Part shown: positions 1 through 64,000 of the stretch, piece after piece
Layout: every line of letters starts with the position of its first letter
Numbering within the stretch: the first letter of the stretch is position 1
Assembly: GCA_041666045.1 (NCBI GenBank)
Contig: JBAYHR010000003.1
Location: 2,208-66,207, forward strand
DNA: 64,000 nt
Reading direction: 5' to 3'
DNA from: Minisyncoccota bacterium
Lineage (GTDB): Bacteria > Patescibacteriota > Minisyncoccia > Phycocordibacterales > UBA9973
Translations under genes and position numbers: made by a program
Notes under the pieces: model-generated
What the model was told of the DNA's origin: nothing
Database searches by the model: none
The model's input: the letters and a program-made list of their open reading frames with translations, nothing else

Positions 1-37
1 TTGGAATAAAAATATAAGTAAAGGAGAGAAAGAAGCT

Positions 38-571
38 ATGAAAAAGGCTTTTAGTGATAAGTTTGATGAAATTGAAAAAAATCCAAAATTAAAAAAAATT
101 GAGGATTTTGAATCAGCAAGTAAAGAAATTATTGCTTTAAGCGAAGAAATAAAGAAATTGAAAAATGAAATTAAAAAATTGCAAGATGATATAGAATTGA
201 TTGTAAAAAATTCAAATAGCAATGATTATCAGGAAACAATAAATATTACTGGACTTAAATTTAAAAAAATTGGAAATATAGAAGGAAAAATAGAGCGATT
301 AAGTGAAGAATTATGGATTGCAATGATGCAAGGTGAAAGAATAAATAAAATAGAATTGAAAACTATAAAGTCCAAATTAGAACAAGAAATAGTAAACTTG
401 GAAAAGGAAATACAAAAATTGGAAAAAGGTGAGATAAATTCTAATTTTGATAAAGAATTTCAAGAAATAAGAAATTTAAAGCAGACAAAGATAAATGAGA
501 AGGAAAAGAAAGAAAAAAAACTAAAAAAAATAGAAGATTATTTAATTATAGGTAGAGAAAAACAAAATTAG
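38..571 (+). CDS. hypothetical coiled-coil protein, K/E-rich
   Basis: 177-aa ORF with SD-like aaggagag upstream. Heptad-like K/E/I/L repeats and no recognisable catalytic motif. Confidence 0.45.
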   Translation: MKKAFSDKFDEIEKNPKLKKIEDFESASKEIIALSEEIKKLKNEIKKLQDDIELIVKNSNSNDYQETINITGLKFKKIGNIEGKIERLSEELWIAMMQGERINKIELKTIKSKLEQEIVNLEKEIQKLEKGEINSNFDKEFQEIRNLKQTKINEKEKKEKKLKKIEDYLIIGREKQN

Positions 572-619
572 ATTTTAAATTTCTAAGTAAGAAATTAACG
601 TTTCTAACGTCTATATATT

Positions 620-1123
620 GTGGAAACTGTAAACACAAATGAGTCTTTTATAAAAGCATATGATGAGTTTTCTGATGCGATATTTAGGCATTGTTTCTTT
701 AAGCTAAGCAATAGGGAACAGGCTAAAGATGCCATGCAAGATATTTTTATGAAGACTTGGGAATATGTATCTAAAAAAGGAGAGATTCGGAATATAAAGG
801 CTTTTCTTTATCATGTAGCAAACAATTTGATTATAGATCAATATAGAAAAAGAAAATATGATTCTTCAATAGAAGAAATGAAAGAGACTGGTTTTGAAAT
901 TGTTTCTAATGATCATAAAAACATTTTTAATTTTTCAGAAGTTAGAAATATTTTAGAAATAATTGAAAAATTAGAACCGATTTATAAAGATGTTTTGATT
1001 TTCAGATATGTTGACGATCTATCACCAAAAGAAATCGCAGAGATTTTAAATGAATCAGAAAATGTGATATCAGTAAGATTAAATAGGGGAATAAAGAAAG
1101 TGCAAGAATTTTTTAATAAATAA
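620..1123 (+). CDS. RNA polymerase sigma factor, ECF (sigma-70 regions 2 and 4)
   Basis: Region 2-like FxxxYxxxxxxxxxxL...LIIDQYRKRK and region 4 HTH SPKEIAEILNESENVISVRLNRGIKKV. Size of 167 aa is typical for ECF sigma factors. GTG start. Confidence 0.8.
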   Translation: METVNTNESFIKAYDEFSDAIFRHCFFKLSNREQAKDAMQDIFMKTWEYVSKKGEIRNIKAFLYHVANNLIIDQYRKRKYDSSIEEMKETGFEIVSNDHKNIFNFSEVRNILEIIEKLEPIYKDVLIFRYVDDLSPKEIAEILNESENVISVRLNRGIKKVQEFFNK

Positions 1124-1127
1124 AATT

Positions 1128-2021
1128 ATGGATAAAATTTTAGAAAAATTAAATACAGTAAATACAGAAGCAAAGAAAATATTTTTAACTAAAGAAGAGA
1201 AATCTTCTGTTAGAAATATTTTAATTTCATATTCGCAAAAATCTCCATTCATAAATGAAAAAGAAGTAAAAGAAATAAGACAATTTAGCGTATTATCAAG
1301 TTATTCATTTTTAAGAAATAGAAGATTGGCAATTTCAGTATTTGTAATCATATTGCTTGTATTAGGTGGTGGTACATCTTATGCGGCAGAAGGATCTTTG
1401 CCAGGAGATATGCTTTATTCAATAAAAGTAAATGTTAATGAAAAAATTGTTGGTTTAAAAGCTTTTACCCCAGAAGCTAAAGCTAAATTTAATACAAAGA
1501 TTATTAAAAAAAGGTTAGAAGAGGCTGATAAATTAGCTTTTAATGGTAAATTAAATGAAGTTAATAAAGAAAAAATTACAAAAGGTTTAGAAAAAGCATC
1601 TAAAGAATTAGATGAAGATTTGTCAAAATTGATTGATAAAAAAGATTTTAAAAATATTTCTGATGTAAATTCTGTTTTAAAAATATCTCTTGATGGGCAT
1701 AAAAAGTCTTTAGAAGAAAAGACAAAACAACACCCTATTTCTAAAGATAATATTGATTTTATATTAAAAAAAATAGATGAAAAATCGGATGAAAATAAAG
1801 AAGTAAAAGAAGACGTTGATTCATTTGAAGAAGAGGATGGATTTTTAAATGAGATAAATTATAAAGATGATCAAAATGAAATAAAAGATTTAGAAAAAAG
1901 CAATCTAGAAATAGAAAAAGAAATTTTAAATATTACAAAGGTTAAAGATAGAAAGTTTATTAAAGAAAAAGTAATAAAAATAAACAAAGAGGATATCAAA
2001 AAACAATTTGAAAATAATTAG
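1128..2021 (+). CDS. putative membrane-anchored anti-sigma factor / DUF5667-like protein
   Basis: Starts 4 nt after the ECF sigma gene. Has a short N-terminal cytoplasmic part, a single TM segment (ISVFVIILLVLGGG) and a K/E-rich extracytoplasmic part. Function inferred from position only. Confidence 0.45.
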   Translation: MDKILEKLNTVNTEAKKIFLTKEEKSSVRNILISYSQKSPFINEKEVKEIRQFSVLSSYSFLRNRRLAISVFVIILLVLGGGTSYAAEGSLPGDMLYSIKVNVNEKIVGLKAFTPEAKAKFNTKIIKKRLEEADKLAFNGKLNEVNKEKITKGLEKASKELDEDLSKLIDKKDFKNISDVNSVLKISLDGHKKSLEEKTKQHPISKDNIDFILKKIDEKSDENKEVKEDVDSFEEEDGFLNEINYKDDQNEIKDLEKSNLEIEKEILNITKVKDRKFIKEKVIKINKEDIKKQFENN

Positions 2022-2048
2022 TTTATAAAAAACAAAAGAGTAATTTAT

Positions 2049-2726
2049 TTAATGCGCTACTGCAAAAGCAATAATTTTCTTTGCTCCAGCTTGTTTTAGA
2101 ATTTTTTTTGCTTCATTTAATGTTGCGCCAGTTGTAGACACATCATCTATTAGTATTATGTTTTTATTTTTTATTTTTTCAGGATTTTTAATAGAAAAAG
2201 AATCAGTAAGATTTTTTAATCTTTCATTGCGATTTTTAATACTAGCTTGGTGTTTTGTATCTTTTTGTTTTATTAAAACATTAGTTTCTAATTTTAAATT
2301 TTTATCTAATTTAATTAATTCATTGCAAATCACTTCAGCTTGATTAAATCCGCGTTCACGTTTTCTTTTTGGCGCTAGTGGGATAGGTATTAATATTGGA
2401 TCTTTAAAATTTTCAAATGTCATTAAATCTGAAAGTTCTTCAATAATTCTATCGTACATAATTGTTGCAAAAATAGTTCCAAGTCTTTTTTTACCTTTAT
2501 ATTTTAAAAACCATATGGATTTTTTTACTAATGGATCATGATAATCAAAAATCGGATATATCCATTTATAATCTATGTATTCTGCTGATGAACAATTAGA
2601 AAGACACTCTAGGCATAAATCCATTCCACTTTTCCCACAAGAAATACAATATACAGGAAAAATTATATCTAATATTGTGTTTAAAAAATTCATTATATAT
2701 GTTATACTTAATATGTATTTTATCAT
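2049..2726 (-). CDS. comFC: ComF family protein (ComFC-like phosphoribosyltransferase-fold competence protein)
   Basis: N-terminal CxxC...CxxC zinc finger (CISCGKS...CLECLSNC). C-terminal PRTase-type motif IILIDDVSTTGATL. Divergent from pilM. Confidence 0.8.
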   Translation of the reverse strand: MIKYILSITYIMNFLNTILDIIFPVYCISCGKSGMDLCLECLSNCSSAEYIDYKWIYPIFDYHDPLVKKSIWFLKYKGKKRLGTIFATIMYDRIIEELSDLMTFENFKDPILIPIPLAPKRKRERGFNQAEVICNELIKLDKNLKLETNVLIKQKDTKHQASIKNRNERLKNLTDSFSIKNPEKIKNKNIILIDDVSTTGATLNEAKKILKQAGAKKIIAFAVAH

Positions 2727-2735
2727 AAATTAAAC

Positions 2736-3863
2736 ATGGACAATCCGTTTAAAAAAATTTTTTCAAGTTCCAATTTGTTTGGAGATGGTTCGGGTGGTAG
2801 TGCTGTAGGAATAGACATCGGTTCTTCTGCTATCAAGATAGTTGAAATAAAAACAAAAGGGGGGAAAGCCATACTTGAAACTTATGGAATTGTATCACTT
2901 GGTTCTTATGCTGATCTTGATAATGGCCGTGTTACCAATCTTACATCTGATAAAGTTATAGAAGCTCTTAAGGAAGTTCTTAAACAATCAGGTGTGACTA
3001 CAACATCTGTTGCTCTTTCAATACCAGTTAAATCAAGTTTAATTTTTACCATTGAATTACCATCTCAAATTAAAGAAAGTGAAATAGCATCAATTATTCC
3101 AACAGAAGCCAGAAAATATATTCCAGTACCAATTACAGAAGTTTCACTTGATTATTTCGTTCTTCCCAAAAAGGAGGCTTCGTTTGAAGAAGCAAATAAT
3201 CCAGACATAAAAGTTACAGACCAAAATAAAACTGAAGTATTGGTTGTTGCCATACAAAATGAAGCTGTTTCAAAATACAGATCACTTGTTTCTGAGTGTT
3301 CTTTAGTGGCAGGATTTTTTGAAATTGAAATTTTCTCTTCTATTCGCGCAAATTTTGAACATGAACTCTCACCAGTTCTTTTAATGGATTTTGGCGCATC
3401 TTCCACGAAGCTTTCTATTGTTGAATTTGGCACTGTAAAAAGTTTTCATATTATCAATCGTGGTGGAGCAGATATAACTGATTCTATTTCTAAATCTTTA
3501 AGTATTCCTTTTTCCAAAGCTGAAGAAATGAAAAGAGAATTTGGACTTTTTGGTGATCCAGCGGAGAAAAGTTTGTCTGATATAATTAAAGTTCATACAG
3601 ACTATATCTTTTCAGAAACTAAAAATGTATTATTAGGGTATGAGAAGAAGTATGGCCGTGCTATTAGCAAGGTAATATTTTCTGGCGGGGGATCTCTCTT
3701 GAAAGGATTGAAAGAAGTAGCTGTTGATAATTTTAAAGCAGAGATAGAAGTTGGGCATCCTTTTTCTAAAGTTGGCGCGCCGGCATTTTTAGAGAAAGTT
3801 CTTTTAGCTACAGGTCCTGAATTTGCAATTGCCATAGGTTTAGCTTTGCGAAAATTACAATAA
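2736..3863 (+). CDS. pilM: type IV pilus assembly protein PilM (actin-like ATPase fold)
   Basis: N-terminal GIDIGSSAIKIVEIK motif and actin/FtsA-like fold signatures. First gene of the pilMNO-pilB cluster. Confidence 0.85.
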   Translation: MDNPFKKIFSSSNLFGDGSGGSAVGIDIGSSAIKIVEIKTKGGKAILETYGIVSLGSYADLDNGRVTNLTSDKVIEALKEVLKQSGVTTTSVALSIPVKSSLIFTIELPSQIKESEIASIIPTEARKYIPVPITEVSLDYFVLPKKEASFEEANNPDIKVTDQNKTEVLVVAIQNEAVSKYRSLVSECSLVAGFFEIEIFSSIRANFEHELSPVLLMDFGASSTKLSIVEFGTVKSFHIINRGGADITDSISKSLSIPFSKAEEMKREFGLFGDPAEKSLSDIIKVHTDYIFSETKNVLLGYEKKYGRAISKVIFSGGGSLLKGLKEVAVDNFKAEIEVGHPFSKVGAPAFLEKVLLATGPEFAIAIGLALRKLQ

Positions 3864-3885
3864 AGTGAGATAATATAATGAAGGT

Positions 3886-4482
3886 ATGGAACAAAATTTT
3901 CAAACATCATTTATACCAAAGAAACCAATGATTGAAGAACGTGTGACTTCTGCGCGTCCAGTTGGGCTTTTGACCGTTGTTTCTATTTTTATTTTTTTCA
4001 CTGTTGTTATCGCTTCTGGAGGACTTTATTTTTACAAAGGAGTTTTAGAAAAAAATATTGTAAAAATGAATAGTGATTTAACTTTAGCTAAAAATCGTTT
4101 TGAACCTGCAAAAATAACTCAGCTTCAAGTTTTAGATAAGCGTTTAAGTGCAGCGGATTCAATACTTTCAAAACATATAGCAGTTTCTCCTATTTTTAAA
4201 GCGCTTCAAGATACCACAATGAAGAATGTTCGTTATACAAAATTTAGTTATGAGTTTAGCACAGACAAAGTTTCAAATGTGATAGTAAAAATGAGTGGTC
4301 AAGCTGTTGGATATCGCTCTATTGCGCTTCAGTCTGATATTTTTGCAAAAAATAAATATTTTATTGATCCAGTTTTTTCCAATCTTTCACTTGATGATAA
4401 AGGCAATGTTCTTTTTGATTTGGAGTTTTCGGTCGACCCAAGTTTTGTAGATTATAAACAAACGCTCTTGAGCGAAAATTAA
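3886..4482 (+). CDS. pilN: PilN-like pilus assembly protein
   Basis: Short cytoplasmic N-terminus, single TM (LLTVVSIFIFFTVVIASGGL) and a periplasmic coiled coil. Position immediately after pilM. Confidence 0.6.
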   Translation: MEQNFQTSFIPKKPMIEERVTSARPVGLLTVVSIFIFFTVVIASGGLYFYKGVLEKNIVKMNSDLTLAKNRFEPAKITQLQVLDKRLSAADSILSKHIAVSPIFKALQDTTMKNVRYTKFSYEFSTDKVSNVIVKMSGQAVGYRSIALQSDIFAKNKYFIDPVFSNLSLDDKGNVLFDLEFSVDPSFVDYKQTLLSEN

Positions 4483-4484
4483 TT

Positions 4485-5096
4485 ATGTTTAGATTCACAG
4501 TACCAGTCATTTTAATAGGAATTGCCATAGGAGGATTTTTTATGTTTACAAATCCGCTTTATAAAAATATTTCTGTGATTAATGCGCAGGTAACATCTTA
4601 TAATGAAGCGCTTACCAATTCTAAAACGCTTGAAGCAGAACGGGATAAATTAACTCAAAAATATAATGCATTTGATCCAGAAAATTTATCAAAACTTGAA
4701 AAACTTTTACCCGACAATGTTGATAATATTCGTTTAATTCTTGAAATAGAAAAAATAGCGTCGCCTTACGGAATGGTTTTAAAAGATGTTAAATATGACA
4801 CTATGTCTAAAGCGAAAATTGATGTAACTGGCGTTAATTTAAAAAATGCAGTTCAAAACAGTGCTACGGCTCAATCATTAAATAAAGATTATGGAACTTG
4901 GGATTTAGAATTTTCTACGCAAGGCACTTATAATAATTTTATTAATTTTATAAAAGACTTAGAAAGCAATCTTAGAATTGTTGATATATCTTCAATTCAG
5001 TTTGATTCAAATGTTAATATAGGAGCGAATGCGAATATTTCTTCTGGAGTATATAAATATGGATTTAAAATTAAAACTTATTGGTTAAAAAATTAA
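4485..5096 (+). CDS. pilO: PilO-like pilus assembly protein
   Basis: N-terminal TM followed by a coiled coil. Position between the pilN-like gene and pilB. Confidence 0.55.
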   Translation: MFRFTVPVILIGIAIGGFFMFTNPLYKNISVINAQVTSYNEALTNSKTLEAERDKLTQKYNAFDPENLSKLEKLLPDNVDNIRLILEIEKIASPYGMVLKDVKYDTMSKAKIDVTGVNLKNAVQNSATAQSLNKDYGTWDLEFSTQGTYNNFINFIKDLESNLRIVDISSIQFDSNVNIGANANISSGVYKYGFKIKTYWLKN

Positions 5097-5097
5097 A

Positions 5098-5532
5098 ATG
5101 GCTTCTATAATAAAAAACATAATAATTTTCATAGTAATTGCGGCAGCTCTAATTCTTGCTTATACTTTTTTCTTTAAAAAATCTCCAGATCAGGCTTCTT
5201 TAGTTTCAACTACTGGCGCAACTGTTTTGCCAACTGCTTCAACTGATCAAAATTCTGAAATAGGAAAAGATTTTCTTTCAGTCCTTTTAAATGTTAAAAA
5301 ACTAAGGTTAGACGATACTATTTTTTCAGATCCAGCATTCAATACCTTGCACGATTCAAGCATTTTACTTATTCCAGATGGGACTGAAGGGAGACCAAAT
5401 CCATTTGCCCCAATAGGATCTGATCTAATCGCTACACCTATAAATTCTTTAAGTACACAAACGCAATCTATAATAGAAAATTTAACAAATCCACAAGGTC
5501 AAACTCCACCTGCAACTGGAATAGTAAATTAA
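5098..5532 (+). CDS. small membrane protein of the pilus operon (PilP-like?)
   Basis: N-terminal TM (IIIFIVIAAALILAYTFFF) and a Pro/Thr-rich C-terminus. Role inferred from operon context only. Confidence 0.35.
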   Translation: MASIIKNIIIFIVIAAALILAYTFFFKKSPDQASLVSTTGATVLPTASTDQNSEIGKDFLSVLLNVKKLRLDDTIFSDPAFNTLHDSSILLIPDGTEGRPNPFAPIGSDLIATPINSLSTQTQSIIENLTNPQGQTPPATGIVN

Positions 5533-5539
5533 ATAAATT

Positions 5540-7288
5540 ATGAGTTTTTTAGAAGAATTAGCAAAAAAGGGGATAATAAACGAGACTCAAATAGGTGAAA
5601 TTAAAAATCGTGCAAAAGAAAAGCATGATGGTAATGTTTATGACGCATTGGCTGAATCTGGGATATCGGAAGATGTAATTTTAGAAATTAAAGGAGAATA
5701 TTTTCAAATACCAACAAAGAAAGTAAATGCAAAAGCTGTATCTTTTGATGTGTTAAAAAATATTCCAGAAGATTCAGCTATTTATTATAATTTTGTTCCA
5801 CTTGATTTAAAAGATGGAGTATTGGAAGTGGGAGTAATAAATCCTGAAAATATTCAAGCAATGGATGCTCTGCAATTTATTTCTGCAAAATTAGGCATTC
5901 CTTTTAAAATTTTCCTTATTTCTAAAAAAGATTATACAGATGTGATGGAAAATTATAAAGGTCTTTCAAGTCAAGTAAGTGAAGCTCTGGATGAATTAAA
6001 TGAAGATGTTGCAGATATAAAAGTTTCAGATGAAGCTCTTAAATTAAGCAAAGATATAAAAGATGTGAAACCTGGAGAAGAAGTAAAAATTATAGAAGAT
6101 GCGCCAGTTATAAAAATTGTTGCTGTTATACTTCGCAATGCCATAGAAGGGAATGCTTCCGACATACATATAGAATTTACAGGAGAGAAAGTAAAAGTTC
6201 GTTATCGTGTGGACGGTTCTTTGCATACCAGTATTGTTTTACCTCCAAATGTTTATAGCGGGGTAGTGGCGCGTATAAAAATTCTTGCAAAATTGCGTTT
6301 AGATGAAAAAAGAAAACCGCAAGACGGATCTTTTAGCGCAAATATTGATGGACGCAAGATAGATTTTCGTGTATCTACGATGCCAGCATATTATGGAGAG
6401 AAAGTTGTAATGCGTATTTTAGATTCTGAAAAAGGAGTAAAACCGTTAGATCAACTTGGTTTGTCAAAAAGAAATCTTGAAATGATTAGAGAATCTATTA
6501 AAAAACCTTATGGATTAATTTTAATTACAGGTCCTACTGGTTCTGGAAAATCTACAACTTTATATTCTATGATGAATGAATTAGATAAAGAAAAAAGCAA
6601 TATTGTGTCATTAGAAGATCCAGTGGAATATCATATGCCAGATATTAATCAATCACAAATGATGCCTGAAATTGGTTATACATTTGCATCAGGACTTCGT
6701 TCAATTCTTCGTCAAGATCCAGATGTAATAATGGTTGGAGAAATTCGTGATAAAGAAACAGCTCAACTTGCTATTCAAGCAGCGCTTACCGGACATCTTG
6801 TTCTTTCAACATTGCACACGAATAATGCTATCGGTGCAGTTCCTCGTCTTGTTGATATGGGAGTTGATCCATATTTAATTGCTCCAACTTTAATTCTTTC
6901 CGTTGCTCAAAGATTATCAAGAATGACTTGCGCTTCTTCTAAAAAACTTATACCAATGGATGAAAGTATAAAAATTCAAATTAAAGATCAAATGAAAGAT
7001 TTGCCAGACGAATTTAAGAAAGAAATTGAAATAAAAAGTGAAATGTATGAAACTGTGCCATCTCCAGAATGTCCTTCTGGCACTAGAGGACGTATTGCTG
7101 TTTATGAAATGTTTAAAATAGATAAAGAAATGCAGAATGTAATTTTGAAGAATCCTGTTGATTCTGAAATTTACAAAGCAGCTCGCAATAATGGCATGCT
7201 TCTAATGAGAGAAGATGCAATGTTGAAAGCTGTTGATGGTATTATTCCTTTTACAGAGGTTTATAATTTTGGCAATGAAAATGAATAA
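5540..7288 (+). CDS. pilB: type IV pilus assembly ATPase PilB (GspE family)
   Basis: Walker A GPTGSGKSTT, Asp box, His box (LSTLHTN) and a tetracysteine-like CxxC region. N-terminal GspII_E-like domain. Confidence 0.9.
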   Translation: MSFLEELAKKGIINETQIGEIKNRAKEKHDGNVYDALAESGISEDVILEIKGEYFQIPTKKVNAKAVSFDVLKNIPEDSAIYYNFVPLDLKDGVLEVGVINPENIQAMDALQFISAKLGIPFKIFLISKKDYTDVMENYKGLSSQVSEALDELNEDVADIKVSDEALKLSKDIKDVKPGEEVKIIEDAPVIKIVAVILRNAIEGNASDIHIEFTGEKVKVRYRVDGSLHTSIVLPPNVYSGVVARIKILAKLRLDEKRKPQDGSFSANIDGRKIDFRVSTMPAYYGEKVVMRILDSEKGVKPLDQLGLSKRNLEMIRESIKKPYGLILITGPTGSGKSTTLYSMMNELDKEKSNIVSLEDPVEYHMPDINQSQMMPEIGYTFASGLRSILRQDPDVIMVGEIRDKETAQLAIQAALTGHLVLSTLHTNNAIGAVPRLVDMGVDPYLIAPTLILSVAQRLSRMTCASSKKLIPMDESIKIQIKDQMKDLPDEFKKEIEIKSEMYETVPSPECPSGTRGRIAVYEMFKIDKEMQNVILKNPVDSEIYKAARNNGMLLMREDAMLKAVDGIIPFTEVYNFGNENE

Positions 7289-7327
7289 TTACCTTTTAAA
7301 ATAGTCCTTGCTGATACTTATGTAAGT

Positions 7328-7336
7328 TGATATAAT
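7328..7336 (+). promoter_or_regulatory. extended -10 element TGATATAAT
   Basis: Recurrent 9-mer upstream of the response-regulator/pilT/pilC block. The same 9-mer occurs at 10158, 11339 and 17403. Confidence 0.45.
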
Positions 7337-7406
7337 TTAAGTTGAAGTTGTTAACAAAATATTTAGTTAAAAGTCGTTTTTTATTATAAAATTAAAATAT
7401 AAATAT

Positions 7407-7790
7407 ATGGAAGAAAAAAATAGAAAAATTTTAATAGTTGATGATGATAGTTTTCTTTTGGATATGTATGCGCTTAAATTCAGTCAGAATAATTTTGAAG
7501 TTCATACGGCTCCAAGTGGTAAAAATGCATTAGAACAATTACAAAGTGGTATTAGCCCAGATGTTATTTTATTAGATATAATTATGCCAGAGATGGATGG
7601 TTTTGAAATGCTTAAGAATATTAATGATAAAAAATTATCACCAAATTCTGTGAAGATAATCCTTTCAAACAAGGGTCAGCAATCTGATATTGATCAAGGA
7701 GTTAGTTTAGGAGTATCAGGATATATAGTGAAAGCAAATTCTACGCCAGCAGAAGTTATAGACCAAGTGATGGGAATTTTAAAAAAATAA
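7407..7790 (+). CDS. single-domain response regulator (CheY/PilH-like receiver)
   Basis: ILIVDDDSFLLDMY ... DVILLDIIMPEMDGFEML ... K near the C-terminus. No output domain. Confidence 0.8.
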   Translation: MEEKNRKILIVDDDSFLLDMYALKFSQNNFEVHTAPSGKNALEQLQSGISPDVILLDIIMPEMDGFEMLKNINDKKLSPNSVKIILSNKGQQSDIDQGVSLGVSGYIVKANSTPAEVIDQVMGILKK

Positions 7791-7817
7791 ATTTATTTTT
7801 AAAAATAAAAAATAATA

Positions 7818-8879
7818 ATGATGGATTATAAAAAAGAGCTTGAAGAACTTATATTAACTGTTATCCATGAAAATGGATCTGATTTGCATTTAGGTGCTTT
7901 GCGTGTGCCTGCTATTCGTGTTTCTGGTGAACTGATTTTTCTTGTTAAGCATCCTGTTTTTACAAAAGAAGATATGGTTGGTGTTTTAGGTGAGGTGTTA
8001 GATAAAAATAAAATAAATATATTTATGAAAAATCAGGAAATTGATTTTTCATATGATTTTCGTGGTGAGGCGCGACTTCGTGGTAATGCTTTTTTCCAAA
8101 AAGGATTAATTAGTATAGCTTTCCGATTGGTTCCAAAAGTAAAACCTTTGTCAGAATTGCATTTACCAGAAATTATTTCTGATTTAGCTAGAAAGAAACA
8201 AGGTTTTTTCTTAGTAGTTGGACCTGTTGGTTCTGGAAAATCTACTACATTATCTTCTATGATTAATTTAATTAATAATGAACAAGCTCGGCATATTATT
8301 ACTATTGAAGATCCGATTGAACATGTATACGTGCCTAAAAAATCTATAATTGATCAACGTGAAGTAAATATTGATACAAGTGATTTTCATACAGCACTCA
8401 AATCTGTTTTTCGTGAAGATGTGAATGTGATAATGATAGGAGAGATGCGCACACCTGAAACAATTTCAACAGCTGTAACTGCGGCAGAAACTGGGCACCT
8501 TGTCCTTTCTACATTACATACTAATAATGCTTCTCAAACGATAGATAGAATTATAGATTCTTTTCCGGGTAGTCAACAAGATCAAATCAGAGTTCAGCTT
8601 GCATCAAGTTTGCTTGGAATATTTTCTCAAAGACTTATACCAAGAATAGCTGGTGGTCTTGTTCCTGCTTATGAACTTCTTTTAAATAATAATGCTGTTT
8701 CTAATTTAATTCGTGAAAAACGTACACATGAAATAGACGTAGTTATAGAAACTGGTTTAGAGTCAGGAATGGTAGATTTAAATCGTTCGCTTTTGGAGCT
8801 TGTTAGAGCTGGTGAAATTTCAATAGAGAGTGCTTATCAATATTCGCTTAATCCAAAAGGACTTGAGCGTTTAATGTAA
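7818..8879 (+). CDS. pilT: twitching motility / pilus retraction ATPase PilT
   Basis: Walker A GPVGSGKSTT, LSTLHTN His box, and a length (353 aa) typical of PilT. Confidence 0.9.
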   Translation: MMDYKKELEELILTVIHENGSDLHLGALRVPAIRVSGELIFLVKHPVFTKEDMVGVLGEVLDKNKINIFMKNQEIDFSYDFRGEARLRGNAFFQKGLISIAFRLVPKVKPLSELHLPEIISDLARKKQGFFLVVGPVGSGKSTTLSSMINLINNEQARHIITIEDPIEHVYVPKKSIIDQREVNIDTSDFHTALKSVFREDVNVIMIGEMRTPETISTAVTAAETGHLVLSTLHTNNASQTIDRIIDSFPGSQQDQIRVQLASSLLGIFSQRLIPRIAGGLVPAYELLLNNNAVSNLIREKRTHEIDVVIETGLESGMVDLNRSLLELVRAGEISIESAYQYSLNPKGLERLM

Positions 8880-8883
8880 AAAG

Positions 8884-8903
8884 ACCACAGGTCTGACCTG
8901 TGG
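8884..8903 (+). other. GC-rich perfect hairpin in the pilT-pilC intercistronic spacer
   Basis: CCACAGGTC T GACCTGTGG: 9-bp perfect stem in an AT-rich context. Confidence 0.6.
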
Positions 8904-8920
8904 AACAAAATAAAAAAATT

Positions 8921-10126
8921 ATGTTATTCAAATATAAAGCTGTAGATGATAAAGGAATAAATAAAGAAGGAGAAATTGATGCTCCTACAAAAGATATGGC
9001 GGTGAGTGGTCTTCAACGTAGGGGACTTATTATTATTTCTATTAAAGATATAAGTGAAAAGAAATCAGTTTTTAAGATTTCTTTTTTTGCAAAAGTTCCA
9101 ATGAAGGATGTGGTTATTTTATCACGTCAGATTTCAACTTTGTTTGAAGCTCAAGTTTCCGCTTTGAAAGCTTTTTCTATGTTAGCGGCTAATGTTGAAA
9201 ATAAACTTTTAGGAAGCAAGCTTACTCAAATTGGTGATGATCTACAAGCTGGCGTGTCTATTTCTGGCGCGCTTTCAAAACATCCCGATGTCTTTTCAGA
9301 TTTTTATGTAAATATGGTTAAGGCTGGAGAAGAAACTGGTAAATTAAATCAAACTTTTGCTCATTTGGCAGATTATTTAGATCGTCAATATGCTCTTACT
9401 TCTAAAACAAGGAATGCTCTTATTTATCCCGCATTTGTTGTTTTTACATTTTTTGTTGTTATGAGTCTTATGTTTGTTGTGGTTATTCCAAAACTTTCTG
9501 CTATTATTCTTGACTCTGGAGAGGCGGTGCCATTTTTTACACAAATAATTATTTGGTTGTCTGATTTTTTTGTTAATTATGGTTTTATTGTTGTAATTTT
9601 CTTTGCGCTTTTGGGAGTATGGCTATGGAGACTCTCATCAACTGAAAAAGGAAAAATATATTTGGATAAAATGCGTTTAACTACTCCTGTTATAGGAACT
9701 CTTTATAAAAAACTCTACCTTTCCAGAATGGCAGATAATATGGATACGATGCTTACTTCAGGAATTCCAATAGTTCGTGCAATAGATATTACTTCTGAAG
9801 TTGTTGGCAGTAGGACATATAAAAGAATTTTAAAAGAGACAGCAGATGGTGTAAAATCAGGTCTTGCTTTTTCTGCAACACTTGAAAAATATTCAGAAAT
9901 GCCACCGATTATGGTGCAAATGGTAAAAGTTGGAGAGGAAACAGGCGCATTAGGTTCTATTTTAAAAACTTTGGCAGATTTTTATAAAAGAGAGACAGAT
10001 GATGCAGTTGATACTCTAGTTGGTCTTATTGAGCCAGTTATGATTGTTGTGCTTGGTTTGGGAGTAGGAATTCTTTTAGTTTCTGTACTAATGCCAATTT
10101 ACAATATGGCTGGAAGTATCAGCTAA
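8921..10126 (+). CDS. pilC: type IV pilus inner-membrane platform protein PilC (GspF family)
   Basis: Two GspF repeats, FKYKA N-terminal motif and polytopic TM segments. The ORF track gives a GTG at 8900 inside a GC hairpin, but the ATG at 8921 is the likelier start. Confidence 0.85.
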   Translation: MLFKYKAVDDKGINKEGEIDAPTKDMAVSGLQRRGLIIISIKDISEKKSVFKISFFAKVPMKDVVILSRQISTLFEAQVSALKAFSMLAANVENKLLGSKLTQIGDDLQAGVSISGALSKHPDVFSDFYVNMVKAGEETGKLNQTFAHLADYLDRQYALTSKTRNALIYPAFVVFTFFVVMSLMFVVVIPKLSAIILDSGEAVPFFTQIIIWLSDFFVNYGFIVVIFFALLGVWLWRLSSTEKGKIYLDKMRLTTPVIGTLYKKLYLSRMADNMDTMLTSGIPIVRAIDITSEVVGSRTYKRILKETADGVKSGLAFSATLEKYSEMPPIMVQMVKVGEETGALGSILKTLADFYKRETDDAVDTLVGLIEPVMIVVLGLGVGILLVSVLMPIYNMAGSIS

Positions 10127-10157
10127 TAAGTGATGGTGGATTTCTTTTTTGTGTTTA

Positions 10158-10166
10158 TGATATAAT
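10158..10166 (+). promoter_or_regulatory. extended -10 element TGATATAAT upstream of pilin gene 1
   Basis: Exact 9-mer about 75 nt upstream of the pilin ATG. Confidence 0.5.
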
Positions 10167-10242
10167 GTTTACATTAAAATAAAGTCGAAATCAGCTTAGG
10201 CTGAATTATTATAAGTTTTAATTATTAGTAAAAATATAAATT

Positions 10243-10713
10243 ATGAAGAATTTTAAGAAAGGTTTCACATTAATTGAATTGTTGGTGGTAGTTGCTATCA
10301 TCGGTATTCTAGCATCAGTTGTTTTAGCATCATTAAACTCAGCTCGTTCAAAAGGAGCTGATGCAGCAGTAAAAGCAAATATGGGAGGCATGAGGGCACA
10401 AGCTGAGCTTTATTATGACGATAATTCTAGTCGTTATAATGTTGATGGGACAACAGCTCTAGCGTCAACAGGTGCAACTGGGGCTGTTTGTGGCGTTACT
10501 ACTGGTATGTATAGTGATCCTAATATAACTCAAGCTATAGCACAAATAGCAACACAAATGGCAGGTACCTCTACAATGACTTGTACTACAGATGCTACTG
10601 GTCAATTATGGGCAGTATCTGTAACCGTACTTAAAGGTGCAGCAACTTCTTGGTGTGTAGACAATTCAGGTTGGTCAAAAGCTGGAACAGCAGCTGCTGG
10701 TGTTTGTGCTTAA
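10243..10713 (+). CDS. type IV major pilin (prepilin with class III signal peptide)
   Basis: MKNFKKG|FTLIELLVVVAIIGILASV prepilin peptidase site with Glu+5. Cys pairs in the C-terminal half. Own promoter and terminator. Confidence 0.85.
   Translation: MKNFKKGFTLIELLVVVAIIGILASVVLASLNSARSKGADAAVKANMGGMRAQAELYYDDNSSRYNVDGTTALASTGATGAVCGVTTGMYSDPNITQAIAQIATQMAGTSTMTCTTDATGQLWAVSVTVLKGAATSWCVDNSGWSKAGTAAAGVCA
10261..10323 (+). repeat. 63-nt segment shared (1 mismatch) between the two pilin genes, copy 1
   Basis: GGTTTCACATTAATTGAATTGTTGGTGGTAGTTGCTATCATCGGTATTCTAGCATCAGTTGTT. The second copy is at 10830-10892. Confidence 0.9.
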
Positions 10714-10735
10714 TAGTTAAAATTTAAATTTTAAA

Positions 10736-10766
10736 CAAAAACCACTTGAAAGTGGTTTTTGTTTTT
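10736..10766 (+). terminator. rho-independent terminator after pilin gene 1
   Basis: AAAAACCACTTGAAAGTGGTTTTTGTTTTT: GC stem followed by a T-run. Confidence 0.8.
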
Positions 10767-10808
10767 AGTATGTTATAATTAATTTAATTATTAAATAATA
10801 AGTTTATT

Positions 10809-11264
10809 ATGAAATTAAACAAAAATAGAGGTTTTACATTAATTGAATTGTTGGTGGTAGTTGCTATCATCGGTATTCTAGCATCAGTTGTTATGGCGTC
10901 ACTTAGTACCGCTAATAAAAAAAGTAAAGATGCTTCTGTTAAAGAAAGTATGAAGTCTATGATGTTGCAAGCAGAAATTCTTCGTGGGAGTGGTTCTACT
11001 TATCCAGTTGATATGTGTGTTTCATCTTTGGATTTTGAAAGACTTATAAAATCTATTAATAAACAGGTTCCAAGCGCTAATGCTGTGATTTGTAATTCTA
11101 GTACAACAGCTTGGGCAGCTGATGTTAAATTAAATGATGGAACTGTTTTTTGTGTAGACAGTGTTAGTTTTGTTGGTATTACACAACTTAGAAAAGGTTC
11201 AGCTATAGCTTGTAATCAGTCACAAGGGCAATATCCGCCAATACAACTACCTAACGAGATTTAA
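10809..11264 (+). CDS. type IV major pilin paralog
   Basis: MKLNKNRG|FTLIELLVVVAIIGILASV. The N-terminal coding segment is nucleotide-identical to the upstream pilin and the C-terminus is unrelated. Own promoter and terminator. Confidence 0.85.
   Translation: MKLNKNRGFTLIELLVVVAIIGILASVVMASLSTANKKSKDASVKESMKSMMLQAEILRGSGSTYPVDMCVSSLDFERLIKSINKQVPSANAVICNSSTTAWAADVKLNDGTVFCVDSVSFVGITQLRKGSAIACNQSQGQYPPIQLPNEI
10830..10892 (+). repeat. 63-nt segment shared between the two pilin genes, copy 2
   Basis: Identical to 10261-10323 except for one C/T difference. Confidence 0.9.
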
Positions 11265-11296
11265 TTAAGTTTATTTTGTTGTTTAAAATTTTTAGT

Positions 11297-11330
11297 AAAA
11301 ACCACTCTAATTAGAGTGGTTTTTGTTTTG
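11297..11330 (+). terminator. rho-independent terminator after pilin gene 2
   Basis: AAAAACCACTCTAATTAGAGTGGTTTTTGTTTTG. The stem is near-identical to the pilin-1 terminator. Confidence 0.8.
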
Positions 11331-11338
11331 CTTTCTTG

Positions 11339-11347
11339 TGATATAAT
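11339..11347 (+). promoter_or_regulatory. extended -10 element TGATATAAT upstream of pilD
   Basis: Exact 9-mer 29 nt upstream of the pilD ATG, immediately after the pilin-2 terminator. Confidence 0.5.
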
Positions 11348-11375
11348 TAGATAGCTTATTAATTAACCAATTTTT

Positions 11376-12167
11376 ATGACATCAATTTTTGCAATTATTT
11401 TTTTTGTGTTTGGTATTGTTATAGGTAGTTTTTTGAATGTTGTTATTTTTAGATATAATGTTCAAAGATCTTTTGGTGGCAGAAGCGGATGTATGACTTG
11501 TCAGAATAAACTTCACTGGTATGAACTTATTCCTTTATTTAGTTTTATTGCAATAAAAGGAAGATGTTTAAATTGTAAAACAAAAATATCAGTTCAATAT
11601 CCTTTAGTGGAATTGATAACAGGTATAATTTTTATGGGATTGTTTCTAAAATTCCAAGATATTTTTTATATGAATACTCTTGTATTTGCTGTAACTATGG
11701 CATTTTATGCCACAATGTTTTCTTTACTTATTGTTATAGCAGTATATGATTTGAGACATAAAATTATTCCAGATACGCTTGTTTTGGTTTTAGGAATTCT
11801 TGCTTTTTTAGGAATGTTTTTATTTTCTAGTTTTGGTTTTAATCCACATATTCCTTCTGTCTTAGAATTTTTAACGGGAATAATAGTAGCTCTCCCTTTT
11901 GCAATTATTTGGCTTGTATCAAAAGGAACTTGGATGGGGCTTGGAGACGCAAAACTAATGCTTGGGCTTGGTTGGCTTCTTGGACTTTCTCGTGTGCTTT
12001 CTGGTATGGTGGTTGCATTTTGGTCAGGTGCGATAATAGGACTTTTTCTTCTTGTTTTTTCAAAAAAGCACGGGATGAAAAGTGAAATTCCTTTTGCTCC
12101 ATTTTTGGTTTTAGGCGCAATTATAGCTTTTCTTTTTGAATTACATCTTTTCCCAGTTGGTTTTTAG
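11376..12167 (+). CDS. pilD: prepilin peptidase PilD (A24 family)
   Basis: N-terminal CxxC...CxxC zinc motif (CMTCQNK...CLNCKTK), polytopic membrane domain, and conserved Asp-containing motifs (AVYDLRHKIIPD, GLGDAKLM). Confidence 0.85.
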   Translation: MTSIFAIIFFVFGIVIGSFLNVVIFRYNVQRSFGGRSGCMTCQNKLHWYELIPLFSFIAIKGRCLNCKTKISVQYPLVELITGIIFMGLFLKFQDIFYMNTLVFAVTMAFYATMFSLLIVIAVYDLRHKIIPDTLVLVLGILAFLGMFLFSSFGFNPHIPSVLEFLTGIIVALPFAIIWLVSKGTWMGLGDAKLMLGLGWLLGLSRVLSGMVVAFWSGAIIGLFLLVFSKKHGMKSEIPFAPFLVLGAIIAFLFELHLFPVGF

Positions 12168-12168
12168 T

Positions 12169-12203
12169 ACATAACACATAACACATAACACATAACACGT
12201 AAC
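12169..12203 (+). repeat. heptanucleotide tandem repeat (ACATAAC)x5 abutting the minor-pilin start codon
   Basis: ACATAAC repeated four times exactly, plus ACGTAAC. The tract fills the whole pilD-to-minor-pilin intergenic space and ends at the ATG at 12204. Confidence 0.9.
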
Positions 12204-12911
12204 ATGAGATACAAAATAAAAAATTTAATAAATGCTATGCGCTGTGTGTTACGTGTTGCGCGCAATAAGGGTATGACTTATGTTGAGCTAATTGTTGTTT
12301 TGAGTATTTTTGCTATTATGTCTTCCATTGTTCTTTTTAATTATGGCAAGTTTCAAGCAAAAGTTGATATAAATAATTTAGCGAATGATATTGCTTTGAA
12401 AATAGTTCAAGCTCAAAAAGACGCTATGTCTGGAAAATTACCAACGCAAACTCCTTTTGTTTCTCCTTGGAAACCATCTTATGGAGTTTATTTTGATCCA
12501 ACAGTTCATTATAAATTTATTTATTTTACTGATTTATATAATTCTAAATATTATAATAGTTCTTCTTGTACTCCGCCTATTACCATAGAAAGTGGAGATT
12601 GTTTAGACGAAATAAACATAACAAAAGGGAATTATATATCTGAATTGAAAGTTTATCGCAATGATAATACGACAGAGATTTTAGCAACTAATTTATCTAT
12701 AACTTTTACAAGACCAAATTCTGGAGCATTTTTTGAATCTAATGGTTTACCGCTAGAAGATGTTTCTTATATTCAAATAACTATTACTTCTCCGCAATCT
12801 GTAAGCGCTAGAATTAAATTATATTCTTCAGGTAGAGTTGAAATATTACCAGGTCTAACACAGTCGTCCCTAAATGAAAGTGTTCCTATTGATAATACGC
12901 AAGTAAGTTAA
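12204..12911 (+). CDS. minor pilin / pseudopilin-like protein
   Basis: Prepilin-type leader ending KG|MTYVELIVVLSIFAIM with Glu+5. The start may be an internal Met. Confidence 0.7.
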   Translation: MRYKIKNLINAMRCVLRVARNKGMTYVELIVVLSIFAIMSSIVLFNYGKFQAKVDINNLANDIALKIVQAQKDAMSGKLPTQTPFVSPWKPSYGVYFDPTVHYKFIYFTDLYNSKYYNSSSCTPPITIESGDCLDEINITKGNYISELKVYRNDNTTEILATNLSITFTRPNSGAFFESNGLPLEDVSYIQITITSPQSVSARIKLYSSGRVEILPGLTQSSLNESVPIDNTQVS

Positions 12912-12912
12912 T

Positions 12913-13503
12913 ATGAAAAATAAATTTTTAAAAACAAAAAAAGGATTTACTATAATTGAAACAATGATAGCTGTTTCTCTTTTTTTAGTGATTGTTATGA
13001 TAGGTATGGGAGCGCTTTTAAACGCAAATTTAGTTCATAGAAAATCTCAAGATATGCGTTCCATAATTGATAATTTGAGTTTTATTATGGAAGAGATGTC
13101 TAGAAATTTAAGAACTGGATACAATTATCATTGTATTGATGATGGTTTTGTTACCAAAGTAGATTTAAATAGTTGCACTTCAGACGGAAAAGGAATATCT
13201 TTTAAATCCAGCTCGGGTGCTCAATGGGTTTATGCAATATTTCAAGATGGAAATATTAGTAGTATTAAAAAATCTGTTGATGGTGGAGCAACTTTTACAA
13301 CACTTACTTCTTCTGAAGTGATGATAGACACAAGTTCCAGTTTTTATGTGACTGGAGCAGAGCTTGGTGATGGCAAGCAACCGTTTGTTTTAATAAGATT
13401 GGTTGGGAAAATAACTTATAAAAATATTGATACGCCTTTTTCTTTACAAACATCAGTATCACAAAGATTAATAGATACAGGAGTTTCCTCAAATCCAAAT
13501 TAA
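12913..13503 (+). CDS. minor pilin / pseudopilin-like protein
   Basis: KKG|FTIIETMIAVSLFLVIVMIG prepilin motif. Confidence 0.75.
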   Translation: MKNKFLKTKKGFTIIETMIAVSLFLVIVMIGMGALLNANLVHRKSQDMRSIIDNLSFIMEEMSRNLRTGYNYHCIDDGFVTKVDLNSCTSDGKGISFKSSSGAQWVYAIFQDGNISSIKKSVDGGATFTTLTSSEVMIDTSSSFYVTGAELGDGKQPFVLIRLVGKITYKNIDTPFSLQTSVSQRLIDTGVSSNPN

Positions 13504-13543
13504 GATCAAATAATAATTCCACCAGTTAATTAATTATAAAAAT

Positions 13544-14062
13544 ATGATTAAATTATTAACACAAAAAAATAAAGGATTTACTTTAGTTGAAACATTGGTT
13601 GCTATCTCTATTTTTACTGTGTCAGTTTTAGCCTTAATGGTTATTTTAGGTCAAGGAATTTCTGATACAGGTTATGCAAAAAAGAAAATGACTGCCACTT
13701 ATTTGGCGCAAGAAGGTATTGAATATATGAGAAATATGCGAGATACATTTTCTATTTCTGGTTTGGGTTGGGATGAGTTTAAAAATAAATTAACACTTGC
13801 TTCATGTGATATTGGATGTTATTTTGACGCTGAAGTTCCCGATGAAGTTATTTCTTGTGAAAATGGTTCTTGTCATCATTTATTATATGATTCAGGAAAG
13901 TATAATTATTATTTTGGTGTTGATTCTGGATTTGTGCGTTCGGTAAGAGTTGATGGTGTCAATGAAGATGAAATAAAAATAACCTCCACTGTTTCTTGGG
14001 GTCAAGAATCTGGCGCATATTCCATTGTTTTTTCAGAAAGTTTATTTAATTGGATACAATAA
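13544..14062 (+). CDS. minor pilin / pseudopilin-like protein (PilV/GspJ-like)
   Basis: NKG|FTLVETLVAISIFTV prepilin motif. Confidence 0.75.
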   Translation: MIKLLTQKNKGFTLVETLVAISIFTVSVLALMVILGQGISDTGYAKKKMTATYLAQEGIEYMRNMRDTFSISGLGWDEFKNKLTLASCDIGCYFDAEVPDEVISCENGSCHHLLYDSGKYNYYFGVDSGFVRSVRVDGVNEDEIKITSTVSWGQESGAYSIVFSESLFNWIQ

Positions 14063-14520
14063 TGAAAATAAAAAAAATACAAAAAAATAAAGCTTTCGTA
14101 ATACTTTTCGCTGTTATGCTTTCAAGTATTATTTTAGCGATAACATTGGGAGTTTCAAATATTTCACTTAAAGAAATTAATTTCAGTACGTCAGCTAAAA
14201 ATGCCAATGATGCTTTTTTTGCAGCTGATACGGGTATTGAATGCGCGCTTTTTTATGATAAAACAGGTCCTAATAATGCTTTTACAAGTGGATTAGAAAT
14301 ACCAATGAATTGTGCTGGATCAAATATAACTTTAACTCCTAATAATACACCTCCTACTTTTTGGAGTTTTGATATTGTTGGATTAGGAAGTAATGGCAAA
14401 TCTTGCGCAAAAGTAACAGTGGATAAAGATACTATTCCAAATACTACGATTATTTCAAAAGGTTACAATAATTGTATTTTAAATAATAAAGTTGAGCGTG
14501 AACTTGAAGTAACTTATTAA
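14050..14520 (+). CDS. PilX-like pilus-associated protein
   Basis: N-terminal hydrophobic segment without a canonical Glu+5. Last gene of the minor-pilin block. Confidence 0.4.
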   Translation: MDTIMKIKKIQKNKAFVILFAVMLSSIILAITLGVSNISLKEINFSTSAKNANDAFFAADTGIECALFYDKTGPNNAFTSGLEIPMNCAGSNITLTPNNTPPTFWSFDIVGLGSNGKSCAKVTVDKDTIPNTTIISKGYNNCILNNKVERELEVTY

Positions 14521-16671
<2,151 letters not shown>

Positions 16672-16717
16672 TAGCTTGCGTCCATCTATCTGAGAGCTTA
16701 TAATTAAAATCCACTTG

Positions 16718-16784
16718 TCCCGTTAGAAAATCATCGGGGTAGTGGTTTGTCGGTAAAGATTATAAATTAAATTTTCTAATGGGA
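16718..16784 (+). repeat. intergenic copy of the CCCGTTAGAAA inverted-repeat element, with the right arm ending in the ATG of the downstream gene
   Basis: Left arm TCCCGTTAGAAAATC. Right arm ATTTTCTAATGGGA, one mismatch. Separated by about 38 nt. Confidence 0.7.
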
Positions 16785-17311
16785 TGAAAGATAAATTAAA
16801 AATTTTAACAGTTTTTGTTGGGTGTTTTTTGTTTAGATTGATACCCTTACGAGCACCTAACGTTGAACCTATTATGGCTTCAATAATGCCTTTAGGGCGT
16901 AAATATGGAGCTTTAATGGCATTTCTATTTGGCTTTCTAAGTATGTTTTTATATGATGCTGTGACGCATTTTGGATCTTGGACTTGGGAAGGAGCTATTA
17001 CTTATGGAGTTATAGGAGCTGTCTCCACTTTCTATTTTAATAAGTTTAAAGCATCTGCTTTTAACTTTGCAGTATTTGCATTTTTTGCAACAATTTCTTT
17101 TGATTTAATAACAGGAGTTTTATTTGCTCCGATGTTTGGGCAAACTATTTTAAACGCTTTAATTTTACAAATTCCTTTTACAGCGCTTCATTTGGCAGGG
17201 AATATAGGTTTTTCTTTAACTTTGAGTCCTTTGATAAACAAATGGCTTGTGTCAGAAAAATTTTTTGCACTTAAAAAATCAGCAGTAATTTCTGATTTAG
17301 TTAAAATATAG
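16784..17311 (+). CDS. polytopic membrane protein (possible ECF-transporter S-component-like)
   Basis: About five TM helices and no soluble domain. Family assignment is tentative. Confidence 0.45.
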   Translation: MKDKLKILTVFVGCFLFRLIPLRAPNVEPIMASIMPLGRKYGALMAFLFGFLSMFLYDAVTHFGSWTWEGAITYGVIGAVSTFYFNKFKASAFNFAVFAFFATISFDLITGVLFAPMFGQTILNALILQIPFTALHLAGNIGFSLTLSPLINKWLVSEKFFALKKSAVISDLVKI

Positions 17312-17318
17312 CTTGCGG
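17286..17318 (+). repeat. 33-bp direct repeat, copy 1 (3' end of the membrane-protein gene)
   Basis: TAATTTCTGATTTAGTTAAAATATAGCTTGCGG. Confidence 0.85.
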
Positions 17319-17383
17319 TATCTTGGTGTTAAGTACTCAAAGGCACCCCTTTTCATAAGGGCATTTAGTACATTTTGGTAAAT

Positions 17384-17411
17384 TTGCTTTTTTATATAGA
17401 TATGATATAAT
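17384..17411 (+). promoter_or_regulatory. sigma70-like promoter of the GC-rich cassette gene
   Basis: TTGCTT, 16-nt spacer, TGATATAAT. Confidence 0.55.
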
Positions 17412-17463
17412 GCGTTTAGCTAGAAAAGTTCTAGTTCTTTTAAATAATTTAAAAATAAATAAG

Positions 17464-18366
17464 ATGATGACGACAAAATTGATCACGTCGAAAGATCCGA
17501 AAGGATTGCATGCTGTAAGCTTATTTGAATCTGCTTACAACAAACTTGGTCTGACTGATGAACAGGCACAAATGCTTAATGAAAAAGGTGGTGAATTCAA
17601 AGAGAAAATACAAAAAATTATCCGCGAATTGACTGTTAAAAACCAGTATGCCAATGAAGTAATAAATTCAAACTACACCTATCCAAAGGAATACAAAGGT
17701 CCTAAATTAATCATTGAACAAGTAAAAACCATTGCTGAATTATTTGGACTTGATCCGAAAGAAGCACTGGAATTTATAAAAACTTTACCTGCAATACCTG
17801 ATGGCACAGAGGGATGGTTGGCTGTTCCAAAAGTATCAGCTGTAGCTAAGAAACATTTCCCTGCAATTACAGATCCAGCCATGCAGTATTGTGAAGCAGT
17901 AAAAATGGTACATGCAAAATTAGCTAAAAGCCGTAGATTTACAAACTATCGTGATGGAGAAATTGTTCCAAATAAACTTCGCCAAAGTGCTCGCACTTTG
18001 GATTTTTTAGAACAATTTATCGAAGCAAAACAACCGGGTGATATTATAATCATTGCCGTTCAATATGGAATGAGACATCGCGGTGAATCTGTTCGCAGGG
18101 CAAGAGAAATATTTTCCTTTAATGAATTTGGCTTAGGTGCATTTGCAATCGGTTGTATGGCTTTGGTTCATCCTGAACGTTATGTAAGATGGGAAGAATT
18201 AGACACAGACTGCGCTGGTGATGAATTTTCTCCGGGCGGTGATGGGGTCTTCTCGAAGGCTCCGGTCTTCTGCTTCGACGACGGCGAGCTGCGGTTTTTC
18301 ACGCACGATGTTTCGGTTGCTAGCGTCGGCTATGGTTCGGCTTCCGGTTTTGTTCCGCAGGGTTGA
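17464..18366 (+). CDS. hypothetical protein on a GC-rich cassette
   Basis: Own extended -10 promoter and own terminator. The last ~135 nt is about 60% GC, against a genome of about 30%. No recognisable domain. The ORF-track start at 17410 overlaps the -10 box, so the ATGATG at 17464 is preferred. Confidence 0.5.
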   Translation: MMTTKLITSKDPKGLHAVSLFESAYNKLGLTDEQAQMLNEKGGEFKEKIQKIIRELTVKNQYANEVINSNYTYPKEYKGPKLIIEQVKTIAELFGLDPKEALEFIKTLPAIPDGTEGWLAVPKVSAVAKKHFPAITDPAMQYCEAVKMVHAKLAKSRRFTNYRDGEIVPNKLRQSARTLDFLEQFIEAKQPGDIIIIAVQYGMRHRGESVRRAREIFSFNEFGLGAFAIGCMALVHPERYVRWEELDTDCAGDEFSPGGDGVFSKAPVFCFDDGELRFFTHDVSVASVGYGSASGFVPQG

Positions 18367-18435
18367 TTTTCTCATCTTGAATTCTTTAATCTTTTGAATT
18401 CTTTATTTTGATTCTTGAATTCGAAAATTTTTTTA

Positions 18436-18476
18436 AAGGGGTTATCCACAATTGGATAACCCTCTTTTTATTTTCA
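18436..18476 (+). terminator. terminator of the GC-rich cassette gene
   Basis: AGGGGTTATCCACAATTGGATAACCCCT followed by CTTTTTATTTT. Confidence 0.75.
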
Positions 18477-18518
18477 TATTTGGTTTTTGCAAGAACCGTT
18501 CTTGCGAGACTTCATCAA

Positions 18519-18551
18519 TAATTTCTGATTTAGTTAAAATATAGCTCGCGG
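18519..18551 (+). repeat. 33-bp direct repeat, copy 2 (abuts the 3' end of tRNA-Ser)
   Basis: TAATTTCTGATTTAGTTAAAATATAGCTCGCGG, 1 mismatch to copy 1. The last 3 nt overlap the tRNA discriminator and acceptor end. Confidence 0.85.
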
Positions 18552-18635
18552 AGGGTGGGAGATTCGAACTCCCGATGCCCTTACAGGCATACAGACTTTC
18601 CAGGTCTGCGCACTAGACCGCTATGCGAACCCTCC
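18549..18635 (-). tRNA. tRNA-Ser (anticodon GGA)
   Basis: Hand-folded as an 87-nt class II tRNA. It has a 7-bp acceptor stem GGAGGGT/ACCCTCC, anticodon loop CUGGAAA, a long variable arm, T-loop GTTCGAATC, discriminator G, and no encoded CCA. Confidence 0.8.
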
Positions 18636-18695
18636 ATATCCTTTAATCTACATTATTTTATAGAAAAAGAAAATGTGGTAATATATAAGTTATAT

Positions 18696-19148
18696 ATGAA
18701 AAAAATAATAACAAGATGTAGAGAAAAAACAACAGCTTATTTAAGTCACAGACCAAAGTTTTATGCGTTAATGGTTGGCATAGGTATCGTTTTATTTTGG
18801 AGAGGAGTATGGCATAGTACTGATTTTGTCCATACTTATTTTAATGTTTATCAAAACAATTTAACTGTTAGCGGATCTTTTTCACCTTGGTGGGACGGAC
18901 CTCTTTCTTTAGTAGTTGGTATTATTATTTTATATTTTACTGGTGCTTTTATTTCTAGTTTTATAGGAAATGAATTAATTCTTTTGGGTCTTCGTGGAGA
19001 AAAGAAACTTAGTCAAAAGACGGAAGGTGAAGTTAGGACTGAAATAGATTCTATTTTAGATATTAAGAATAATCTTAGCGATATAAATGAAAAGATTAGA
19101 GAACTAGAAGAGAAGTTAAAAAACAAAGAAGTTAATAAAAAGAGTTAG
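18696..19148 (+). CDS. membrane protein with C-terminal coiled coil
   Basis: The ORF-track N-terminus (18555-18695) overlaps the tRNA and is discarded. The Met at 18696 is followed by two TM helices and a K/E coiled coil. Confidence 0.5.
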   Translation: MKKIITRCREKTTAYLSHRPKFYALMVGIGIVLFWRGVWHSTDFVHTYFNVYQNNLTVSGSFSPWWDGPLSLVVGIIILYFTGAFISSFIGNELILLGLRGEKKLSQKTEGEVRTEIDSILDIKNNLSDINEKIRELEEKLKNKEVNKKS

Positions 19149-19149
19149 G

Positions 19150-20331
19150 TTGTTGAAAATGAAATTTAATCTTAAAAAATTATTAAAAAGATATAAATCT
19201 GGCAACAAAGTTTTATTAGTTAAAAGTGGTGAAGAATATTTCTCTGTTTTAAAAAAAATAATAATAGAAGCTAAAAATGAAATTCATTTTCAAACGTATA
19301 TTTTAAGTGATGATTCTACCGGCAGGATGATAGTAGATGAATTAATCGATGCAAAGAAAAGAGGTGTAGAAGTTTATCTATTGATTGATTCTTATGGTTC
19401 TCGTAATTTATCTAAAAATTTTACAAAACAAATAATTGATTCCGGAATTCACTTTAGATATTTTGCCCCAGTTATAACCTCTAAAGGTTTTTGTTTAGGC
19501 AGAAGACTTCATCAGAAAATTGTTGTTATTGATTCTAAAATTGCTTTAATAGGTGGAATAAATATAGCAGATAGATATATGGGGACAGAGGATAAAAAAC
19601 CTTGGCTTGATTTTGCTTTGCTTATTAAAGGGAAGATATGCGAGGATGTTTCAAATATTTGCGATAGTTTTTGGGAGAGAAAATTCCTAAATAAAAAAAG
19701 AAAAAATAACATTAAGCAATTAACTGATAAAGTTTATCCATTATTAAGAATTAGACAAAATGATTGGATGAGAGAAAAGAATCAAATTTCTAGAAGTTAT
19801 AAAAATGCATTTAAGAATGCAGAAAAATATATAACTATTGTTGGCGCGTATTTTTTACCTAGCAGGAAGTTAAGATATTTAATTAAAAAAGCAGTAGATA
19901 GGGGAGTAAAAGTAAAAATTATTTTATCAAAAAAATCTGATGAGAGGGTTTTTCAATTAGCAATGGATTATTTATACAGATGGATGCATAGAAACAATAT
20001 TGAAATTTATGAATATCATCCTAGTGTGGTTCACGGTAAAGCTACAGTTGTAGATGATACTTGGCTTACAATAGGATCACACGATTTAAATTTTTTAAGT
20101 ACATATGGTCTTATTGAAATGAATATTGATGTTTTAGATGTTTCTTTGGCTGAAGAATTTAATTCTTATTTAGAAAATATAATACAAAAAGATTGTATAA
20201 AAATAACAACAGAACATTTAGAAAAAAAATGGATATTTGAAAAATTTTTAAGTTGGTTTACTTATGTTTTAGTTAGAATTTCAGAATTGTTTTTGATTTT
20301 TTTAAGTAGAAATGATAAAAATAATGAGTAA
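19150..20331 (+). CDS. cls: cardiolipin synthase / phospholipase D family protein
   Basis: Two HKD motifs: HQKIVVIDSKIALIGGINIADRY and VHGKATVVDDTWLTIGSHDLN. The likely ATG start is at 19159. Confidence 0.8.
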   Translation: MLKMKFNLKKLLKRYKSGNKVLLVKSGEEYFSVLKKIIIEAKNEIHFQTYILSDDSTGRMIVDELIDAKKRGVEVYLLIDSYGSRNLSKNFTKQIIDSGIHFRYFAPVITSKGFCLGRRLHQKIVVIDSKIALIGGINIADRYMGTEDKKPWLDFALLIKGKICEDVSNICDSFWERKFLNKKRKNNIKQLTDKVYPLLRIRQNDWMREKNQISRSYKNAFKNAEKYITIVGAYFLPSRKLRYLIKKAVDRGVKVKIILSKKSDERVFQLAMDYLYRWMHRNNIEIYEYHPSVVHGKATVVDDTWLTIGSHDLNFLSTYGLIEMNIDVLDVSLAEEFNSYLENIIQKDCIKITTEHLEKKWIFEKFLSWFTYVLVRISELFLIFLSRNDKNNE

Positions 20332-20381
20332 TTTTTGTTATATATGGGACAAAAATAAAAAAATAAGGTAATATTAAATTT

Positions 20382-21302
20382 ATGATATTTTCAGCGTTAT
20401 TAATAATATTAGGGTTAGTACTTTTTGAAACCATTTCATCAGTAGACAATGCGATAATTAATGCAGAAGTGCTCTCTACGATGAGTAAAAGAGCTAGAAG
20501 GTGGTTTCTTACTTGGGGGATGTTTATCGCTGTTTTTGTTGTTCGTGGTCTTTTGCCATTCGTAATAATTTGGGCTTTTAATACGTCTCTTAGTGCTGGA
20601 CAAGTTTTTTCTGCTGCATGGTCTAGCGATCCATTGGTTCAAGAATCAATTCATAAATCTGCTCCTATTTTGCTTGTGGCTGGCGGAGTATTTTTGTTGT
20701 TTTTATTTTTACATTGGCTTTTTCTTGAAGATAAAATGATTGGTTTACCAAAAGCTGAAAAATTCTTTATGGCGAAAGGAGTTTGGTTTTATGCAGTTGT
20801 TTCTATATTGCTTGCTATTATTGCGTGGTTTGCTTTAAAACAAAGTAATTTAATGGGATTTGGGGCAGTGGTGGGTTCTTCTTTATTTTTTATCACTCAT
20901 GGATTCAAACAGAACGCAGAAGAACAAGAAAAGAAATTGCTTGGTAGCGCTCAATCTGATTTAAGCAAGCTTTTCTTTTTGGAAATTATTGATACTACAT
21001 TTTCTATAGACGGAGTTCTTGGAGCTTTCGCTTTCACTCTTTCAGTGCCCTTGATACTTATCGGTAATGGAATTGGCGCATTTGTTGTGAGAGAGCTTAC
21101 ACTACGAAATATTGAGAGAATTAAAAAATATGTTTATTTGAAAAATGGAGCGATGTATTCTATATTAGTTCTTGGTATTATTATGATATTGCACAGTTTT
21201 GGTTTTAAGATTCCAGAATACGTTTCACCAGTTTCAACATTCATAATAATTGGTTACTTTTTCTGGAAATCAAAAATACATATAAGATTAAATAAAATTT
21301 GA
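20382..21302 (+). CDS. TerC/DUF475-family integral membrane protein
   Basis: N-terminal SVDNAIINA motif and about seven TM helices. Confidence 0.5.
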   Translation: MIFSALLIILGLVLFETISSVDNAIINAEVLSTMSKRARRWFLTWGMFIAVFVVRGLLPFVIIWAFNTSLSAGQVFSAAWSSDPLVQESIHKSAPILLVAGGVFLLFLFLHWLFLEDKMIGLPKAEKFFMAKGVWFYAVVSILLAIIAWFALKQSNLMGFGAVVGSSLFFITHGFKQNAEEQEKKLLGSAQSDLSKLFFLEIIDTTFSIDGVLGAFAFTLSVPLILIGNGIGAFVVRELTLRNIERIKKYVYLKNGAMYSILVLGIIMILHSFGFKIPEYVSPVSTFIIIGYFFWKSKIHIRLNKI

Positions 21303-21367
21303 TTTTTATAAGTTTTTAGTGTAATATTTTACTGAGATATTGTAATTTATTAATTAATTAAAAAAAT

Positions 21368-21784
21368 ATGGAGAATATGGAATCACAAAAGAATTTTTTA
21401 GAAATTGCGAGAGCTAATTTTCAAAAATGGAATGAAGCTTTGAAAACAAAAGACGCAAGTAAGGTTGCCGAGTTGTATTCAAAAGACTCCTCTTTTTTGC
21501 CAACTCTAAACGGGGAATTTAAGGCAGGACAAGAAGAAGCTGAAGGATACTTTGAGCATTTTCTACTTAAGAATCCTTCTGGAAAAGTTGTTGAAGAAAA
21601 AGTACAACCACTTGGTGATTCTTACGTTCATTCTGGTTTGTATGATTTTGAAGTTGGGCCAGCTGATAAACGTGAAATCGTTGAAGCTCGTTTTACTTAT
21701 GTTTGGCAGGATATAAACAAAAATGGGCAGTGGAAAATTATCCACCATCATTCATCAGTAAAACCAGTAATTCATCAAAATTAA
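21368..21784 (+). CDS. NTF2-like / SnoaL-like domain protein
   Basis: About 138 aa with an NTF2-like pattern (DASKVAELYSKDSSFLP...G...VHSGLYDFE...WKIIHHHSS). Confidence 0.45.
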   Translation: MENMESQKNFLEIARANFQKWNEALKTKDASKVAELYSKDSSFLPTLNGEFKAGQEEAEGYFEHFLLKNPSGKVVEEKVQPLGDSYVHSGLYDFEVGPADKREIVEARFTYVWQDINKNGQWKIIHHHSSVKPVIHQN

Positions 21785-21796
21785 ATAATTTTTTTT

Positions 21797-21832
21797 AAAA
21801 ACCTTCTTAAATTAAAGAAGGTTTTTTATTTT
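21797..21832 (+). terminator. rho-independent terminator
   Basis: AAAAACCTTCTTAAATTAAAGAAGGTTTTTTATTTT. Confidence 0.75.
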
Positions 21833-21833
21833 A

Positions 21834-23375
21834 ATGTATAATATAAATATGAAATTAACCAAAACCGATTATTTAATATATCGAGATTGCGCCAAAAATG
21901 CATGGCTGAAAGTGCATAAGCCAGATGTATATTTTTCAAAGCCATTATCAGCTTTTGATCAGACGATAATAGATACAGGTAATGAAGTTGATATTTTAGC
22001 TCGGGATTTGTTTCCTGGAGGTGTTTTGGTTGACGATCGTGATGATAGAGTTAAGACAATGAAATTAGTTAAAGATAAAACACCTGTCATATATCAGCCA
22101 GTTTTTGAAACAGATTTATATAAAATGGTTTGTGATATTTTAGTCTGGAATAATGATTCTAAAGTTTATGATTTATATGAAGTAAAAGCATCAAATAGTG
22201 GAGACCCCAAAGGAAAGGGTACTTCCTACGGGGCAGGAAATAAAAAAGCAAAAGATGAACTTTATGCATATGACATAGCATTTCAATATTTAGTTATGGA
22301 AGAATTAGGGATTCCTTTAGGTAAATTATTTCTCGTGAGATTCAATAATCAATATGTGAGGGGAGTAGAATTAGATTTGAATCAGCTTTTTATAAAAGAA
22401 GATTTTACGGAAAATATTAAAGGAGTTATCGATACAGTTGCTGGAGAAATGAAAATCACACAAGAATTTCTTTCTCAAGAAGAAGAACCATTTGGTGATT
22501 GTAAATGTATTGCCCGTGGAAGAAGTTCTCACTGCACTACTTTTGCTCATTCAAATCCTCATGTGCCAGAATATAGTGTGCATGATATTTCTAGAATTGG
22601 TATGTCTAAAAAGAAATTGGCAGATTTAGTAGATAGTAATATTTTTCATATTCATGAAGTACCAGATGATTTTCCTTTGAGTGAGAAACAGAGAAATCAA
22701 GTTGATGCTACGAAGTTTGATAAAATATTTGTAAATAAAAAAGAAATAAGTGATTTTCTTGAAAAAATTTCTTTTCCAATTTCATTTTTAGATTATGAAA
22801 CTTTTGCGGCTGGTGTTCCTAGGTTTGTTGGATTTAGCCCTTTTAATCAAATAACATTTCAATTTTCATTACATATTTCTGAAGATAAAAATACAGAACC
22901 AAAACATAAAGAATTTATTTTTACAGAAAACAAAAATCCAGACGAAGAATTCATTTTAGCTTTGAAAGAAAAATTACCCAATAAGGGTTCTATTATTGTT
23001 TGGAATAAAAGTTTTGAAATTGGAAGAAATAAAGATTTAGCAAATAGAAATCCAGAACATAAAGCATTTTTAGAAGAACTTAATTCTAGGGTTATTGACC
23101 TTATGGATGTTTTTTCAGATCAACATTATATTCATCCAAAATTTAAAGGGAAAACCTCTATAAAATATATTTTGCCTGTGCTTGCGCCAGAATTATCTTA
23201 TAAAGCGCTTGATATACAAGAGGGGGCAACTGCTTCAGATACATGGAATAAGATTGTACGCGGTGATTATTCTAAAGAAGAAGCACTTAAACAAATAGAA
23301 TATTTAAAAACATATTGCAAACTTGATACTTATGCAATGTATGCAATTTGGAAACATTTAATTGAAATAGATTAA
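21834..23375 (+). CDS. DUF2779-like protein (PD-(D/E)xK nuclease superfamily, Cys cluster)
   Basis: N-terminus LTKTDYLIYRDCAKNAWL resembles DUF2779 / RecB-like nucleases. Cys cluster CKC...HC. Family assignment is made from memory. Confidence 0.45.
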   Translation: MYNINMKLTKTDYLIYRDCAKNAWLKVHKPDVYFSKPLSAFDQTIIDTGNEVDILARDLFPGGVLVDDRDDRVKTMKLVKDKTPVIYQPVFETDLYKMVCDILVWNNDSKVYDLYEVKASNSGDPKGKGTSYGAGNKKAKDELYAYDIAFQYLVMEELGIPLGKLFLVRFNNQYVRGVELDLNQLFIKEDFTENIKGVIDTVAGEMKITQEFLSQEEEPFGDCKCIARGRSSHCTTFAHSNPHVPEYSVHDISRIGMSKKKLADLVDSNIFHIHEVPDDFPLSEKQRNQVDATKFDKIFVNKKEISDFLEKISFPISFLDYETFAAGVPRFVGFSPFNQITFQFSLHISEDKNTEPKHKEFIFTENKNPDEEFILALKEKLPNKGSIIVWNKSFEIGRNKDLANRNPEHKAFLEELNSRVIDLMDVFSDQHYIHPKFKGKTSIKYILPVLAPELSYKALDIQEGATASDTWNKIVRGDYSKEEALKQIEYLKTYCKLDTYAMYAIWKHLIEID

Positions 23376-23472
23376 AATCTAGGGCCGTTGTCTAGCCAAC
23401 CTAGGTAAAATGCTAATATTAAAAATATTGCGATTAATATAATTAAAAATATGTAAGGTTTTTTCATATTAT

Positions 23473-24621
23473 TTATCGAATTTGTGCACCAAAAGTTTTT
23501 TGAGTTGCTTCTTCTATTTTTTTATGAAGTTCGTCGATTTCAGAGGAAACTAAAGTTTTATCTAAAGATCGATAAGTAATTCTGAAAGCATAACTTATTT
23601 TTTCTACTCCAAATTTTTCAGTGTTTTCATATTTATCTAAAAGTTTTACTTCCTCCACTAAATCAGGAGCATTTTCTCTAACTAAATCAAAATAATCATT
23701 TGGAACAAAAGTATTTGGAACAATAAAAGAGATATCACGCACGATAGGTGGATATTTACTAACTTCTTCGAATTTATTTCCAAGTTTTAATTGTTTGATT
23801 ACACGTTCATCTTCAGACCAGAGTAAACGAATATCTGGTAAATCCATACTGATGATAGCTAGACGTTCAAGTCCAAAACCGAAAGCCCAATTGCTCCATT
23901 CATTTGGATCAAGTCCAAGATTTTTTATAATTGTATCTGTCATAATTCCACAACCGAGAACTTCAATCCATCTTCCAGCAATTTCAACTTCCATTTCAAG
24001 TGATGGGTCAGTATATGGGAAAGTGTCTTTATTGAATCTATATTTTATTTCAGGCCCAAAGACAGCTTTGGCAATATCAGCTAAAACATTTTGTAAATCT
24101 TCTATGCCTATAACTCTTTTGCTTTTTGGAATTAAGAAACCGCCATCCATTTGATGGAAAACATTCATATGATTGCGATCAATTTCATCTTTTCTATATA
24201 CTTTACCAAAAGAGAAAAAGCCGACTGCTTCACCACGCGATATTTTTTCTTTTACTTCTGGCTGTGATAAATAGTAATACCACATTATAGTTGTGTGTGG
24301 GCGTAAAATATTTGTATCATCAATAAAATAAGTATCAGAGTGTGAACGAGCAGGATGATTAGGAGCGAAATTATAAAGATCGAAAGTTACACTTGTAGGT
24401 ACTATTTCTGGACTTTTAATAATATCAAAATTTTTGAAATCAGGTTGAGCTAAAATTCTTTCTACTATTTCATTAATAGGGGAAGATGGAGTACGGGACA
24501 AGTCTGGCATAGACATATATCGTTTCATTTGGAGAGATTCAGTATCGTTCCTGGCTTCTAATTTTTGAAGTAATTCTTTTTCTTCTGGCAATTTAATATC
24601 GTATTCTTTGTTAGTAATCAT
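23473..24621 (-). CDS. pheS: phenylalanine--tRNA ligase, PheS-type catalytic core fused to a C-terminal FDX-ACB anticodon-binding domain (monomeric/mitochondrial-type architecture)
   Basis: Class II motifs (FPYTDPSLEMEV, FGFGLERLAI). The C-terminal ~95 aa carry YPPIVRDISFIVP ... ISYAFRITYRS, typical of the PheT B8 / FARS2 C-terminal domain. Confidence 0.85.
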   Translation of the reverse strand: MITNKEYDIKLPEEKELLQKLEARNDTESLQMKRYMSMPDLSRTPSSPINEIVERILAQPDFKNFDIIKSPEIVPTSVTFDLYNFAPNHPARSHSDTYFIDDTNILRPHTTIMWYYYLSQPEVKEKISRGEAVGFFSFGKVYRKDEIDRNHMNVFHQMDGGFLIPKSKRVIGIEDLQNVLADIAKAVFGPEIKYRFNKDTFPYTDPSLEMEVEIAGRWIEVLGCGIMTDTIIKNLGLDPNEWSNWAFGFGLERLAIISMDLPDIRLLWSEDERVIKQLKLGNKFEEVSKYPPIVRDISFIVPNTFVPNDYFDLVRENAPDLVEEVKLLDKYENTEKFGVEKISYAFRITYRSLDKTLVSSEIDELHKKIEEATQKTFGAQIR

Positions 24622-24706
24622 TCTCTAAATATAATGAAAAATAGCTTAAAAGTAAAGGGGAAAAGACTAGTATTTAATACGAATTTTTGTTATTATATAA
24701 AAATAA

Positions 24707-26779
24707 ATGGCTAAAGAAAAAGAAGACAAAAAGGTACATCATTATAACGCAGAAGACATTTCAGTTCTTGAAGGTCTTGAACCAGTACGACGTCGTCCTG
24801 GTATGTATATAGGAACCACTGGTCCTGAAGGATTACATCATTTGATATGGGAAATTTTTGATAACTCTCGCGATGAAGCGATGGGAGGTTTTTGTAATGA
24901 TATTGAAGTTGTTGTGCTTCCTGGAAATCGTATTCGTGTAGCAGACAACGGCCGTGGTATTCCGGTTGATATTCATAAAAAAACAAAAGTGTCAGCTCTT
25001 GAAACTGTTATGACGACTTTGCATGCTGGAGGAAAATTCGGAGGTGAAGGATATAAAGTTTCTGGAGGTTTGCACGGAGTGGGTGCATCTGTTGTGAATG
25101 CTCTTTCTATTTATACAAAAGCAGAAGTGCATCGTGATGGAGGGAAGTATATGCAAGAATATGTGCAAGGAAAGAAAAAAGCTGCAGTTAAAAAAATAGG
25201 TTCATCAAAACTTAATGGATCTATTATTACGTTTCAGCCTGACGTAGAAATTTTTAAAGATATTAAATTTGATTGGAATACTATTGTTAGTCATATTCGT
25301 CAGCAAGCATATTTAGTGAAAGGTTTGAAAATTTTAATAATTGATGCGCGAGAATGGGACAATACAAAAGGACTTGATGATTCTGATGTTTTTTATTTTC
25401 GAGATCTTGGATTGGAACTTCCATCCACTTCTTTTTATTTCGAAGGTGGTTTAACTTCTCTTATTAAGTATTACAACAAATTTCAAAAACCAATTCAAAG
25501 TAATATTTTTTATGTTGAAAAAGAACTCGATAGTGTTGGAGTTGAAATCGCTCTTCAATATGTTGACGATATAGTAGATCGTATCATTCCTTTCGCTAAC
25601 AATATTTACACAGCAGAAGGAGGTACACATGTGACTGGTTTTAAAACTGCGCTTACAAGAACTTTAAATACATATTGCAAGAAGAATGAAATGATGAAAG
25701 AGTCTGAAGGTGGCTTCACCGGAGACGACGTTCTTGAAGGATTAACCGTTGTTATTTCTGTAAAACTTCGTGAAATTCAATTCGAAGGTCAGACTAAAGC
25801 AAAACTCGGAAGTATGGAAGCTCAAGGAGCGGTAGGAACTGTGTTTAGTGAAGCATTTGCTGCATTCTTAGAGGAAAACCCAGATGAGGCAAAAGTTATC
25901 ATTAATAAGTCAATTTTGGCCTTAAAGGCTCGTAAAGCTGCTAAAGCTGCGAAAGATTCAGTATTAAGAAAGGGTGCATTAGAAGGAATGACTCTTCCTG
26001 GAAAGTTGGCAGATTGTCAAAGTAAGAGTGCAGAAGAATCAGAATTGTTCTTGGTGGAGGGAGATTCCGCAGGAGGTTCAGCTAAACAAGGACGTGATAG
26101 ACGTATTCAAGCTATCCTTCCTCTTCGTGGAAAAATTTTGAATGTTGAACGTGCTCGTATTGATAAAATGCTTGCTTCAAAAGAAATAAGATCACTCGTG
26201 ATAGCTATGGGTACTTCAATAGGAGATACTTTTGATCTTGAAAAGATGCGTTATCATAAAATAATTATTGCGACAGATGCCGATGTTGACGGAGCGCACA
26301 TTCGTACACTTCTTCTTACTTTGTTTTATAGATATTTTAGACAAATTGTTGAAGCGGGATATATTTATATTGCTCAACCTCCACTTTATAAAATAAAGAA
26401 AGGTAAAGAAGTAAACTATGCTTATTCAGATGAAGAGAAAATAAAAATTATTGGAAAAGGTGTAGATGTGAGTGAGATAGAAAATTTGGAAGATCAAGTT
26501 GGTGGGGAAGAAGCCGAAGGTCCTGAGCTTGTCGAAGGAAAGGAGAGTAAAACTAAATCAACCAAAGTACATATTCAAAGATATAAAGGTCTCGGAGAAA
26601 TGAATCCAGAAGAACTTTGGGAGACAACAATGGATCCAGAACATCGTATCATTAAAAAAGTTGATATATCAGATGCAGAAGAAGCAAATAAAGTTTTTGA
26701 TATTCTCATGGGCTCCGAAGTTCCTCCACGTAAATCTTTTATTCAATCAAATGCAAAATTAGCAGATATTGATATTTAA
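24707..26779 (+). CDS. gyrB: DNA gyrase subunit B (type IIA topoisomerase B subunit)
   Basis: GHKL ATPase motifs (ILVEGLHH-like, GLHGVGASVVNALS), TOPRIM (LVEGDSAGGSAKQGRDR, PLRGKILNVE) and the C-terminal tail. GyrB versus ParE cannot be resolved here. Confidence 0.85.
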   Translation: MAKEKEDKKVHHYNAEDISVLEGLEPVRRRPGMYIGTTGPEGLHHLIWEIFDNSRDEAMGGFCNDIEVVVLPGNRIRVADNGRGIPVDIHKKTKVSALETVMTTLHAGGKFGGEGYKVSGGLHGVGASVVNALSIYTKAEVHRDGGKYMQEYVQGKKKAAVKKIGSSKLNGSIITFQPDVEIFKDIKFDWNTIVSHIRQQAYLVKGLKILIIDAREWDNTKGLDDSDVFYFRDLGLELPSTSFYFEGGLTSLIKYYNKFQKPIQSNIFYVEKELDSVGVEIALQYVDDIVDRIIPFANNIYTAEGGTHVTGFKTALTRTLNTYCKKNEMMKESEGGFTGDDVLEGLTVVISVKLREIQFEGQTKAKLGSMEAQGAVGTVFSEAFAAFLEENPDEAKVIINKSILALKARKAAKAAKDSVLRKGALEGMTLPGKLADCQSKSAEESELFLVEGDSAGGSAKQGRDRRIQAILPLRGKILNVERARIDKMLASKEIRSLVIAMGTSIGDTFDLEKMRYHKIIIATDADVDGAHIRTLLLTLFYRYFRQIVEAGYIYIAQPPLYKIKKGKEVNYAYSDEEKIKIIGKGVDVSEIENLEDQVGGEEAEGPELVEGKESKTKSTKVHIQRYKGLGEMNPEELWETTMDPEHRIIKKVDISDAEEANKVFDILMGSEVPPRKSFIQSNAKLADIDI

Positions 26780-26783
26780 ATTA

Positions 26784-26816
26784 AAAAATCCGCATTGTAT
26801 TTGCGGATTTTTTTTA
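26784..26816 (+). terminator. rho-independent terminator after gyrB
   Basis: AAAAATCCGCATTGTATTTGCGGATTTTTTTT. Confidence 0.8.
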
Positions 26817-26957
26817 GGTTACCAGTTTTCAATGTCATCTGTAAATTCATTGTATTCCTTTTCATGTAAAGGTATCATTACTGGTCTTGTACTAAAGTTT
26901 GTAACTATTTTTTTGCAATATTCACAAAAAAAGATTCTATTGTACCAAGGAAATCTA

Positions 26958-26994
26958 TTATTTTTTATTTTCTACTAGGTCTTTAATTTTTGCG
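26958..26994 (+). repeat. 37-bp direct repeat, copy 1 (orphan duplicate of the thrS 3' end)
   Basis: TTATTTTTTATTTTCTACTAGGTCTTTAATTTTTGCG, reverse-complement coding AKIKDLVENKK*. Confidence 0.85.
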
Positions 26995-27006
26995 TTTGAT
27001 TTATGA

Positions 27007-27027
27007 GTTAACCTATGTTAACCTATA
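27007..27027 (+). promoter_or_regulatory. tandem GTTAACCTAT repeats (putative operator) immediately upstream of the HTH gene
   Basis: Two exact 10-mers separated by 1 nt, each containing the palindrome GTTAAC. They end 3 nt before the ATG at 27031. Confidence 0.45.
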
Positions 27028-27030
27028 TAT

Positions 27031-27315
27031 ATGCCTAAAAATAAAGATATTTTAGAAAAAAGAGATAAAAATTATTATTCTGCACCAGAGATAGCCAAAC
27101 TCCTTGGTGTTTCTAGGGTGGCAATTTTTAAGAAAATTAAATCTGGTCAAATACATGCAGAAAAAATTGGTAGAAACTACATTATTCCAAAAGAAGAATA
27201 TGCTGCTATTTTAGGTCTTGTTATACCAGAACGTAGAAAAAGGGATATAGAAAATGCGGTTGAAAGAGTTGTAAAAAAATATGGTCCTGCGCTTCGCAAG
27301 CTTGGGGAAGAATAA
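27031..27315 (+). CDS. excisionase-family HTH (HTH_17) DNA-binding protein; putative antitoxin/Xis of the islet
   Basis: SAPEIAKLLGVSRVAIFKKIKSGQIHAEKIGRNYIIPKEEY matches the excisionase-type HTH. Followed 3 nt later by a Doc toxin gene. Confidence 0.7.
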   Translation: MPKNKDILEKRDKNYYSAPEIAKLLGVSRVAIFKKIKSGQIHAEKIGRNYIIPKEEYAAILGLVIPERRKRDIENAVERVVKKYGPALRKLGEE

Positions 27316-27318
27316 TAT

Positions 27319-27762
27319 ATGGCACGTCAAGTAATAAAACGTATTAATTTGGCAGATGTGGAATATGTTGCTTTTAAGCTTGCTCAAAAATTTATGGAAT
27401 GGAATGAACCTATTCCAGATTTTAAAACACGTTTTCCTTATAAATTAGAAAGTTGTATTGAAACACCATTCCAGACTTTTGAAAGAAAAAGTTTATATAA
27501 AGGTTTAGTAGAAAAATCATCAATACTTTTTTATTTGATGGTAAAAAATCATCCATTTCAAAATGGGAATAAAAGGATTGCAATTACAACATTGATTTTC
27601 TTTTTAATACAAAATAGTAAGTGGCTTTCTGTATCGGATCAAAGTATTTATGAATTCGCGCGTGAAGTTGCAGAAAGTAAACCTGAAAATAGAGATGAAC
27701 AAATGCTTTCTATTCGTTCTTTTATTGAAAATAATATTGAAGATTATGATCCAAGTAAATAA
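27319..27762 (+). CDS. doc: Doc-family toxin (Fic/Doc fold)
   Basis: HPFQNGNKR matches the Doc-specific variant of the Fic motif, HxFx(D/N)GNKR. Confidence 0.75.
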   Translation: MARQVIKRINLADVEYVAFKLAQKFMEWNEPIPDFKTRFPYKLESCIETPFQTFERKSLYKGLVEKSSILFYLMVKNHPFQNGNKRIAITTLIFFLIQNSKWLSVSDQSIYEFAREVAESKPENRDEQMLSIRSFIENNIEDYDPSK

Positions 27763-27764
27763 TC

Positions 27765-28385
27765 TTAAAAAAGTTTAGTTTGTTCAACAGGAGAATTTTC
27801 TTTTTCTTTGTTTTCTATTTCTTTTAAAAATTTTGGGATTTTTGCGAAATCTTTTTGAAGAGTTTCGCGCATTCCGCCGTTATATAGCGCAGCGGCTGGA
27901 TGATAAAGTGGAAGAAAATATTTTGTTTCTATTTTGTTGAATTTTTTAATTAAAAGTTTTCCATGGATTGCGGAAATTTTTTCAAGAGGAAAAAAGTCAT
28001 TCATTGAGTGACGTCCGAGGAAAACTATTAACTTTGGCTTTATAAAATTAAGTTCTTCTAAAAGCCAATCTCGGCAGGCGTCTTTTTCTTCTGGAAGTGG
28101 ATCGCGATTGTTGGGCGGACGATATTTTACAATATTAGTTATATAAATTTCTTCACGTTTTAACTTTATGCTTTCTAACATTTCAGCTAGGAATTTTCCT
28201 GCAGCGCCAACGAAAGGCACTCCTTGTTCATCTTCACTTTTTCCTGGTGCTTCGCCAATAAAGACGATTTCTGATTCAGGATTTCCGTTTCCTGGGACAG
28301 GTTGAGTCGCTGTCTTTTTTAATTCACACTTGCATTCTAAAAACCACTTTTTGTGAATTTTCTTTAATTCTTCATTTTTATCCAT
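27765..28385 (-). CDS. uracil-DNA glycosylase, family 4
   Basis: Motif A GEAPG and motif B HPAAAL, with N-terminal Cys residues. Typical size of 206 aa. Confidence 0.8.
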   Translation of the reverse strand: MDKNEELKKIHKKWFLECKCELKKTATQPVPGNGNPESEIVFIGEAPGKSEDEQGVPFVGAAGKFLAEMLESIKLKREEIYITNIVKYRPPNNRDPLPEEKDACRDWLLEELNFIKPKLIVFLGRHSMNDFFPLEKISAIHGKLLIKKFNKIETKYFLPLYHPAAALYNGGMRETLQKDFAKIPKFLKEIENKEKENSPVEQTKLF

Positions 28386-28441
28386 AATTAGAATTATTTT
28401 TCTCCTTTTAGAATTATTTTCTTTTCAAATCCGCCTTTTTC

Positions 28442-28696
28442 TTATAGTTTTTTACTTTTAACTTCTTCCACATTAGCGAATTCCGACAATTTTTTAATCG
28501 CTTCGATAACTTCTAAAATATCTGCTAATTCTTCAACATTTTTTAATTCAAGAAATTCTTTTGTTTCTTCGTCAAGTTTTTTAAATAATTCTTCTTTATA
28601 TTCTTCTGGGTTTGCAATCCTCTTTTCATAAGAAATACCTCTAGAATCTAAATGTTCTGGTATTTTATCTCTTACCAATTTATTATAACTTTCCAT
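28442..28696 (-). CDS. MazG-like nucleotide pyrophosphohydrolase (all-alpha NTP-PPase)
   Basis: KLVRDKIPE N-terminus and acidic EExxE helices (EELADILEVIEAI). 84 aa. Confidence 0.5.
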   Translation of the reverse strand: MESYNKLVRDKIPEHLDSRGISYEKRIANPEEYKEELFKKLDEETKEFLELKNVEELADILEVIEAIKKLSEFANVEEVKSKKL

Positions 28697-28700
28697 AGTT

Positions 28701-28737
28701 TTATTTTTTATTTTCTACTAGGTCTTTAATTTTTGCG
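28701..28737 (+). repeat. 37-bp direct repeat, copy 2 (authentic 3' end of thrS)
   Basis: Identical 37-mer forming the last 11 codons plus stop of thrS. Confidence 0.85.
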
Positions 28738-30494
28738 AGGAAATCGGAAGATGTAATGTTTTCTAATTTTTCACCTTCACGTCCTTCTACTGTTAGAGTT
28801 TTTGTTTCTTTTTCTTTATCACCAATAACTACAAGATATGGAATCTTTTGCATTTTTGCGCCACGGATTTTTTTACCTAAAGATTCATTTGTATCATCAA
28901 GTTCTACTCGCACTCCATTTTCTTTAAGAGTTTTGAAAACTTCATTAGCAAAATCTAAATGTTTGTCTGTAGAAATTGGTAATATTTTCACTTGAACAGG
29001 GGAAAGCCACAAAGGAAATGCTCCTGCGAAGTGTTCTATAAGCACACCCATGAATCTTTCAAGTGAGCCTGAAATAGCACGATGGATTACCACAGGGCGT
29101 TCTTTTTCATTCTTTTCATTTGCAAAGGATAAATCAAAACGTTCTGGTAAGTTGAAATCACATTGTATTGTAGCAAGTTGCCATTCTCGGCCGATTGAAT
29201 CTTTAAACATAAAGTCTAATTTTGGGCCATAAAAAGCTGCTTCATCTTTCGCTTCACGATAAGGAAGTTTTTCACTTTCACAAACATCTCTCAATGCTTT
29301 TTCTGCTGTGTCCCAAACTTCATCAGATCCTAGATATTTTGTTTTATCATCTCCGCGTAAAGAAAGACGAACCCAGTAATTGTTCATCATTCCGATAACT
29401 CCGTAAAATTCTTTTATGATATTTATGATAGTTTTTATTTCATCACCAATTTGATCTTTTCTGCAGAAAAGATGTCCGTCGTCTTGAGTGATAGCTCGTA
29501 CGCGGGTGAGTCCACCTAATTGTCCAGATTTTTCATCTCTATAAACTGTAGCTGGTTCGAAATATCGGACAGGCATATCACGATAAGAATATTGATCATC
29601 AATAAAGATTTGCATATGGTGAGGGCAGTTCATTGGTTTTAAGAAAAACTTCTCTTCTTTTCCTTGAACACGGAAAAGTTCATCACCAAATTTTGCAGCA
29701 TGTCCTGAAGTTTCGTAAAGTTTTTCTTTTGCTATATGAGGAGTCCATACTCTGGAGTATCCTTTGTCTTTATGTAAATCCCAAAGAAAATCTTCAATAG
29801 CTTTTCGAATAATCATTCCTTTTGGTTTTATAAGTGGCAAACCAGCTCCAACTAAATCAGAAATAGTGAAAAGTCCTAATTCGCGTCCTAATTTTTTATG
29901 GTCTCTTTTTTTAGCTTCTTCTCTTTGATTTATAAAAGCCTCGAGTTCTTCTTTATTTTCAAATGCAAGTCCGTAAATACGAGTAAGCATTTTGTTTTTT
30001 TCATCTCCGCGCCAGTATGCTCCCGCCACGCGATCTAATTTGAAACAATCAGGTGAGATTTCTTTTGAAGGATTTTCCATATGTCCTCCACGGCAAAGAT
30101 CTGTAAATTTACCACAAGTATAAAGAGTTATTTTTTCATTTTTTAATCCATCTATCAATTCTGTTTTGTATTCATTACCAGAAAAATATTTTTTTGCTTC
30201 ATCAAAAGTTTTTTCTTCTACAGAAAATTCTTTCCAAGTTTTTAATATTTCTCGCATCTTCTTTTCTATCTTTGGAAGATCTTTATCAGAAATAGGGGAT
30301 TTGAAATCAAAGTCATAATAAAATCCGTCATCTATTGGTGGCCCTAAAGTCACTTTTGTTTCAGGATATATTTCCAAAACAGCTGCTGCTAAAAGGTGAG
30401 CTAAAGAATGTCTTAAATTGTGTAATTTATCGTTTGTTTCCATAAGTCTTATAATATCATATTTTTTTATTTTTTCTACTAATTTATTTTGCAT
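28701..30494 (-). CDS. thrS: threonine--tRNA ligase
   Basis: N2 editing domain (RHSLAHLL), class II core (RDHKKLGRELGLF, HRAISGSLERFMGVLIEH) and a C-terminal anticodon-binding domain. Confidence 0.9.
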   Translation of the reverse strand: MQNKLVEKIKKYDIIRLMETNDKLHNLRHSLAHLLAAAVLEIYPETKVTLGPPIDDGFYYDFDFKSPISDKDLPKIEKKMREILKTWKEFSVEEKTFDEAKKYFSGNEYKTELIDGLKNEKITLYTCGKFTDLCRGGHMENPSKEISPDCFKLDRVAGAYWRGDEKNKMLTRIYGLAFENKEELEAFINQREEAKKRDHKKLGRELGLFTISDLVGAGLPLIKPKGMIIRKAIEDFLWDLHKDKGYSRVWTPHIAKEKLYETSGHAAKFGDELFRVQGKEEKFFLKPMNCPHHMQIFIDDQYSYRDMPVRYFEPATVYRDEKSGQLGGLTRVRAITQDDGHLFCRKDQIGDEIKTIINIIKEFYGVIGMMNNYWVRLSLRGDDKTKYLGSDEVWDTAEKALRDVCESEKLPYREAKDEAAFYGPKLDFMFKDSIGREWQLATIQCDFNLPERFDLSFANEKNEKERPVVIHRAISGSLERFMGVLIEHFAGAFPLWLSPVQVKILPISTDKHLDFANEVFKTLKENGVRVELDDTNESLGKKIRGAKMQKIPYLVVIGDKEKETKTLTVEGREGEKLENITSSDFLAKIKDLVENKK

Positions 30495-30526
30495 TTTATA
30501 TTTAATATGTTAGTATAGATTACATT

Positions 30527-30754
30527 ATGGTAGTAAGAATGAGACATACAAAATCGCATACAGCCAACAGGCGTTCACATCATGCTCTAAAAAGCACGAG
30601 TTTTGCAAAGTGTGAGAATTGCAAGGAATTAAAGAGACGTCACACAGTTTGCCAATCTTGTGGATTTTACCGTGGTATGAAGGTTATTGATTTGATAAAA
30701 AAGACAGAAAAGAAGCAAAAGAAAGCAAAGGCTAAAAAAGTAGAAGCAAAATAA
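30527..30754 (+). CDS. rpmF: 50S ribosomal protein L32 with K-rich C-terminal tail
   Basis: N-terminal RRSHHAL motif and zinc ribbon CENC...CQSCG. Confidence 0.8.
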   Translation: MVVRMRHTKSHTANRRSHHALKSTSFAKCENCKELKRRHTVCQSCGFYRGMKVIDLIKKTEKKQKKAKAKKVEAK

Positions 30755-30768
30755 AAATAAGTTAATTT

Positions 30769-31689
30769 TTGTTTTTTAAAATTATGGCAAATAGGCACCT
30801 TTCCAGATCAATAGTGCTCCAGACGCTTTTTGAGTGGGATTTTAACGGCGCAAAAGAAACTAATATTAAAGAAATAGTAAATCGTGATCTAAACGAATTT
30901 GCTCCAGGATTAGAAGATGATGTATTCGTTTTTTCATTAGTTGAACAGATATTTAAAAAGAGAAAAGTTATTGATGAAATAATAGAAAAAGCTGCGCCAG
31001 ATTGGCCTATTGATAAAATTTCTGTCGTTGATAGAAATATTTTAAGAATCGGTTTAACTGAGCTTCTTTTTGGCGATAGAAACCAAGTTCCTCCCAAAGT
31101 TGCTATTAATGAAGCGATAGAATTGGCAAAAACTTTCGGTGGAGAAAATTCTAGTAAATTTGTGAATGGAGTGCTCGGCGCAGTTTACAAAGAAATAGGG
31201 GAACCAGGGAAAGATGAAATAAGTAAAAAGAAAAAGAAAGATGACGAGCCAGTAGATATTACGAAACTACCAGTAGAAAAATTAGGAGGGGCTTTGATTT
31301 ATGCAAAAAAAGATAACAATGTTTTGTTTGCATTAGTTCATGATGTTTTTGGTTATTGGACATTATCAAAAGGGCACATAGAAGAAGGTGAGAATGAAGA
31401 AGATGGTACAAAAAGAGAAATAAAAGAAGAGATCAATCTTGATATAGAAATAAAAGAAAAGCTCGGAGAGAATGAATATGTTGCTAGTCATCCAGAAAAA
31501 GGTAAGACTTTAAAGAAAGTAATATATTTCTTAGCAGAAAGTCCTTATCGAGAGCTTGTGCTTGAGAGTTCAGGTGGCCTTGATGGGGCAAGATGGTTCC
31601 AGCTTTCTGAAATTCCAGAGCTTCGTATTTATAACGACATTATTCCATTAATTGAAAAAGCAATTGATATTATTAGTAAAAAAAAGTAA
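30769..31689 (+). CDS. nusB: NusB antitermination factor fused to a C-terminal Nudix hydrolase domain
   Basis: NusB fold in residues 1-140 (RSIVLQTLFEWDF..., ILRIGLTELLF). Nudix box GHIEEGENEEDGTKREIKEEINL at residues 200-225. Confidence 0.75.
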   Translation: MFFKIMANRHLSRSIVLQTLFEWDFNGAKETNIKEIVNRDLNEFAPGLEDDVFVFSLVEQIFKKRKVIDEIIEKAAPDWPIDKISVVDRNILRIGLTELLFGDRNQVPPKVAINEAIELAKTFGGENSSKFVNGVLGAVYKEIGEPGKDEISKKKKKDDEPVDITKLPVEKLGGALIYAKKDNNVLFALVHDVFGYWTLSKGHIEEGENEEDGTKREIKEEINLDIEIKEKLGENEYVASHPEKGKTLKKVIYFLAESPYRELVLESSGGLDGARWFQLSEIPELRIYNDIIPLIEKAIDIISKKK

Positions 31690-31740
31690 CTAGGGCCCTA
31701 GGCTTTAGGCTTTAGCAAAAATGCTAGCGCCTAGTGCCTA

Positions 31741-32451
31741 ATGCCTATAATCAAAATGATTAACTTTTCAGATTTTGAGAAAAAAACTAAGGTAGTTTTT
31801 AAAGATAAAGGTTTACTCAAACAAGCTTTTATACATCGTTCTTATATTAATGAAAATCCAAATGTTGGGCTTTCGCACAATGAACGATTGGAATTTTTAG
31901 GCGATGCAGTGCTTGAGCTTATCGTTACAGATTTTCTTTATAAAAAATATCCTTCTTATACAGAAGGAGAATTGACTGCTATTCGTTCAGCTCTTGTGAA
32001 TGCGATAATTATTTCTGAAATTGCTTTAAAAATAGGAATGAACGATTTCTTGCTTTTATCAAAAGGTGAGACAAAAGATGTTGGTAAAGCGCGTCAATAT
32101 ATATTGGCTAATACTTATGAAGCATATGTTGGTGCAGTTTATTTAGATCAAGGGTATGATGTCGCAAATAGATTTATTTCAGAATCTCTTTTGCATCATA
32201 CAGATGAAATAGTTTCAAAGAAACTTTGGCGTGATGCAAAAAGTTTGGTTCAAGAAAAAGCTCAAGAATTCGTAGGGGTGACTCCTTCTTATAAAGTTAT
32301 AAGTGAATCAGGTCCTGATCATGACAAGCATTTTACTGTAGGTATTTTGTTCGGAGGAGAATTAATAACAGAAGGAAAAGGGAAATCTAAACAAGAAGCT
32401 GAGCAAAAAGCCGCCGAATCTGCATTAAAAATCAAAAATTGGTTGGATTGA
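31741..32451 (+). CDS. rnc: ribonuclease III
   Basis: Signature NERLEFLGDAVLEL and a C-terminal dsRBD. Confidence 0.9.
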   Translation: MPIIKMINFSDFEKKTKVVFKDKGLLKQAFIHRSYINENPNVGLSHNERLEFLGDAVLELIVTDFLYKKYPSYTEGELTAIRSALVNAIIISEIALKIGMNDFLLLSKGETKDVGKARQYILANTYEAYVGAVYLDQGYDVANRFISESLLHHTDEIVSKKLWRDAKSLVQEKAQEFVGVTPSYKVISESGPDHDKHFTVGILFGGELITEGKGKSKQEAEQKAAESALKIKNWLD

Positions 32452-32478
32452 ACCCGGAAGTAGATTTTGAGATAGATT

Positions 32479-34194
32479 ATGAAAAGTGAAACAAAAAAAT
32501 GTCAAAACTGTAAAAATGACTTCATAATAGAGCCTGAAGATTTTAATTTTTATGAAAAAATAAAAGTCCCTCCACCAACTTTTTGTCCACATTGTCGTTT
32601 TGTAAGAAGAATGGCTTATCGTAATGAAAGAACTTTATTTAAACGTTTTTGTGATTTATGTAAAAGAAATATTATATCAATATATCCCTCAAGTGTAGTT
32701 TTTCCAGTATATTGCAAAGAATGCTGGTATTTGGATAAGTGGGAAGCGACAGAATATGGTAGGGATTATGATTTTTCTAGGCCATTTTTTGAACAGTTAA
32801 AGGAATTATTTTTTTCTGTTCCTCATCTTGCAATTTGGCAGAGAAATGTAATAAATTCTGAATTTTCAAATATGATAGGTGAGTGCAAGAATGTTTATCT
32901 TTCTTCATCAGTTGTTCTTGGTAGTGAAAATGTTTTTTATTCAAAAATAGTTGATAAATCCAGTAATATTTTTGATAGTTATGGGATAAAAGATTCAGAT
33001 AAACTATATGAAAATCTTGAATGTGAAAAAAATTATAATTCACAACATTTAATTCTTTCTAATAATTGCTTAGATTCTTATTTTCTTATTGATTGTAGAA
33101 ATTGTAGTAATTGTATTTTATCCAATAATTTGCGTAATAAACAATATTTTATACGTAATAAAAAATATTCCAAGGAAGATTATTTTAAAGAGTTGGGAAA
33201 TTTAAATTTAGGAAGTAGAAAATCACGTGAAATTTTAATAAAAGAATTTGAAAAAATAAAAAAGAATGCTATCTATCGTTTTGCTAATATTAACAAATCA
33301 ATTAGTTCAACTGGAAACAATTTATTGAATGTTAAAAATTGTATAAATTGTTTTGATGTTTACAATACTGAAAATTCAAAAAATTGTTATCGTGTTATTT
33401 CCAATAAAGACAGTATGGATGTTGATTTTGGAGGAGTGGCAGAATTGCTTTATGAATATAGTACTGGTGCATTAAATGACTACAATGTTAGATTTTCATA
33501 TTCAGCTATGGAGTCAGTGCAAAATGCCGAATATACGGAATCTTGTATTTCTTCATCTAATATTTTTGGATGTAACAGTTTAAAGAAAAAGGAATATGTA
33601 ATTTTTAATAAAATTTATTCTAAAGAAGGATTTTACGAGCTTCGCGAGAAAATAATTGAGCATATGAATTCTATGCCATTTATTGGTAATAATGGCAGGG
33701 TATATAGATATGGAGAATTTTTTCCTGTAGAATTTTCTCATTTTTCATATAACGAAAGTTGTGCTCAAGATTTTTTTCCACTTACAAAAAATGAAATTCT
33801 AGAGAAGGGATATATTTGGCATGAGCCAGAAGAAAAAAATAATATCTACACTATTTCTGCTGAACTTATCCCGGACGATATAAAAGAAGTTGAAAATAAA
33901 ATTTTAAATGAGGCCTTACAATGTTTACATAACAGGGAATGCAATCATCAATGTACGAAAGCATTTCGTTTAACACAAGATGAGTTTTCTTTTTACAAAG
34001 AACACAATATTCCAATTCCAAATAAATGTTACAATTGTAGATATTATGGAAGATTTCAAAAGATTTTACCTCTCAAACTCTGGTATCGAAAGTGTATGAA
34101 AGAAGGATGTAATAATGAATTTGAAACAAGTTATGATCCAGAAAGACCTGAAATCGTGTATTGTGAGCGTTGTTATCAGCAAGAGGTATATTAG
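32479..34194 (+). CDS. cysteine-rich repeat protein: terminal double zinc-ribbon modules flanking ~12-residue Asn/Ser/Cys-rich repeats
   Basis: N- and C-terminal modules are related to each other. The N-terminal one reads CQNCKNDFIIEPEDFNFYEKIKVPPPTFCPHCR and the C-terminal one CNHQCTKAFRLTQDEFSFYKEHNIPIPNKCYNCR. The central region has a periodic pattern [S/C]xN[VIL][FY]xS... Confidence 0.6.
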   Translation: MKSETKKCQNCKNDFIIEPEDFNFYEKIKVPPPTFCPHCRFVRRMAYRNERTLFKRFCDLCKRNIISIYPSSVVFPVYCKECWYLDKWEATEYGRDYDFSRPFFEQLKELFFSVPHLAIWQRNVINSEFSNMIGECKNVYLSSSVVLGSENVFYSKIVDKSSNIFDSYGIKDSDKLYENLECEKNYNSQHLILSNNCLDSYFLIDCRNCSNCILSNNLRNKQYFIRNKKYSKEDYFKELGNLNLGSRKSREILIKEFEKIKKNAIYRFANINKSISSTGNNLLNVKNCINCFDVYNTENSKNCYRVISNKDSMDVDFGGVAELLYEYSTGALNDYNVRFSYSAMESVQNAEYTESCISSSNIFGCNSLKKKEYVIFNKIYSKEGFYELREKIIEHMNSMPFIGNNGRVYRYGEFFPVEFSHFSYNESCAQDFFPLTKNEILEKGYIWHEPEEKNNIYTISAELIPDDIKEVENKILNEALQCLHNRECNHQCTKAFRLTQDEFSFYKEHNIPIPNKCYNCRYYGRFQKILPLKLWYRKCMKEGCNNEFETSYDPERPEIVYCERCYQQEVY

Positions 34195-34210
34195 TGATAT
34201 AATCAAAGTT

Positions 34211-36310
34211 ATGCGACTTAAGAATCTAGAAATAAACGGTTTTAAATCTTTTTCTAAAAAAACAACTTTGGAGTTTTTGAGCCCGATAGTTTCAGTTGTT
34301 GGTCCAAATGGTTCTGGAAAATCAAATGTCGTAGAAGCTATTCGTTTTGTGCTTGGAGAACAATCAATGAAATCAATGCGTGGAAAGCTAGGGCTAGATT
34401 TGATATTCAAGGGATCTAAATTTTTACCAAAAGGCTCAAGAGCATCAGTTACAATTTATTTTAATAATTCTGATAAAGTTTTTAAACTTTCAAATGAAGT
34501 TGGTGAGAATGTTGATTTGAATTACGATACTGTTTCTATCTCCAGAGAAGTATATTCTGATGGTGTTAATAAATATATTTTAAACGGTAGTGAAGTAAGA
34601 TTGAAAGATATAAACAATCTTTTAGCTTCTGTTAATATTGGTTCTTCTGGTCACCATATCATTTCTCAGGGTGAAGCAGATAGAATTTTGAATGCGTCAG
34701 GAAAAGACAGAAGAGAAATGATAGAAGATGCCTTAGGTTTAAAAATTTATCAATATAAAATAAAAGAATCTGAAAGAAAACTTGAACGTACCAGTAATAA
34801 TATGAAAGAAGTTTCTTTGCTTCGCAGAGAAAACGCTCCACACCTTAATTTTTTAAGAAAACAAGTTGAAAAATTCGAAAAAGCAAAAGAGATGAAGATA
34901 GATCTTCTTTCTTTGTATAGAGAATATTTAAAGAGAGAAGAAATTTATCTTGATAGTGAAAAAAATGTAATAAATTCTGATAAAAAAGATTTAGAAGAAA
35001 AACTTTCAGTTATAGAGCATAGTTTTTTGGAATTAGGGAGTAAGCCAGAAGAAAAGGAAAACAATGCTTATGGAGAAATGCGAGAGGAAGAAAGAAAAAT
35101 ATCAGAGCTAAGAACTCTTAAAGATGAATTTTCTAGAAAATTAGGACGTACACAAGCAATGCTTGAATTAAAAGAAAATAGAGTAAAAATGGCAGGTAAA
35201 TGTCCAGTTTGCGGTAGTATTGTTGCGAAAAAAGAAGAAGATGAAAAAGAATTTGCTGAATTAAAAGATACAGAAAATAAAATCAAATCTGACATAGCTG
35301 ATCTTATAGAAAAAGAGAAAGAATCACAGGCAAAAATAGAGTCATTCAAGATTGTTATAGACGTGGATAAAGATAAAAAAAGATCAGGAGATGTAAAAAG
35401 GCTTGAGTTAACAATGGATAAAAATAAAATTTTATCAGAACTTAATTTGGTAAAGATTAAAGAAGATCAACTTTCTCATATAGAAAATGATTTTTTGAAT
35501 GAAATAAAAGAAGGTGGGGCATTAATAGGACAAGATATATTATCCTATAAAAATTTTCAAACTGAGATGGTTGATAGAAGCCTTCAAGAAGAAGTAAGAA
35601 GAAAAATTGAAAGAATAAAAATAAAATTAGAAGATGCTGGAATGGGTGGAGGAGTTGAAGTGATAAAAGAATTTGAAGAAGTAACAGAACGTGATAAGTT
35701 TTTGGAAAAAGAAATGGAAGATCTCTCAAAGAGCATAGAGTCATTACAGAAATTAATGGCAGATTTAAAAGAAAAGATAGATATAGAATTTAAAGAAGGT
35801 ATTAAAAAAATAAATGTTGAATTTCAAGAACTATTTTCTCTTATGTTCGGCGGGGGAACAGCAAATCTTTTAATTACAACTGAAGATAAAAGAAAGAAAG
35901 ATAAAGACGATGATTTTGCTGGAGACGTTGAGGAAAATGAAGAAGAAAAAATTGAACAGGGAATAGAAATAAATGTATCTTTACCTCATAAAAAAGTTAA
36001 AGAACTTCATGCTTTGTCAGGAGGGGAAAGATCTCTTACTTCTATCGCATTATTGTTTGCAATGTCACAGGTGAATCCTCCACCATTTTTAGTGCTTGAT
36101 GAAACTGATGCCGCTCTTGATGAAGCAAATTCTCGTAAATATGGAGATATGTTAGAGAAGCTTTCAAAGCATTCACAGCTTATAGTTGTGACTCATAATC
36201 GTGAGACAATGAGTCGCGCTGGGGTACTTTATGGAGTGACAATAGGCGCTGATGGGGCATCTAAGTTATTATCTGTCAAGTTTGAAGAGGCTACAGCTAT
36301 TGCAAAATAA
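34211..36310 (+). CDS. smc: SMC/Rad50-family ATPase, short form with central CxxC zinc-hook-like motif
   Basis: Walker A GPNGSGKSNVVEAIRFVLGE. C-terminal signature LSGGERSLTSIALLFA plus Walker B FLVLDETDAALD. Long coiled coil with central GKCPVCGS. The ORF-track start at 34115 is probably too far upstream. Confidence 0.8.
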   Translation: MRLKNLEINGFKSFSKKTTLEFLSPIVSVVGPNGSGKSNVVEAIRFVLGEQSMKSMRGKLGLDLIFKGSKFLPKGSRASVTIYFNNSDKVFKLSNEVGENVDLNYDTVSISREVYSDGVNKYILNGSEVRLKDINNLLASVNIGSSGHHIISQGEADRILNASGKDRREMIEDALGLKIYQYKIKESERKLERTSNNMKEVSLLRRENAPHLNFLRKQVEKFEKAKEMKIDLLSLYREYLKREEIYLDSEKNVINSDKKDLEEKLSVIEHSFLELGSKPEEKENNAYGEMREEERKISELRTLKDEFSRKLGRTQAMLELKENRVKMAGKCPVCGSIVAKKEEDEKEFAELKDTENKIKSDIADLIEKEKESQAKIESFKIVIDVDKDKKRSGDVKRLELTMDKNKILSELNLVKIKEDQLSHIENDFLNEIKEGGALIGQDILSYKNFQTEMVDRSLQEEVRRKIERIKIKLEDAGMGGGVEVIKEFEEVTERDKFLEKEMEDLSKSIESLQKLMADLKEKIDIEFKEGIKKINVEFQELFSLMFGGGTANLLITTEDKRKKDKDDDFAGDVEENEEEKIEQGIEINVSLPHKKVKELHALSGGERSLTSIALLFAMSQVNPPPFLVLDETDAALDEANSRKYGDMLEKLSKHSQLIVVTHNRETMSRAGVLYGVTIGADGASKLLSVKFEEATAIAK

Positions 36311-36324
36311 GGGTTTTATAACTA

Positions 36325-36352
36325 TTGACTTTATACTATATATGGTATATAA
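36325..36352 (+). promoter_or_regulatory. near-consensus sigma70 promoter
   Basis: TTGACT, 16-nt spacer, TATAAT. Lies about 50 nt upstream of the 58-aa ORF. Confidence 0.6.
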
Positions 36353-36401
36353 TACATAAGGAGTATAGTTTTAGTTAAAAATTTAATAAAAACCAATAAT
36401 T

Positions 36402-36578
36402 ATGGAAAATTCAAATTTCAATTTACCTGTTTCTATTCAAAATGGACAAGAAGAAGTAAAAACAATTTCTTTTGGTGGAAGAATTATTTTTGGGATGTCA
36501 ATGTTCTTTTGCTTGTTATTAGGAACACTTGCCTATCTTGACAGATGGGTACCATTCTTAAATCATTTATTGAAATAA
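36402..36578 (+). CDS. small (58 aa) membrane peptide
   Basis: Preceded by a near-consensus sigma70 promoter. Has one hydrophobic helix. Not on the ORF track because it is shorter than 60 aa. Confidence 0.3.
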   Translation: MENSNFNLPVSIQNGQEEVKTISFGGRIIFGMSMFFCLLLGTLAYLDRWVPFLNHLLK

Positions 36579-36629
36579 AAAATTTTAATTAAAAAAACGT
36601 TGAGTATTTACTTGGCGTTTTTTTATTTT

Positions 36630-38501
36630 TTAAAAATCTATTTTTTCTTCTTTGGCTTTTGTTACTGTTTCTGGCTTAAAAACTTTATTTAGATTTACTA
36701 TATTTTTCTTTATACTCATTGTTCCATTTTTATTTAATTTAATTTCAAGTAACATTCCTTCCATTGTATTTTCACTAAAATATTGATCAAAAATAAAATT
36801 ACCCAGAGAATAAGCTATAAAGCCATCTTTGTAAATTTCAGTATCTTGCATTACATGCGGGTGAGTGCCTATTATTATTTTTGCTCCATTGTCTATTGCT
36901 TTGTGCGCCAAGTATTCTTGTCTGTCATTGTGTTTTGTTTGATACTCTTCACCGAAGTGAAATGTCACTATTAAATGATCAACTTGTTTGGAAGCATTTT
37001 TTATAATTTCTTCAAAACGTGGATTGTTCGTCAAAAGAAGTCCTGATTTATTTTCACTTGCTTGCATGTTTGGTCCAACATCAGAGAATCCCAAGTATCC
37101 TATTTTTATTTCATACTTTTCTATGATTACTGGCTGTTCTGCTTCTAATGTATTTATTCCGCCTCCAGTATAAAGAATTTCATTTTCTTTTAATCTCAGT
37201 AATGTGTCTGTGTATGCATCACGACCCCAATCTCCGACATGATTGTTCGCTACTGAAACAATACTTAACCCTGCGCCTTTCAATGCAGGTATTACAGAAG
37301 GATCCATTCTGAATGAATATAAATTTTTTCTGTCACTGCCTTTGTTTGAGGCTGGTCCTTCTAAGTTTGCAAAAGTAACATCAGCATCTTTTAATATATC
37401 TAAGTTTTCAAATAAAGAAGAGTAGTCCCCATTAAAATTTTTGTTTACTGAATTTTTAACTCCACGGTCTAGCATTATATCTCCGCCAAAGACTAGGTTT
37501 ATAAAATTGGGATCTATGTCCTCTAATATTCCTCCTTTTTGTTTAACCCAAGCTAAGCTTGCGTCACTTTCCAATCCATAATATACATTTTTTGTTAAAT
37601 AATTATAAATACTATTTGTGTCTTTATATCTGTCAGCGCTTCTTAAGATCACTATACCTATATTTCTATTGTTTTTGTTTTCAAGAGGAATAGAAAATAT
37701 AGATAATGATGTTTGTTTTGATTCATCTATATATCCTCTTTTTCCGCCCATATAACCTTCAAATCTTAAGAACTGGCTATTGTTAAACCAAACATGTTTT
37801 TTATTATCAAAACTTCTTTTTGTTGTGATTGATAAAAGATCAGGTTTGTTTAATTTTAAGTATTTAGAAAATTTAAAAAGATCAGATACTGTTGATTGAT
37901 TATGTTCTGAGAGTCCGCTTGGATCTTTAAAAGAAGTTGAAAAAAGTCCTAAGTCTTTTGCTTTTTCATTCATTTTTTCTATAAAAATATCTCTTCCAGA
38001 ATATTCAGCTATTGCTTCAGCCGCGTCATTGCTTGATTCAAGTAAAAGAGGATATATCAAATCTCCAACTTTTATTTTTTCATTTACACGAAAGTTTCCA
38101 TTCTCTCCGTATGTAGAGAGAGATCTATTTGATATTTTAGTTATTTCTTCTTGATTTTGATTTTCTTCTGAAACTGTGGCTGTCATAAGTTTTGAGACTG
38201 AAGCAATAGGAAATCTTTTATTTGAATTTTTTTGTAAAATAATTTCTCCAGTATCTAAGTCGCCGATGAAATAAGCTTCGGCATTTACTTTTAATTGTTT
38301 TTTTGGATCTTTTATAAAATAAAATTCTTTTGGTGTATTGTCTTCCAGTATTTCATTTTTATTTTGAATTATGTTTATATTTTGGGATATTTTTTTATAA
38401 TTAATATTATTGGTAATTGTAAAAATAAAAAAAATACCAATTGAAATTGAAAAAATTGTCCAAAAAATATATTTTAATTTTGTTTTTAAATCTGGATTCA
38501 T
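36630..38501 (-). CDS. fusion: D-alanyl-D-alanine carboxypeptidase (peptidase S11) + CapA/PGA-family metallophosphatase
   Basis: N-terminal TM. SxxK active site in PIASVSKLMTA. C-terminal CapA motifs (ANLEGP, VANNHVGDWG). Confidence 0.7.
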   Translation of the reverse strand: MNPDLKTKLKYIFWTIFSISIGIFFIFTITNNINYKKISQNINIIQNKNEILEDNTPKEFYFIKDPKKQLKVNAEAYFIGDLDTGEIILQKNSNKRFPIASVSKLMTATVSEENQNQEEITKISNRSLSTYGENGNFRVNEKIKVGDLIYPLLLESSNDAAEAIAEYSGRDIFIEKMNEKAKDLGLFSTSFKDPSGLSEHNQSTVSDLFKFSKYLKLNKPDLLSITTKRSFDNKKHVWFNNSQFLRFEGYMGGKRGYIDESKQTSLSIFSIPLENKNNRNIGIVILRSADRYKDTNSIYNYLTKNVYYGLESDASLAWVKQKGGILEDIDPNFINLVFGGDIMLDRGVKNSVNKNFNGDYSSLFENLDILKDADVTFANLEGPASNKGSDRKNLYSFRMDPSVIPALKGAGLSIVSVANNHVGDWGRDAYTDTLLRLKENEILYTGGGINTLEAEQPVIIEKYEIKIGYLGFSDVGPNMQASENKSGLLLTNNPRFEEIIKNASKQVDHLIVTFHFGEEYQTKHNDRQEYLAHKAIDNGAKIIIGTHPHVMQDTEIYKDGFIAYSLGNFIFDQYFSENTMEGMLLEIKLNKNGTMSIKKNIVNLNKVFKPETVTKAKEEKIDF

Positions 38502-40444
38502 ACCAATGCGTAATCTATTGTTTTTCTTTCTAGGTCAACACTTTTTACTTTTATTTTTATACGTCCGCCTAGACGATATTTTTTGTGTTTCTTTTTACCA
38601 ACGAGTTCTATTTTCTTTTCATTAAAAATATAAAAATCATCTTTCAAATCTCGGACTTTTATCAAGCCTTCACATTTTGTTTCTATTTCTTCAACATAGA
38701 TACCCCATTCTGTGATACCACTGATTACTCCTTCAAAACTTTTACCAATACGAGAAGACATATATTCTACTTGTTTGTATTTTATAGAAGACCGTTCTGC
38801 GTCAGACGCGCGTTTTTCTTGTTCGGAAGATTTTCTAGAAATTTGTTCATACATACTCCATTTTTCATTTGTAATTTTTTTGCCAGAGAGAAAATCTGTT
38901 AAAAGTCTATGAACTATTATATCTGGGTATCTTCTGATTGGGGAAGTGAAATGAGTGTAATATTCAAAAGCTAATCCATAGTGACCAATATTTTTTGTAG
39001 AATAAATTGCTTTTGCCATAGAGCGGATAACTGCGCGATGAATTGTATCTTTTGCATTATCTTTGGTGTCTTCTAAGTCTTTTAATATTTTGTTTATTTC
39101 GCTTGAAGGTATAACTTTATTTTTTAAGGATACTTTGTGGCCCAAACTTCGTAAAAAGAATGCTAAATCTGCCATTTTTTCTTCACTTGGGATATCATGT
39201 ACACGATATACAAATACACCTTCTTTTTTAATGCCCTTGGATATTTTCTCTGCGACTTTTTTGTTTGCTAAAAGCATAAATTCTTCAATCAATCTATTTG
39301 AATCTCCACGTTCTTTTTTAATTACTTTTATCGGAACTCCTTTTTCATTTAAAACAAATTTTACTTCCACTTGATCAAGCGATATAGCGCCATTTTCAAA
39401 TCTTTCTTTTGTTAGTTTTTTTGCTAAATTATTCAAAATAAAAAGTTCTTTATGAAATTTTGAATTTGTGTTTTTTATTGTTTCACCAGCTTCTTCGTAA
39501 GTGAATCTTTTGTGTGAGTGGATAACAGTGCGACCAAACCATTCACTTTTTATTTTTGCATTTTTATCAATAGTAAAAACTGCACTCATTGTGAGTCTGT
39601 CTTTATTTGGAACTAGGGAACATAAATCATTTGAAAGAATTTCTGGAAGCATTGGTATTGTGCGGTCAACTAAATATACAGATGTTCCACGTTCTTTTGC
39701 TTCATTATCAAGATCACTTCCACTTTTTACATAATATGAAACGTCAGCAATATGTATTCCTATTTCGTATTCATCTTTCGATAATTCTTTAAATGATATA
39801 GCATCATCGAAATCTTTTGCATCAGAAGGGTCTATCGTGAAGGTGAGTGTCTTTTTAAAATCTCGTCTTCCAGCATAATCTTTTTCTTTAATACCTTCTT
39901 GTTTTATTTTTTGCGCTTCATTAATAGTTTTTTGATTTAAGTTTGAATCAAAACCTTTTTCCATAGCAATTGCATGCATTTCTGTATCATTGTCGCCGGG
40001 TTTACCTAAAATTTTTTCAACTTTTCCTTCAGGTGCTTTTTTGGAATCTTCCCAAGAAAATATTTTAACAAAAATCTTATCTCCAACTTTTGCCCCATTT
40101 AACATATTTTCAGGTATTAAAATATCCGTATACATTCTTGTATCATCTGGTTTGAGAAAAAATATTCCATTTTCTTCTTCTAAAACTCCAGCAAAACCAT
40201 TTTTTGCGCGCGAGATTATTTTTGATATTTCTCCAGTAATACGATCGTGCATTTTAGGATGAATTAATACTGCAACAGTATCTCCGTGTAATGCTGTATT
40301 TAAATGTTTAGAATCAATTTCTATGTCTTCGTCTTTTCCTTCTATTTTTACATAGCCAGTTCCTTTTGAAGAGATAGAAATGACACCTTCTAATTTATTA
40401 GTTATTTTGTGTGTTTTTTTGCTCATTAGTTTTAAATATAACAT
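38498..40444 (-). CDS. rnr: ribonuclease R (RNB family 3'-5' exoribonuclease)
   Basis: Cold-shock/OB N-terminus. RNB catalytic motifs (IDPSDAKDFDDAIS, RRYPDIIVHR). C-terminal S1 domain. Confidence 0.85.
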   Translation of the reverse strand: MLYLKLMSKKTHKITNKLEGVISISSKGTGYVKIEGKDEDIEIDSKHLNTALHGDTVAVLIHPKMHDRITGEISKIISRAKNGFAGVLEEENGIFFLKPDDTRMYTDILIPENMLNGAKVGDKIFVKIFSWEDSKKAPEGKVEKILGKPGDNDTEMHAIAMEKGFDSNLNQKTINEAQKIKQEGIKEKDYAGRRDFKKTLTFTIDPSDAKDFDDAISFKELSKDEYEIGIHIADVSYYVKSGSDLDNEAKERGTSVYLVDRTIPMLPEILSNDLCSLVPNKDRLTMSAVFTIDKNAKIKSEWFGRTVIHSHKRFTYEEAGETIKNTNSKFHKELFILNNLAKKLTKERFENGAISLDQVEVKFVLNEKGVPIKVIKKERGDSNRLIEEFMLLANKKVAEKISKGIKKEGVFVYRVHDIPSEEKMADLAFFLRSLGHKVSLKNKVIPSSEINKILKDLEDTKDNAKDTIHRAVIRSMAKAIYSTKNIGHYGLAFEYYTHFTSPIRRYPDIIVHRLLTDFLSGKKITNEKWSMYEQISRKSSEQEKRASDAERSSIKYKQVEYMSSRIGKSFEGVISGITEWGIYVEEIETKCEGLIKVRDLKDDFYIFNEKKIELVGKKKHKKYRLGGRIKIKVKSVDLERKTIDYALV

Positions 40445-40525
40445 ATAACTTGCCCCGTAGTGAATCGCTAGAGGCAGTTCTACTATGGGGTTTGCCTTTT
40501 TTATAAATTATGATAGACTGTTTTC

Positions 40526-40834
40526 ATGTTAAAAATAAGATTACAGAGAATAGGTAGAAAAAATGATCCAGCGTTTCGTGCTGTTTTGACTGATTCAAAA
40601 AATAGTACAAAAAGCGGAAGATTTTTAGAAATAGTTGGTACTTATAATCCAAAAGCTGGGGAGACAAATTTTAAAACTGATAGAATAAAATATTGGGTTT
40701 CAAAAGGCGCTCAACTTTCTGATACTATGCACAATTTCTTAGTGCATCAAAAAGTTATAGAAGGGAAGAAGAAAAATGTATTGCCTAAGAAAAAGCCAAC
40801 TTTGAAAAGAAAGGAATTGAAAGCTAAGAAATAA
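40526..40834 (+). CDS. rpsP: 30S ribosomal protein S16 with K-rich tail
   Basis: MLKIRLQRIGRKNDPAFRAV... canonical S16 N-terminus. Confidence 0.9.
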   Translation: MLKIRLQRIGRKNDPAFRAVLTDSKNSTKSGRFLEIVGTYNPKAGETNFKTDRIKYWVSKGAQLSDTMHNFLVHQKVIEGKKKNVLPKKKPTLKRKELKAKK

Positions 40835-40908
40835 AAAGATATAATATACTGTAAGCAGTTGCTTTGGTCGGAACACTGCAATGATTAAAAATATTTATTC
40901 TGAACATT

Positions 40909-41244
40909 ATGCAAGACGCTGATAAAGAATTTCTAGAATATGTAGTAAAAGCTCTTGTTGACAATCCGAACGATGTAAAACTCGATCGTACTGTTGATGA
41001 AATGGGAGTGCTAATCAGTCTTACTGTAAATCCTGCCGATATGGGTAAAATCATCGGAAGAATGGGAAATACTGCAAAGGCTATCAGAACACTTCTAAGA
41101 GTTATTGGAATGAAGAATAATGCTCGCGTTAATCTAAAGATTAACGAACCAGAAGGAAGCACAAGACCTGAAAGAACAGAAAGTTCTTCTATGAGTTCAA
41201 CAAAAACTGTTGACCAAGCTATGGAAGATTTAAAAGGAATATAG
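40909..41244 (+). CDS. KH-domain RNA-binding protein (YlqC/UPF0109 family)
   Basis: KIIGRMGNTAKAIRTLL GxxG-type KH motif. Conserved position after rpsP. Confidence 0.8.
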   Translation: MQDADKEFLEYVVKALVDNPNDVKLDRTVDEMGVLISLTVNPADMGKIIGRMGNTAKAIRTLLRVIGMKNNARVNLKINEPEGSTRPERTESSSMSSTKTVDQAMEDLKGI

Positions 41245-41262
41245 TTTTTTAAAAAAAGAGCG

Positions 41263-41335
41263 AATACAAAAGTTTTCTGGCAAGCAAAAAGAATCCAGTG
41301 CTTGCAGGCAAAAATTTTTGTATTCGCTCTTTTTG
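41263..41335 (+). terminator. long nested hairpin downstream of the KH-protein gene (terminator or structured RNA)
   Basis: Outer stem AGAGCGAATACAAAA / TTTTGTATTCGCTCT encloses a second imperfect stem (CTGGCAAGC...GCTTGCAGG), followed by TTTTTG. Confidence 0.5.
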
Positions 41336-41401
41336 TTTGACAAATTGTACAATAAAAATTAAGATAAAAGAAAAAAGTATGAACATTAAAAATTAAAAAA
41401 T

Positions 41402-42148
41402 ATGATATTAGATCTAATTTTAAAGGGTAATTTTTATGAATTAAAAATTCATAGAAAATTCTTTCAAAATGAATCAATTCCACTTGAACTTTTTCAAGAA
41501 GAAAATCAACTGACAAAAAAATATTCTTATTTGGGAATTTTTCAAATAAAAGGTAATACTTTTGGTTTTGATGGTTGTTTTGTAAAACAAAAAGGTTCTA
41601 ATGATGAATATGTAATTTACAAATTTGATTTTCCAAAATCAGAAGATGATTATTATTTGGGAATGAGAAAAATGATGCTTACTATGTATTTATCTACTTA
41701 CTATGTTGTAGAACAAATGCATTATGCAAAAGAATTTTTCAATGACACAATTTGGGACGACCAAGCATTTTCTTTTGTCATTTTTGATGGTAATAGTGGT
41801 TTTACTGGTGGTTATGCTATTGGTGGTCAAATTTATTCTTGGATTAAAAGAAAGTTGCTTGCTCTTAATGAAGAAGACTTAATAAATTTAAATAAATATG
41901 TTGAGTTTGAGGTAAATAGAATAAGTAATTATTTTTTTAAAAAAGATGCTAAGTATAGTCAAATAACCATTACTCAAAACTCCATATTTATTCAGGTAAA
42001 TATGCAAGGTAGGTGGATTTCATGGACTAATTCAAGAGATATTTTTAAAAAAGAAGAATTTAGTTCTCACAACATTGACTTTCATAGTGATCAAGAATTA
42101 TGTTTTGTTGCTATTGTTGCTATAAATACGTGGCTAAGAGAACATTAA
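41402..42148 (+). CDS. hypothetical protein (no recognisable domain)
   Basis: 248-aa ORF with its own terminator. Sits where rimM is expected. Confidence 0.5.
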   Translation: MILDLILKGNFYELKIHRKFFQNESIPLELFQEENQLTKKYSYLGIFQIKGNTFGFDGCFVKQKGSNDEYVIYKFDFPKSEDDYYLGMRKMMLTMYLSTYYVVEQMHYAKEFFNDTIWDDQAFSFVIFDGNSGFTGGYAIGGQIYSWIKRKLLALNEEDLINLNKYVEFEVNRISNYFFKKDAKYSQITITQNSIFIQVNMQGRWISWTNSRDIFKKEEFSSHNIDFHSDQELCFVAIVAINTWLREH

Positions 42149-42154
42149 TAAACT

Positions 42155-42183
42155 AAAGGGCTTCAAATGAAGCCCTTTTTTGT
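42155..42183 (+). terminator. rho-independent terminator
   Basis: AAAGGGCTTCAAATGAAGCCCTTTTTTG. Confidence 0.8.
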
Positions 42184-42252
42184 TTGACAAAATATGTGAT
42201 AAGTAGTAATCTAATTATAAATAGAGTTCTAAACAATTAAATATATAAAAAT

Positions 42253-42924
42253 ATGAAAACATTTGAATGGGTTGCTGTCATTGATAGCACTTCTAAATTC
42301 GGGAAGTTAATGAAAAGATTTTTCAAAAATAAAAATCTAAATGAAAAGATAAGATTATTTAATAAAGCAAAATTATTAAATATGTTTTTTGCCACAAAAC
42401 GTATTGCTATTTATTCAATTTGGGATAATTTTTATAATCTTAGTGGTCATACTTGTTATCGTAATGATGCTTTTTATATGGCATTTCATTGTGGTTTGCA
42501 TACACTTAATAAATATAGTTCTGGATTAATAAAGAATGGGATGTTGGGATACTTTGAAAAAGTAACTCATGATGGATTGCCACTTTTTCAACTTCTTCAG
42601 GATGAAGGATTTGTTGAAGCTGATGATCTTAAATCTGTATTAGAATCAAAAAATGGAAGATATTATTTTTTATCTCCAAAAGCTGTTTTCAAAATTGCTG
42701 AAGCTTGTAAGATGTCTAAAAAAGAAGTAGAGTGGATTGCTTTCAAGATTTGTTTTTCTTTGGTGAATTATGATTCATCACATCCATCTAGTGAGTTTGA
42801 TCTTGATTGTTCACCATCAAGAAATCATGAATTTGTGATGGAAATTGCAAACAAATATCTTTCTGTAAAGATGAAAACATTTTTAGTAGATTATCTTGAT
42901 ATAAAGATTCCAACAGAAGCATAA
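42253..42924 (+). CDS. hypothetical protein (no recognisable domain)
   Basis: 223-aa ORF with its own terminator. Between the KH gene and trmD. Confidence 0.5.
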   Translation: MKTFEWVAVIDSTSKFGKLMKRFFKNKNLNEKIRLFNKAKLLNMFFATKRIAIYSIWDNFYNLSGHTCYRNDAFYMAFHCGLHTLNKYSSGLIKNGMLGYFEKVTHDGLPLFQLLQDEGFVEADDLKSVLESKNGRYYFLSPKAVFKIAEACKMSKKEVEWIAFKICFSLVNYDSSHPSSEFDLDCSPSRNHEFVMEIANKYLSVKMKTFLVDYLDIKIPTEA

Positions 42925-42945
42925 ATGTTCAATAAGAAATTTTAC

Positions 42946-42978
42946 AAAAGTCCTCAAAATTGAGGACTTTTTATTTTT
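42946..42978 (+). terminator. rho-independent terminator
   Basis: AAAAGTCCTCAAAATTGAGGACTTTTTATTTTT. Confidence 0.8.
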
Positions 42979-43002
42979 AAATTTTTAGTCTATAGTGTTT
43001 TT

Positions 43003-43743
43003 ATGCGTTTTCATATAATTACAATTTTTCCGGAGATTTTTGACTCATATTTAACTGAGTCTATTATTGGGCGGGCTATAAAAAATAAGCATATTTCTGT
43101 TAAGTTTTATAATCCTAGAGATTATGTAAAATCTCAGAATAAGGCGAATTATAAGCCTGTAGATGATAGACCATATGGTGGAGGACCTGGAATGATAATG
43201 CGAGCTGAGCCAATTCTTAAAGCAGTAGAAAAAGCAATTTTGGTAGCTAGTAAAGTTTCCTCGGGTCCTCAGTTTGGAGCCAGACCAGCTCGGAAACTTT
43301 CTAGCCACCAAAATAAAATTTTAATTATTAATTTTGTACCAAGTGCAGAAAAATTTACTACAACTTTTGCAAAAAAAGTTTCAAAAAAATATACAGATAT
43401 TATTTTAATTTGTGGAAGGTATGAAGGTATTGATGCACGAGTAGATAAAATCCTTCGACAAGCTCAGGACAAGTTTTTAAAATTTAAAAAAATTTCAATA
43501 GGGGATTATGTATTAACTGGAGGAGAACTTCCAACGATGATTTTAGTAGATTGTATTTCTCGCCAGATTCCTGGGGTTTTAGGTAAGTATGAATCTCTGG
43601 AAGAAGAAAGAGTTTCTTCTAGTGAATTTTATACTCGCCCAGAAAAATTAGTTTATAAAGGAAAAAAATATAATGTGCCAAAAGTTTTACTTTCAGGGAA
43701 TCATCAATTGATTGAACAATGGAAAAAGTCTAGTAAAAAATAA
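43003..43743 (+). CDS. trmD: tRNA (guanine37-N1)-methyltransferase TrmD
   Basis: SPOUT knot motifs (RPYGGGPGMIMRAEPI, GRYEGIDARV, GDYVLTGGELP). Carries a ~19-aa in-frame insertion. Confidence 0.9.
   Translation: MRFHIITIFPEIFDSYLTESIIGRAIKNKHISVKFYNPRDYVKSQNKANYKPVDDRPYGGGPGMIMRAEPILKAVEKAILVASKVSSGPQFGARPARKLSSHQNKILIINFVPSAEKFTTTFAKKVSKKYTDIILICGRYEGIDARVDKILRQAQDKFLKFKKISIGDYVLTGGELPTMILVDCISRQIPGVLGKYESLEEERVSSSEFYTRPEKLVYKGKKYNVPKVLLSGNHQLIEQWKKSSKK
43247..43304 (+). repeat. in-frame palindromic element in trmD (arms CTAGTAAAGTTTCC/GGAAACTTTCTAG, GC-rich core)
   Basis: Core TCGGGTCCTCAGTTTGGAGCCAGACCAGCTC. Translated as SKVSSGPQFGARPARKLSS, inserted after the conserved GGGPGMIMRAEPI block. 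Confidence 0.75.
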
Positions 43744-43744
43744 A

Positions 43745-43777
43745 AAATCTTGAGGTTTATCTCAAGATTTTTTTAAG
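43745..43777. terminator. bidirectional terminator between trmD and the convergent ORF
   Basis: AAAATCTTGAGGTTTATCTCAAGATTTTTTT. Confidence 0.7.
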
Positions 43778-44093
43778 TTGTTGCGAATTTGTATTCTTTT
43801 TCTTTATCATAATAAAATACGTCATGCATTTTATTACTAATAATTTTTCTTATTTTTCTTTTTAATTTAAAAGAAAAAAATTGAATTTTAATATAAATTT
43901 CAATATCTCTACCTTTAATTTCTGATTTTCCTGATATTGCTTTTTTGTTTATGATAAAATTAAATTTTCCTAATTTATTTTCTTCTAAATTTAAAATTAA
44001 ATTTTTATGTTCCAATGCTGTTTCTTTTAAAAGCAAACCAAGTCTTTCAGAAATTTGTTTTTCTGAAAGAAAATGTGTGTATAATATTTTCAT
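43773..44093 (-). CDS. hypothetical protein
   Basis: 106-aa ORF convergent with trmD. No recognisable motif. Confidence 0.35.
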   Translation of the reverse strand: MKILYTHFLSEKQISERLGLLLKETALEHKNLILNLEENKLGKFNFIINKKAISGKSEIKGRDIEIYIKIQFFSFKLKRKIRKIISNKMHDVFYYDKEKEYKFATT

Positions 44094-44346
44094 ATTGTAA
44101 TGTTTTTTATGTTAAGGAATTAGTTTCTTAAAAGTATAGCACATTACTTACTAGTAATTTAATTAATATCCCCAACACATATTTGACTTTTTTAATTTAA
44201 TGATTATACTTACTTTGATTGATAGATTGAGTTTTGACTGCATTCTTTATATATTATAAGGTTTTTAACTTAATCATAATTCTAAATAAATTTTAAAGAA
44301 GCTTAAAAAGCGTTTTCCTTTTTGTTTTTTTTAGAGAAAACTATCT

Positions 44347-47300
44347 ATGCAAACACAAACCAAGCGTCCAAAGAAGTATTTTTCAAGGTATAAGAAGCCA
44401 TTAATAGAATTTCCTAATTTGATAGAAGCGCAAGTAAAATCTTTTAAATGGTTAGTAGAAACTGGCATAGGGGAAGTGTTTAAAGAATTTTCCCCAATCT
44501 CTGATTATTCCGGTAAAAAATTTCAACTTGATTTTACATCTTTCTCTCTTGGTGAACCTAAGTTTGATGAAGGTAATGCAAAAATAAACAAGCTCTCCTA
44601 CGAAGGTCTTTTAAAAGCTCGTGTGAAATTAACAAATAAAATTTTAGGAACTGTTAAAGAACAGGAGATTTTTATATCTGAGATGCCTTTGATGACATCA
44701 CACGGAACTTTTATAATAAATGGTGTTGAGCGTGTTATTGTCCCTCAGCTTGCCAGATCTTTCGGTGTATTTTTTACAGAATCTGAAAGTAAAGGTAAGA
44801 GATATTTTGGCGCAAAAGTTATTCCTGCTCGTGGAGTTTGGATTGAAATAGAATCTGAATCTGATGGAGGAATTTATATAAGAATAGATAAAAAGAGAAA
44901 GTTTCCAGCAACTGCATTACTTCGTGCGATGGGTTTTCACTCTGATGAAATGATATTAAAAGCATTTGGAAAAAATGCTACTTACGAAGAAGCTATGAAA
45001 GCTTGTTTAGCCAAAGATCCAGCTAAGACTGTGAACGATGCGTATATTGAAATATATAAACGTTTAAGAGACGGAGATATGGCGACAGCTGATAATGCTA
45101 AAGAATTTTTCGATGCATTATTTACTTCAGAAAGATATGACCTTTCTCCAGTTGGAAGATTTCGTTTTAATAAAAGATTTGAAAAGCCAATGGATGAGGT
45201 GGAATTATTAAGAAGAACTATTTCAAAAGAAGATTTAATTACTGTATTTAGTAATATTATAGATTTAAATAATGATCCACAAGCTAAAGCAGACGATATA
45301 GATCACTTGGGTCAAAGACGTGTGCGTTTCGTTGGAGAAATGCTTCAACAAAAAATTCGTACAGGTATGATGCAAATTAAGAGAAATATTCAAGACAGAA
45401 TGTCTACTATTGATGTTGATACTGCAATGCCTATACAAATAATAAATCAGCGTCCACTACAAGCTCGTATTAAAGAATTTTTCACAACAAACCAACTTTC
45501 ACAATTTATGGCACAGGAAAATGTGCTTTATGAGATGGAACATTTGCGTACTTTGTCAGCGCTTGGACCCGGAGGTCTCACACGTGAAAGAGCAGGACTA
45601 GAAGTTCGTGACGTGCATCCTTCTCACTATGGAAGAGTTTGTCCTATACACACACCAGAAGGTCCAAACATTGGACTTATTTTACATATTTCTACTTATG
45701 CAAAAATAAATGATTTTGGAATTATTGAAACTCCTTATATAAAAGTAAAAAATGGAAAGATTACAGGAGAAGTTGTTTATTTAAACGCTCTTGAAGAAGA
45801 AAAATACAATATTGCGCATGCTGGAATTCCTTACGATGAAGATGGAAAAATAACAGAAGATAAAGTTGAAGCTAGAGTAAAAACTGTACCAGGTATGATT
45901 TCAAAAAATGAAGTTGATTTTATTGATGTTGCTACAAATCAAGCTTTTTCTATTGCAACATCTTTAATTCCATTTCTAGAACACAATGATGCAAACCGTG
46001 CACTCATGGGATCAAACATGCAGAAGCAAGCAGTTCCATGTGTATTGCCTGAAGCGCCACTCGTTGCAACAGGTGTTGAAGAATTAGCATCACGTGATTC
46101 AGGTAGATTGGTAATAGCTATAGAAGAAGGAGTAGTTTCTTATTTAGATGCTAAAAAAATAATAGTAAAAGGAAAATCTGAAAAAACATATCCACTTGTT
46201 AATTTTTTAAGAAACAATAATTTCTCCGCATTTCATCAGAGACCAGCAGTAAACATAGGGGATAAGGTTAAAAAAGGTGATGTGTTAGCAGACACTTCAA
46301 GTACAGTAAGCGGACAGATTTCAATCGGACAAAATATTTTTGTTGCGTTTTTATCATGGAGTGGATCAAACTATGAAGACGCTATAATAGTTTCTGAAAG
46401 ATTAGTTAAAAATAGCAAATTTACTTCTATTTACGTAGAAGAATTTATTTGTACAGTTCGTGATACAAAACTTGGACCTGAAATAACAACTCGTGATATT
46501 CCAAACATTGGTGAACTTAAACTTAAAGATCTAGATGAAGATGGAATAGTTCGTGTTGGAGCAGAAGTTCGCGAGAATGATATTTTGGTTGGTAAAATTA
46601 CTCCAAAAGGTGAGAGTGAATTAACTCCTGAAGAAAGATTGCTTCGTTCCATCTTTGCTGAAAAAGCTCGTGATGTAAAAGATACATCATTGCGCATGGA
46701 ACATGGAAAACGTGGACGTATTATTGGTGTGAAAATTTTCTCACGTGATTTAGGACATTCTCTTGAAGCAGGAATTATTAAAAAAATAGTAATAGAAGTT
46801 GCTCAAATAAGAAATATTTCTGTTGGAGACAAGCTTTCTGGACGACACGGAAACAAAGGTGTTATATCAACAATTCTTCCAGAAGAAGATATGCCATATA
46901 TGGCAGATGGTACACCAGTAGATATTATTCTTTCACCACTCGGTGTTCCTTCTCGTATGAACTTGGGACAGATTTTAGAAATACACCTTGGTATGGCTGC
47001 AAATAGTTTAGGATATCAAGCTATCGTTCCTCCATTTTTAGGAGCAAAACATGAAGAAATAAGTGAAGAATTAAAGAAAGCAGGTCTTCCAGAAAATGGC
47101 AAGATGAAACTTTTTGACGGACGAACAGGAGAGAGTTTTAATCAAGATGTAGCTGTTGGTTATATGTATATGTTGAAACTTCACCACATGGTTGAAGATA
47201 AAATACATATGCGTTCAATAGGTCCTTACTCTTTGATTACTCAACAGCCACTTGGAGGAAAGGCTCAAGGTGGAGGACAAAGATTCGGAGAAATGGAAGT

Positions 47301-47520
47301 GTGGGCGCTTGAAGGTTATGGCGCATCTTATACGCTTCGTGAAATGTTAACTATTAAGTCTGATGATATTATGGGTCGATCTGCAACTTTTGATTCTATT
47401 ATAAAAAATGAAGTTATTAAATCACCAAATTCTCCAGCTTCATTTAATGTGATGTTAAATTATTTAAGAGGACTTGCGCTTGATGTAAGTTTGAATAAAT
47501 CTTCTTCAGATAAAGAGTAA
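44347..47520 (+). CDS. rpoB: DNA-directed RNA polymerase subunit beta
   Basis: Canonical RpoB blocks throughout, for example GPGGLTRERAGLEVRDVHPSHYGRVCPI. Confidence 0.95.
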   Translation: MQTQTKRPKKYFSRYKKPLIEFPNLIEAQVKSFKWLVETGIGEVFKEFSPISDYSGKKFQLDFTSFSLGEPKFDEGNAKINKLSYEGLLKARVKLTNKILGTVKEQEIFISEMPLMTSHGTFIINGVERVIVPQLARSFGVFFTESESKGKRYFGAKVIPARGVWIEIESESDGGIYIRIDKKRKFPATALLRAMGFHSDEMILKAFGKNATYEEAMKACLAKDPAKTVNDAYIEIYKRLRDGDMATADNAKEFFDALFTSERYDLSPVGRFRFNKRFEKPMDEVELLRRTISKEDLITVFSNIIDLNNDPQAKADDIDHLGQRRVRFVGEMLQQKIRTGMMQIKRNIQDRMSTIDVDTAMPIQIINQRPLQARIKEFFTTNQLSQFMAQENVLYEMEHLRTLSALGPGGLTRERAGLEVRDVHPSHYGRVCPIHTPEGPNIGLILHISTYAKINDFGIIETPYIKVKNGKITGEVVYLNALEEEKYNIAHAGIPYDEDGKITEDKVEARVKTVPGMISKNEVDFIDVATNQAFSIATSLIPFLEHNDANRALMGSNMQKQAVPCVLPEAPLVATGVEELASRDSGRLVIAIEEGVVSYLDAKKIIVKGKSEKTYPLVNFLRNNNFSAFHQRPAVNIGDKVKKGDVLADTSSTVSGQISIGQNIFVAFLSWSGSNYEDAIIVSERLVKNSKFTSIYVEEFICTVRDTKLGPEITTRDIPNIGELKLKDLDEDGIVRVGAEVRENDILVGKITPKGESELTPEERLLRSIFAEKARDVKDTSLRMEHGKRGRIIGVKIFSRDLGHSLEAGIIKKIVIEVAQIRNISVGDKLSGRHGNKGVISTILPEEDMPYMADGTPVDIILSPLGVPSRMNLGQILEIHLGMAANSLGYQAIVPPFLGAKHEEISEELKKAGLPENGKMKLFDGRTGESFNQDVAVGYMYMLKLHHMVEDKIHMRSIGPYSLITQQPLGGKAQGGGQRFGEMEVWALEGYGASYTLREMLTIKSDDIMGRSATFDSIIKNEVIKSPNSPASFNVMLNYLRGLALDVSLNKSSSDKE

Positions 47521-47552
47521 AAATATTAAGAATAAAAAATAAATTAAAATAT

Positions 47553-50500
47553 ATGAAAACTTTAAATACAACTGAATTTGATAACATTACATTAAGACTT
47601 GCTTCACCTGAGCAAATTAAAGAATGGTCTTATGGGGAAGTTACTAAGCCTGAAACGATAAATTATCGTACAGGCAGATCTGAACGTGGCGGTCTCTTTG
47701 ACGAAAAGATATTCGGTCCAGAAAAAGATTACGAATGTTATTGTGGAAAATATCGCAGGATTCGTTATAAAGATATTATTTGTGAAAAATGCGGAGTTGA
47801 GGTTACTCGTTCTGCTGTAAGACGTGAGAGAATGGGGCATATTGAACTTTCTACACCAGTTTCTCATATTTGGTTTTTGCGTGGGGTGCCATCTAGAATG
47901 AGTATTCTTCTTAATATTTCTGTTTCTGATCTTGAAAAGGTAATTTATTTTGCTGGATATATAATTACTGAAGTTTTTGAAAAAGAAAAAGAAATAATTA
48001 TTCAAAATTTGGATAAAGAATATAAAGTTAAATTAAAAAATTCTGCAGATGATGACACTCGTGAAAAATTAAAAACATTACTTTCTATTACGAAAAAAGA
48101 GATTGGGGAAATTTATGAAGGAAAAGTTTTAAATGAAATTTCATTTCACCATTATTCCTTAAAATATGGTACATGCTTTGAAGCAAATATTGGCGCTGAA
48201 GCTATTTATTCTATTTTTAAGAATTTAGATTTAAATAAACTTAAAATTCTTACCGAGACGATGATTGAAAAATCTAGTGTTGCAGAAAAAGAAAAATTAC
48301 AAAAAAGACTTTCTCTTATTAGGGCTATGACATATGCCGGTATTCGTCCAGAATGGATGTTTCTTACTATTATTCCAGTTATTCCACCAGTTCTTCGTCC
48401 AATGGTTGCGCTTGATGGAGGACGTCATGCTACAAGCGATTTAAATGATCTTTACAGACGCGTGATAAACAGAAATAATCGTTTGAAGAAATTGAAAGAA
48501 ATAAATGCTCCAGATGTAATTTTAAGAAATGAAAAAAGAATCATTCAAGAAGCAGTAGATGCTTTAATTGATAACTCTATAGCAAAACAAAATGATTCTG
48601 CTGCTATGAGTCAATCTCAAAAGCGTCCATTGAAATCATTGTCTGACAATTTGAAATCGAAGCAAGGTCTTTTCCGTCAAAACTTGCTTGGTAAGCGTGT
48701 AGATTATTCTGGACGTTCCGTTATTGTTGTTGGTCCTCAGCTTAAATTAAATCAGTGTGGTTTGCCAAAACATATGGCTCTTGAGCTTTTCAAACCTTTC
48801 GTAATTTCAAAAATCTTACAAGCAGAATTAGCATTCAATATTCGTGGAGCTAATAAATTAATAGAAGAGAGAACACCAGAAGTTTGGGCAATGCTTGAAG
48901 AAGTGATACAAGGTAAATATGTTCTTTTAAACCGCGCTCCAACTTTGCACCGTTTGGGTATTCAAGCTTTCAATCCTATTCTTATTGAGGGTAATGCTGT
49001 TCAAGTGCATCCCCTTGTTTGTCAGGCTTTTAATGCGGACTTCGATGGAGACCAGATGGCTGTTTATCTTCCTCTTTCAGAAGAAGCGCAAAATGAAGCA
49101 AAAGAATTAATGGCTGCAAATAAGAACTTACTTAAACCTCAAAATGGAGATCCAATAGTTCATCCAAGTAAGGATATGGTTTTAGGTTCTTATTGGATGA
49201 CAAAATCTGTTGATGGAGAACCTGGAGAAGGAAAGTATTTTTCAAGTCCAAATGTGGCTATTACTGCATATAAATTTGGGGTTGTTTCTCTTAGAGCAAA
49301 AATTAAAGTAATGGCTACTGATACTATTAAGTATAAAAAATTTAATGGTGAAATTTTTGAAACATCTGTTGGAAAACTTTTATTCAATAGTATTTTGCCA
49401 AAAGATTTTGCTTATGTTACAGAGGAAATGACTCAAAAGAGATTGTCTTCGCTTGTTGATGAACTTATTATGTTTTATGGTGTTGATAAGACTCCACCAA
49501 TATTGGATAAAATTAAAGAATTTGGTTTTAAATATTCAACAGTTTCTGGTACGACTTGGGGATTAGACAATGTTAAAGTTCCAGTAGAAAAACCAAAAAT
49601 AATAGCTGACAGTAAAAAACTTGAAGATGAAGTTATTTCTCAATGGAGCGATGGTCTTTTGTCTTTAGATGAAAGATATCAAAAGATTATTGAAATCTGG
49701 ACTCAAGCTAAAAAGAATTTAGAAAAAGTTTTACCGAATACTCTTGATAAAAATGGTTCAACTTATGATTTGTTTACTTCTGGAGCTCGTGGAACTATGA
49801 CAAGTTTAGTTCAGATGACAGGTATGAAAGGACTTATCCAAAACAATCAAGGAAAGACATTGGAATTTCCTATTATTCCTTGTTATCACGAAGGACTTTC
49901 TCCAATTCAATATTTCGTTACTACTCACGGTGCTCGTAAGGGTGCTTCAGACACAGCTTTAAATACCGCTAAAGCTGGATATCTAACTCGTAGATTAGTT
50001 GATGTTGCGCAAGATGTTGTAATAACAGAAGAAGATTGTGGTACAAAAGAAGGTAAAATAGTAAAACGAGAAAATATTTCTGGAATTGAAATTCCACTTT
50101 CAAAAAATATTCGTGGACGTGTTTTAGCAACTGATCTTAAAGATAAAAATGGAAATGTGGCTTATAAAAAAGGATTTTTAATTACTAAAGAAGAAGCATA
50201 TAATATTGAAGGAGCAGGATTTACTGAAGTATTCGTTCGTTCTCCTTTAACTTGTCGCACTACTCATGGTATTTGTCAGATGTGTTACGGATTGGATTTG
50301 GGAAGAAATCATTTAGTTGATTTGGGAGAAGCTGTAGGCATAATCGCAGCGCAAGCTATCGGTGAACCAGGCACACAGCTTACACTTCGTACATTTCATG
50401 CTGGAGGAGTCGCAGGTACTGACATCACTACAGGTCTTCCACGTATTGAAGAAATTTTTGAAAGAAGAATTCCAAAGAATCCGGCAGTTGTTTCTCAAAC

Positions 50501-51164
50501 AGATGGAGAAGTTATTGAAATTAAAGATAAAGATGGAAAAGAAAAAATCATAAAAGTTCTTTCAGATTCAAAAGTTGATGGAAAACCAAATGAAATAGAA
50601 TATGTTGCGCCATTCAGAAGAATACCTTTAATTAAAGTTGGCAGTAAAATTAAGAAAGGAGAACTTCTAACAGACGGATCTGCTGATATTGCCGAAATAT
50701 TCAAATATGGAAATAAAGAATTGGTGGAAGAATATATAATTAGAGAAATAAATAAAGTTTACGAATTACAAAGCGCGTCTATTGCAAGAAAGCATACAGA
50801 GATAATTGTCCGTCAAATGTTCTCACGCAGGAAAATAAAAGATACTGGTGAAACTAATTTCTCTATCGGTGATATTGTTGAAAATTCTGCGCTTATTGAA
50901 GAAAATGAAAGAGTTGCTAAAAATGATGGAAAACAAGCTAAAGCTGAAATAATAGCGCTTGGTATTACGGAAGTATCTCTACGCACTAAGAGTTGGTTGT
51001 CTGCCGCTTCATTCCAAAATACAAATAGAGTTCTTATTGAAAATGCCATTAAAGGCGGAGTAGATTATCTAAGAGGATTAAAAGAAAATGTTATTATTGG
51101 ACGCTTAATTCCAGCAGGAACTGGATTTAAGAAGAATGCAGTTTCATCTGCAAAAGAAGAATAA
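47553..51164 (+). CDS. rpoC: DNA-directed RNA polymerase subunit beta'
   Basis: Zn finger CxxC...CxxC. Catalytic NADFDGDQMAV. Trigger loop and bridge helix regions present. Confidence 0.95.
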   Translation: MKTLNTTEFDNITLRLASPEQIKEWSYGEVTKPETINYRTGRSERGGLFDEKIFGPEKDYECYCGKYRRIRYKDIICEKCGVEVTRSAVRRERMGHIELSTPVSHIWFLRGVPSRMSILLNISVSDLEKVIYFAGYIITEVFEKEKEIIIQNLDKEYKVKLKNSADDDTREKLKTLLSITKKEIGEIYEGKVLNEISFHHYSLKYGTCFEANIGAEAIYSIFKNLDLNKLKILTETMIEKSSVAEKEKLQKRLSLIRAMTYAGIRPEWMFLTIIPVIPPVLRPMVALDGGRHATSDLNDLYRRVINRNNRLKKLKEINAPDVILRNEKRIIQEAVDALIDNSIAKQNDSAAMSQSQKRPLKSLSDNLKSKQGLFRQNLLGKRVDYSGRSVIVVGPQLKLNQCGLPKHMALELFKPFVISKILQAELAFNIRGANKLIEERTPEVWAMLEEVIQGKYVLLNRAPTLHRLGIQAFNPILIEGNAVQVHPLVCQAFNADFDGDQMAVYLPLSEEAQNEAKELMAANKNLLKPQNGDPIVHPSKDMVLGSYWMTKSVDGEPGEGKYFSSPNVAITAYKFGVVSLRAKIKVMATDTIKYKKFNGEIFETSVGKLLFNSILPKDFAYVTEEMTQKRLSSLVDELIMFYGVDKTPPILDKIKEFGFKYSTVSGTTWGLDNVKVPVEKPKIIADSKKLEDEVISQWSDGLLSLDERYQKIIEIWTQAKKNLEKVLPNTLDKNGSTYDLFTSGARGTMTSLVQMTGMKGLIQNNQGKTLEFPIIPCYHEGLSPIQYFVTTHGARKGASDTALNTAKAGYLTRRLVDVAQDVVITEEDCGTKEGKIVKRENISGIEIPLSKNIRGRVLATDLKDKNGNVAYKKGFLITKEEAYNIEGAGFTEVFVRSPLTCRTTHGICQMCYGLDLGRNHLVDLGEAVGIIAAQAIGEPGTQLTLRTFHAGGVAGTDITTGLPRIEEIFERRIPKNPAVVSQTDGEVIEIKDKDGKEKIIKVLSDSKVDGKPNEIEYVAPFRRIPLIKVGSKIKKGELLTDGSADIAEIFKYGNKELVEEYIIREINKVYELQSASIARKHTEIIVRQMFSRRKIKDTGETNFSIGDIVENSALIEENERVAKNDGKQAKAEIIALGITEVSLRTKSWLSAASFQNTNRVLIENAIKGGVDYLRGLKENVIIGRLIPAGTGFKKNAVSSAKEE

Positions 51165-51177
51165 TTTTTAATTATTT

Positions 51178-52935
51178 ATGAACTCTCCAGTACAACAAAT
51201 TAAGGAGAGGCTTTCGATAGAAGATGTAGTCTCTTCATATATAAAATTAGATCGTGTTGGCTCAAATTTAAAAGCCAAATGTCCTTTTCACAATGAGAAA
51301 ACACCATCCTTTTTTATTTCTCCTGACCGGGGAGGCTATTATTGTTTTGGTTGCGGAGCAAAAGGAGATATTTTTACTTTTGTTGAAGAATTTGAAGGAC
51401 TTGATTTTAAAGGCACGCTTAAACTTTTAGCAGACAAAGCTGGAATTAAACTTGATGATTATAATTTTAAAGATGAAAGTGAAAAAGAAAAATTATACAG
51501 AGCGATGGAAGAAGCAACGAAGTTTTTTGAAAATAATTTAGTTGGGAATAAAGATGTATTAAATTATTTAAAATTACGTGGTTTAGAAGATAAAACGATA
51601 AAAAATTTCAGAATTGGTTTTGCAAATAATGATTGGCGTTTACTTTTTAATTATTTAAAATCAAAAAACTTTAGTGATAAAGAAATAGAACTTGCTGGGC
51701 TTGCTAAAAAACCTGATGACAAAAGCAAAGCCATGTATGATAGATTTAGGGGTAGAATAATGTTTCCAATTTCGGATTCAAGTGGGAGAGTGATAGCTTT
51801 TTCTGGAAGGATTTTTATTGACGACGGAAAGTCAGCAAAATATCTAAACAGTCCTGAAACTCCAATTTTTAGTAAGTCCGCAGTGTTATATGGTTTAGAT
51901 AAAGCAAAAGAATCAATTCGCAAGAATAATTTTTCTATTTTAGTTGAAGGACAATTTGATTTAATATTGTCTCATCAAGCAGGATTTAGGAATACAGTTG
52001 CCACTTCTGGCACAGCTCTTTCAGATTCTACTTTATCTAAAGAAAAAGTTGTTTCTAATTTAGGCTTGATTCGTCGTCTTTCAGGCAATATTGTACTCGC
52101 TTTTGATGCAGATAAAGCGGGATTTAGTGCGGTTAATCGTGCTAGTAAAATCGCTTTATCTTTTGGAATGGATGTGAAAGTGGCTTCTATGGATGATGGT
52201 GTTGATCCAGCTGATTTGATTTCTAAAGGTGGTAATGATAAATGGAAAGAAGCCATTAAAAATTCAAAACATATAATAGAATTTCTTTTAGATAAAGTTT
52301 TAAAAAATTACGGAAATGATATGCGTAAGGCCGGGAGAGAAATAAAAGAAAAAATATTACCTTATGTGAATGCTTTGGATAGTTCAATTGAAAAAATGCA
52401 TTTTATAAAAAAAATAAGTGATGCGTCTCAAATACCAGAACAAGCTTTAAAAGATGATTTGAAAAAAGTTGAAGAAGAATTAAAATATGAAATAAGAGAA
52501 ATAAAAGATATAAAAGAAGTTGAAAAAAATATTTTTAAAAAAGACAATATATTACACAGATTATTAGGAATAATACTTTGGCAAGAGACATTAGTAGAAA
52601 AAATAGTTGATTTTGAAAGTATTTTAAAAGAAATTGCAGATACTTTAAATAGTACATCAGAAAAAGTATTAGAAAAAACGAAAGATAATAGAGAAGACTT
52701 GATTTTTGAAGCAGAAGTTTTTTATGGCAAAGATGCTGATTTAAAAAAGGATGTTAGAGAATTACTTAATAATTTTAAAGAAGAATATTTAAAAGAAGAA
52801 TTATTTTGTAAAATGAAAGAATTGCATATATCTGAGATAGAGAAAGATAAGTTAAAATCAATTGAAATTTTAAAAGAAATAAATATTATAAATAATAAAA
52901 TACAAAATATTAAAAATGGTCGTTTAAATAAATAA
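51178..52935 (+). CDS. dnaG: DNA primase
   Basis: Zn ribbon CPFHNEKTPSF...CFGCGAKGD. TOPRIM (EGQFDLI, DADKAGF). Confidence 0.9.
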   Translation: MNSPVQQIKERLSIEDVVSSYIKLDRVGSNLKAKCPFHNEKTPSFFISPDRGGYYCFGCGAKGDIFTFVEEFEGLDFKGTLKLLADKAGIKLDDYNFKDESEKEKLYRAMEEATKFFENNLVGNKDVLNYLKLRGLEDKTIKNFRIGFANNDWRLLFNYLKSKNFSDKEIELAGLAKKPDDKSKAMYDRFRGRIMFPISDSSGRVIAFSGRIFIDDGKSAKYLNSPETPIFSKSAVLYGLDKAKESIRKNNFSILVEGQFDLILSHQAGFRNTVATSGTALSDSTLSKEKVVSNLGLIRRLSGNIVLAFDADKAGFSAVNRASKIALSFGMDVKVASMDDGVDPADLISKGGNDKWKEAIKNSKHIIEFLLDKVLKNYGNDMRKAGREIKEKILPYVNALDSSIEKMHFIKKISDASQIPEQALKDDLKKVEEELKYEIREIKDIKEVEKNIFKKDNILHRLLGIILWQETLVEKIVDFESILKEIADTLNSTSEKVLEKTKDNREDLIFEAEVFYGKDADLKKDVRELLNNFKEEYLKEELFCKMKELHISEIEKDKLKSIEILKEINIINNKIQNIKNGRLNK

Positions 52936-52948
52936 AATTAATTTATGA

Positions 52949-53069
52949 ATCCCGTTAGAAATCAAAAAGTTAAGTAATTTTTCACGGGATAAATAATTAT
53001 GGAGTATATAAAAGTCATTATTAATAAATTAACTACGGAGATCTAAAGATTTCCTATTTCTAACGGGAT
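52949..53069 (+). repeat. intergenic copy of the CCCGTTAGAAAT inverted-repeat element, with the right arm overlapping the rpoD start codon
   Basis: Perfect 14-bp arms ATCCCGTTAGAAAT / ATTTCTAACGGGAT, 93 nt apart. A partial extra right-arm copy (TCACGGGAT) lies inside. Confidence 0.75.
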
Positions 53070-54279
53070 GAAAAAAATAAAAGTAAAAAAAGTAAATAAG
53101 AAACCAAAAACAAAAGCTAAAAAAATTGTTAAAAAAGCTAAAAAAAGTATTAAGAAAGTAAAAAAAGTTTTATCAAAGAAAGATAATAATAAAAAATTAA
53201 CCGCAGCAGAAAAAAAAGTTAAAGAATTTACACATTTAGCAGATGAGCTTATAGAAAAGGGACGTAAAAGAGGATTTATCATCTATGATGAAATATTAAA
53301 AACTTTTCCTGATATTGAAAATAATATTTTATTTTTAGATGAACTTTATGAGAAATTTAGTGTTGTTGGTGTTGATGTTTTAGAAGGAGGTAATTTGCTT
53401 AATCTTGATAATGATATTAATGATAAGGATTTAAATAAATCAACTATTCATGATTCCATACAAATGTATCTTAAAGAAATCGGTCAATATCCGCTTATTC
53501 ATGCCAGTGACGAAAAAGATTTAGCAAAACGTATAGAAAATGGAGATGAAGAAGCAAAAAATTTACTTGCTCGCGCAAACTTACGTTTAGTTGTTTCAAT
53601 TGCAAAAAAATATGTTGGCAGAAGCGCCAATCTAAGTCTGCTTGATTTAATTCAAGAAGGGAATTTGGGTTTATTTAAGGCTGTTGAAAAGTTTGATTGG
53701 ACAAAAGGATATAAATTTTCCACTTATGCCACTTGGTGGATTCGTCAGTCTATAACTCGCGCATTAGCTGATCAATCTAGAACTATTCGTATTCCAGTGC
53801 ATATGGTTGAAACTATTTCAAAATATAAACAAGTGCACAGAAGACTTAGTCAGGATTTAGGCAGAGAGCCATTAGCAGAAGAAATTGCAACTGAAATGGG
53901 AATACCAGTTGAAAAAATTCATGTTATAGAAAATATAAGTCAGGAAACAATTTCACTTGAACAACCTATTGGAGATGATGACGATAAATCAACATTAGAG
54001 AATTTTATTCCAGATGATAAAATTTTGCGTCCAGATCAAGATTCTTCTCGCAGGATTCTTTCTGATCAAATTCGTGAAGTTTTAAATGAACTTAATCCAA
54101 AAGAAAGAAAAATTCTTGAAATGCGTTATGGCTTGATTGATGGTATACAGCATACATTAGAGAGAGTAGGGGAAGAATTTGGAGTTACTCGTGAGCGTAT
54201 TCGTCAGATTGAAGCAAAGGTGCACGAAAAACTTCGTCATCATGAAAAAATCGCTCGCTTAAAAAATTATTTTGATTAA
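53068..54279 (+). CDS. rpoD: RNA polymerase sigma factor RpoD-like (sigma-70 family, group 1/2) with K-rich N-terminus
   Basis: Region 2 ([24 protein letters not shown]). Region 3. Region 4 ([26 protein letters not shown]). Position after dnaG. Confidence 0.9.
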
Positions 54280-54363
54280 ATAAAAAGATTGTGAATTAGA
54301 CTACGAATTTGTTATAATTTACTTATAAATTTTTTATGTATGAACAAAATTTAACCACAAATC

Positions 54364-54382
54364 GAGAGAGAGAGAGAGAGAG
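54364..54382 (+). repeat. (GA)9 dinucleotide microsatellite upstream of the large surface-protein gene
   Basis: GAGAGAGAGAGAGAGAGAG lies 24 nt upstream of the TTG at 54406. Confidence 0.9.
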
Positions 54383-54405
54383 TAGCTTCAGCTCTAAAAA
54401 TATTT

Positions 54406-57400
54406 TTGGGTTGTTTTTTTATAATAATTTTTATTTTTGGATTGGTTGTTTTAACAAAAGTAAACGCTGATGCCGATCAAATATATTTGCATTATGCAGA
54501 TAATACAGCTGGAGCAAAAATTTTAGATATTTATCAAAAAAAAGCTAATGCTGGTACCAATTCTGATAAATGGTTCCGTTGGGAGTTTTTTCAATATACT
54601 AGTGACGCTTGGGATTTACAACAAAACTCGGTTGGTCATGTTTCTACCTTAGATCTACAAACAACTAGAGATGACTTTACTTATGTGAATGGTTCTGGCG
54701 ATGCAGGAACTTGGACTGATGTTACTGTTGGTAATATTGTGGCTAAACGAAGAATCTCTTCAACAAACTATGAACCATACAGTGCTTATGCCACCTATAC
54801 AGCTACTGATAACTATAATGATGTCTATTTAGGTGTTCATATGGTTGGTACTGTAGGTGGTGTGATAAGGGTAAAAATTAATGGTGTTGTTTCGACAAAT
54901 AATTTAGTTGGGTTAAATACCACTATGGGGTTAAATACAAATGGGGAATTCGACGAGGGACATTATTTAACAGACAATGTTAATCCTCGATGGATTCATA
55001 TTGCTACAAATATTAACACTGGTGATGTAATTACAATTGAAGTAAAAGGTAGTACTGACGCACACAATAGACATGACATCACTGGATTGAAATTATATAA
55101 GGATGCAAATCCAGGTGATGCCAATTGGGTCTATTTAAAATCTCATGATGTAATGGATAATCCAAGTGAACAATATGTGGCGATCAGTGGTAATATCCCC
55201 GGTCAAGCTGTTGGATATAAATTTGGAATTGCTCATGGACACGAATATAACGCGGCCATTACCATTAATTTAGATGGCACTGCTTATGTTTTAGATTCTG
55301 ATTTGTCATACAACCAAGTTATTATTGGAAATACTTTAGACATTACTGGCATTTCCACTTGTTATGGAGATACAAAAACTACTGATGATTTTGGTACTTT
55401 AACTCGAGCTATGGTATTTGAGGGGAATACTTTAATTGAATCGTGGGCATTAGCTTTTACTACCGATTTTCAAGTTGCAAATGTTTATACTACAATGTGG
55501 CCAGCCGATTATAGCACCGATAAATTATTTCGCTATGTAAAATTTAGTGATAATTTCGTTGTTGACCTTCCGAATGATGGGGTTGTTTTTCCAATGCAAG
55601 TTGGCCCAAGTGTTGCTAGTGGACGAATGGAATATTTTGGTGGAACAGCAAACTTAAAAGTTACCATACAAACTACCGCCCCATTGCAAGAAGAATGGAT
55701 TACAAATAATGGGCAAAAAAGTTATTTTCGTGGTTCTACAAATCACTATGTTGGTTCGTTCCATAATGGTGATTCTTTTAGCAGTACTGCTACTATCACT
55801 TTAAATTACGAAACTCCAACTGATGTAGATTGGTCTGGTAAAACTTTATATATTGCAAAAAATAAAACGATAAGTACGAATGATGATTTTGTTCCTTTTG
55901 ATGGTAAGGGTTTAGTAACAAAGTTTATGGCAGGTAGTAATCTAGGACTGACCTTTAATAATTTTGCACCAACAAAAACATATTTTACAAGTCAAGATGA
56001 TGACAGTATTGGAATTGAGGAACGAAGTTCTGACCACTCTCCAGCGAAAGAGGATTGGGCAGGAATTTCGGTGAGTGGTGTGGCTAGTGCTACTCATAAT
56101 ATATTTTCTTATGGTACAACAGGTTTAACTTTAATTGGTAATGCTAATGCATATAATAATAGTTTTAATCAAAACACCACAGGTATTAATGCCTCATCAG
56201 GTTCAACAGTAAGAAATAATGCGTTGGTAAATATTACAACTTATACAACTGGTGCAGGGGATTTTGATTACAATTATTTTTCAGGAAATACAGAAACTCA
56301 TGGTAAATCAGGTGATCCTTTATTTATTAATGCTACTAATGCGAATTTTTCACTACAATCAACCTCTCTTGCAATTAACTCAGGAACCAACGTTTCTCTC
56401 ACTAGTGATTATTTAGGAAACCCAATAGTAGGACTTCCAGATATAGGAGCATACGAATTCCAAGCTCCAACAGTACCAACTTCACTTTCTCAATACAAAT
56501 CAGATGGAACAACAGCAATAATTTCTGGAACTTTCACGAATGAAAATAGTGTTGTTTTGAAATTCAATATGTCTTCATCAGAATATAATTCATCTGATTC
56601 ACTAACTCCACAAGTCGAGATTCAAGAATTAGGTACTGCATTTACGAACATTGTTACTAACTCCGGAGATGCGGTTGCTTACTCAGGTTCGGGAGTAACA
56701 GGAACAGTTTTGGTTACTGGCTTAACGAGTGGCAAAACATATCATTGGCAAGCAAGAATAAGTAATTCGGCTGGACAAAGTTCCTGGGTTGCCATGGGAG
56801 GTAGTCCAGATTTTCAAGTTGATACAACAATTCCAGTAATTACCTTACTTGGGGAAAGTTCAATTACTTTAACAAATGAACAATCATACACAGATGCAGG
56901 AGCTACAGCGATAGACAACATTGATGGAGACATTACTTCTTCCATTATCACAGTTAATCCAGTAGACGTAACTGTACCAGGAACATATACTATAACTTAC
57001 AATGTTACAGATGCTACTTTAAACGTAGCCACAGAAGTAACAAGAACAGTACGAGTGGAAATTTCATCAAGTACTGGTAGTAGCGGTTATCTTTCAGGTT
57101 CCTATCTCCTAGGTTATTTACCAAAAGCAATATCAACTATAACTTCAAAAATAGAATCAACAACTTTAATAACAACTTCAACAATTTCTGAAATACAAAA
57201 AGTAACAAAAGATTTAAAGTTTGGAATGACAAACAAAGATGTAAAAACACTGCAACTATTTTTAATTAAGCAAAATAAAGGGTCAAACGCAAAAGCTTTA
57301 GCAAAATATAATGGAACTAATTATTTTGGAAAGTTAACAAGATCTGCTTTAGCAGAATGGCAGAAAGCAAATAAAGTAATTCCTTCATATGGATACTTTG

Positions 57401-57441
57401 GAAAAATAACCAGAGCGAAGATTAAATTGTTGAATTTGTAA
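54406..57441 (+). CDS. large secreted surface protein: signal peptide, parallel beta-helix repeats, Ig-like/FN3-like modules, C-terminal PG_binding_1 domain
   Basis: Hydrophobic N-terminus with VNA|DA. Beta-helix-type repeats (NIFSYGTTGLTLIGNANAYNNSF..., DIGAYEF). The Ig-like module resembles DUF5011 (PVITLLGESSITLTNEQSYTDAGATAIDNIDGDIT). C-terminal peptidoglycan-binding-like repeat (LQLFLIK...GKLTRSALAEWQKAN). TTG start. Confidence 0.7.
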   Translation: MGCFFIIIFIFGLVVLTKVNADADQIYLHYADNTAGAKILDIYQKKANAGTNSDKWFRWEFFQYTSDAWDLQQNSVGHVSTLDLQTTRDDFTYVNGSGDAGTWTDVTVGNIVAKRRISSTNYEPYSAYATYTATDNYNDVYLGVHMVGTVGGVIRVKINGVVSTNNLVGLNTTMGLNTNGEFDEGHYLTDNVNPRWIHIATNINTGDVITIEVKGSTDAHNRHDITGLKLYKDANPGDANWVYLKSHDVMDNPSEQYVAISGNIPGQAVGYKFGIAHGHEYNAAITINLDGTAYVLDSDLSYNQVIIGNTLDITGISTCYGDTKTTDDFGTLTRAMVFEGNTLIESWALAFTTDFQVANVYTTMWPADYSTDKLFRYVKFSDNFVVDLPNDGVVFPMQVGPSVASGRMEYFGGTANLKVTIQTTAPLQEEWITNNGQKSYFRGSTNHYVGSFHNGDSFSSTATITLNYETPTDVDWSGKTLYIAKNKTISTNDDFVPFDGKGLVTKFMAGSNLGLTFNNFAPTKTYFTSQDDDSIGIEERSSDHSPAKEDWAGISVSGVASATHNIFSYGTTGLTLIGNANAYNNSFNQNTTGINASSGSTVRNNALVNITTYTTGAGDFDYNYFSGNTETHGKSGDPLFINATNANFSLQSTSLAINSGTNVSLTSDYLGNPIVGLPDIGAYEFQAPTVPTSLSQYKSDGTTAIISGTFTNENSVVLKFNMSSSEYNSSDSLTPQVEIQELGTAFTNIVTNSGDAVAYSGSGVTGTVLVTGLTSGKTYHWQARISNSAGQSSWVAMGGSPDFQVDTTIPVITLLGESSITLTNEQSYTDAGATAIDNIDGDITSSIITVNPVDVTVPGTYTITYNVTDATLNVATEVTRTVRVEISSSTGSSGYLSGSYLLGYLPKAISTITSKIESTTLITTSTISEIQKVTKDLKFGMTNKDVKTLQLFLIKQNKGSNAKALAKYNGTNYFGKLTRSALAEWQKANKVIPSYGYFGKITRAKIKLLNL

Positions 57442-57456
57442 ATAAAAACATAAACT

Positions 57457-57492
57457 AAAAATCCTCCGACGTTACGTCGGAGGATTTTTAGT
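57457..57492. terminator. bidirectional terminator between the surface protein gene and the dsbA-like gene
   Basis: AAAAATCCTCCGACGTTACGTCGGAGGATTTTTAG: 11-bp GC stem with A/T runs on both sides. Confidence 0.85.
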
Positions 57493-57500
57493 TTTAATTA

Positions 57501-58187
57501 TTATAATATTTTATCAATTTTTTGAATTATGTTTTCAATTGGTTCTGCTCCGTCGATAGTATCAACAATTTTTCCATTTTTTAGGATGAAGCTTTTTGGA
57601 GTTCCATTTACACCAGCTTTATTTCCACTATCCATATCAGCTTGTACTTTTCCTTTTGTTTTTTCATTTGTAAGACAGTCATTAAATGAAATAAGATCAA
57701 GCCCAATATCTTTTGCAATTTTTGGAAGTTCTGTTACATCAAGTCTATTATTTGATGTTGTTCTTACATAAAGTTCATCAGTATATTTCCAAAAAGTATC
57801 ATTTCCACCTTGCTCTGATGCGCATTCCATTGCTACAGATTCATTGAAAGCTTTTGGATGAAGTTGCACAATTGGATAATGTCTATATACCCAAGCAACT
57901 TTTCCATCATATTTGGTAATAACTTGATACATTGTAGTGTGGAATATTTTACAGAAAGGACATTCGCTATCTGAATATTCAACTATCACAATTTTAGCAT
58001 CTGGATTTCCTAAAATATGATCATTTATTGAAACGGGTTCTATTTTTATATTTTTTATGTTAGCTTTATTATCTAGTGAGTTGGGGGCAACAGCAGTACT
58101 GCCTTTTAATAAAATAGCCCCAGCTATTATCAATCCAGCTATAATTATAGCCCCAGCTATTTGTTTTTGATTGTTATTTTTTTCCAT
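57501..58187 (-). CDS. DsbA-family thiol:disulfide oxidoreductase, membrane-anchored
   Basis: N-terminal TM. CPFC active site in SDSECPFCKIF. Thioredoxin fold. Confidence 0.75.
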   Translation of the reverse strand: MEKNNNQKQIAGAIIIAGLIIAGAILLKGSTAVAPNSLDNKANIKNIKIEPVSINDHILGNPDAKIVIVEYSDSECPFCKIFHTTMYQVITKYDGKVAWVYRHYPIVQLHPKAFNESVAMECASEQGGNDTFWKYTDELYVRTTSNNRLDVTELPKIAKDIGLDLISFNDCLTNEKTKGKVQADMDSGNKAGVNGTPKSFILKNGKIVDTIDGAEPIENIIQKIDKIL

Positions 58188-58257
58188 AAATTTTTAAATT
58201 TAATATTAATATTTTATTATAGCATATTTATTTTTTATGTTATACTTTTAATAAATT

Positions 58258-59553
58258 ATGAATATAATTTCAGGAATAGTATTTGTTTTAACCTTTTTAT
58301 CTGTATATGTGCAGGTTTTTTTTCTTATTACCTTTTTAGAAAGAAAAAAAAATATCCTTATTAGGACTGGTTCAATAGAGCTAGATGAATATCCTGGGGT
58401 TACAATAATTGTCCCTTGTTATAATGAAGAGAAAACAATAACTATTACAATTAATTCGTTGTTAAATTTAGATTATCCAAAAGACAAACTGCAATTATTT
58501 ATTGTTGATGATGGAAGTAAAGACAATACTTGGCAAGTGATTCAAGAATTTACAAAATATGAAAATATAAAAGTTTTTCATAAAAAAAATGGAGGAAAGT
58601 ACACTGCTCTTAATTTAGGACTTGAAAAAGTTGAAACTCCTTTTCTTGGTTGTCTTGATTCAGATTCTTTTGTTGATTCTCAAGCATTAAAAAGAATTAT
58701 GACTTATTTTTATGATAAAGACACAATGGCAGTAGCGCCCTCTATTATAGTGGATAAACCAAAGAATATTTTACAAGGAGCGCAAAAAGCAGAATATGAT
58801 ATGGCTGTTTATAATAAAAAAATGTTGGCTTTCTTGGGAGGGATACATGTTACTCCAGGACCTTTTTCAATTTTTAGAAAAAAAGTTTTTGAAGATTTAG
58901 GTCCTTATAGACATGCTCATAATACTGAAGATCAAGAAATAGCGCTTCGTATGCAAGAGCATCATTATAAAATTGAACATTGTCCTGATGCTTATGTTTA
59001 TACTATTGCTCCAAATACTGTTAAAAAATTATATCGTCAAAGATTAAGGTGGATTTATGGTTTTATAAGAAATGCGATAGATTATAGAAGACTTCTTTTT
59101 AGAAAAAAATATGGGACAATAGCTTTTTTTACATTACCTTCTGGAATAATATCAGTTTTATCTGTTATTTTTTTATTTATAATGTTGTCTTATAATTTGA
59201 TTAATTTTATTGTTCGTAAAGTAATACAAATTAATGTAGTTGGTATAAGTAATAGTTTTTCAGGTTCTAGTTTTGATCTATTTTTTTTTGATACAAAAAC
59301 AATAGTATTTATTTCAATTATTTTGTATACTTCAATTATAATATCTCTTCTTTTAGGAAGAAGTATATTAGAAGGGAAACCGCGTGTTTCTTTTGATATG
59401 TTTTATTTTATGATTATTTATAGTGTAATTGCGCCATTTTGGATTCTAAAGGCACTTTTTAATGCTGTAAGATCCAAAGAATCAAGCTGGACTCTTGAAA
59501 TAGATAAAAGAGATGCTAGAATGGTTAAACAAAAAAATGCAACAACAATTTGA
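58258..59553 (+). CDS. processive family-2 glycosyltransferase (PgaC/IcaA/BcsA-like)
   Basis: DXD-type motifs (IVPCYNEE, FIVDDGSKDNT, LDSDSF). QRLRW (QxxRW) motif. TM helices at the N- and C-termini. Confidence 0.8.
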   Translation: MNIISGIVFVLTFLSVYVQVFFLITFLERKKNILIRTGSIELDEYPGVTIIVPCYNEEKTITITINSLLNLDYPKDKLQLFIVDDGSKDNTWQVIQEFTKYENIKVFHKKNGGKYTALNLGLEKVETPFLGCLDSDSFVDSQALKRIMTYFYDKDTMAVAPSIIVDKPKNILQGAQKAEYDMAVYNKKMLAFLGGIHVTPGPFSIFRKKVFEDLGPYRHAHNTEDQEIALRMQEHHYKIEHCPDAYVYTIAPNTVKKLYRQRLRWIYGFIRNAIDYRRLLFRKKYGTIAFFTLPSGIISVLSVIFLFIMLSYNLINFIVRKVIQINVVGISNSFSGSSFDLFFFDTKTIVFISIILYTSIIISLLLGRSILEGKPRVSFDMFYFMIIYSVIAPFWILKALFNAVRSKESSWTLEIDKRDARMVKQKNATTI

Positions 59554-60226
59554 TTTTAAAAGATATATAATAGTTTTTTTTATAACTCTTGGCCTGTTTT
59601 TGACAGCTGTATATTTGAGTAATTATTTTAGTGATAAAAAATTAAATCAATTAAAATCCATTCAAGATAAAATTTCTATTGATATATTATCTTCAGAAAC
59701 TCAATTTTCTCTTCTTTCGGAGCTTTCATGTAAGAATGTTTCAGATTCTGTTTTATCAGGTGAGTTGAGTGAATTGGGACAGAAAATAGAATGGGGTCAG
59801 AATAATATTGGTACAACAGAAGAATTATTATATTTGAAAAAATATTATTCTCTGCTTCAAATAAAAGACTATATTTTAATGAAAAAAATTTCTAGTAGGT
59901 GCGGAAAGAAATCTGCATTTATTTTATATTTTTATACAACAGCGCAAAATTGCAGTGAATGTGAAAAAGAAAGTATTGTGCTTACAACACTTCGTGATAA
60001 ATATCCAGAATTACGGGTTTATTCTTTTGATTACAGCACTGATCTTTCTGCTCTAAAAGCTATGTTAGATATATATAAAATACAAGATACAAAACTTCCT
60101 GCTCTTGTGATTGACGATAATCTTTTAACTGGATTTCACTCAATGGATGAATTAGAGTCTATGGTTAAAGAATCTTTTAAACTTCAAGATATAAAAACAA
60201 TAGACGAGAAAAAGACTGTTAAATAA
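59513..60226 (+). CDS. membrane-anchored thioredoxin-like protein (CxxC)
   Basis: N-terminal TM. CSEC motif followed by a thioredoxin-like beta-alpha pattern (LPALVIDDNLLTGF). Overlaps the GT2 gene by 41 nt. Confidence 0.4.
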   Translation: MLEWLNKKMQQQFDFKRYIIVFFITLGLFLTAVYLSNYFSDKKLNQLKSIQDKISIDILSSETQFSLLSELSCKNVSDSVLSGELSELGQKIEWGQNNIGTTEELLYLKKYYSLLQIKDYILMKKISSRCGKKSAFILYFYTTAQNCSECEKESIVLTTLRDKYPELRVYSFDYSTDLSALKAMLDIYKIQDTKLPALVIDDNLLTGFHSMDELESMVKESFKLQDIKTIDEKKTVK

Positions 60227-60323
60227 GGATCTTTTTTCTATTGATTTTTAATAATATATAGTATATAATAGTTTTTGGTATTTTAAATTTGTTCTTTTAT
60301 ATAAACTTAAAAACTATTAAAAA

Positions 60324-60872
60324 ATGGGGAAAAATTCTATTGCTATCTCAGCTCAACTGAAACAGTACGGTTTTACTGGTAGTCATTTTAGTGATTTTAT
60401 TTCAAACAATAATGAAATTTTTGAAATAAGAAATTGTATATCTATGGAAATTCCTGATGGTGAATTTGGTGAAAAGGAATTTTTAGAAAGATTACAAAAT
60501 AAGGGTTTAAAGAAGTTTGTTTTTTGTGATGATTTTAAAAAATATTTGAAATCTTGCAAAACAAGGCTTTTATCAAGGAAAATTTTAATAACGTCCTGTT
60601 GTTTAAAGAAACAATTGGATGATAGTAAAATTTTACCAAAAGATAATCATTTTAATCATTCAGATATATTATGGATCATTAGTCATTTAATTACAGAGAC
60701 AGAAGAACTAAACATAAAAAATATGTATCCTAATATTTTTTATGTTAAACAAGGATTTAGTTTTTTTGTAATTATCGTTTATTTTACTAAAGAAAATAAT
60801 CTTTGTATAGGTAAATTTTCTTTAGGTGAACATAAGCCATATAAGAAAGATTCATATTTATTTCTAAACTGA
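60324..60872 (+). CDS. hypothetical protein
   Basis: 182-aa ORF followed by a strong terminator. No recognisable motif. Confidence 0.4.
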   Translation: MGKNSIAISAQLKQYGFTGSHFSDFISNNNEIFEIRNCISMEIPDGEFGEKEFLERLQNKGLKKFVFCDDFKKYLKSCKTRLLSRKILITSCCLKKQLDDSKILPKDNHFNHSDILWIISHLITETEELNIKNMYPNIFYVKQGFSFFVIIVYFTKENNLCIGKFSLGEHKPYKKDSYLFLN

Positions 60873-60888
60873 TTATATTTAATTTTTT

Positions 60889-60923
60889 AAAAACCTAGAA
60901 CTTGAAGTTCTAGGTTTTTTTCT
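60889..60923 (+). terminator. rho-independent terminator
   Basis: AAAAACCTAGAACTTGAAGTTCTAGGTTTTTTTC. Confidence 0.8.
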
Positions 60924-61060
60924 TGTAAATAAAGGATTATATATATAAATAAATAACTTATCCACAGTTATTTTGTTATATTATTAGTATAAGAGTAAAA
61001 TATAAGGTAGGTCTAATAATCTTAAAAATAATTTGTTTTAAAAATTAAGAATAATCTAGT

Positions 61061-62269
61061 ATGAAAAAATTTAAAAAATATTTAGTTTTTGCTTCTGTTT
61101 TTGCATTTATATTTAGTTTATCAGGTTCAGTTATACATGCTGCAGGTCCAGCAATAGTAGATCTTGGGTCAGCAGGTGATTTTGTTATTTTAGCAAAAAC
61201 AGGAATTTCAACAACTGGAACTACTTCAGTCGTTGGAGATATTGGAGTTAGTCCAGCCGAGGCAACTTATATCACTGGATTTGATTTAATTCTTCCTGCA
61301 ACGAGTGCATTTTCTACGTCTGCTTTAGTGACTGGAAAAGTATATGCCCCTAGTTATGCAGTTCCAACTCCAACTAAAATGACTACAGCTGTAAGTGATA
61401 TGGAAACTGCTTATACTGATGGTATGGGTAAAACAAATCCAACTGCAACTGAATTGGGTGCTGGAAATATTGGTGGAATGACACTTGCTCCAGGATTATA
61501 TAAATGGAGTACTGGTGTGACAATACCAACAGACGTTACTCTTTCAGGTGGATCTAATGATGTTTGGATTTTTCAAATAGCACAAAATCTTGATATTAGT
61601 TCAGGTAAAAAAATTATTCTTAGTGGAGGAAATGCTAGTAATGTTTTCTGGATTGTAGCTGGACAAACAACTATCGGTACAACTGCAGTATTTAATGGAA
61701 ATATATTAGATCAAACAGCAATTGTGTTAAATACTGGCGCAACATTAAACGGTAGAGCTTTAGCTCAGACGGCAGTTATATTAGATGCAAATACTGTTAC
61801 AGTTTCTTCTGGTGGGGTACAAGGATGTGCTAAAGATTTGCATATTTGTTCTGATGGAACTACAGTTTCACGTTCAGGATCTGATTGTGCTTTTGATGCT
61901 TGTCCTGTAGTTGAGACTTCAAATAATTCTTCTTCAAATAATAATTCAGAAAATTCTAATTCATCAGCAAATACAAATAATGCTAGTGCTTCTAATACTT
62001 TATCTAATCCATCTCTTTTTGGACAAACAATTAGTGCAATTGCCGGTAGTTTAAGAAAGGGTAGTATGGGAAATTTTGTAAAAACTTTACAACAATTTTT
62101 AATGTCACAAGATATACAGAATCAAGCTCTTAAAAGATATGGAGCTGATGGACAATTTGGTCCTGTTACTAAATCTGCTTTAGTAAAATGGCAATTAGCT
62201 CACAATTTAACTGGTGATGGAATTCTTGGTCCAAAAACAAAAGCTAAGATAAAAGATCTTGGTTTGTAA
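61061..62269 (+). CDS. secreted DUF3494 (ice-binding-like fold) protein with C-terminal PG_binding_1 domain
   Basis: Signal peptide. DUF3494 start LGSAGDFVILAKTGISTTG...VGDIGVSPA. C-terminal peptidoglycan-binding-like repeat (FVKTLQQFL...GQFGPVTKSALVKWQ). Confidence 0.7.
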   Translation: MKKFKKYLVFASVFAFIFSLSGSVIHAAGPAIVDLGSAGDFVILAKTGISTTGTTSVVGDIGVSPAEATYITGFDLILPATSAFSTSALVTGKVYAPSYAVPTPTKMTTAVSDMETAYTDGMGKTNPTATELGAGNIGGMTLAPGLYKWSTGVTIPTDVTLSGGSNDVWIFQIAQNLDISSGKKIILSGGNASNVFWIVAGQTTIGTTAVFNGNILDQTAIVLNTGATLNGRALAQTAVILDANTVTVSSGGVQGCAKDLHICSDGTTVSRSGSDCAFDACPVVETSNNSSSNNNSENSNSSANTNNASASNTLSNPSLFGQTISAIAGSLRKGSMGNFVKTLQQFLMSQDIQNQALKRYGADGQFGPVTKSALVKWQLAHNLTGDGILGPKTKAKIKDLGL

Positions 62270-62342
62270 ATTATTATTAGTTAATTATTAATTTAATCCC
62301 AGTAGTAGAGCAAAGCTCACTACGGGACAAGTAAAAAAATAT

Positions 62343-63965
62343 ATGAAAATATTTAAGTTTAATAAGATTTTAATTATTGTTTTAGTTTTTGGGTTTACCC
62401 TTGGTTTAGTTGGATTAGTGGCAGTTAAAGCTGCGACTACAATAGATCTAGGCACAGCAGGTGATTTCTCAGTTTTAGCTGGTTCAGGTATTACTGATAC
62501 TGCTCCTTCTAATATTATTAGTGGAGATGTTGGATTAAGTCCAACAACTGGTGCAGCTATTGGGATACCCTCAACAGAGGTAAACGGAGTTATATATTCT
62601 GTTGATGGAGCTGGTACAGGTGATATAATGGATGCTAGTCGTTTAACTACAGCTAAGGGTGATTTAGTTACTGCTTATAATGCTGCTGCTACTGCGGGTT
62701 CAGCTACTACTATTACTGCCAGTTCAACTGACTCTTTTGGTTCTGGCACCATAACTAATGGCAACTCTTTGACACCAGGTGTATATAATTCTGGTTCTAC
62801 AATTGGTATTACGGGAACATTAGTACTTGATGGTGGTGGTGATGCAAACGCAGTTTTTATCTTTCAGGCTGGATCTTCACTTACTACAGCAACAGATAGT
62901 GTTGTTAGTCTTATAAATGGTACTCAGGCTTGTAATGTTTTTTGGCAAGTTGGTAGTGATGCAACACTTGGAACAAATTCTGAATTTTATGGAACCATAA
63001 TGGCTATCTCTTCAATTACAGATGATGGTGATTCAACAATTGAGGGAAGATTATTAGCTGATGCTAATGATAATACCACTGGTGCAGTTACATTAAACAA
63101 TACAACAATTACTGAATCTGTATGTGCTGTTGTTCCTGCTTCAGGAAGAACTCGTTTTATTGCGCAACTTCCACCTCCACTTATCAATGTTACAAAAATA
63201 CCAAATCCATTAGCTTTACCTTTAGGACCAGGATCTGTTACTTATAATTACATAGCAACAAATATAGGTGAAATTGCAATGAGTGATGTATGGGTTAGAG
63301 ATGATAAGTGTAGCTCTGTACAATTTATTTCTGGTGATGATAATAATAATTCTTTGCTTGATATAAATGAAGGATGGAAATATAGCTGTACTAAAACAGT
63401 TTCTGAAACTGAAACAAATACAGTTACTGCTCATGGTGCAACAACTAATGGTGAAGTATGGGATACTGCAAATGCAACTGTTGTTGTTGGTATACCAGTA
63501 ATTCCACCATTAATTCATTTAGTAAAAAAACCAAACATATCTTTACTTCCAGCTGGTGGTGGAGCCGTTACATATAACTATACAGTAACTAATCCTGGTA
63601 CAGTTCCATTAAACAATGTTAGTATCACTGATAATAAATGTACTGGTTTACCAGGTCGTGTTTTATCACATCCAGGAGATTTAAATAAAAATAATCTACT
63701 TGAAAGTAATGAAACATGGAGTTTCACTTGCCAAACTAATATTATACAAACAACAACAAATATCGGTACAGCTGAAGGTCATGCTAATGGTTTAACCGCG
63801 ATAGATTTCTCACCTGCTACTGTTGTTGTGGCACCAGTAGTTCCAAAACTTCCTAAAACAGGCTTTGGTTCTGAGAATAATATTTCTTGGAATATTATAA
63901 TACCAGCAGGTATTATGGGAATTTTAATTTCTTTTTATCTTGCTCGAAAAAAACAAACAAATTAA
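62343..63965 (+). CDS. surface protein: signal peptide, DUF3494 domain, two DUF11-type repeats, LPKTG sortase anchor
   Basis: LGTAGDFSVLAGSGITDTA...GDVGLSPT. Two ~95-aa repeats (VTYNY[IT]ATN[IP]G...). C-terminal LPKTG, a hydrophobic segment and an ARKKQTN tail. Confidence 0.7.
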   Translation: MKIFKFNKILIIVLVFGFTLGLVGLVAVKAATTIDLGTAGDFSVLAGSGITDTAPSNIISGDVGLSPTTGAAIGIPSTEVNGVIYSVDGAGTGDIMDASRLTTAKGDLVTAYNAAATAGSATTITASSTDSFGSGTITNGNSLTPGVYNSGSTIGITGTLVLDGGGDANAVFIFQAGSSLTTATDSVVSLINGTQACNVFWQVGSDATLGTNSEFYGTIMAISSITDDGDSTIEGRLLADANDNTTGAVTLNNTTITESVCAVVPASGRTRFIAQLPPPLINVTKIPNPLALPLGPGSVTYNYIATNIGEIAMSDVWVRDDKCSSVQFISGDDNNNSLLDINEGWKYSCTKTVSETETNTVTAHGATTNGEVWDTANATVVVGIPVIPPLIHLVKKPNISLLPAGGGAVTYNYTVTNPGTVPLNNVSITDNKCTGLPGRVLSHPGDLNKNNLLESNETWSFTCQTNIIQTTTNIGTAEGHANGLTAIDFSPATVVVAPVVPKLPKTGFGSENNISWNIIIPAGIMGILISFYLARKKQTN

Positions 63966-64000
63966 TTTAGTTGTTTAAAATAACTAGTAAATAATAACCA

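Follow-up and report, generated by a model that had tools for sequence, protein, structure and literature searches.

The locus described here lies in a low-G+C genome (31%) of the Patescibacteria, of the Paceibacterota / Nomurabacteria type by its LigA and RpoD relatives, within a window (the whole stretch of DNA that was analysed) of 64,000 nucleotides. A 71-nt hairpin element, copy B, exactly separates the promoter of a transporter gene from its start codon, and two other copies of the same repeat, A and C, lie inside ligA and in the gap between dnaG and rpoD. The features are as follows.

14852-14909, + strand: copy A, in frame within ligA, just before the KxDG adenylation motif
16676-16704, + strand: host promoter-like site, TTGCGT (16676-16681), 17-nt spacer and TATAAT (16699-16704), outside the element
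16713-16783, + strand: copy B, inserted element, absent from the relatives L123, L124 and L126; an alternative parse, 16714-16784, is equally good
16713-16718, + strand: left extension ACTTGT, A16713 being the predicted first transcribed base
16719-16731, + strand: left arm CCCGTTAGAAAAT, defined by sequence, repeat count and fold
16734-16739, + strand: internal TCGGGG box, which can pair with the left-arm CCCG to give an alternative 5' hairpin
16755-16770, + strand: conserved A/U-rich 3' part of the interior, AAAGATTATAAATTAA, predicted to be single-stranded in the loop
16771-16783, + strand: right arm ATTTTCTAATGGG, with one G.U among its pairs with the left arm
16784-17311, + strand: ECF-transporter S-component-like gene, its ATG (16784-16786) adjoining the right arm
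52946-53072, + strand: copy C, in the dnaG-rpoD gap

The arms of copy B, TCCCGTTAGAAAATC (16718-16732) and ATTTTCTAATGGGA (16771-16784), are separated by 38 nt, and the right arm ends on base 16784, the A of the ATG of the ORF at 16784-17311. The sequence-only reading, from which this analysis started, had described both the arms with their gap and this end point correctly. The ORF matches the ECF S-component family PF07155, and its N-terminus, MKDK(L/F)KIL, is kept in relatives both with and without copy B; the ATG at 16784 is the true start. Copy B was identical in two independent read-set assemblies (L121 and L122), so that it is no assembly artefact.

The 11-mer CCCGTTAGAAA, allowing at most one mismatch, occurred 7 times in the window compared with 0.70 +/- 0.89 times in shuffled sequences, and none of 100 shuffles reached 7 matches. 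Six of the seven matches pair into three hairpins, at 14857-14904, 16719-16783 and 52951-53067, with predicted folding energies of -34.1 kcal/mol for copy A in ligA (z = -6.0), -21.3 kcal/mol for copy B at the ECF-S-like gene (z = -2.9) and -27.8 kcal/mol for copy C at rpoD (z = -3.0). The interiors of the three, 26, 43 and 95 nt long, are unrelated. A covariance model built from 40 sequences found no further copies in the window; its score for copy B itself, 79.8 bits with E = 2.6e-14, is a match by construction, copy B being in the training set. Copy A proper, of the form C-CCCG..CGGG-G, occupies 14856-14905 between flanks of TTAA (14852-14855) and TGAA (14906-14909), and it encodes 18 residues of LigA directly ahead of KxDG. 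Copy C has the form T-CCCG..CGGG-A at 52950-53068 and is flanked by TGAA on both sides (52946-52949 and 53069-53072). Its terminal base, 53068, is the A of the rpoD ATG, and the junction reads ATTTCTAACGGGATGAAAAAAAT at 53056-53078; the arm-to-ATG arrangement noticed earlier at rpoD is thus real.

We compared each site with sister genomes. At ligA, the insert occurs in the window and in one relative (89% identity) and is lacking from relatives at 87%, 84% and 79%; the empty site AAATTTAATTAT becomes AAATTTAA-C-CCCG..CGGG-G-TGAA-TTAT when filled. Between ligA and the ECF-S-like gene the spacer is 41 nt when empty and 112 nt when filled. The empty spacer, found in L123, L124 and L126, reads TTGC..(17 nt)..TATAAT-TAAAATCC-ATG, and at the site of copy B these three genomes read ..AATCC/ATGAAAG, the slash marking the point of insertion. 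Copy B is present in the window, L121, L122, L128 and L129 as 71 extra bases exactly between ..AATCC and ATG. The ATG downstream of copy B is therefore already there in the empty sites and belongs to the host gene. At rpoD, the empty sites of L254 and L255 show the dnaG stop, 6 nt and then ATGAAAAAA, and the window shows ATGAA-T-CCCG..CGGG-A-TGAAAAAA. The copies come and go independently of each other: A and B occur together in the window, A by itself in L123 and B by itself in L128, and both are missing from L124 and L126. Because clean empty sites exist in sister genomes for all three copies, we concluded that A, B and C are insertions. The empty sites also demonstrate a target duplication for A and C; copy B has none, with CTTG on its left and TGAA on its right.

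The copies of B in the window and in L128 are both 71 nt long, but their interiors are 62% identical, the adjoining ORFs 90% and the promoters 68%, and these two genomes, both filled, have the most similar ORFs. Two independent insertions at this site cannot be claimed, given the equal lengths and the most similar ORFs; judging from the alignments, there may have been one old insertion followed by precise losses, or two insertions.

Copies A, B and C belong to a family with conserved ends, Y-CCCGTTAGAAAT and ATTTCTAACGGG-R, around a variable cargo, about 3 to 140 nt long. The arms, of 11-14 nt, are conserved in all copies and constitute terminal inverted repeats; their spacing varies from 16 to 95 nt, and the smallest copies are the two arms alone (about 25-27 nt). 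Interiors fall into clade-specific families, some of which occur in both orientations. A genome scan, taking one genome per species and both arms 16-46 nt apart, gave at least 120 loci, and the 80 titled loci among them span at least eight phyla, including Patescibacteria, Planctomycetota (Pirellulales and Phycisphaerae), Omnitrophota, Desulfobacterota, Nitrospirota, Elusimicrobia, WOR-3 and Clostridia. An exact 4-nt target duplication flanked 67 of 125 elements among the matches listed, compared with 8.3 by shuffling (maximum 16), and a position-by-position check showed that the direct repeat of the flanks appears in one register only. With the outermost pair counted as part of the element, this pair is C..G in 85 copies and T..A in 30. 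The duplication is usually T-N-N-A (YNNR more broadly) and is not confined to TTAA; TTTA, TAAA, TGAA, TTGA, TCAA and TTCA are the commonest, and exact duplications are never palindromic 4-mers. Where an intragenic element has long open frames on both sides, 17 of 26 among the matches listed are in frame, 16 of them read as PVRN...ISNG, and copy A in ligA is of this class.

Rfam 15 at gathering thresholds matched only tRNA in the window, and around the element, with E up to 10, the best hits had E values of 2.7 and 3, both at chance level; a known RNA family was thus ruled out at either threshold. In the literature the arm sequence turned up in just six papers, all of them on eukaryotes or viruses by title and abstract, and a search for such elements in CPR bacteria returned none. 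Taken together, these data indicate that copy B truly belongs to a large and apparently undescribed family of mobile hairpins. As to how the family moves, only 3 viral contigs carry the element, and a phage vehicle was rejected on this count. Among 1.64 Mb of fetched loci, arm pairs at a distance of 400-4000 nt were searched for a transposase with these ends, and none was found; the ORFs that such pairs enclose belong to housekeeping genes, prfA, ackA and hisS among them, and no autonomous transposon was seen in these loci.

The family resembles bacterial MITEs such as the Correia elements of Neisseria in its small, non-coding copies, which are numerous and dispersed, end in inverted repeats, duplicate the target and are polymorphic for insertion. 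Correia elements are often co-transcribed with their neighbours as 5' hairpins able to alter expression. The present elements differ from MITEs in being far smaller (about 25-27 nt at minimum), in carrying cargo that is unrelated between copies, in keeping the same 11-13-nt ends across at least eight phyla, in a duplication of 4 nt rather than TA, and in having one sublineage that lacks duplication and lies exactly against start codons; moreover, no parent transposon was found with arm pairs 400-4000 nt apart in the 1.64 Mb of loci. Rickettsia palindromic elements are palindromic selfish DNA inserted in frame in protein genes and translated, and in-frame insertion into ORFs is common to this family too (17 of 26 intragenic cases among the matches listed). 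To our knowledge their sequences are unrelated, and the elements described here are shorter, have hosts in many phyla and also target start codons.

REP and REPIN sequences are palindromes of 20-40 nt defined by an unpaired GTAG or CGTC tag at one of their ends, and copies in genes, many of these concerned with replication or repair, are also reported (Di Nocera et al. 2013, PMC3733652). The likeness lies in small palindromes that are plausibly active as RNA hairpins and in intragenic copies, to which the copy in ligA is a parallel. Unlike REP sequences, our elements have no unpaired GTAG or CGTC tag, since their ends are Y-CCCGTTAG with GTTAG inside the stem, and they have real target duplications and are not found mainly downstream of genes. 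The piggyBac transposons have CCC/GGG ends and TTAA duplications, and IS1380 transposases are their distant prokaryotic relatives (PMC10140906). The CCC...GGG ends, the 4-nt T-N-N-A duplication, the TTAA at the empty ligA site and the clean empty sites recall this group, whereas the target extends beyond TTAA, CCC..GGG is set in by one base at each end, none of the exact duplications is a palindromic 4-mer and no DDE transposase was found beside the ends in the fetched loci. We regard the resemblance, made by analogy, as a lead only. Integron attC sites were rejected because the order here is GTTAGAA...TTCTAAC on both strands, as against RYYYAAC...GTTRRRY, with no array and with copies in ligA and the dnaG-rpoD gap. 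A CRISPR repeat, an operator palindrome and a ligA terminator were also rejected, there being no arrays, a spacing of 16-95 nt, copies in ORFs and no U-tract.

We then turn to the position of the element relative to start codons. In a census of 130 elements from other genomes, among the matches listed, the start of the downstream ORF fell at offset 0 in 12 of 35 cases and at every other offset once or twice. A metagenome scan by CYTGT and the left arm only gave at least 120 loci; the right arm was found in 96 of the loci listed, with ATG directly after it in 77 (and in two more loci, given a 1-nt arm indel). An ORF of at least 40 codons, or one running off the contig end, follows in 70 of the abutting loci among the matches listed. 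The enrichment at offset 0 bears out the sequence-only reading, which judged the junction unlikely to be a coincidence and had proposed a genome-wide census of this distance. The sublineage with these junctions has ACTTGT as its left flank (rarely ACCTGT or ACGAGT), irrespective of the right flank, and has no duplication. Copy B belongs to this Patescibacteria sublineage, which is distinguished by the extra left end ACTTGT and the lack of duplication. The downstream genes include those for bL19, PGK, Fpg, NrdR, uS14, YebC, bL28, SecE, DnaB and EF-P, with intact N-termini; they are housekeeping or core genes, mutually unrelated and with no common pathway. Fpg requires Pro2 as a catalytic residue, so that at the Fpg loci the true start must be the abutting ATG.

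At rpoD the junction arose by another route. Copy C was inserted into A/TGAA of the start codon, leaving ATGAAT behind on the left, and, as TGAA was duplicated, the terminal A of the element and the duplicated TG rebuild an ATG on the right. The earlier suggestion that the element carries a portable translation start holds in a narrow sense for rpoD, where the A of the ATG is the last base of the element, and is not supported for copy B, whose ATG is that of the host gene. RTNNAY sites number 2482 in the window, and roughly nine of them, by our reading of the listed starts, are at start codons (about 0.4%); by a rough count, A/TGNA-type copies make up about 6-10% of the listed census elements. 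This suggests an excess of about 20-fold at start codons for the A/TGNA type, part of which is necessarily survivorship. At copy B, cutting out 16714-16784 (CTTG plus a T..A element) restores the empty site exactly, the geometry being that of a 4-nt duplication with an invariable CTTG on its left side. This constancy is explained neither by a decayed duplication nor by convergence. The CTTG could be carried over from the donor flank on a 5' overhang, as piggyBac chemistry would allow by analogy, or it could be an element-borne partner for the AUG; we offer both as ideas.

From the promoter-like site of the host, transcription would start at the first base of the element. TTGC and TATAAT are conserved at equal spacing in L123, L124, L126 and L128, with a spacer of varying sequence, and a promoter scan of the copy B site placed the -35 element below threshold (3 of 6 matches). 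A16713 is the first base after the 8 nt that follow TATAAT in the window. Among the matches listed, an A precedes CYTGT in 67 of 70 family members, and -10-like hexamers are most frequent at exactly 6 nt ahead of that A (22 of 70), the canonical distance to a transcription start. From promoter geometry alone, A16713 is the predicted transcription start. Where the element is missing, just 8 nt separate the -10 box from the ATG, suggesting that the mRNA of the empty sites is leaderless or nearly so. Some copies of the sublineage are operon-internal, for example before the uS14 gene, so the leaderless context is not universal, and a leaderless architecture throughout the window was rejected, as its 55 genes show no clear -10 peak at 6-8 nt before their ATGs.

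Forty leaders of 61-66 nt align with a mean identity of 75%, and RNAalifold on these gave a conserved stem of 15 pairs. The predicted stem, of 15-17 bp, takes in the A and U of the AUG; U, G and U of the ACTTGT extension are able to pair with G, U and A of the AUG, and all 40 leaders have the pairs G5.U74 and U6-A73, in which the U and the A of the AUG take part. One stem pair is G.U in 36 of the 40, another is G-C or G.U at 23:17, and a third shows a compensatory AU/UA switch at 22:17. Apart from two short boxes the loop shows little conservation, and immediately 5' of the right arm the alignment has the consensus ..TTTATAATTTAAA. When the 5' part was folded alone, the left-arm CCCG was paired with the CGGG box in 38 of 40 leaders, compared with 16.6 for shuffled interiors. 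The mean predicted energies are -8.6 kcal/mol for this local 5' hairpin and -19.0 kcal/mol for the full stem. Because both form in the predictions, the leader has two mutually exclusive folds.

Opening the region from -12 to +12 was calculated to cost 8.0 kcal/mol for copy B and 8.1 kcal/mol for copy C, against a mean of 6.2 +/- 3.1 over 55 genes, among which copy B ranks 12th. Strong occlusion of the start codon was rejected, this value being only 0.6 sd over the genome mean. Of the earlier proposal that a long-range stem sequesters the start, the pairing of the A and U of the AUG is upheld by the predictions in all 40 leaders, and the strength implied by the word is tempered by this modest cost. 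A ribosome-loading signal within the element, the other function proposed, is absent: the genome has no Shine-Dalgarno sequences, and the purine tracts within the elements of other phyla are too far from the ATG (at least 12 nt, by eye and uncounted) to be a built-in one. A translational relay through the element was also rejected. Of 20 start-codon copies, 15 have an open frame from the left ATG, which stops at the arm's own TAA or at ATGA or is fused in frame; this number is not significant given the family baseline of 67% (56% with shuffled interiors). The main cause of the ATG junction is insertion or survival at A/TG, and there is no built-in translation signal.

Sublineage copies with an arm variant, taken from the unbiased census, had G.U on the sense strand in 6 cases versus 0, and the phylum-wide census showed no such sense-strand bias (13 versus 11). 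As there is no general bias, selection at the RNA level is supported for the ACTTGT sublineage only, and there the evidence is partly confounded by shared descent and by the retrieval of loci.

These data make it probable, in our judgement, that copy B is a mobile hairpin, resembling a MITE or REP element, inserted at the start codon of the ECF-S-like gene, an explanation that takes in a putative two-state leader as well. The insertion would make the entire 71-nt mRNA leader, from A16713 on, out of the element. In one putative fold, the local 5' hairpin between the left arm and the internal CGGG box would leave the AUG free; in the other, the more stable long-range stem of 15-17 bp would pair the 5' end and bury the A and U of the AUG. 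It is likely that the 5' end would be protected and initiation slowed mildly, possibly by folding kinetics, and ribosomes would load on the A/U-rich loop, the genome being without Shine-Dalgarno sequences. The exact abutment would come from insertion at A/TG together with the loss of insertions that broke the compact promoter or the gene. As modelled, a role of the ACTTGT sublineage as a two-state leader that caps the 5' end is plausible. The predicted 5' stem pairs part of the AUG, as in start-codon-occluding leaders (RNA thermometers and hok mRNA traps), and the first transcribed bases, as in the 5'-terminal stabiliser hairpins of ompA and aprE, and a mutually exclusive upstream hairpin like that of hok-type leaders is likewise predicted. 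Unlike the occluding leaders, this one is mobile, is found at many genes and has no Shine-Dalgarno sequence to occlude, and it is known here from prediction. A bolder version, in which hairpins home to A/TG, install a portable two-state leader with ACUUGU as the partner or guide of the AUG, and descend from an ancient cross-phylum parent with piggyBac-like ends, is as a whole rather doubtful; if it were true, leaderless or translationally coupled genes of Patescibacteria without Shine-Dalgarno sequences would share a portable post-transcriptional control.

Purely selfish DNA with no role as RNA is an unlikely but serious explanation. On this view the element inserts at short sites of the T-N-N-A or A/TG type, and the abutment is survivorship only, a start codon being among the few places in a compact genome where an insertion of 50-120 bp spares both promoter and gene, and that the hairpin is merely the terminal inverted repeat. 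Presence/absence polymorphism among close relatives, target duplications, the lack of a sense-strand wobble bias in the general family, the modest occlusion energy and an upstream frame open no more often (15 of 20) than fits the family baseline of 67% all agree with it. What it leaves unaccounted for is found in the sublineage: the right arm and ACTTGT are invariant while interiors diverge at orthologous bL28, uS14, bL19, SecE, Fpg and EF-P sites, the local hairpin is kept in 38 of 40 leaders against 16.6 expected, the arm variant always gives G.U on the sense strand (6 versus 0), and the constancy of CTTG on the left is more than survivorship by itself accounts for. The opposite view, that the element is a host regulatory leader (a thermosensor, a protein-binding site or something riboswitch-like) that spreads between genes, with mobility secondary, could appeal to the conserved predicted two-state fold, to exact AUG abutment in about 80 loci and to conservation ahead of ribosomal-protein and other core genes. 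We consider it very improbable, as no pathway is common to the downstream genes, little of the loop is conserved beyond the two short boxes, the arms are also found within ORFs, in frame, and, next to target duplications, across at least eight phyla, and Rfam gave no match even with E up to 10.

The element might also carry an outward promoter. The candidate would be TTATAAAT/TTATTAAT, an A/T-rich, -10-like box that adjoins the right arm on its 5' side and is conserved about 17 nt before the ATG, and Correia repeats do carry promoters; transcription would then start within the right arm, and the hairpin would never be part of the mRNA. In many copies, that of the window among them (TATAAA), the critical T at the end of the box is missing, and there is no -35 hexamer at a constant distance from it. 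The host keeps its own -10 box, with a peak at exactly 6 nt ahead of the first base of the element, and a scan of 16500-16900 gave no promoter-like site, so that the odds for this explanation are slighter still. That the junction arose by chance, or as an artefact of annotation or assembly, is next to impossible: in its favour stands the small number of copies (three) in the window only, and it is refuted by the shuffles, the census, the metagenome set and the independent assemblies.

If these results are confirmed, miniature mobile hairpins of this family are very widespread in poorly known phyla such as Patescibacteria, Planctomycetota, Omnitrophota and Desulfobacterota. In-frame insertions reshape proteins, DNA ligase among them, and other insertions reshape the starts of genes. 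Where core proteins of these phyla vary in length, insertions of the element may be largely responsible. Start-codon calls near elements, and apparent N-terminal extensions of the type ..ISNGM.., can be wrong. Finally, the start-abutting sublineage makes translation initiation and the protection of mRNA 5' ends testable in bacteria without Shine-Dalgarno sequences.

None of the 67 exact 4-nt target duplications among the matches listed in the genome census of the main family of mobile hairpin elements (loci L001-L120) was a palindromic 4-mer (TTAA, TATA, TCGA or TGCA). In contrast to the census, the empty site in ligA is the palindromic TTAA, and the two present-day copies differ from each other, TTAA versus TGAA.

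We also noticed that the loop of LigA just before the KxDG adenylation motif (window about 14840-14910), where copy A of the element lies in frame, carries other, unrelated palindrome-like inserts in the protein relatives P0005-P0062, for example PPLLNKERGGGEV, PSPLQGEGQGGEV and PPGKTLGVKGSQTPGVGEGM. Among these relatives, LigA ranges in length from 663 to 784 aa. A second palindromic stretch within ligA (window 15282-15360), which codes for 27 residues, is an indel hotspot and is missing or altered in many close LigA relatives.

A second hairpin family was seen that has the end ACTTGYCCCGT in common with the main family but has its own arms, CCCGTAGTGA../..TCACTACGGG. Two of its copies lie shortly upstream of start codons, and in both the ACTTGT end is on the strand opposite to the gene:

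Window 62296-62332, + strand: second-family hairpin copy, 10 nt upstream of the start codon at 62343
Window 40448-40492, - strand: second-family hairpin copy, 3 nt upstream of the start codon at 40444

The motif of this family occurs 3 times in the window, against 0.01 expected, and none of the 256 fetched loci contains it. Another inverted repeat is located at the overlap of two predicted ORFs:

Window 41253-41334: inverted repeat, AAAAAGAGCGAATACAAAAGTTTT, 24-nt arms, 96% complementary and 34 nt apart

Directly 5' of the ECF-S-like gene with its hairpin leader, one relative has a diversity-generating retroelement (bAvd and reverse transcriptase; L128 7463-8816 and L129 4765-6118).

Throughout the window (G+C 31%), the regions upstream of genes are A/T-rich, and a Shine-Dalgarno sequence is present at essentially no gene. 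A short tandem run, acacataacacataacacataacacgtaac, occupies 12174-12203, immediately 5' of the ATG at 12204. Within copy C, just 5' of the rpoD start, a terminator-like hairpin, GGAGATCTAAAGATTTCC, is followed by a T-rich run (53037-53054).

The mechanical ORF 18555-19148 shares its first bases with a tRNA gene:

Window 18548-18635, - strand: tRNA-Ser(GGA) gene

Because of this overlap, the start of that ORF is probably wrong. In locus L161, the ORFs at 10676-11098 and 12196-12534, when opened at the first start codon, begin with MPRISNGM.. and MLRASNGM.., respectively. These starts are false N-terminal extensions: they are read from an element's right arm, and the element lies directly against the true ATG. 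Spurious N-termini arising from element right arms are likely to be an annotation hazard in these phyla.

Follow-up and report, generated by a model that had tools for sequence, protein, structure and literature searches.

What is the 1.2-kb single-gene unit that lies, bracketed by direct repeats, between an ECF S-component-like gene and tRNA-Ser(GGA) in this Patescibacteria genome, and how did it come to be there? The locus was studied within a 64-kb stretch of DNA (the window), whose positions serve as coordinates throughout, and was compared with related loci, which are identified by L-numbers. The original prediction had read the arrangement as site-specific integration that duplicated the end of a target gene next to a tRNA, and all of its statements about the sequence of the locus hold on re-examination. 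We conclude that the unit carries, as an isolated copy, a hypervariable-protein gene of the type that a diversity-generating retroelement (DGR) ordinarily serves, and that it was inserted beside tRNA-Ser, within the final 40 bases of a gene for a membrane transporter. As a small islet without an integrase it belongs to a broadly known kind, and a new system is not required to account for it.

The gene carried by the unit (positions 17464 to 18366, + strand) encodes a 300-aa protein with the conserved start MMTTK, and searches of Pfam and PHROGs with this ORF gave no match. Its 1648 homologues in Patescibacteria share 59-72% identity with it, and in alignments it is 69-71% identical to the proteins P0012, P0004 and P0097, which are encoded at L001, L002 and L015. 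These three loci, the closest homologues on long contigs, contain 131-nt pairs of variable region and template repeat (VR/TR), with the TR ∼500 nt downstream, and the VR/TR mismatches fall at TR adenines in 15 of 17 cases in L001, 19 of 20 in L002 and 19 of 19 in L015. A complete DGR, with bAvd (PF22296) and RT (RVT_1), is present at L015, and L001 carries a TR and bAvd. A phage origin of the unit was considered and rejected, as neither the 300-aa protein nor a 23-nt core of the flanking repeat matched anything among the viral contigs of IMG/VR.

The GC-rich 3′ tail that had been described for the gene is real: the GC content is 60.3% over the last 131 nt, compared to 37.1% over the remainder of the ORF and 30.9% for the window. 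This tail is the variable region, or VR (18230 to 18360, + strand), and it ends in the family's fixed ...CCGCAG. The idea that it reflects foreign base composition does not stand, since what sets it apart is depletion of adenine, which makes up 9% of the VR and 35.5% of the rest of the gene. Similarly, the VRs of L001, L002 and L015 contain 8-12% A, compared to 23-24% in their TRs. Error-prone reverse transcription of the TR, with mutagenesis specific for adenines, rewrites the VR in complete loci and makes it adenine-poor and therefore G+C-rich. At positions that are A in the TRs of all three relatives, the window has a base other than A at 17 of 28, while it matches 64 of the 72 positions that are invariant and not A (Fisher p ∼1e-4). 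When the VR was compared with the relatives' TRs, and not with a TR of its own genome, it differed at 19 of 31 A positions and 21 of 100 non-A positions (p = 8e-5). Among 37 homologues, the last ∼45 residues vary mainly at recurring positions that lie between invariant ones. A C-type-lectin-like fold carrying the VR would be expected of a DGR target; the structure predicted for this region has a pLDDT below 50. Since no cognate TR was found for the VR, the DGR status of the gene rests on homology and composition, and by these measures the 300-aa gene is a DGR target with a C-terminal VR.

The remainder of a DGR was sought around the gene. No cognate TR was detected by blastn (word size 7) in the window or in L054, which reaches ∼8 kb past the window end, and tblastn with the RT and Avd of L015 and the Avd of L001 gave no match at E < 1 in the same DNA. 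Around the gene, about 19 kb on its upstream side and 54 kb on its downstream side are free of TR, Avd and RT, and this copy is therefore a remote or orphan target: either a DGR located elsewhere in the genome serves it in trans, or it is an orphan that has been frozen in a single state. The same arrangement was found, with 0 mismatches, in two other samples/assemblies, so that all three assemblies contain the integrated form, and no circular or excised one was seen; both of the others are 100% identical, with neither polymorphism nor an empty site within the species. The VR is likewise identical in the three assemblies, and thus gives no sign of current diversification. Further stand-alone copies of the gene family are located at L013, L014, L048 and L051, and the family is found in unrelated contexts in other genomes. 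Flanking repeats of at least 12 nt were not found around L013, L014 or L051, indicating that such a repeat does not accompany the cassette throughout the family.

The unit is organized as one transcription unit, composed of promoter, 5′ UTR, 300-aa gene and hairpin terminator. The promoter that had been proposed for the cassette is present as read from the sequence (17384 to 17411, + strand), with TTGCTT at 17384-17389, a spacing of 16 nt, and an extended -10, TGATATAAT, at 17403-17411; a generic promoter scan did not list it, and the homologous cassettes at L001, L002, L013, L015 and L051 have TTGACA...TGATATAAT or TGATACAAT at the same position. The cassette also has its own terminator, as had been described, in the form of a conserved post-VR hairpin with an 11-bp stem followed by a T-run (18438 to 18463, + strand; z = -4.8), and a matching hairpin is placed at an equal distance past the stop in L001, L002, L013, L014, L015 and L048.

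Homology to the cassette family stops at about 18489. The perfect 17-nt palindrome GCAAGAACCGTTCTTGC (18489 to 18505, + strand; z = -3.0), composed of the 8-nt arms GCAAGAAC and GTTCTTGC around one central C (GCAAGAAC-C-GTTCTTGC), lies just inside the right boundary; it occurs once in the window, is unique to this locus, and is possibly a protein-binding site. Alignment of the right inner flank with the region that contains the TR promoter in full DGRs gave no support for homology (p = 0.08-0.22), and any resemblance is limited to the ∼20 nt that follow the hairpin. On the other side, the left inner flank (17319 to 17383, + strand; 65 nt) has no significant similarity, and its fold is not significant (z = 0.5). 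It was rejected as a tRNA remnant after alignment of 17319-17390 to the two tRNA strands (p = 0.80 and 0.06), and also as native DNA from downstream of ECF-S, since alignments to the corresponding DNA of relatives gave p values ranging from 0.07 to 0.94 (0.61 for L021, 0.07 for L037, and above 0.4 for six others). Among the RNA families searched with Rfam in 16400-19000, the tRNA alone matched.

The gene that served as insertion target (16784 to 17311, + strand; 175 aa) encodes an ECF-transporter S-component-like membrane protein, matching PF07155 at E = 3.9e-6, just above the cut-off. Its C-terminus, ...FFALKKSAVISDLVKI*, is similar to those of its orthologues, and the order ligA - ECF-S - tRNA-Ser is kept in about 35 related loci. 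The tRNA-Ser(GGA) gene was located by ARAGORN at 18548-18635 on the - strand (Rfam RF00005, 53.8 bits). Comparison with relatives revealed a conserved stretch upstream of it (18636 to 18660, - strand), reading TAATGTAGATTAA on the tRNA strand, which is also directly upstream of tRNA-Ser in those relatives and probably represents the tRNA gene's own promoter region.

The repeat that flanks the unit is built around the 28-nt sequence TAATTTCTGATTTAGTTAAAATATAGCT, which has exactly two copies in the 64 kb (17286-17313 and 18519-18546; 0 expected). It still occurs only twice when up to 3 mismatches are allowed, and so is not a general intergenic repeat of many loci. With the adjoining YGCGG, the copies span 17286-17318 and 18519-18551, as originally described, and when mismatches are tolerated the repeat grows to 40 nt (17279-17318 versus 18512-18551), of which 37 are identical. 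The central 28 nt contain no mismatch, all 3 being located in the outer 12 nt; their confinement to the edges of an identical core makes Campbell-type recombination between two similar sites that already existed more likely than a target-site duplication made anew. The left, attL-like copy (17279 to 17318, + strand; identical core 17286-17313) contains the last 33 nt of ECF-S, stop included (∼11 codons, ...ISDLVKI*), followed by 7 nt, and the ORF at 16784-17311 ends within it, consistent with the claim that this copy is the genuine 3′ end of the upstream gene. The right, attR-like copy (18512 to 18551, + strand) adjoins tRNA-Ser and, as had been noted, abuts its 3′ end, with an overlap of 3-4 nt. 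Its junction, ...KI* CTC|GCGG, is the native state-B junction, which reads ...AKI* ctc|GCGGAGG in the insert-free L046. A 10-nt piece of the repeat (ATAGCTTGCG) is also found after the ligA stop at 16671 and, on the minus strand, at 50350.

Comparison with the related loci established that the unit is an insert. None of the about 35 ligA - ECF-S - tRNA-Ser loci has the target gene at the junction. In L046, L034 and L045, the ECF-S stop abuts tRNA-Ser(-) in a form identical to the right repeat copy, with no insert, and in L020 (92% ECF-S identity) the downstream genes memb150 and PLD are kept and there is no cassette; homology with L020 ends at 17276, 2 nt ahead of the repeat. A synteny comparison had been proposed with the original prediction, and these four loci supply the cassette-free sites. 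Thus, the predicted insertion is real and the gene end was duplicated, but the history of the site is more complex than one insertion. Among the relatives, the tRNA-Ser gene is found in either orientation, and in the closest ones, L020 and L022, it is on the other strand, which implies one or more additional rearrangements between them and this genome. Insertions also recur at the ECF-S / tRNA-Ser junction, an unusually dynamic hot spot whose inserts in relatives include homing-endonuclease-like and other genes. In L008, L031 and L011, a GIY-YIG insert at the same junction is flanked by duplicated tRNA fragments of 23-25 nt. At the ends of the L037 insert (508-aa ORF), only a 10-nt repeat was spotted by eye.

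The absence of an integrase, noted originally, was borne out: the cassette has a single ORF with no Pfam domain, and no integrase or recombinase was found in the window among the ORFs read by eye or in Pfam scans of ten unassigned ORFs. An insertion sequence or other transposon was also rejected, since the two ends of the insert have no terminal inverted repeats (alignment p = 0.92) and no transposase was found in the insert (Pfam) or among the window ORFs (by eye). A second islet, at thrS, had been said to show the same pattern, and a repeat search confirmed that it does. Its repeat, 10 kb from the one at ECF-S, is 37 nt long and perfect, with a distal copy at 26958-26994 (+ strand) and a proximal copy at 28701-28737 (- strand) that corresponds to the last 37 nt of thrS, including the stop codon. 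The genes of the islet are HTH_17, Fic/DOC and UDG, with a small MazG-like ORF recognized by eye, and no integrase was found among them. The best candidate for a recognition motif shared by the ECF-S and thrS repeats scored 17, which 5 of 47 other gene ends equaled or exceeded; because no motif common to both rises above this gene-end background, there is no indication of one site-specific recombinase behind the single mechanism in trans that had been suggested for the two islets.

The account that we favor, and consider somewhat more probable than not, is that a DGR-target transcription unit was integrated in Campbell fashion at the ECF-S / tRNA-Ser junction. The starting state would have been an abutting, convergent ECF-S / tRNA-Ser(-) junction, and the incoming DNA would have carried the cassette together with a near-identical copy of the 40-nt sequence formed by the ECF-S end and the tRNA trailer. 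A crossover with the chromosomal site inside the 28-nt identical core, presumably through a circular intermediate, would then produce the attL-like and attR-like copies and preserve the ECF-S reading frame. The cassette does not encode the enzyme; an integrase might have acted in trans, or the short homology could have been used by the homologous recombination of the host. This scheme predicts an empty site reading ...AAAAAATCAGCAG-core-CTCGCGGAGGGTGGG... and a circle junction reading ...GCGAGACTTCATCAA-core-CTTGCGGTATCTTGG....

An alternative is that a larger element, either a full DGR locus or an integrase-bearing element, was inserted and later lost TR, avd, RT and integrase by internal deletion, leaving a remnant similar to a cis-mobilizable element (CIME). 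By definition, CIMEs have lost their integration genes and keep attL and attR (PMC5704250). Loss of TR-avd-RT does occur, as demonstrated by the stand-alone target at L048, which keeps a TR-promoter stub after the hairpin, and in L048-L050 the target borders an island of 5.8 kb that has repeats of ∼205 nt on both sides, lying at its edge. However, only 22 nt separate the end of cassette homology (about 18489) from the right repeat, and 65 nt remain on the left, so that a deletion would need near-exact trimming to the transcription unit, and the DNA searched holds no pseudogene fragments of RT, Avd or integrase. We regard this decay as unlikely.

Less probable still is the idea that the repeats arose as a target-site duplication, with a linear cassette inserted at nicks staggered by ∼40 nt, by a transposase- or casposase-like activity or during break repair, and the gaps then filled in. 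The clean boundaries of the insert, the perfect repeat of the thrS islet, and the 23-25-nt tRNA duplications around the GIY-YIG insert of L008, L031 and L011 would all fit such an event. Opposing it are the lack of terminal inverted repeats (p = 0.92) and of a transposase, and also the size of the duplication, since 37-40 nt, to our knowledge, far exceeds what known transposases make. Further, the chance that three mismatches would all fall at the repeat edges is about (12/40)^3 = 0.03, and such clustering is expected when two diverged sites recombine, not when an initially identical duplication decays. It is also conceivable that nothing was inserted, and that the arrangement is ancestral, with the repeat a local duplication or a common intergenic sequence. 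The recurrence of ATAGCTTGCG at 16671 and 50350 (minus strand) could be read this way, but the empty sites contradict it, with 0 of about 35 related ECF-S loci carrying the gene at the junction, as do the restriction of the 28-mer to two copies in the window (≤3 mismatches), the lack of its 23-nt core in viral contigs, and the unrelated contexts of the gene family in other genomes, making this reading extremely improbable.

Campbell-type integration of a DGR-target unit, as favored here, can be set against several known systems. Like the cellular DGR targets of Patescibacteria/CPR (clade 2), which belong to a Patescibacteria-restricted clade whose targets are without recognisable domains (Roux et al., 2021; PMC8144416), the protein shares 59-72% full-length identity with proteins that have a cognate TR, bAvd and RT, has no recognisable domain, and is encoded with a C-terminal adenine-depleted VR ending in CCGCAG and a post-VR hairpin. 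Unlike them, this copy has no TR, Avd or RT within the ∼19 kb before it and the 54 kb after it, its VR is the same in three assemblies, and it has a 40-nt duplication of a neighboring gene's end that was absent from the other loci examined. In common with CIMEs and other decayed islands at tRNA or gene 3′ ends (Guedon et al., 2017; PMC5704250), the insert lies between direct repeats, one of which restores the 3′ end of the target, the site is adjacent to a tRNA, no integration genes are inside, and relatives have empty sites. It differs from them in being only 1.2 kb long with one gene, in having no known cognate integrase-bearing element, and in a duplicated sequence that consists of a protein gene end and only 3-4 nt of the tRNA. 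A limited literature search found no paper on CIME-like islets in Patescibacteria. Work by Paul et al. from 2017 reportedly also concerns cellular DGR targets of Patescibacteria/CPR.

Integron gene cassettes are likewise single-gene units without their own recombinase, and are presumed to move as small circles and to be inserted by recombination. They are not known to create 40-nt duplications of host sequence, whereas the unit here is flanked by one, has its own promoter, and shows no attC-like site, attI or IntI. Elements of the IMEX type, which use XerC/D at dif, resemble it in having no integrase of their own and ∼28-bp flanking direct repeats. There is ordinarily one dif per chromosome, unlike the two different repeats 10 kb apart found here, and dif-like repeats were ruled out by the low self-complementarity of both (8 of 28 positions for the core, 2 of 37 for the thrS repeat).

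A much broader proposal, which we consider improbable, is that Patescibacteria have a general means of capturing small promoter-bearing units, which would enter housekeeping genes within their final 35-40 nt and duplicate this segment without a dedicated integrase or recognition sequence, and that DGR targets spread in this way apart from their RT. The units cited for such capture are the DGR target described here, the toxin-antitoxin / UDG / MazG-like set at thrS, and the homing-endonuclease ORFs beside tRNA-Ser in relatives.

At the level of a single gene, these results indicate that, where the genome is A+T-rich, a 3′ tail that is sharply G+C-rich and poor in adenine can be the sign of a DGR VR, and not of foreign DNA. 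They also document, with empty sites, a DGR target that stands alone in a 1.2-kb insert between repeats, with tens of kilobases separating it from any RT, and this is relevant to the spread of DGR targets and to the frequency of 'orphan' VRs in Patescibacteria. Finally, the ECF-S / tRNA-Ser hot spot could be used as a natural marker to follow gene flow in the lineage, which is uncultivated.

The gene for an ECF-transporter S-component-like membrane protein (ECF-S; 16784-17311) is separated in the window from tRNA-Ser(GGA) by a 1.2-kb single-gene cassette bracketed by a direct repeat. Two exact copies of a 28-nt sequence are present (17286-17313 and 18519-18546) where none is expected, and with mismatches the repeat is 40 nt (17279-17318 and 18512-18551), identical at 37/40 positions. 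The left copy forms the true end of the ECF-S ORF (...ISDLVKI*), and the right copy overlaps by 3-4 nt the 3' end of tRNA-Ser(GGA), which lies on the minus strand (18548-18635). All three differences (17282 G/T, 17285 G/A, and 17314 T/C) lie within the 12 outermost nt, and the 28-nt core is the same in both copies. Between the copies lie a promoter (17384-17411; TTGCTT-16 nt-TGATATAAT), a 300-aa ORF (17464-18366), a strong hairpin terminator (18438-18463; z = -4.8), and a unique palindrome (18489-18505). Over its final 131 nt the ORF has 60% G+C, compared with 31% for the window. The 28-nt repeat (followed by YGCGG, at 17286-17318 and 18519-18551), the promoter, the ORF with a G+C-rich tail put at ~135 nt and ~60%, the terminator, and the palindrome had been described in the original prediction, and all were recovered here.

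The 300-aa protein had no match in Pfam or PHROG, and its more than 1600 homologues (59-72% identity) are all from Patescibacteria (Paceibacteria, Nomurabacteria, Vogelbacteria). At one related locus, L015, a second copy of the homologue's 3' end, 131 nt long, lies downstream of the gene, and after it come a gene for the accessory protein bAvd and an RVT_1 reverse transcriptase (RT); 19/19 mismatches between the repeats lie on adenines of the downstream copy. In two other relatives, 19/20 (L002) and 15/17 (L001) mismatches are at template adenines; bAvd is also present in L001, where the template reads ...NFNDDKLKFDTNDVSNANDNYG and the protein ...YFDGGGLRFDTDDVSSVHDDFG. Since such pairs of template repeat (TR) and variable region (VR) with template-adenine mismatches define diversity-generating retroelements (DGRs), the family comprises DGR targets, and the cassette gene is almost certainly one of them. 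This agrees with the cellular DGR clade restricted to Patescibacteria, in which the targets have no domains that can be recognised (Roux et al., 2021, PMC8144416). The G+C-rich tail of the ORF is the VR. Its adenine content is 9%, versus 35.5% in the remaining gene, and in the relatives VRs contain 8-12% and templates 23-24%. Where all three templates have A (28 positions), the window VR is non-A at 17, and it is identical at 64 of the 72 invariant non-A template positions (p about 1e-4 for the comparison). Across 37 homologues, variation in the last ~45 residues is concentrated at recurring positions, with invariant ones between.

No TR, RT, or Avd was found in the 64-kb window or in the 8 kb past its end, so that within this range the locus is not a complete DGR; the window corresponds to positions 115016-51017 of the 116,444-bp contig, which leaves only 1.4 kb upstream. 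Stand-alone copies are common, with adenine-poor VRs in each case (L013, L014, L048, L051) and no TR, Avd, or RT found within 5-6 kb of the target. A stub of the template promoter is still present in L048, and stand-alone copies can therefore arise through loss of the TR-avd-RT part. What all copies conserve is a unit that begins at the -35 box and ends shortly after the hairpin (~17384-18489 in the window). Two other samples contain 2.6-3.8 kb identical to the window, VR included, and thus give no sign of current diversification. Most homologues also have a conserved, apparently structured leader 5' of the target gene (...GATACCCGACCTCTATCTAAA..CGAGGACTTGGGTGTCGGGACCCAGTTCTTT...; L001 88-130, L002 ~4900-5000, L013 6001-6075), a possible regulatory RNA. 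In the window, only the 3' part of this leader is left (AGTTCTTTTAAAT...), and it matched no family in an Rfam search.

The order pilin-like gene, ligA, ECF-S, tRNA-Ser(GGA) is kept at ~35 related loci, none of which has a DGR target at the ECF-S/tRNA-Ser junction. In L003, L005-L007, and L009 the tRNA is plus-strand and preceded by its own TAATGTAGATTAA motif; in L020, L022, L029, and L030 it is again plus-strand, and the ECF-S ORF ends within it; in L046, L034, L045, and L027 it is minus-strand and abuts the ECF-S stop. The right repeat copy and tRNA of the window (...KI* CTC, then GCGGAGGG) have the minus-strand abutting form (compare ...AKI* ctc, then GCGGAGG in L046), so ECF-S and tRNA-Ser originally met in a convergent, abutting junction; the TAATGTAGATTAA motif is also retained in the window, upstream of the inverted tRNA. 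Very probably, a real insertion then lengthened this junction by 1,233 bp, one repeat copy included. In L020, with 92% ECF-S identity, the downstream genes memb150 and PLD are as in the window and the cassette is absent, homology breaking at 17276, 2 nt ahead of the repeat. The proposed insertion with duplication of the target gene's end beside a tRNA is thus borne out by the repeat and by empty sites in relatives. Since the nearest relatives carry the tRNA in the opposite orientation, the history includes at least one further rearrangement.

Mismatches confined to the edges are the pattern expected if two similar pre-existing sequences recombine within an identical core. A target-site duplication made fresh and then decayed would not be expected to collect all three there, the chance of such clustering being about 0.03 by simple arithmetic, and recombination between pre-existing sites is the somewhat more probable origin. 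In that case the incoming DNA, a small circular intermediate, would have brought its own copy of the ECF-S-end/tRNA-trailer sequence as an attP-like site and integrated at the chromosomal site in Campbell fashion. Such integration is favored because, besides the edge-clustered mismatches, there are no terminal inverted repeats between the cassette ends, no transposase was found, the repeat when tested was not dif-like, and inspection of the cassette and of the ORFs in the window showed no integrase (as predicted) or other recombinase.

There is an even chance that the incoming DNA was a single-gene circle rather than the remnant of a larger element. A serious rival, favored by L048, L049, and L050, is that a larger element decayed and left the cassette, as in a CIME (PMC5704250). 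At these three loci a ~205-nt direct repeat (1-205 and 6032-6236, about 96% identical) flanks a 5.8-kb island with the target at its edge. The island contains VTT-domain, HTH-SocA/Panacea, HD_4, and unknown genes, with the closest homologue of the window's target and a TR-promoter stub at its right edge; no integrase was called within it, and all three contigs begin exactly at the repeat. With its repeats and empty sites, the cassette resembles integrase-less, att-flanked islets at gene 3' ends by tRNAs, and differs from integrative elements in encoding no integrase.

The same architecture recurs in the thrS islet (26958-28737), where a perfect 37-nt repeat of the last 37 nt of thrS encloses HTH_17 and Fic/DOC genes (likely a toxin-antitoxin pair), a gene of the UDG superfamily, and, at about 28420-28700 on the minus strand, a small MazG-like ORF. 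Immediately within the distal end of the islet (about 27011-27030) is a tandem GTTAACCTAT x2. A motif common to the thrS and ECF-S repeats was rejected, their likeness being no greater than that of other gene ends, and a single sequence-specific recombinase is therefore not indicated; different enzymes or a homology-driven process are more likely, and one trans-acting mechanism for both is doubtful.

Between the same neighbors, tRNA-Ser(GGA) occurs in either orientation (window 18548-18660; L003-L011, L020-L046), and the two orientations do not sort by ECF-S identity, suggesting that a ~110-bp tRNA-plus-promoter module was inverted repeatedly in place. In several genomes the ECF-S ORF terminates within the tRNA gene (...ALKRRVRIAV*). 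The junction is an insertion hot spot. By eye, a LAGLIDADG-like ORF is seen there in L004 (6511-6973), and a GIY-YIG-like ORF in L008 (6508-6800) after a duplicated 23-25-nt 5' fragment of the tRNA; similar scars are found in L031 (~1054-1103) and L011 (~6508-6581), and L037 has a 508-aa ORF (4523-6368).

Small palindromic elements with termini CCCGTTAGAAA...TTTCTAACGGG are located at 14857-14904, 16719-16783, and 52951-53067 (three pairs, 7 matches versus 0.7 expected), the first adding 48 nt in frame to the coding sequence of ligA. They resemble REP elements or Rickettsia-palindromic-element-like repeats, which invade genes in frame, and the half-site cccgttagaaaa also occurs between the ECF-S stop and tRNA in L027. 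A second G+C-rich stretch in ligA (15282-15360; 21-nt inverted arms, 86% complementary) looks like another such insert. In L003, the closest species-representative genome, the ligA 3' end differs from the window's (640-1600), and a displaced copy of the window-type end ~50 nt on precedes an insert of ~1 kb that has an ORF on the minus strand, a further case of a gene-end duplication adjoining an insert. Directly after the ligA stop, TTAAATAATAGCTTGCG (16664-16680) matches the ECF-S stop context TTAAAATATAGCTTGCG at 15/17 positions, and ATAGCTTGCG occurs 4 times in the window, one T/C variant counted (0.02 expected; sites include 50350-50359).

DGR targets of CPR/Patescibacteria and integrase-less islets are both already known in kind. 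What is new is the combination of a DGR target and an att-flanked islet in one well-delimited example, together with a very dynamic junction.

What the first reader, a model, noticed from the sequence alone, without database searches (positions are those of the whole stretch)
23473..24621. PheS with fused C-terminal FDX-ACB anticodon-binding domain (mitochondrial-type monomeric PheRS architecture)
Seen in sequence:
- The 382-aa protein has a PheS class II core and a C-terminal ~95-aa module containing YPPIVRDISFIVP and ISYAFRITYRS. This module is characteristic of the PheT B8 domain and the FARS2 C-terminal domain.
- No pheT gene follows.

Established knowledge: canonical bacterial PheRS is an alpha2-beta2 tetramer that needs PheT for tRNA binding and editing.

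Inference: this organism may use a minimal, editing-free monomeric PheRS.
Basis: partly seen in the sequence, partly recalled or inferred. Interest (0 to 1): 0.55.

Follow-up and report, generated by a model that had tools for sequence, protein, structure and literature searches.

The report
Single-chain PheRS in CPR bacteria
This ultra-small (CPR, Paceibacteria) bacterium encodes a one-piece phenylalanyl-tRNA synthetase built like the human mitochondrial enzyme instead of the usual two-subunit bacterial one; it probably charges tRNA-Phe without any proofreading domain, but whether it is the cell's only PheRS could not be checked.

Summary
Window 23473-24621 (-) encodes an intact 382-aa protein with a PheS-type class II core (Pfam E 4.5e-52) and a complete C-terminal FDX-ACB anticodon-binding domain (E 1.7e-22). 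The AlphaFold model (pLDDT 94.7) superposes on human mitochondrial PheRS over both domains (TM 0.78).

The organism is a Candidatus Paceibacterota MAG. At least 341 GTDB species carry the gene, and Gracilibacteria have a related form.

The Phe-pocket, ATP and anticodon-contact residues are invariant across 117 family members. The gene is as conserved as gyrB. No pheT, editing domain or second pheS occurs in the window or in 1.29 Mb of relatives' loci.

It is not the NCBIfam "mystery ligase" SrmL. SrmL has altered pocket and anticodon residues and sits beside a query-type gene on one Giovannonibacteria contig.

It is also not a strict member of the mitochondrial family. It misses the TIGR00469 cutoff (238 vs 258 bits), which is why NCBI calls it "hypothetical", and it forms a bacterial sister clade with ancestral bacterial features.

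Best reading (about 0.72): it is the housekeeping, editing-free, single-chain PheRS of this lineage. Genome-wide absence of pheT and monomeric activity remain untested. No paper describing it was found.

The parts
23473..24621 (-). Complete gene for the 382-aa single-chain PheRS-like protein (stop codon at 23473-23475)
   Evidence: ORF. It is 100% identical to P0001, NCBI 'MAG: hypothetical protein WC264_02940 [Candidatus Paceibacterota bacterium]', which JGI names 'phenylalanyl-tRNA synthetase alpha chain'. GC is 0.32 vs 0.309 for the window.
24487..24621 (-). N-terminal element (aa 1-45) with two short helices, probably a vestige of the canonical PheS N-terminal coiled coil
   Evidence: The AF2 model has helices at aa 14-23 and 27-37. 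The TIGR00468 alignment starts at profile position 40. The segment is shared with the Gracilibacteria/Oligoflexia relatives and with SrmL, and is absent from the mitochondrial and phage-like sequences.
23791..24486 (-). Class IIc (PheS-type) catalytic core, aa 46-277
   Evidence: Pfam PF01409, E 4.5e-52. Bacterial PheS alpha chains match at E ~1e-35. Foldseek TMq is ~0.54 to bacterial alpha chains, which cover the core only.
24142..24207 (-). Motif 2 region GKVYRKDEIDRNHMNVFHQMDG (aa 139-160), including the ATP-binding Arg143 and FHQxDG
   Evidence: Nineteen of the 22 positions, including Arg143, are invariant in 117 family members; positions 147, 150, 154 and 158 vary conservatively. It aligns with E. 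coli GRVYRND..FHQMEG and human GDVYRRD..FHQLEA.
24010..24021 (-). Phe-pocket loop F201-P202-Y203-T204 (FPFT in E. coli and human). Thr204 corresponds to E. coli T251, T. thermophilus V261 and human T235
   Evidence: Invariant in 117 sequences. The residue equivalences come from PMC3275996 and the alignment. SrmL has HPYT here.
23860..23892 (-). Motif 3 NWAFGFGLERL (aa 244-254). Ala246 corresponds to E. coli A294 and T. thermophilus A314, the size gate for the para position of the substrate ring
   Evidence: Ala246 is invariant. The equivalence comes and PMC3275996. SrmL has LA[SLM]G at this site.
23761..23790 (-). Short linker (aa 278-287) between the end of the PheS-like core (..ERVIKQL, equivalent to the E. 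coli PheS C-terminus ..RFLKQFK) and the anticodon-binding domain
   Evidence: In the alignment, E. coli PheS ends at the position where the linker begins.
23476..23760 (-). FDX-ACB (PheT-B8-type) anticodon-binding domain, aa 288-382
   Evidence: Pfam PF03147 over the full profile, E 1.7e-22. TIGR00472 pheT_bact profile positions 690-798 of 798 match. PheT beta chains 2RHS_B and 1B70_B match aa 283-381. Identity is 35-39% to mitochondrial ACB domains and 24% to E. coli PheT B8.
23593..23637 (-). Putative anticodon (G34) contact set Asp329, Tyr331 and Ser343; the C-terminal Arg382 (nt 23476-23478) belongs to the same set
   Evidence: These residues are conserved in the CPR family, Gracilibacteria/Oligoflexia relatives, phage-like and mitochondrial sequences and E. 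coli PheT B8. In SrmL the aromatic, Ser and terminal Arg are replaced (T/I, N, no Arg); the Asp is largely kept. Their assignment as G34 contacts (T. thermophilus beta D729, Y731, S742, R780) is recalled from Goldgur et al. 1997 and was not verified here.
24622..24706 (.). 85-bp AT-rich divergent intergenic region shared with gyrB, presumed to hold the promoters of both genes. No T-box or other known leader RNA
   Evidence: Sequence. Rfam at gathering threshold found only tRNA-Ser in the whole window.
24707..26779 (+). gyrB, the conserved neighbour (context, not part of the enzyme)
   Evidence: ORF. The same divergent arrangement occurs in L001-L004. gyrB lies in the locus in 60 of 84 relatives and is directly divergent in 21 of the 67 with enough upstream sequence.

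Best explanation
The gene encodes the housekeeping phenylalanyl-tRNA synthetase of this Paceibacteria (CPR) bacterium, as a single polypeptide. The PheS-type class II core activates Phe with ATP and transfers it to tRNA-Phe. The fused C-terminal FDX-ACB domain, which is homologous to domain B8 of the bacterial beta subunit, reads the GAA anticodon. By analogy with human mitochondrial PheRS, it does so after swinging from a closed to an open position. Domains B1-B7 of the beta subunit, including the B3/B4 editing site, are absent, so the enzyme would have no cis-proofreading of Tyr-tRNA-Phe. Shown here: the domain architecture, the fold, conservation of catalytic, Phe-pocket and anticodon-contact residues, strong purifying selection, a wide distribution in Paceibacteria and Gracilibacteria, distinctness from SrmL, and absence of pheT in all DNA I could inspect. 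Inferred: Phe specificity, monomeric state, lack of editing in the cell, and that no canonical pheS-pheT exists elsewhere in the genome. Evolutionarily it belongs to a bacterial clade of fused PheS-ACB proteins that is sister to the mitochondrial plus phage-like clade. A simple origin would be an in-frame deletion in a pheS-pheT operon joining the end of pheS to B8; that origin is inference.
For: Architecture: Pfam core plus full-length FDX-ACB. Closest solved relatives: human mitochondrial PheRS at E 2.7e-62 across aa 60-380, against ~1e-35 for bacterial alpha chains. Fold: AF2 pLDDT 94.7 and pTM 0.90; Foldseek top hits 3CMQ/5MGH with TMq 0.78-0.79 and rmsd 3.1-3.5 A over ~388 columns. Active site: HPAR, DTYF, HTT, Arg143, FHQxDG, FPYT and WAFG (Ala246 = E. 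coli A294) are invariant in 117 family members. Anticodon set: D329, Y331, S343 and R382 are kept, as in PheT B8 and mitochondrial PheRS. Selection: 85.0% and 81.5% identity to the orthologs in L001 and L002, compared with GyrB 85.6/85.3, ThrRS 58, LigA 71 and SMC 65/60; the median over 84 loci is 64% vs GyrB 69% and ThrRS 55%. Housekeeping context: gyrB, thrS, rnc, smc and ligA nearby. Native GC. Distribution: 341 GTDB species genomes, including Nomura-, Zambryski-, Yanofsky- and Giovannonibacteria, and a related clade in Gracilibacteria/'gcode 4' bacteria that UniRef names Phenylalanyl-tRNA synthetase. No pheT or second pheS: tblastn with E. coli PheT and PheS over the window plus 84 loci (1.29 Mb) found only the B8-like segment inside the gene itself and exactly one PheS-like region per locus. 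Not SrmL: 235 < 300 bits, different signature residues, and co-residence of both gene types on one contig. The nearest 50%-cluster representative, P0121, passes the curated mitochondrial PheRS model at 264.3 > 258.35 bits.
Against: Whole genomes could not be read. Only about 64 kb of this genome was checked (genome size not determined here; Paceibacteria genomes are typically under 1 Mb, from general knowledge), so a canonical pheS-pheT elsewhere is not excluded. Other CPR groups do have a PheRS beta subunit (PMC5370408). A related fused protein in an Oligoflexia MAG (P0124) keeps PheRS-type residues yet sits among non-housekeeping genes, in a phylum expected to have canonical PheST. Intact signatures therefore do not prove sole-enzyme status. 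The query itself scores below the TIGR00469 cutoff. Three pocket-adjacent residues differ from the canonical state (Ser->Thr111, Glu->Asp159, Phe->Tyr203). Asp159 also occurs in sequences that pass TIGR00469, but Tyr203 is shared with SrmL. The tblastn screen used only E. coli PheT as probe and had no CPR positive control. Monomeric state and activity are untested.
Confidence: 0.72

Rival explanations
1. It is an active but auxiliary second PheRS. For example, it could be a stress-, antibiotic- or analog-resistant copy, or a supplier of Phe-tRNA for a side pathway. It would then coexist with a canonical (alpha-beta)2 PheST encoded elsewhere in the genome.
For: Genome-wide absence of pheST was not testable. 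The Oligoflexia homolog P0124 has intact PheRS-type residues in a non-housekeeping neighbourhood of GCS2, MR_MLE and M20 peptidase genes. Many CPR have a PheRS beta subunit (PMC5370408).
Against: CPR genomes are strongly reduced and rarely keep duplicate synthetases (general knowledge). The gene evolves as slowly as gyrB. It is present in at least 341 species, with gyrB in the locus in 60 of 84 relatives examined. No pheS or pheT segment was found in 1.29 Mb sampled around it in 84 genomes with varied local gene order.
Confidence: 0.18
2. It is a PheS-derived ligase with a different substrate, a member or close analogue of the NCBIfam family NF051887 'PheS-related mystery ligase SrmL', and not a tRNA-Phe synthetase.
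For: The NF051887 score (235.1 bits) nearly equals the mitochondrial PheRS score (238.4). In the NJ tree rooted on E. coli PheS, the query clade and SrmL fall in the same bacterial clade with 62-80% bootstrap. Tyr203 (FPY) is shared with SrmL (HPY).
Against: The score is below the 300-bit cutoff, whereas true SrmL scores 415. SrmL changes HPAR->ISR, DT[FY][FY]->YT[RH]Y, FHQxxG->PHQxD[IVL], FPF->HPY, WAFG->LA[SLM]G, the anticodon aromatic->T/I and Ser->Asn, and it loses the C-terminal Arg. The query family keeps the PheRS state at all of these sites, invariantly. An SrmL-type gene and a query-type gene lie 6.4 kb apart on the same Giovannonibacteria contig, so they are paralogs with separate roles.
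Confidence: 0.04
3. It is foreign DNA: a recent transfer from a eukaryote (mitochondrial PheRS gene) or a huge phage, or a binning or assembly contaminant, and so not a native feature of the bacterium.
For: The best solved match is the human mitochondrial enzyme. Short mitochondrial-model-positive homologs occur on phage-like contigs.
Against: GC content is native. The gene is embedded between gyrB and other bacterial core genes on contigs up to 914 kb in at least 341 species. It forms a clade separate from the mitochondrial plus phage-like sequences (bootstrap 80-95% for that clade excluding it). It retains canonical bacterial states that the mitochondrial clade has lost: the N-terminal helix, the DPxxYSG segment and the PheT-like loop length.
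Confidence: 0.02

Closest known systems
Mitochondrial phenylalanyl-tRNA synthetase (human FARS2, PDB 3CMQ/3TUP; yeast MSF1; TIGR00469 pheS_mito; 'PheRS-M' in AARS Online, PMC11580382)
   Same: Same two-domain single chain: PheS-type core, short linker, then an FDX-ACB (B8-type) anticodon-binding domain. Same fold over both domains (TM 0.78). Best sequence match (E 2.7e-62). Same Phe-pocket and anticodon-contact residues. No editing domain.
   Different: It is encoded in a bacterial chromosome, not a eukaryotic nucleus, and has no targeting peptide. It lacks the 30-60 aa insertion between motifs 2 and 3 seen in mitochondrial sequences. It keeps an N-terminal helical remnant, the bacterial DPxxYSG segment and a PheT-like loop length in the ACB domain. 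It scores below the curated family cutoff and falls in a sister clade.
Canonical bacterial (alpha-beta)2 PheRS, PheS plus PheT (E. coli 3PCO, T. thermophilus 1PYS/2IY5; TIGR00468 and TIGR00472)
   Same: The catalytic core is homologous to PheS (E ~1e-35) and the C-terminal domain to PheT B8. Several indel states match the canonical bacterial proteins.
   Different: It is one chain instead of two. It lacks beta-subunit domains B1-B7, including the B3/B4 editing site, and has only a stub of the alpha-subunit coiled coil. No pheT is adjacent. The TIGR00468 score is 160 against a cutoff of 237. [quoted passage not shown]
SrmL, 'PheS-related mystery ligase' (NCBIfam NF051887; e.g. Kibdelosporangium aridum WP_033381095.1; also in Giovannonibacteria KKT61027.1)
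   Same: Same overall layout (PheS-like core plus a degenerate FDX-ACB-like C-terminal domain) and similar length. It shares the N-terminal element and falls in the same bacterial clade in the NJ tree.
   Different: SrmL has replaced the PheRS pocket and anticodon residues and has a ~10-aa insertion in the ACB loop. It occurs in Actinomycetes with normal genomes. It co-resides with the query-type gene in a CPR contig. The query scores 235 against a 300-bit cutoff.
Single-chain PheRS genes of huge phages and nucleocytoviruses (viral PheRS grouping with organellar PheRS, PMC11304981; here the P0134/P0278 cluster on a 340-kb phage-like contig)
   Same: Same two-domain architecture, also without the mitochondrial insertion, at 345-360 aa. 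Identity to the query is 33-37%.
   Different: Those sequences pass TIGR00469 (260-308 bits), share the derived deletions of the mitochondrial clade and group with it. They sit among phage-type genes, whereas the query is chromosomal and belongs to the other clade.

Membership tests
Mitochondrial-type single-chain PheRS (TIGR00469 / PheRS-M; FARS2, MSF1) | PheS-type class IIc catalytic core | tested here: met
   PF01409 at aa 46-277, E 4.5e-52. Motifs 2 and 3 align with human and E. coli enzymes.
Mitochondrial-type single-chain PheRS (TIGR00469 / PheRS-M; FARS2, MSF1) | FDX-ACB (B8-type) anticodon-binding domain fused C-terminally in the same polypeptide | tested here: met
   PF03147 at aa 288-382, profile 1-94 of 94, E 1.7e-22. 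The ORF is continuous.
Mitochondrial-type single-chain PheRS (TIGR00469 / PheRS-M; FARS2, MSF1) | Whole-chain structural similarity to solved mitochondrial PheRS | tested here: met
   AF2 pLDDT 94.7. 3CMQ/5MGH match with TMq 0.78-0.79 and rmsd 3.1-3.5 A over ~388 columns.
Mitochondrial-type single-chain PheRS (TIGR00469 / PheRS-M; FARS2, MSF1) | Score at or above the curated equivalog cutoff (258.35 bits) | tested here: not met
   238.4 bits. The nearest 50%-cluster representative P0121 passes at 264.3.
Mitochondrial-type single-chain PheRS (TIGR00469 / PheRS-M; FARS2, MSF1) | Membership of the organellar clade and its shared indels | tested here: not met
   In the NJ tree rooted on E. coli PheS, mitochondrial plus phage-like sequences form a clade without the CPR family (80-95% bootstrap), and CPR groups with the Gracilibacteria/Oligoflexia forms and SrmL (62-80%). 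CPR lacks the mitochondrial deletions and insertion. This is NJ with one outgroup only, so support is moderate.
Mitochondrial-type single-chain PheRS (TIGR00469 / PheRS-M; FARS2, MSF1) | Phe-pocket residues (FPF/T loop, size-gate Ala) and anticodon-contact residues conserved | tested here: met
   F201, P202, T204, A246, R143, and D329, Y331, S343 and R382 are conserved; the catalytic residues are invariant in 117 sequences. The minor changes are F->Y203, E->D159 and S->T111.
Mitochondrial-type single-chain PheRS (TIGR00469 / PheRS-M; FARS2, MSF1) | Acts without a beta subunit or editing domain (no PheT in the compartment or organism) | tested here: inconclusive
   No PheT B1-B7 segment in the 64-kb window or in 84 loci of relatives totalling 1.29 Mb.
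Mitochondrial-type single-chain PheRS (TIGR00469 / PheRS-M; FARS2, MSF1) | Monomeric quaternary state and Phe-tRNA-Phe synthesis | not testable with these tools
   This needs SEC-MALS or native mass spectrometry and aminoacylation assays.
Canonical bacterial PheS alpha subunit (TIGR00468) | Score at or above the curated cutoff (237.45 bits) | tested here: not met
   160.1 bits.
Canonical bacterial PheS alpha subunit (TIGR00468) | Long N-terminal coiled-coil domain, with the chain ending after motif 3 | tested here: not met
   Only 45 aa precede the core, with two short helices, and no N-terminal PheS domain was reported by Pfam. The chain continues for 105 aa beyond the point where E. coli PheS ends.
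Canonical bacterial PheS alpha subunit (TIGR00468) | Partner pheT gene (usually adjacent) | tested here: not met
   pheT is not adjacent, not in the window, and not within +-10 kb in 84 relatives. The rest of the genome is untested.
SrmL, PheS-related mystery ligase (NF051887) | Score at or above the curated cutoff (300 bits) | tested here: not met
   235.1 bits. Genuine SrmL P0223 scores 415.3.
SrmL, PheS-related mystery ligase (NF051887) | SrmL-specific residue pattern (HPYT, LA[SLM]G, PHQxD[IVL], loss of the anticodon aromatic, Ser and C-terminal Arg, long ACB-loop insertion) | tested here: not met
   The query has the PheRS state at every one of these sites.
SrmL, PheS-related mystery ligase (NF051887) | Orthology (one such gene per genome occupying the SrmL role) | tested here: not met
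   L093/L094 carry both an SrmL-type gene (P0437) and a query-type gene (62% identical to the query) 6.4 kb apart.

The most novel reading that the evidence does not exclude
Whole classes of CPR bacteria (Paceibacteria and Gracilibacteria) have completely replaced the supposedly universal prokaryotic (alpha-beta)2 PheRS with a single-chain, editing-free enzyme. This bacterial fused lineage shares a single fusion ancestor with mitochondrial (and huge-phage) PheRS. The 'mitochondrial' architecture would then have been invented in bacteria or their phages and acquired by early eukaryotes, rather than being built by domain loss after endosymbiosis.
Probability: 0.3. Interest if true: 0.78.

Novelty: new variant of a known kind. 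Interest (0 to 1): 0.57.

Why it matters
Textbook and review statements hold that prokaryotic PheRS is always an (alpha-beta)2 heterotetramer, and that the mitochondrial enzyme is the only monomeric class II core (PMC3275996). A large bacterial radiation using a roughly 380-aa one-chain PheRS would be an exception to that view.

- **Minimal enzyme:** it would show that Phe-tRNA-Phe proofreading by the beta subunit is dispensable in free-standing cells with tiny genomes. It would also provide a naturally minimal bacterial PheRS for enzymology and genetic-code engineering.
- **Origin of the mitochondrial enzyme:** a bacterial sister group makes the origin of mitochondrial PheRS directly testable by phylogenetics.
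- **Annotation gap:** the family falls between two curated models, so NCBI labels it 'hypothetical protein'. From memory, canonical pheS and pheT HMMs are used as single-copy markers. If so, completeness and phylogenomic pipelines would score these lineages as lacking them.

Tried and rejected
1. **Exact look-up of the window protein's contig**. It is not on record, so I could not extend beyond the window.
2. **Finding a CPR PheT seed.** P0141 looked like a core-only PheS, but it is a eukaryotic mitochondrial PheRS gene split by an intron. It gave no seed, and it also invalidated the rooting of my first NJ tree, which I discarded and replaced.
3. **Literature.** There was no mention of a single-chain PheRS in CPR and nothing at all on SrmL. 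The library lacks most subscription journals, so absence is weak evidence.
4. **Viral-contig scan with the phage-like homolog P0134**. No confirmed hit.
5. **A PheT-B2-like OB-fold ORF upstream of the gene in L081**. I considered it a possible pheT remnant, but it is present in only 1 of 84 loci, so it is not part of the system.
6. **Walking along the 300-900 kb contigs.** Rejected because each look-up gives only +-10 kb and too few look-ups remained.
7. **Searching the protein database with E. coli PheT.** Rejected because the word prefilter would return only close relatives of the probe.
8. **A regulatory leader (T-box).** None was found by Rfam, and the upstream region is only 85 bp.
Full report
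**1. Observation**

The window holds one intact ORF at 23473-24621 on the minus strand. It has an ATG start and encodes 382 aa.

- Pfam finds a PheS-type class II core at aa 46-277 (E 4.5e-52).
- Pfam also finds a complete ferredoxin-fold anticodon-binding domain at aa 288-382, covering profile positions 1-94 of 94 (E 1.7e-22).
- The downstream neighbour is a convergent DUF2779 gene and the upstream neighbour is divergent gyrB.
- None of the ten large ORFs I scanned in the window is a PheT.
- tblastn with E. coli PheS finds exactly one PheS-like region in the window, and tblastn with E. coli PheT finds nothing there at E<1.

**2. Source organism and distribution**

The protein is identical to NCBI 'MAG: hypothetical protein WC264_02940 [Candidatus Paceibacterota bacterium]', which JGI calls 'phenylalanyl-tRNA synthetase alpha chain'. 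The window has about 31% GC and typical CPR housekeeping content: gyrB, thrS, ligA, smc, RNase R and dnaG.

A scan of one genome per GTDB species found 341 genomes encoding a relative. The scan used six peptides specific to this protein, so 341 is a lower bound. The best 80 hits are labelled Nomura-, Zambryski-, Yanofsky- and Giovannonibacteria, Spechtbacterales, Minisyncoccia or Paceibacterota, on contigs up to 914 kb.

A more distant clade (39-46% identity) belongs to Candidatus Gracilibacteria and 'uncultured bacterium (gcode 4)' from the Rifle ACD genomes. UniRef names those proteins 'Phenylalanyl-tRNA synthetase'.

An exhaustive HMMER search of 1.84 billion cluster representatives found only 245 clusters at E<=1e-30, so the fused superfamily is compact.

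**3. What the protein looks like**

- *Sequence match.* The best match among solved structures is human mitochondrial PheRS (E 2.7e-62, aa 60-380). It is far ahead of bacterial PheS alpha chains (~1e-35), which cover only the core, and of PheT beta chains (~1e-7), which cover only aa 283-381.
- *Structure.* An AlphaFold2 model built from a 49-sequence alignment is very confident (pLDDT 94.7, pTM 0.90). It superposes on the closed form of human mitochondrial PheRS over both domains (3CMQ/5MGH: TMq 0.78-0.79, rmsd 3.1-3.5 A, ~388 columns). The tRNA-bound open form 3TUP gives TM 0.58, and bacterial alpha chains give ~0.54.
- *Fusion point.* E. coli PheS ends exactly where a 10-residue linker to the C-terminal domain begins.

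**4. Is it a real PheRS or a paralog with another job?**

NCBIfam raised a specific rival. The score against 'PheS-related mystery ligase SrmL' (NF051887, 235.1 bits, cutoff 300) nearly equals the score against mitochondrial PheRS (TIGR00469, 238.4 bits, cutoff 258.35). I resolved this in three ways.

(a) *Scores of genuine members.* Genuine SrmL (P0223) scores 415 bits. The query family's nearest 50%-cluster representative, P0121, passes TIGR00469 at 264 bits.

(b) *Residues.* The query family keeps the PheRS state at the sites below, and the catalytic and pocket signatures are invariant in 117 members. SrmL differs at the sites listed, in both the Actinomycete and the CPR versions.

| Site | Query family | SrmL |
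|---|---|---|
| Motif 1 region | HPAR | ISR |
| Following motif | DTYF | YT[RH]Y |
| HT[ST] motif | HTT | HTS (no clear difference) |
| Motif 2 | Arg143, FHQxDG | PHQxD[IVL] |
| Phe-pocket loop | FPYT | HPYT |
| Motif 3 | WAFG (Ala246) | LA[SLM]G |
| C-terminal domain | Asp329, Tyr331, Ser343, terminal Arg382 | aromatic->T/I, Ser->Asn, Arg lost (Asp largely kept) |

Ala246 is the counterpart of E. coli A294 and T. thermophilus A314. Thr204 is the counterpart of E. coli T251 and human T235. Both equivalences come from PMC3275996. The C-terminal set is also kept in E. coli PheT B8, in mitochondrial PheRS and in the phage-like group. That these four residues contact G34 is my recollection of the T. 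thermophilus complex (Goldgur et al. 1997) and was not verified here.

(c) *Co-residence.* SrmL occurs in Actinomycetes with ordinary genomes and also in CPR. On one Giovannonibacteria contig, an SrmL-type gene and a query-type gene (62% identical to the query, again beside gyrB) lie 6.4 kb apart. They are therefore co-resident paralogs, and the query is not SrmL.

**5. Is it the housekeeping enzyme?**

Evidence in favour:
- *Purifying selection.* Between this window and two related genomes the protein is 85.0% and 81.5% identical. The same genome pairs give GyrB 85.6/85.3, RNase III 81, ThrRS 58, LigA 71 and SMC 65/60. Over 84 loci the median is 64%, against GyrB 69% and ThrRS 55%.
- *Native gene in a conserved context.* Its GC is native. 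gyrB lies in the locus in 60 of 84 relatives, although the exact arrangement varies.
- *No pheT found.* In 1.29 Mb sampled around the gene in 84 genomes, E. coli PheT matched only through residues ~696-794 (B8), inside the fused gene itself. There was no B3/B4 or B5 segment, and each locus has exactly one PheS-like region.

Limits of the test:
- I could not read whole genomes.
- The probe was a single distant PheT, with no CPR positive control.
- Other CPR groups do have a beta subunit (PMC5370408).
- A related fused protein in an Oligoflexia MAG keeps PheRS-type residues in a non-housekeeping setting, so intact residues alone do not prove the gene is the only PheRS.

I therefore put about 0.9 on 'a genuine Phe-tRNA-Phe synthetase' and about 0.72 on the full statement that it is the sole, editing-free PheRS.

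**6. Mechanism**

- *Shown:* the domain plan, fold and residues.
- *Inferred:* the core forms Phe-AMP and transfers Phe to tRNA-Phe. The FDX-ACB domain binds the GAA anticodon. As in human mitochondrial PheRS, the predicted closed state would have to open for tRNA binding (PMC3275996; 3CMQ versus 3TUP).
- *Consequence:* with no B3/B4 domain there is no cis-editing. [quoted passage not shown] Conservative pocket differences (Tyr203 for Phe, Asp159 for Glu, Thr111 for Ser) might tune specificity, but that is speculation.

**7. Relationship to known families**

Rooted on E. coli PheS, a bootstrapped NJ tree gives two sister clades:
- a bacterial clade holding the CPR family, the Gracilibacteria/Oligoflexia forms and SrmL (62-80% support);
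- a clade of mitochondrial plus short phage-like sequences (80-95% support).

Rare-change characters agree with the tree:
- The bacterial clade keeps the canonical PheS 'DPxxYSG' segment, a remnant of the PheS N-terminal helix, and a PheT-B8-like loop length in the C-terminal domain.
- The mitochondrial and phage-like sequences share 2-3-residue deletions at those places.
- Mitochondrial proteins additionally carry a 30-60 aa insertion between motifs 2 and 3.

The C-terminal domain is nevertheless closer to mitochondrial ACB domains (35-39% identity) than to E. coli B8 (24%), and the fusion joint is the same. That favours one ancestral fusion over two independent ones.

So the enzyme works like a mitochondrial PheRS but is not a member of the organellar family. 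It fails both the curated cutoff and the clade test. The tree is NJ with a single outgroup and needs proper maximum-likelihood analysis.

**8. Novelty**

The architecture is known from mitochondria. Databases already hold these bacterial proteins under generic names (IMG 'alpha chain', UniRef 'Phenylalanyl-tRNA synthetase'), and NCBI calls this one 'hypothetical'.

I found no paper describing a single-chain PheRS in CPR or any bacterium. The 2010 review states that the heterotetramer is conserved in all known prokaryotes and that the mitochondrial enzyme is the only monomeric class II core. The searchable library is incomplete, so prior description elsewhere cannot be excluded.

I rate it a new variant of a known kind, with interest 0.57. 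It is moderately surprising to synthetase specialists and makes the origin of mitochondrial PheRS testable. Its key claim, no pheT anywhere in the genome, is still unverified.

Noticed in passing
L092 10001-11047 (ENA contig GROS21-1 scaffold_19, 340,874 bp); also L006, L007: A 348-aa PheS-core plus FDX-ACB protein passes the mitochondrial PheRS model (308 bits). It sits on a 340-kb contig full of small unannotated ORFs with PhageMetallopep, an SNF2 helicase and PcfJ, which looks like a huge phage encoding its own single-chain PheRS. This 'short' group clusters with mitochondrial PheRS.
   Followed up: partly
L093 9735-12675 and L094 6436-9376: In Giovannonibacteria, the SrmL-type gene is preceded by an 89-aa ORF whose stop overlaps its start. 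It faces a convergent class IIb synthetase gene (PF00152, 482 aa), and gatC and an amidase (gatA-like) lie just upstream. This may be a clue to what the 'mystery ligase' acts on.
   Followed up: no
L081 3537-3959: A free-standing 140-aa tRNA-binding OB-fold protein resembles PheT domain B2 (E. coli PheT residues 39-148, E 1.5e-15). It lies immediately upstream of, and co-oriented with, the fused PheRS gene. It was found in only 1 of 84 loci.
   Followed up: yes
L009 9463-10833 and L010 154-1524: The Gracilibacteria-type homolog P0127 does not translate to the recorded protein under table 11. That is consistent with UGA recoding in this lineage ('gcode 4' labels). It lies next to an F-type ATP synthase operon.
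   Followed up: partly
L005 3319-4296 and 4416-4595: A metagenomic 'protein' of 295 aa (P0141) is really a eukaryotic mitochondrial PheRS gene interrupted by an intron of roughly 150 nt (exact boundaries not mapped). The FDX-ACB domain continues in the next exon, so gene callers truncated it.
   Followed up: yes
window 23473-24621 (annotation issue): The protein falls between two curated NCBIfam models (TIGR00469 at 238 < 258 bits; NF051887 at 235 < 300 bits). PGAP therefore names it and many orthologs 'hypothetical protein', which is a systematic annotation gap for a likely essential gene.
   Followed up: yes
window 28701-30494 (-) versus L001 4960-6714 and L002 5479-7242: ThrRS is only ~58% identical between genomes whose neighbouring genes are 80-86% identical. 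This could reflect unusually fast evolution or xenologous replacement of thrS.
   Followed up: no
window 27031-27762 (+): A small HTH_17 protein (94 aa) is followed 4 bp later by a Fic/DOC-family protein (147 aa), a toxin-antitoxin-like pair inserted between gyrB and a uracil-DNA glycosylase gene. The Pfam-annotated gene lists of the corresponding stretch in L001 and L002 show no Fic/DOC or HTH_17 gene.
   Followed up: no
window 18548-18635 (-) and 18555-19148 (+): The only tRNA gene in the window, tRNA-Ser(GGA), is overlapped on the opposite strand by the 5' end of a 197-aa GTG-start ORF with no convincing Pfam match. The ORF start is probably mis-set or the ORF is spurious.
   Followed up: no
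window 54406-57441 (+) and 62343-63965 (+): The window also encodes large secreted or surface-type proteins. One is 1011 aa with a bacterial Ig-like domain. The other is 540 aa with an ice-binding-like domain plus DUF7507.
   Followed up: no
L015-L021 and many others: Dozens of ENA third-party MAGs titled 'uncultured Candidatus Saccharibacteria bacterium' carry this gene at 60-84% identity, alongside MAGs labelled with Paceibacteria-class names (Nomura-, Zambryski-, Yanofsky-, Giovannonibacteria). The Saccharibacteria label looks like a generic or wrong taxonomic assignment.
   Followed up: no
L008 10001-11245 (Oligoflexia MAG GCA_019694465.1): A 414-aa fused PheS-ACB protein with intact PheRS-type residues occurs in a non-CPR bacterium. 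Its neighbours are GCS2, two MR_MLE-family enzymes, an M20 peptidase and a beta-lactamase-like gene. It may be an accessory PheRS linked to peptide or amino-acid metabolism.
   Followed up: partly
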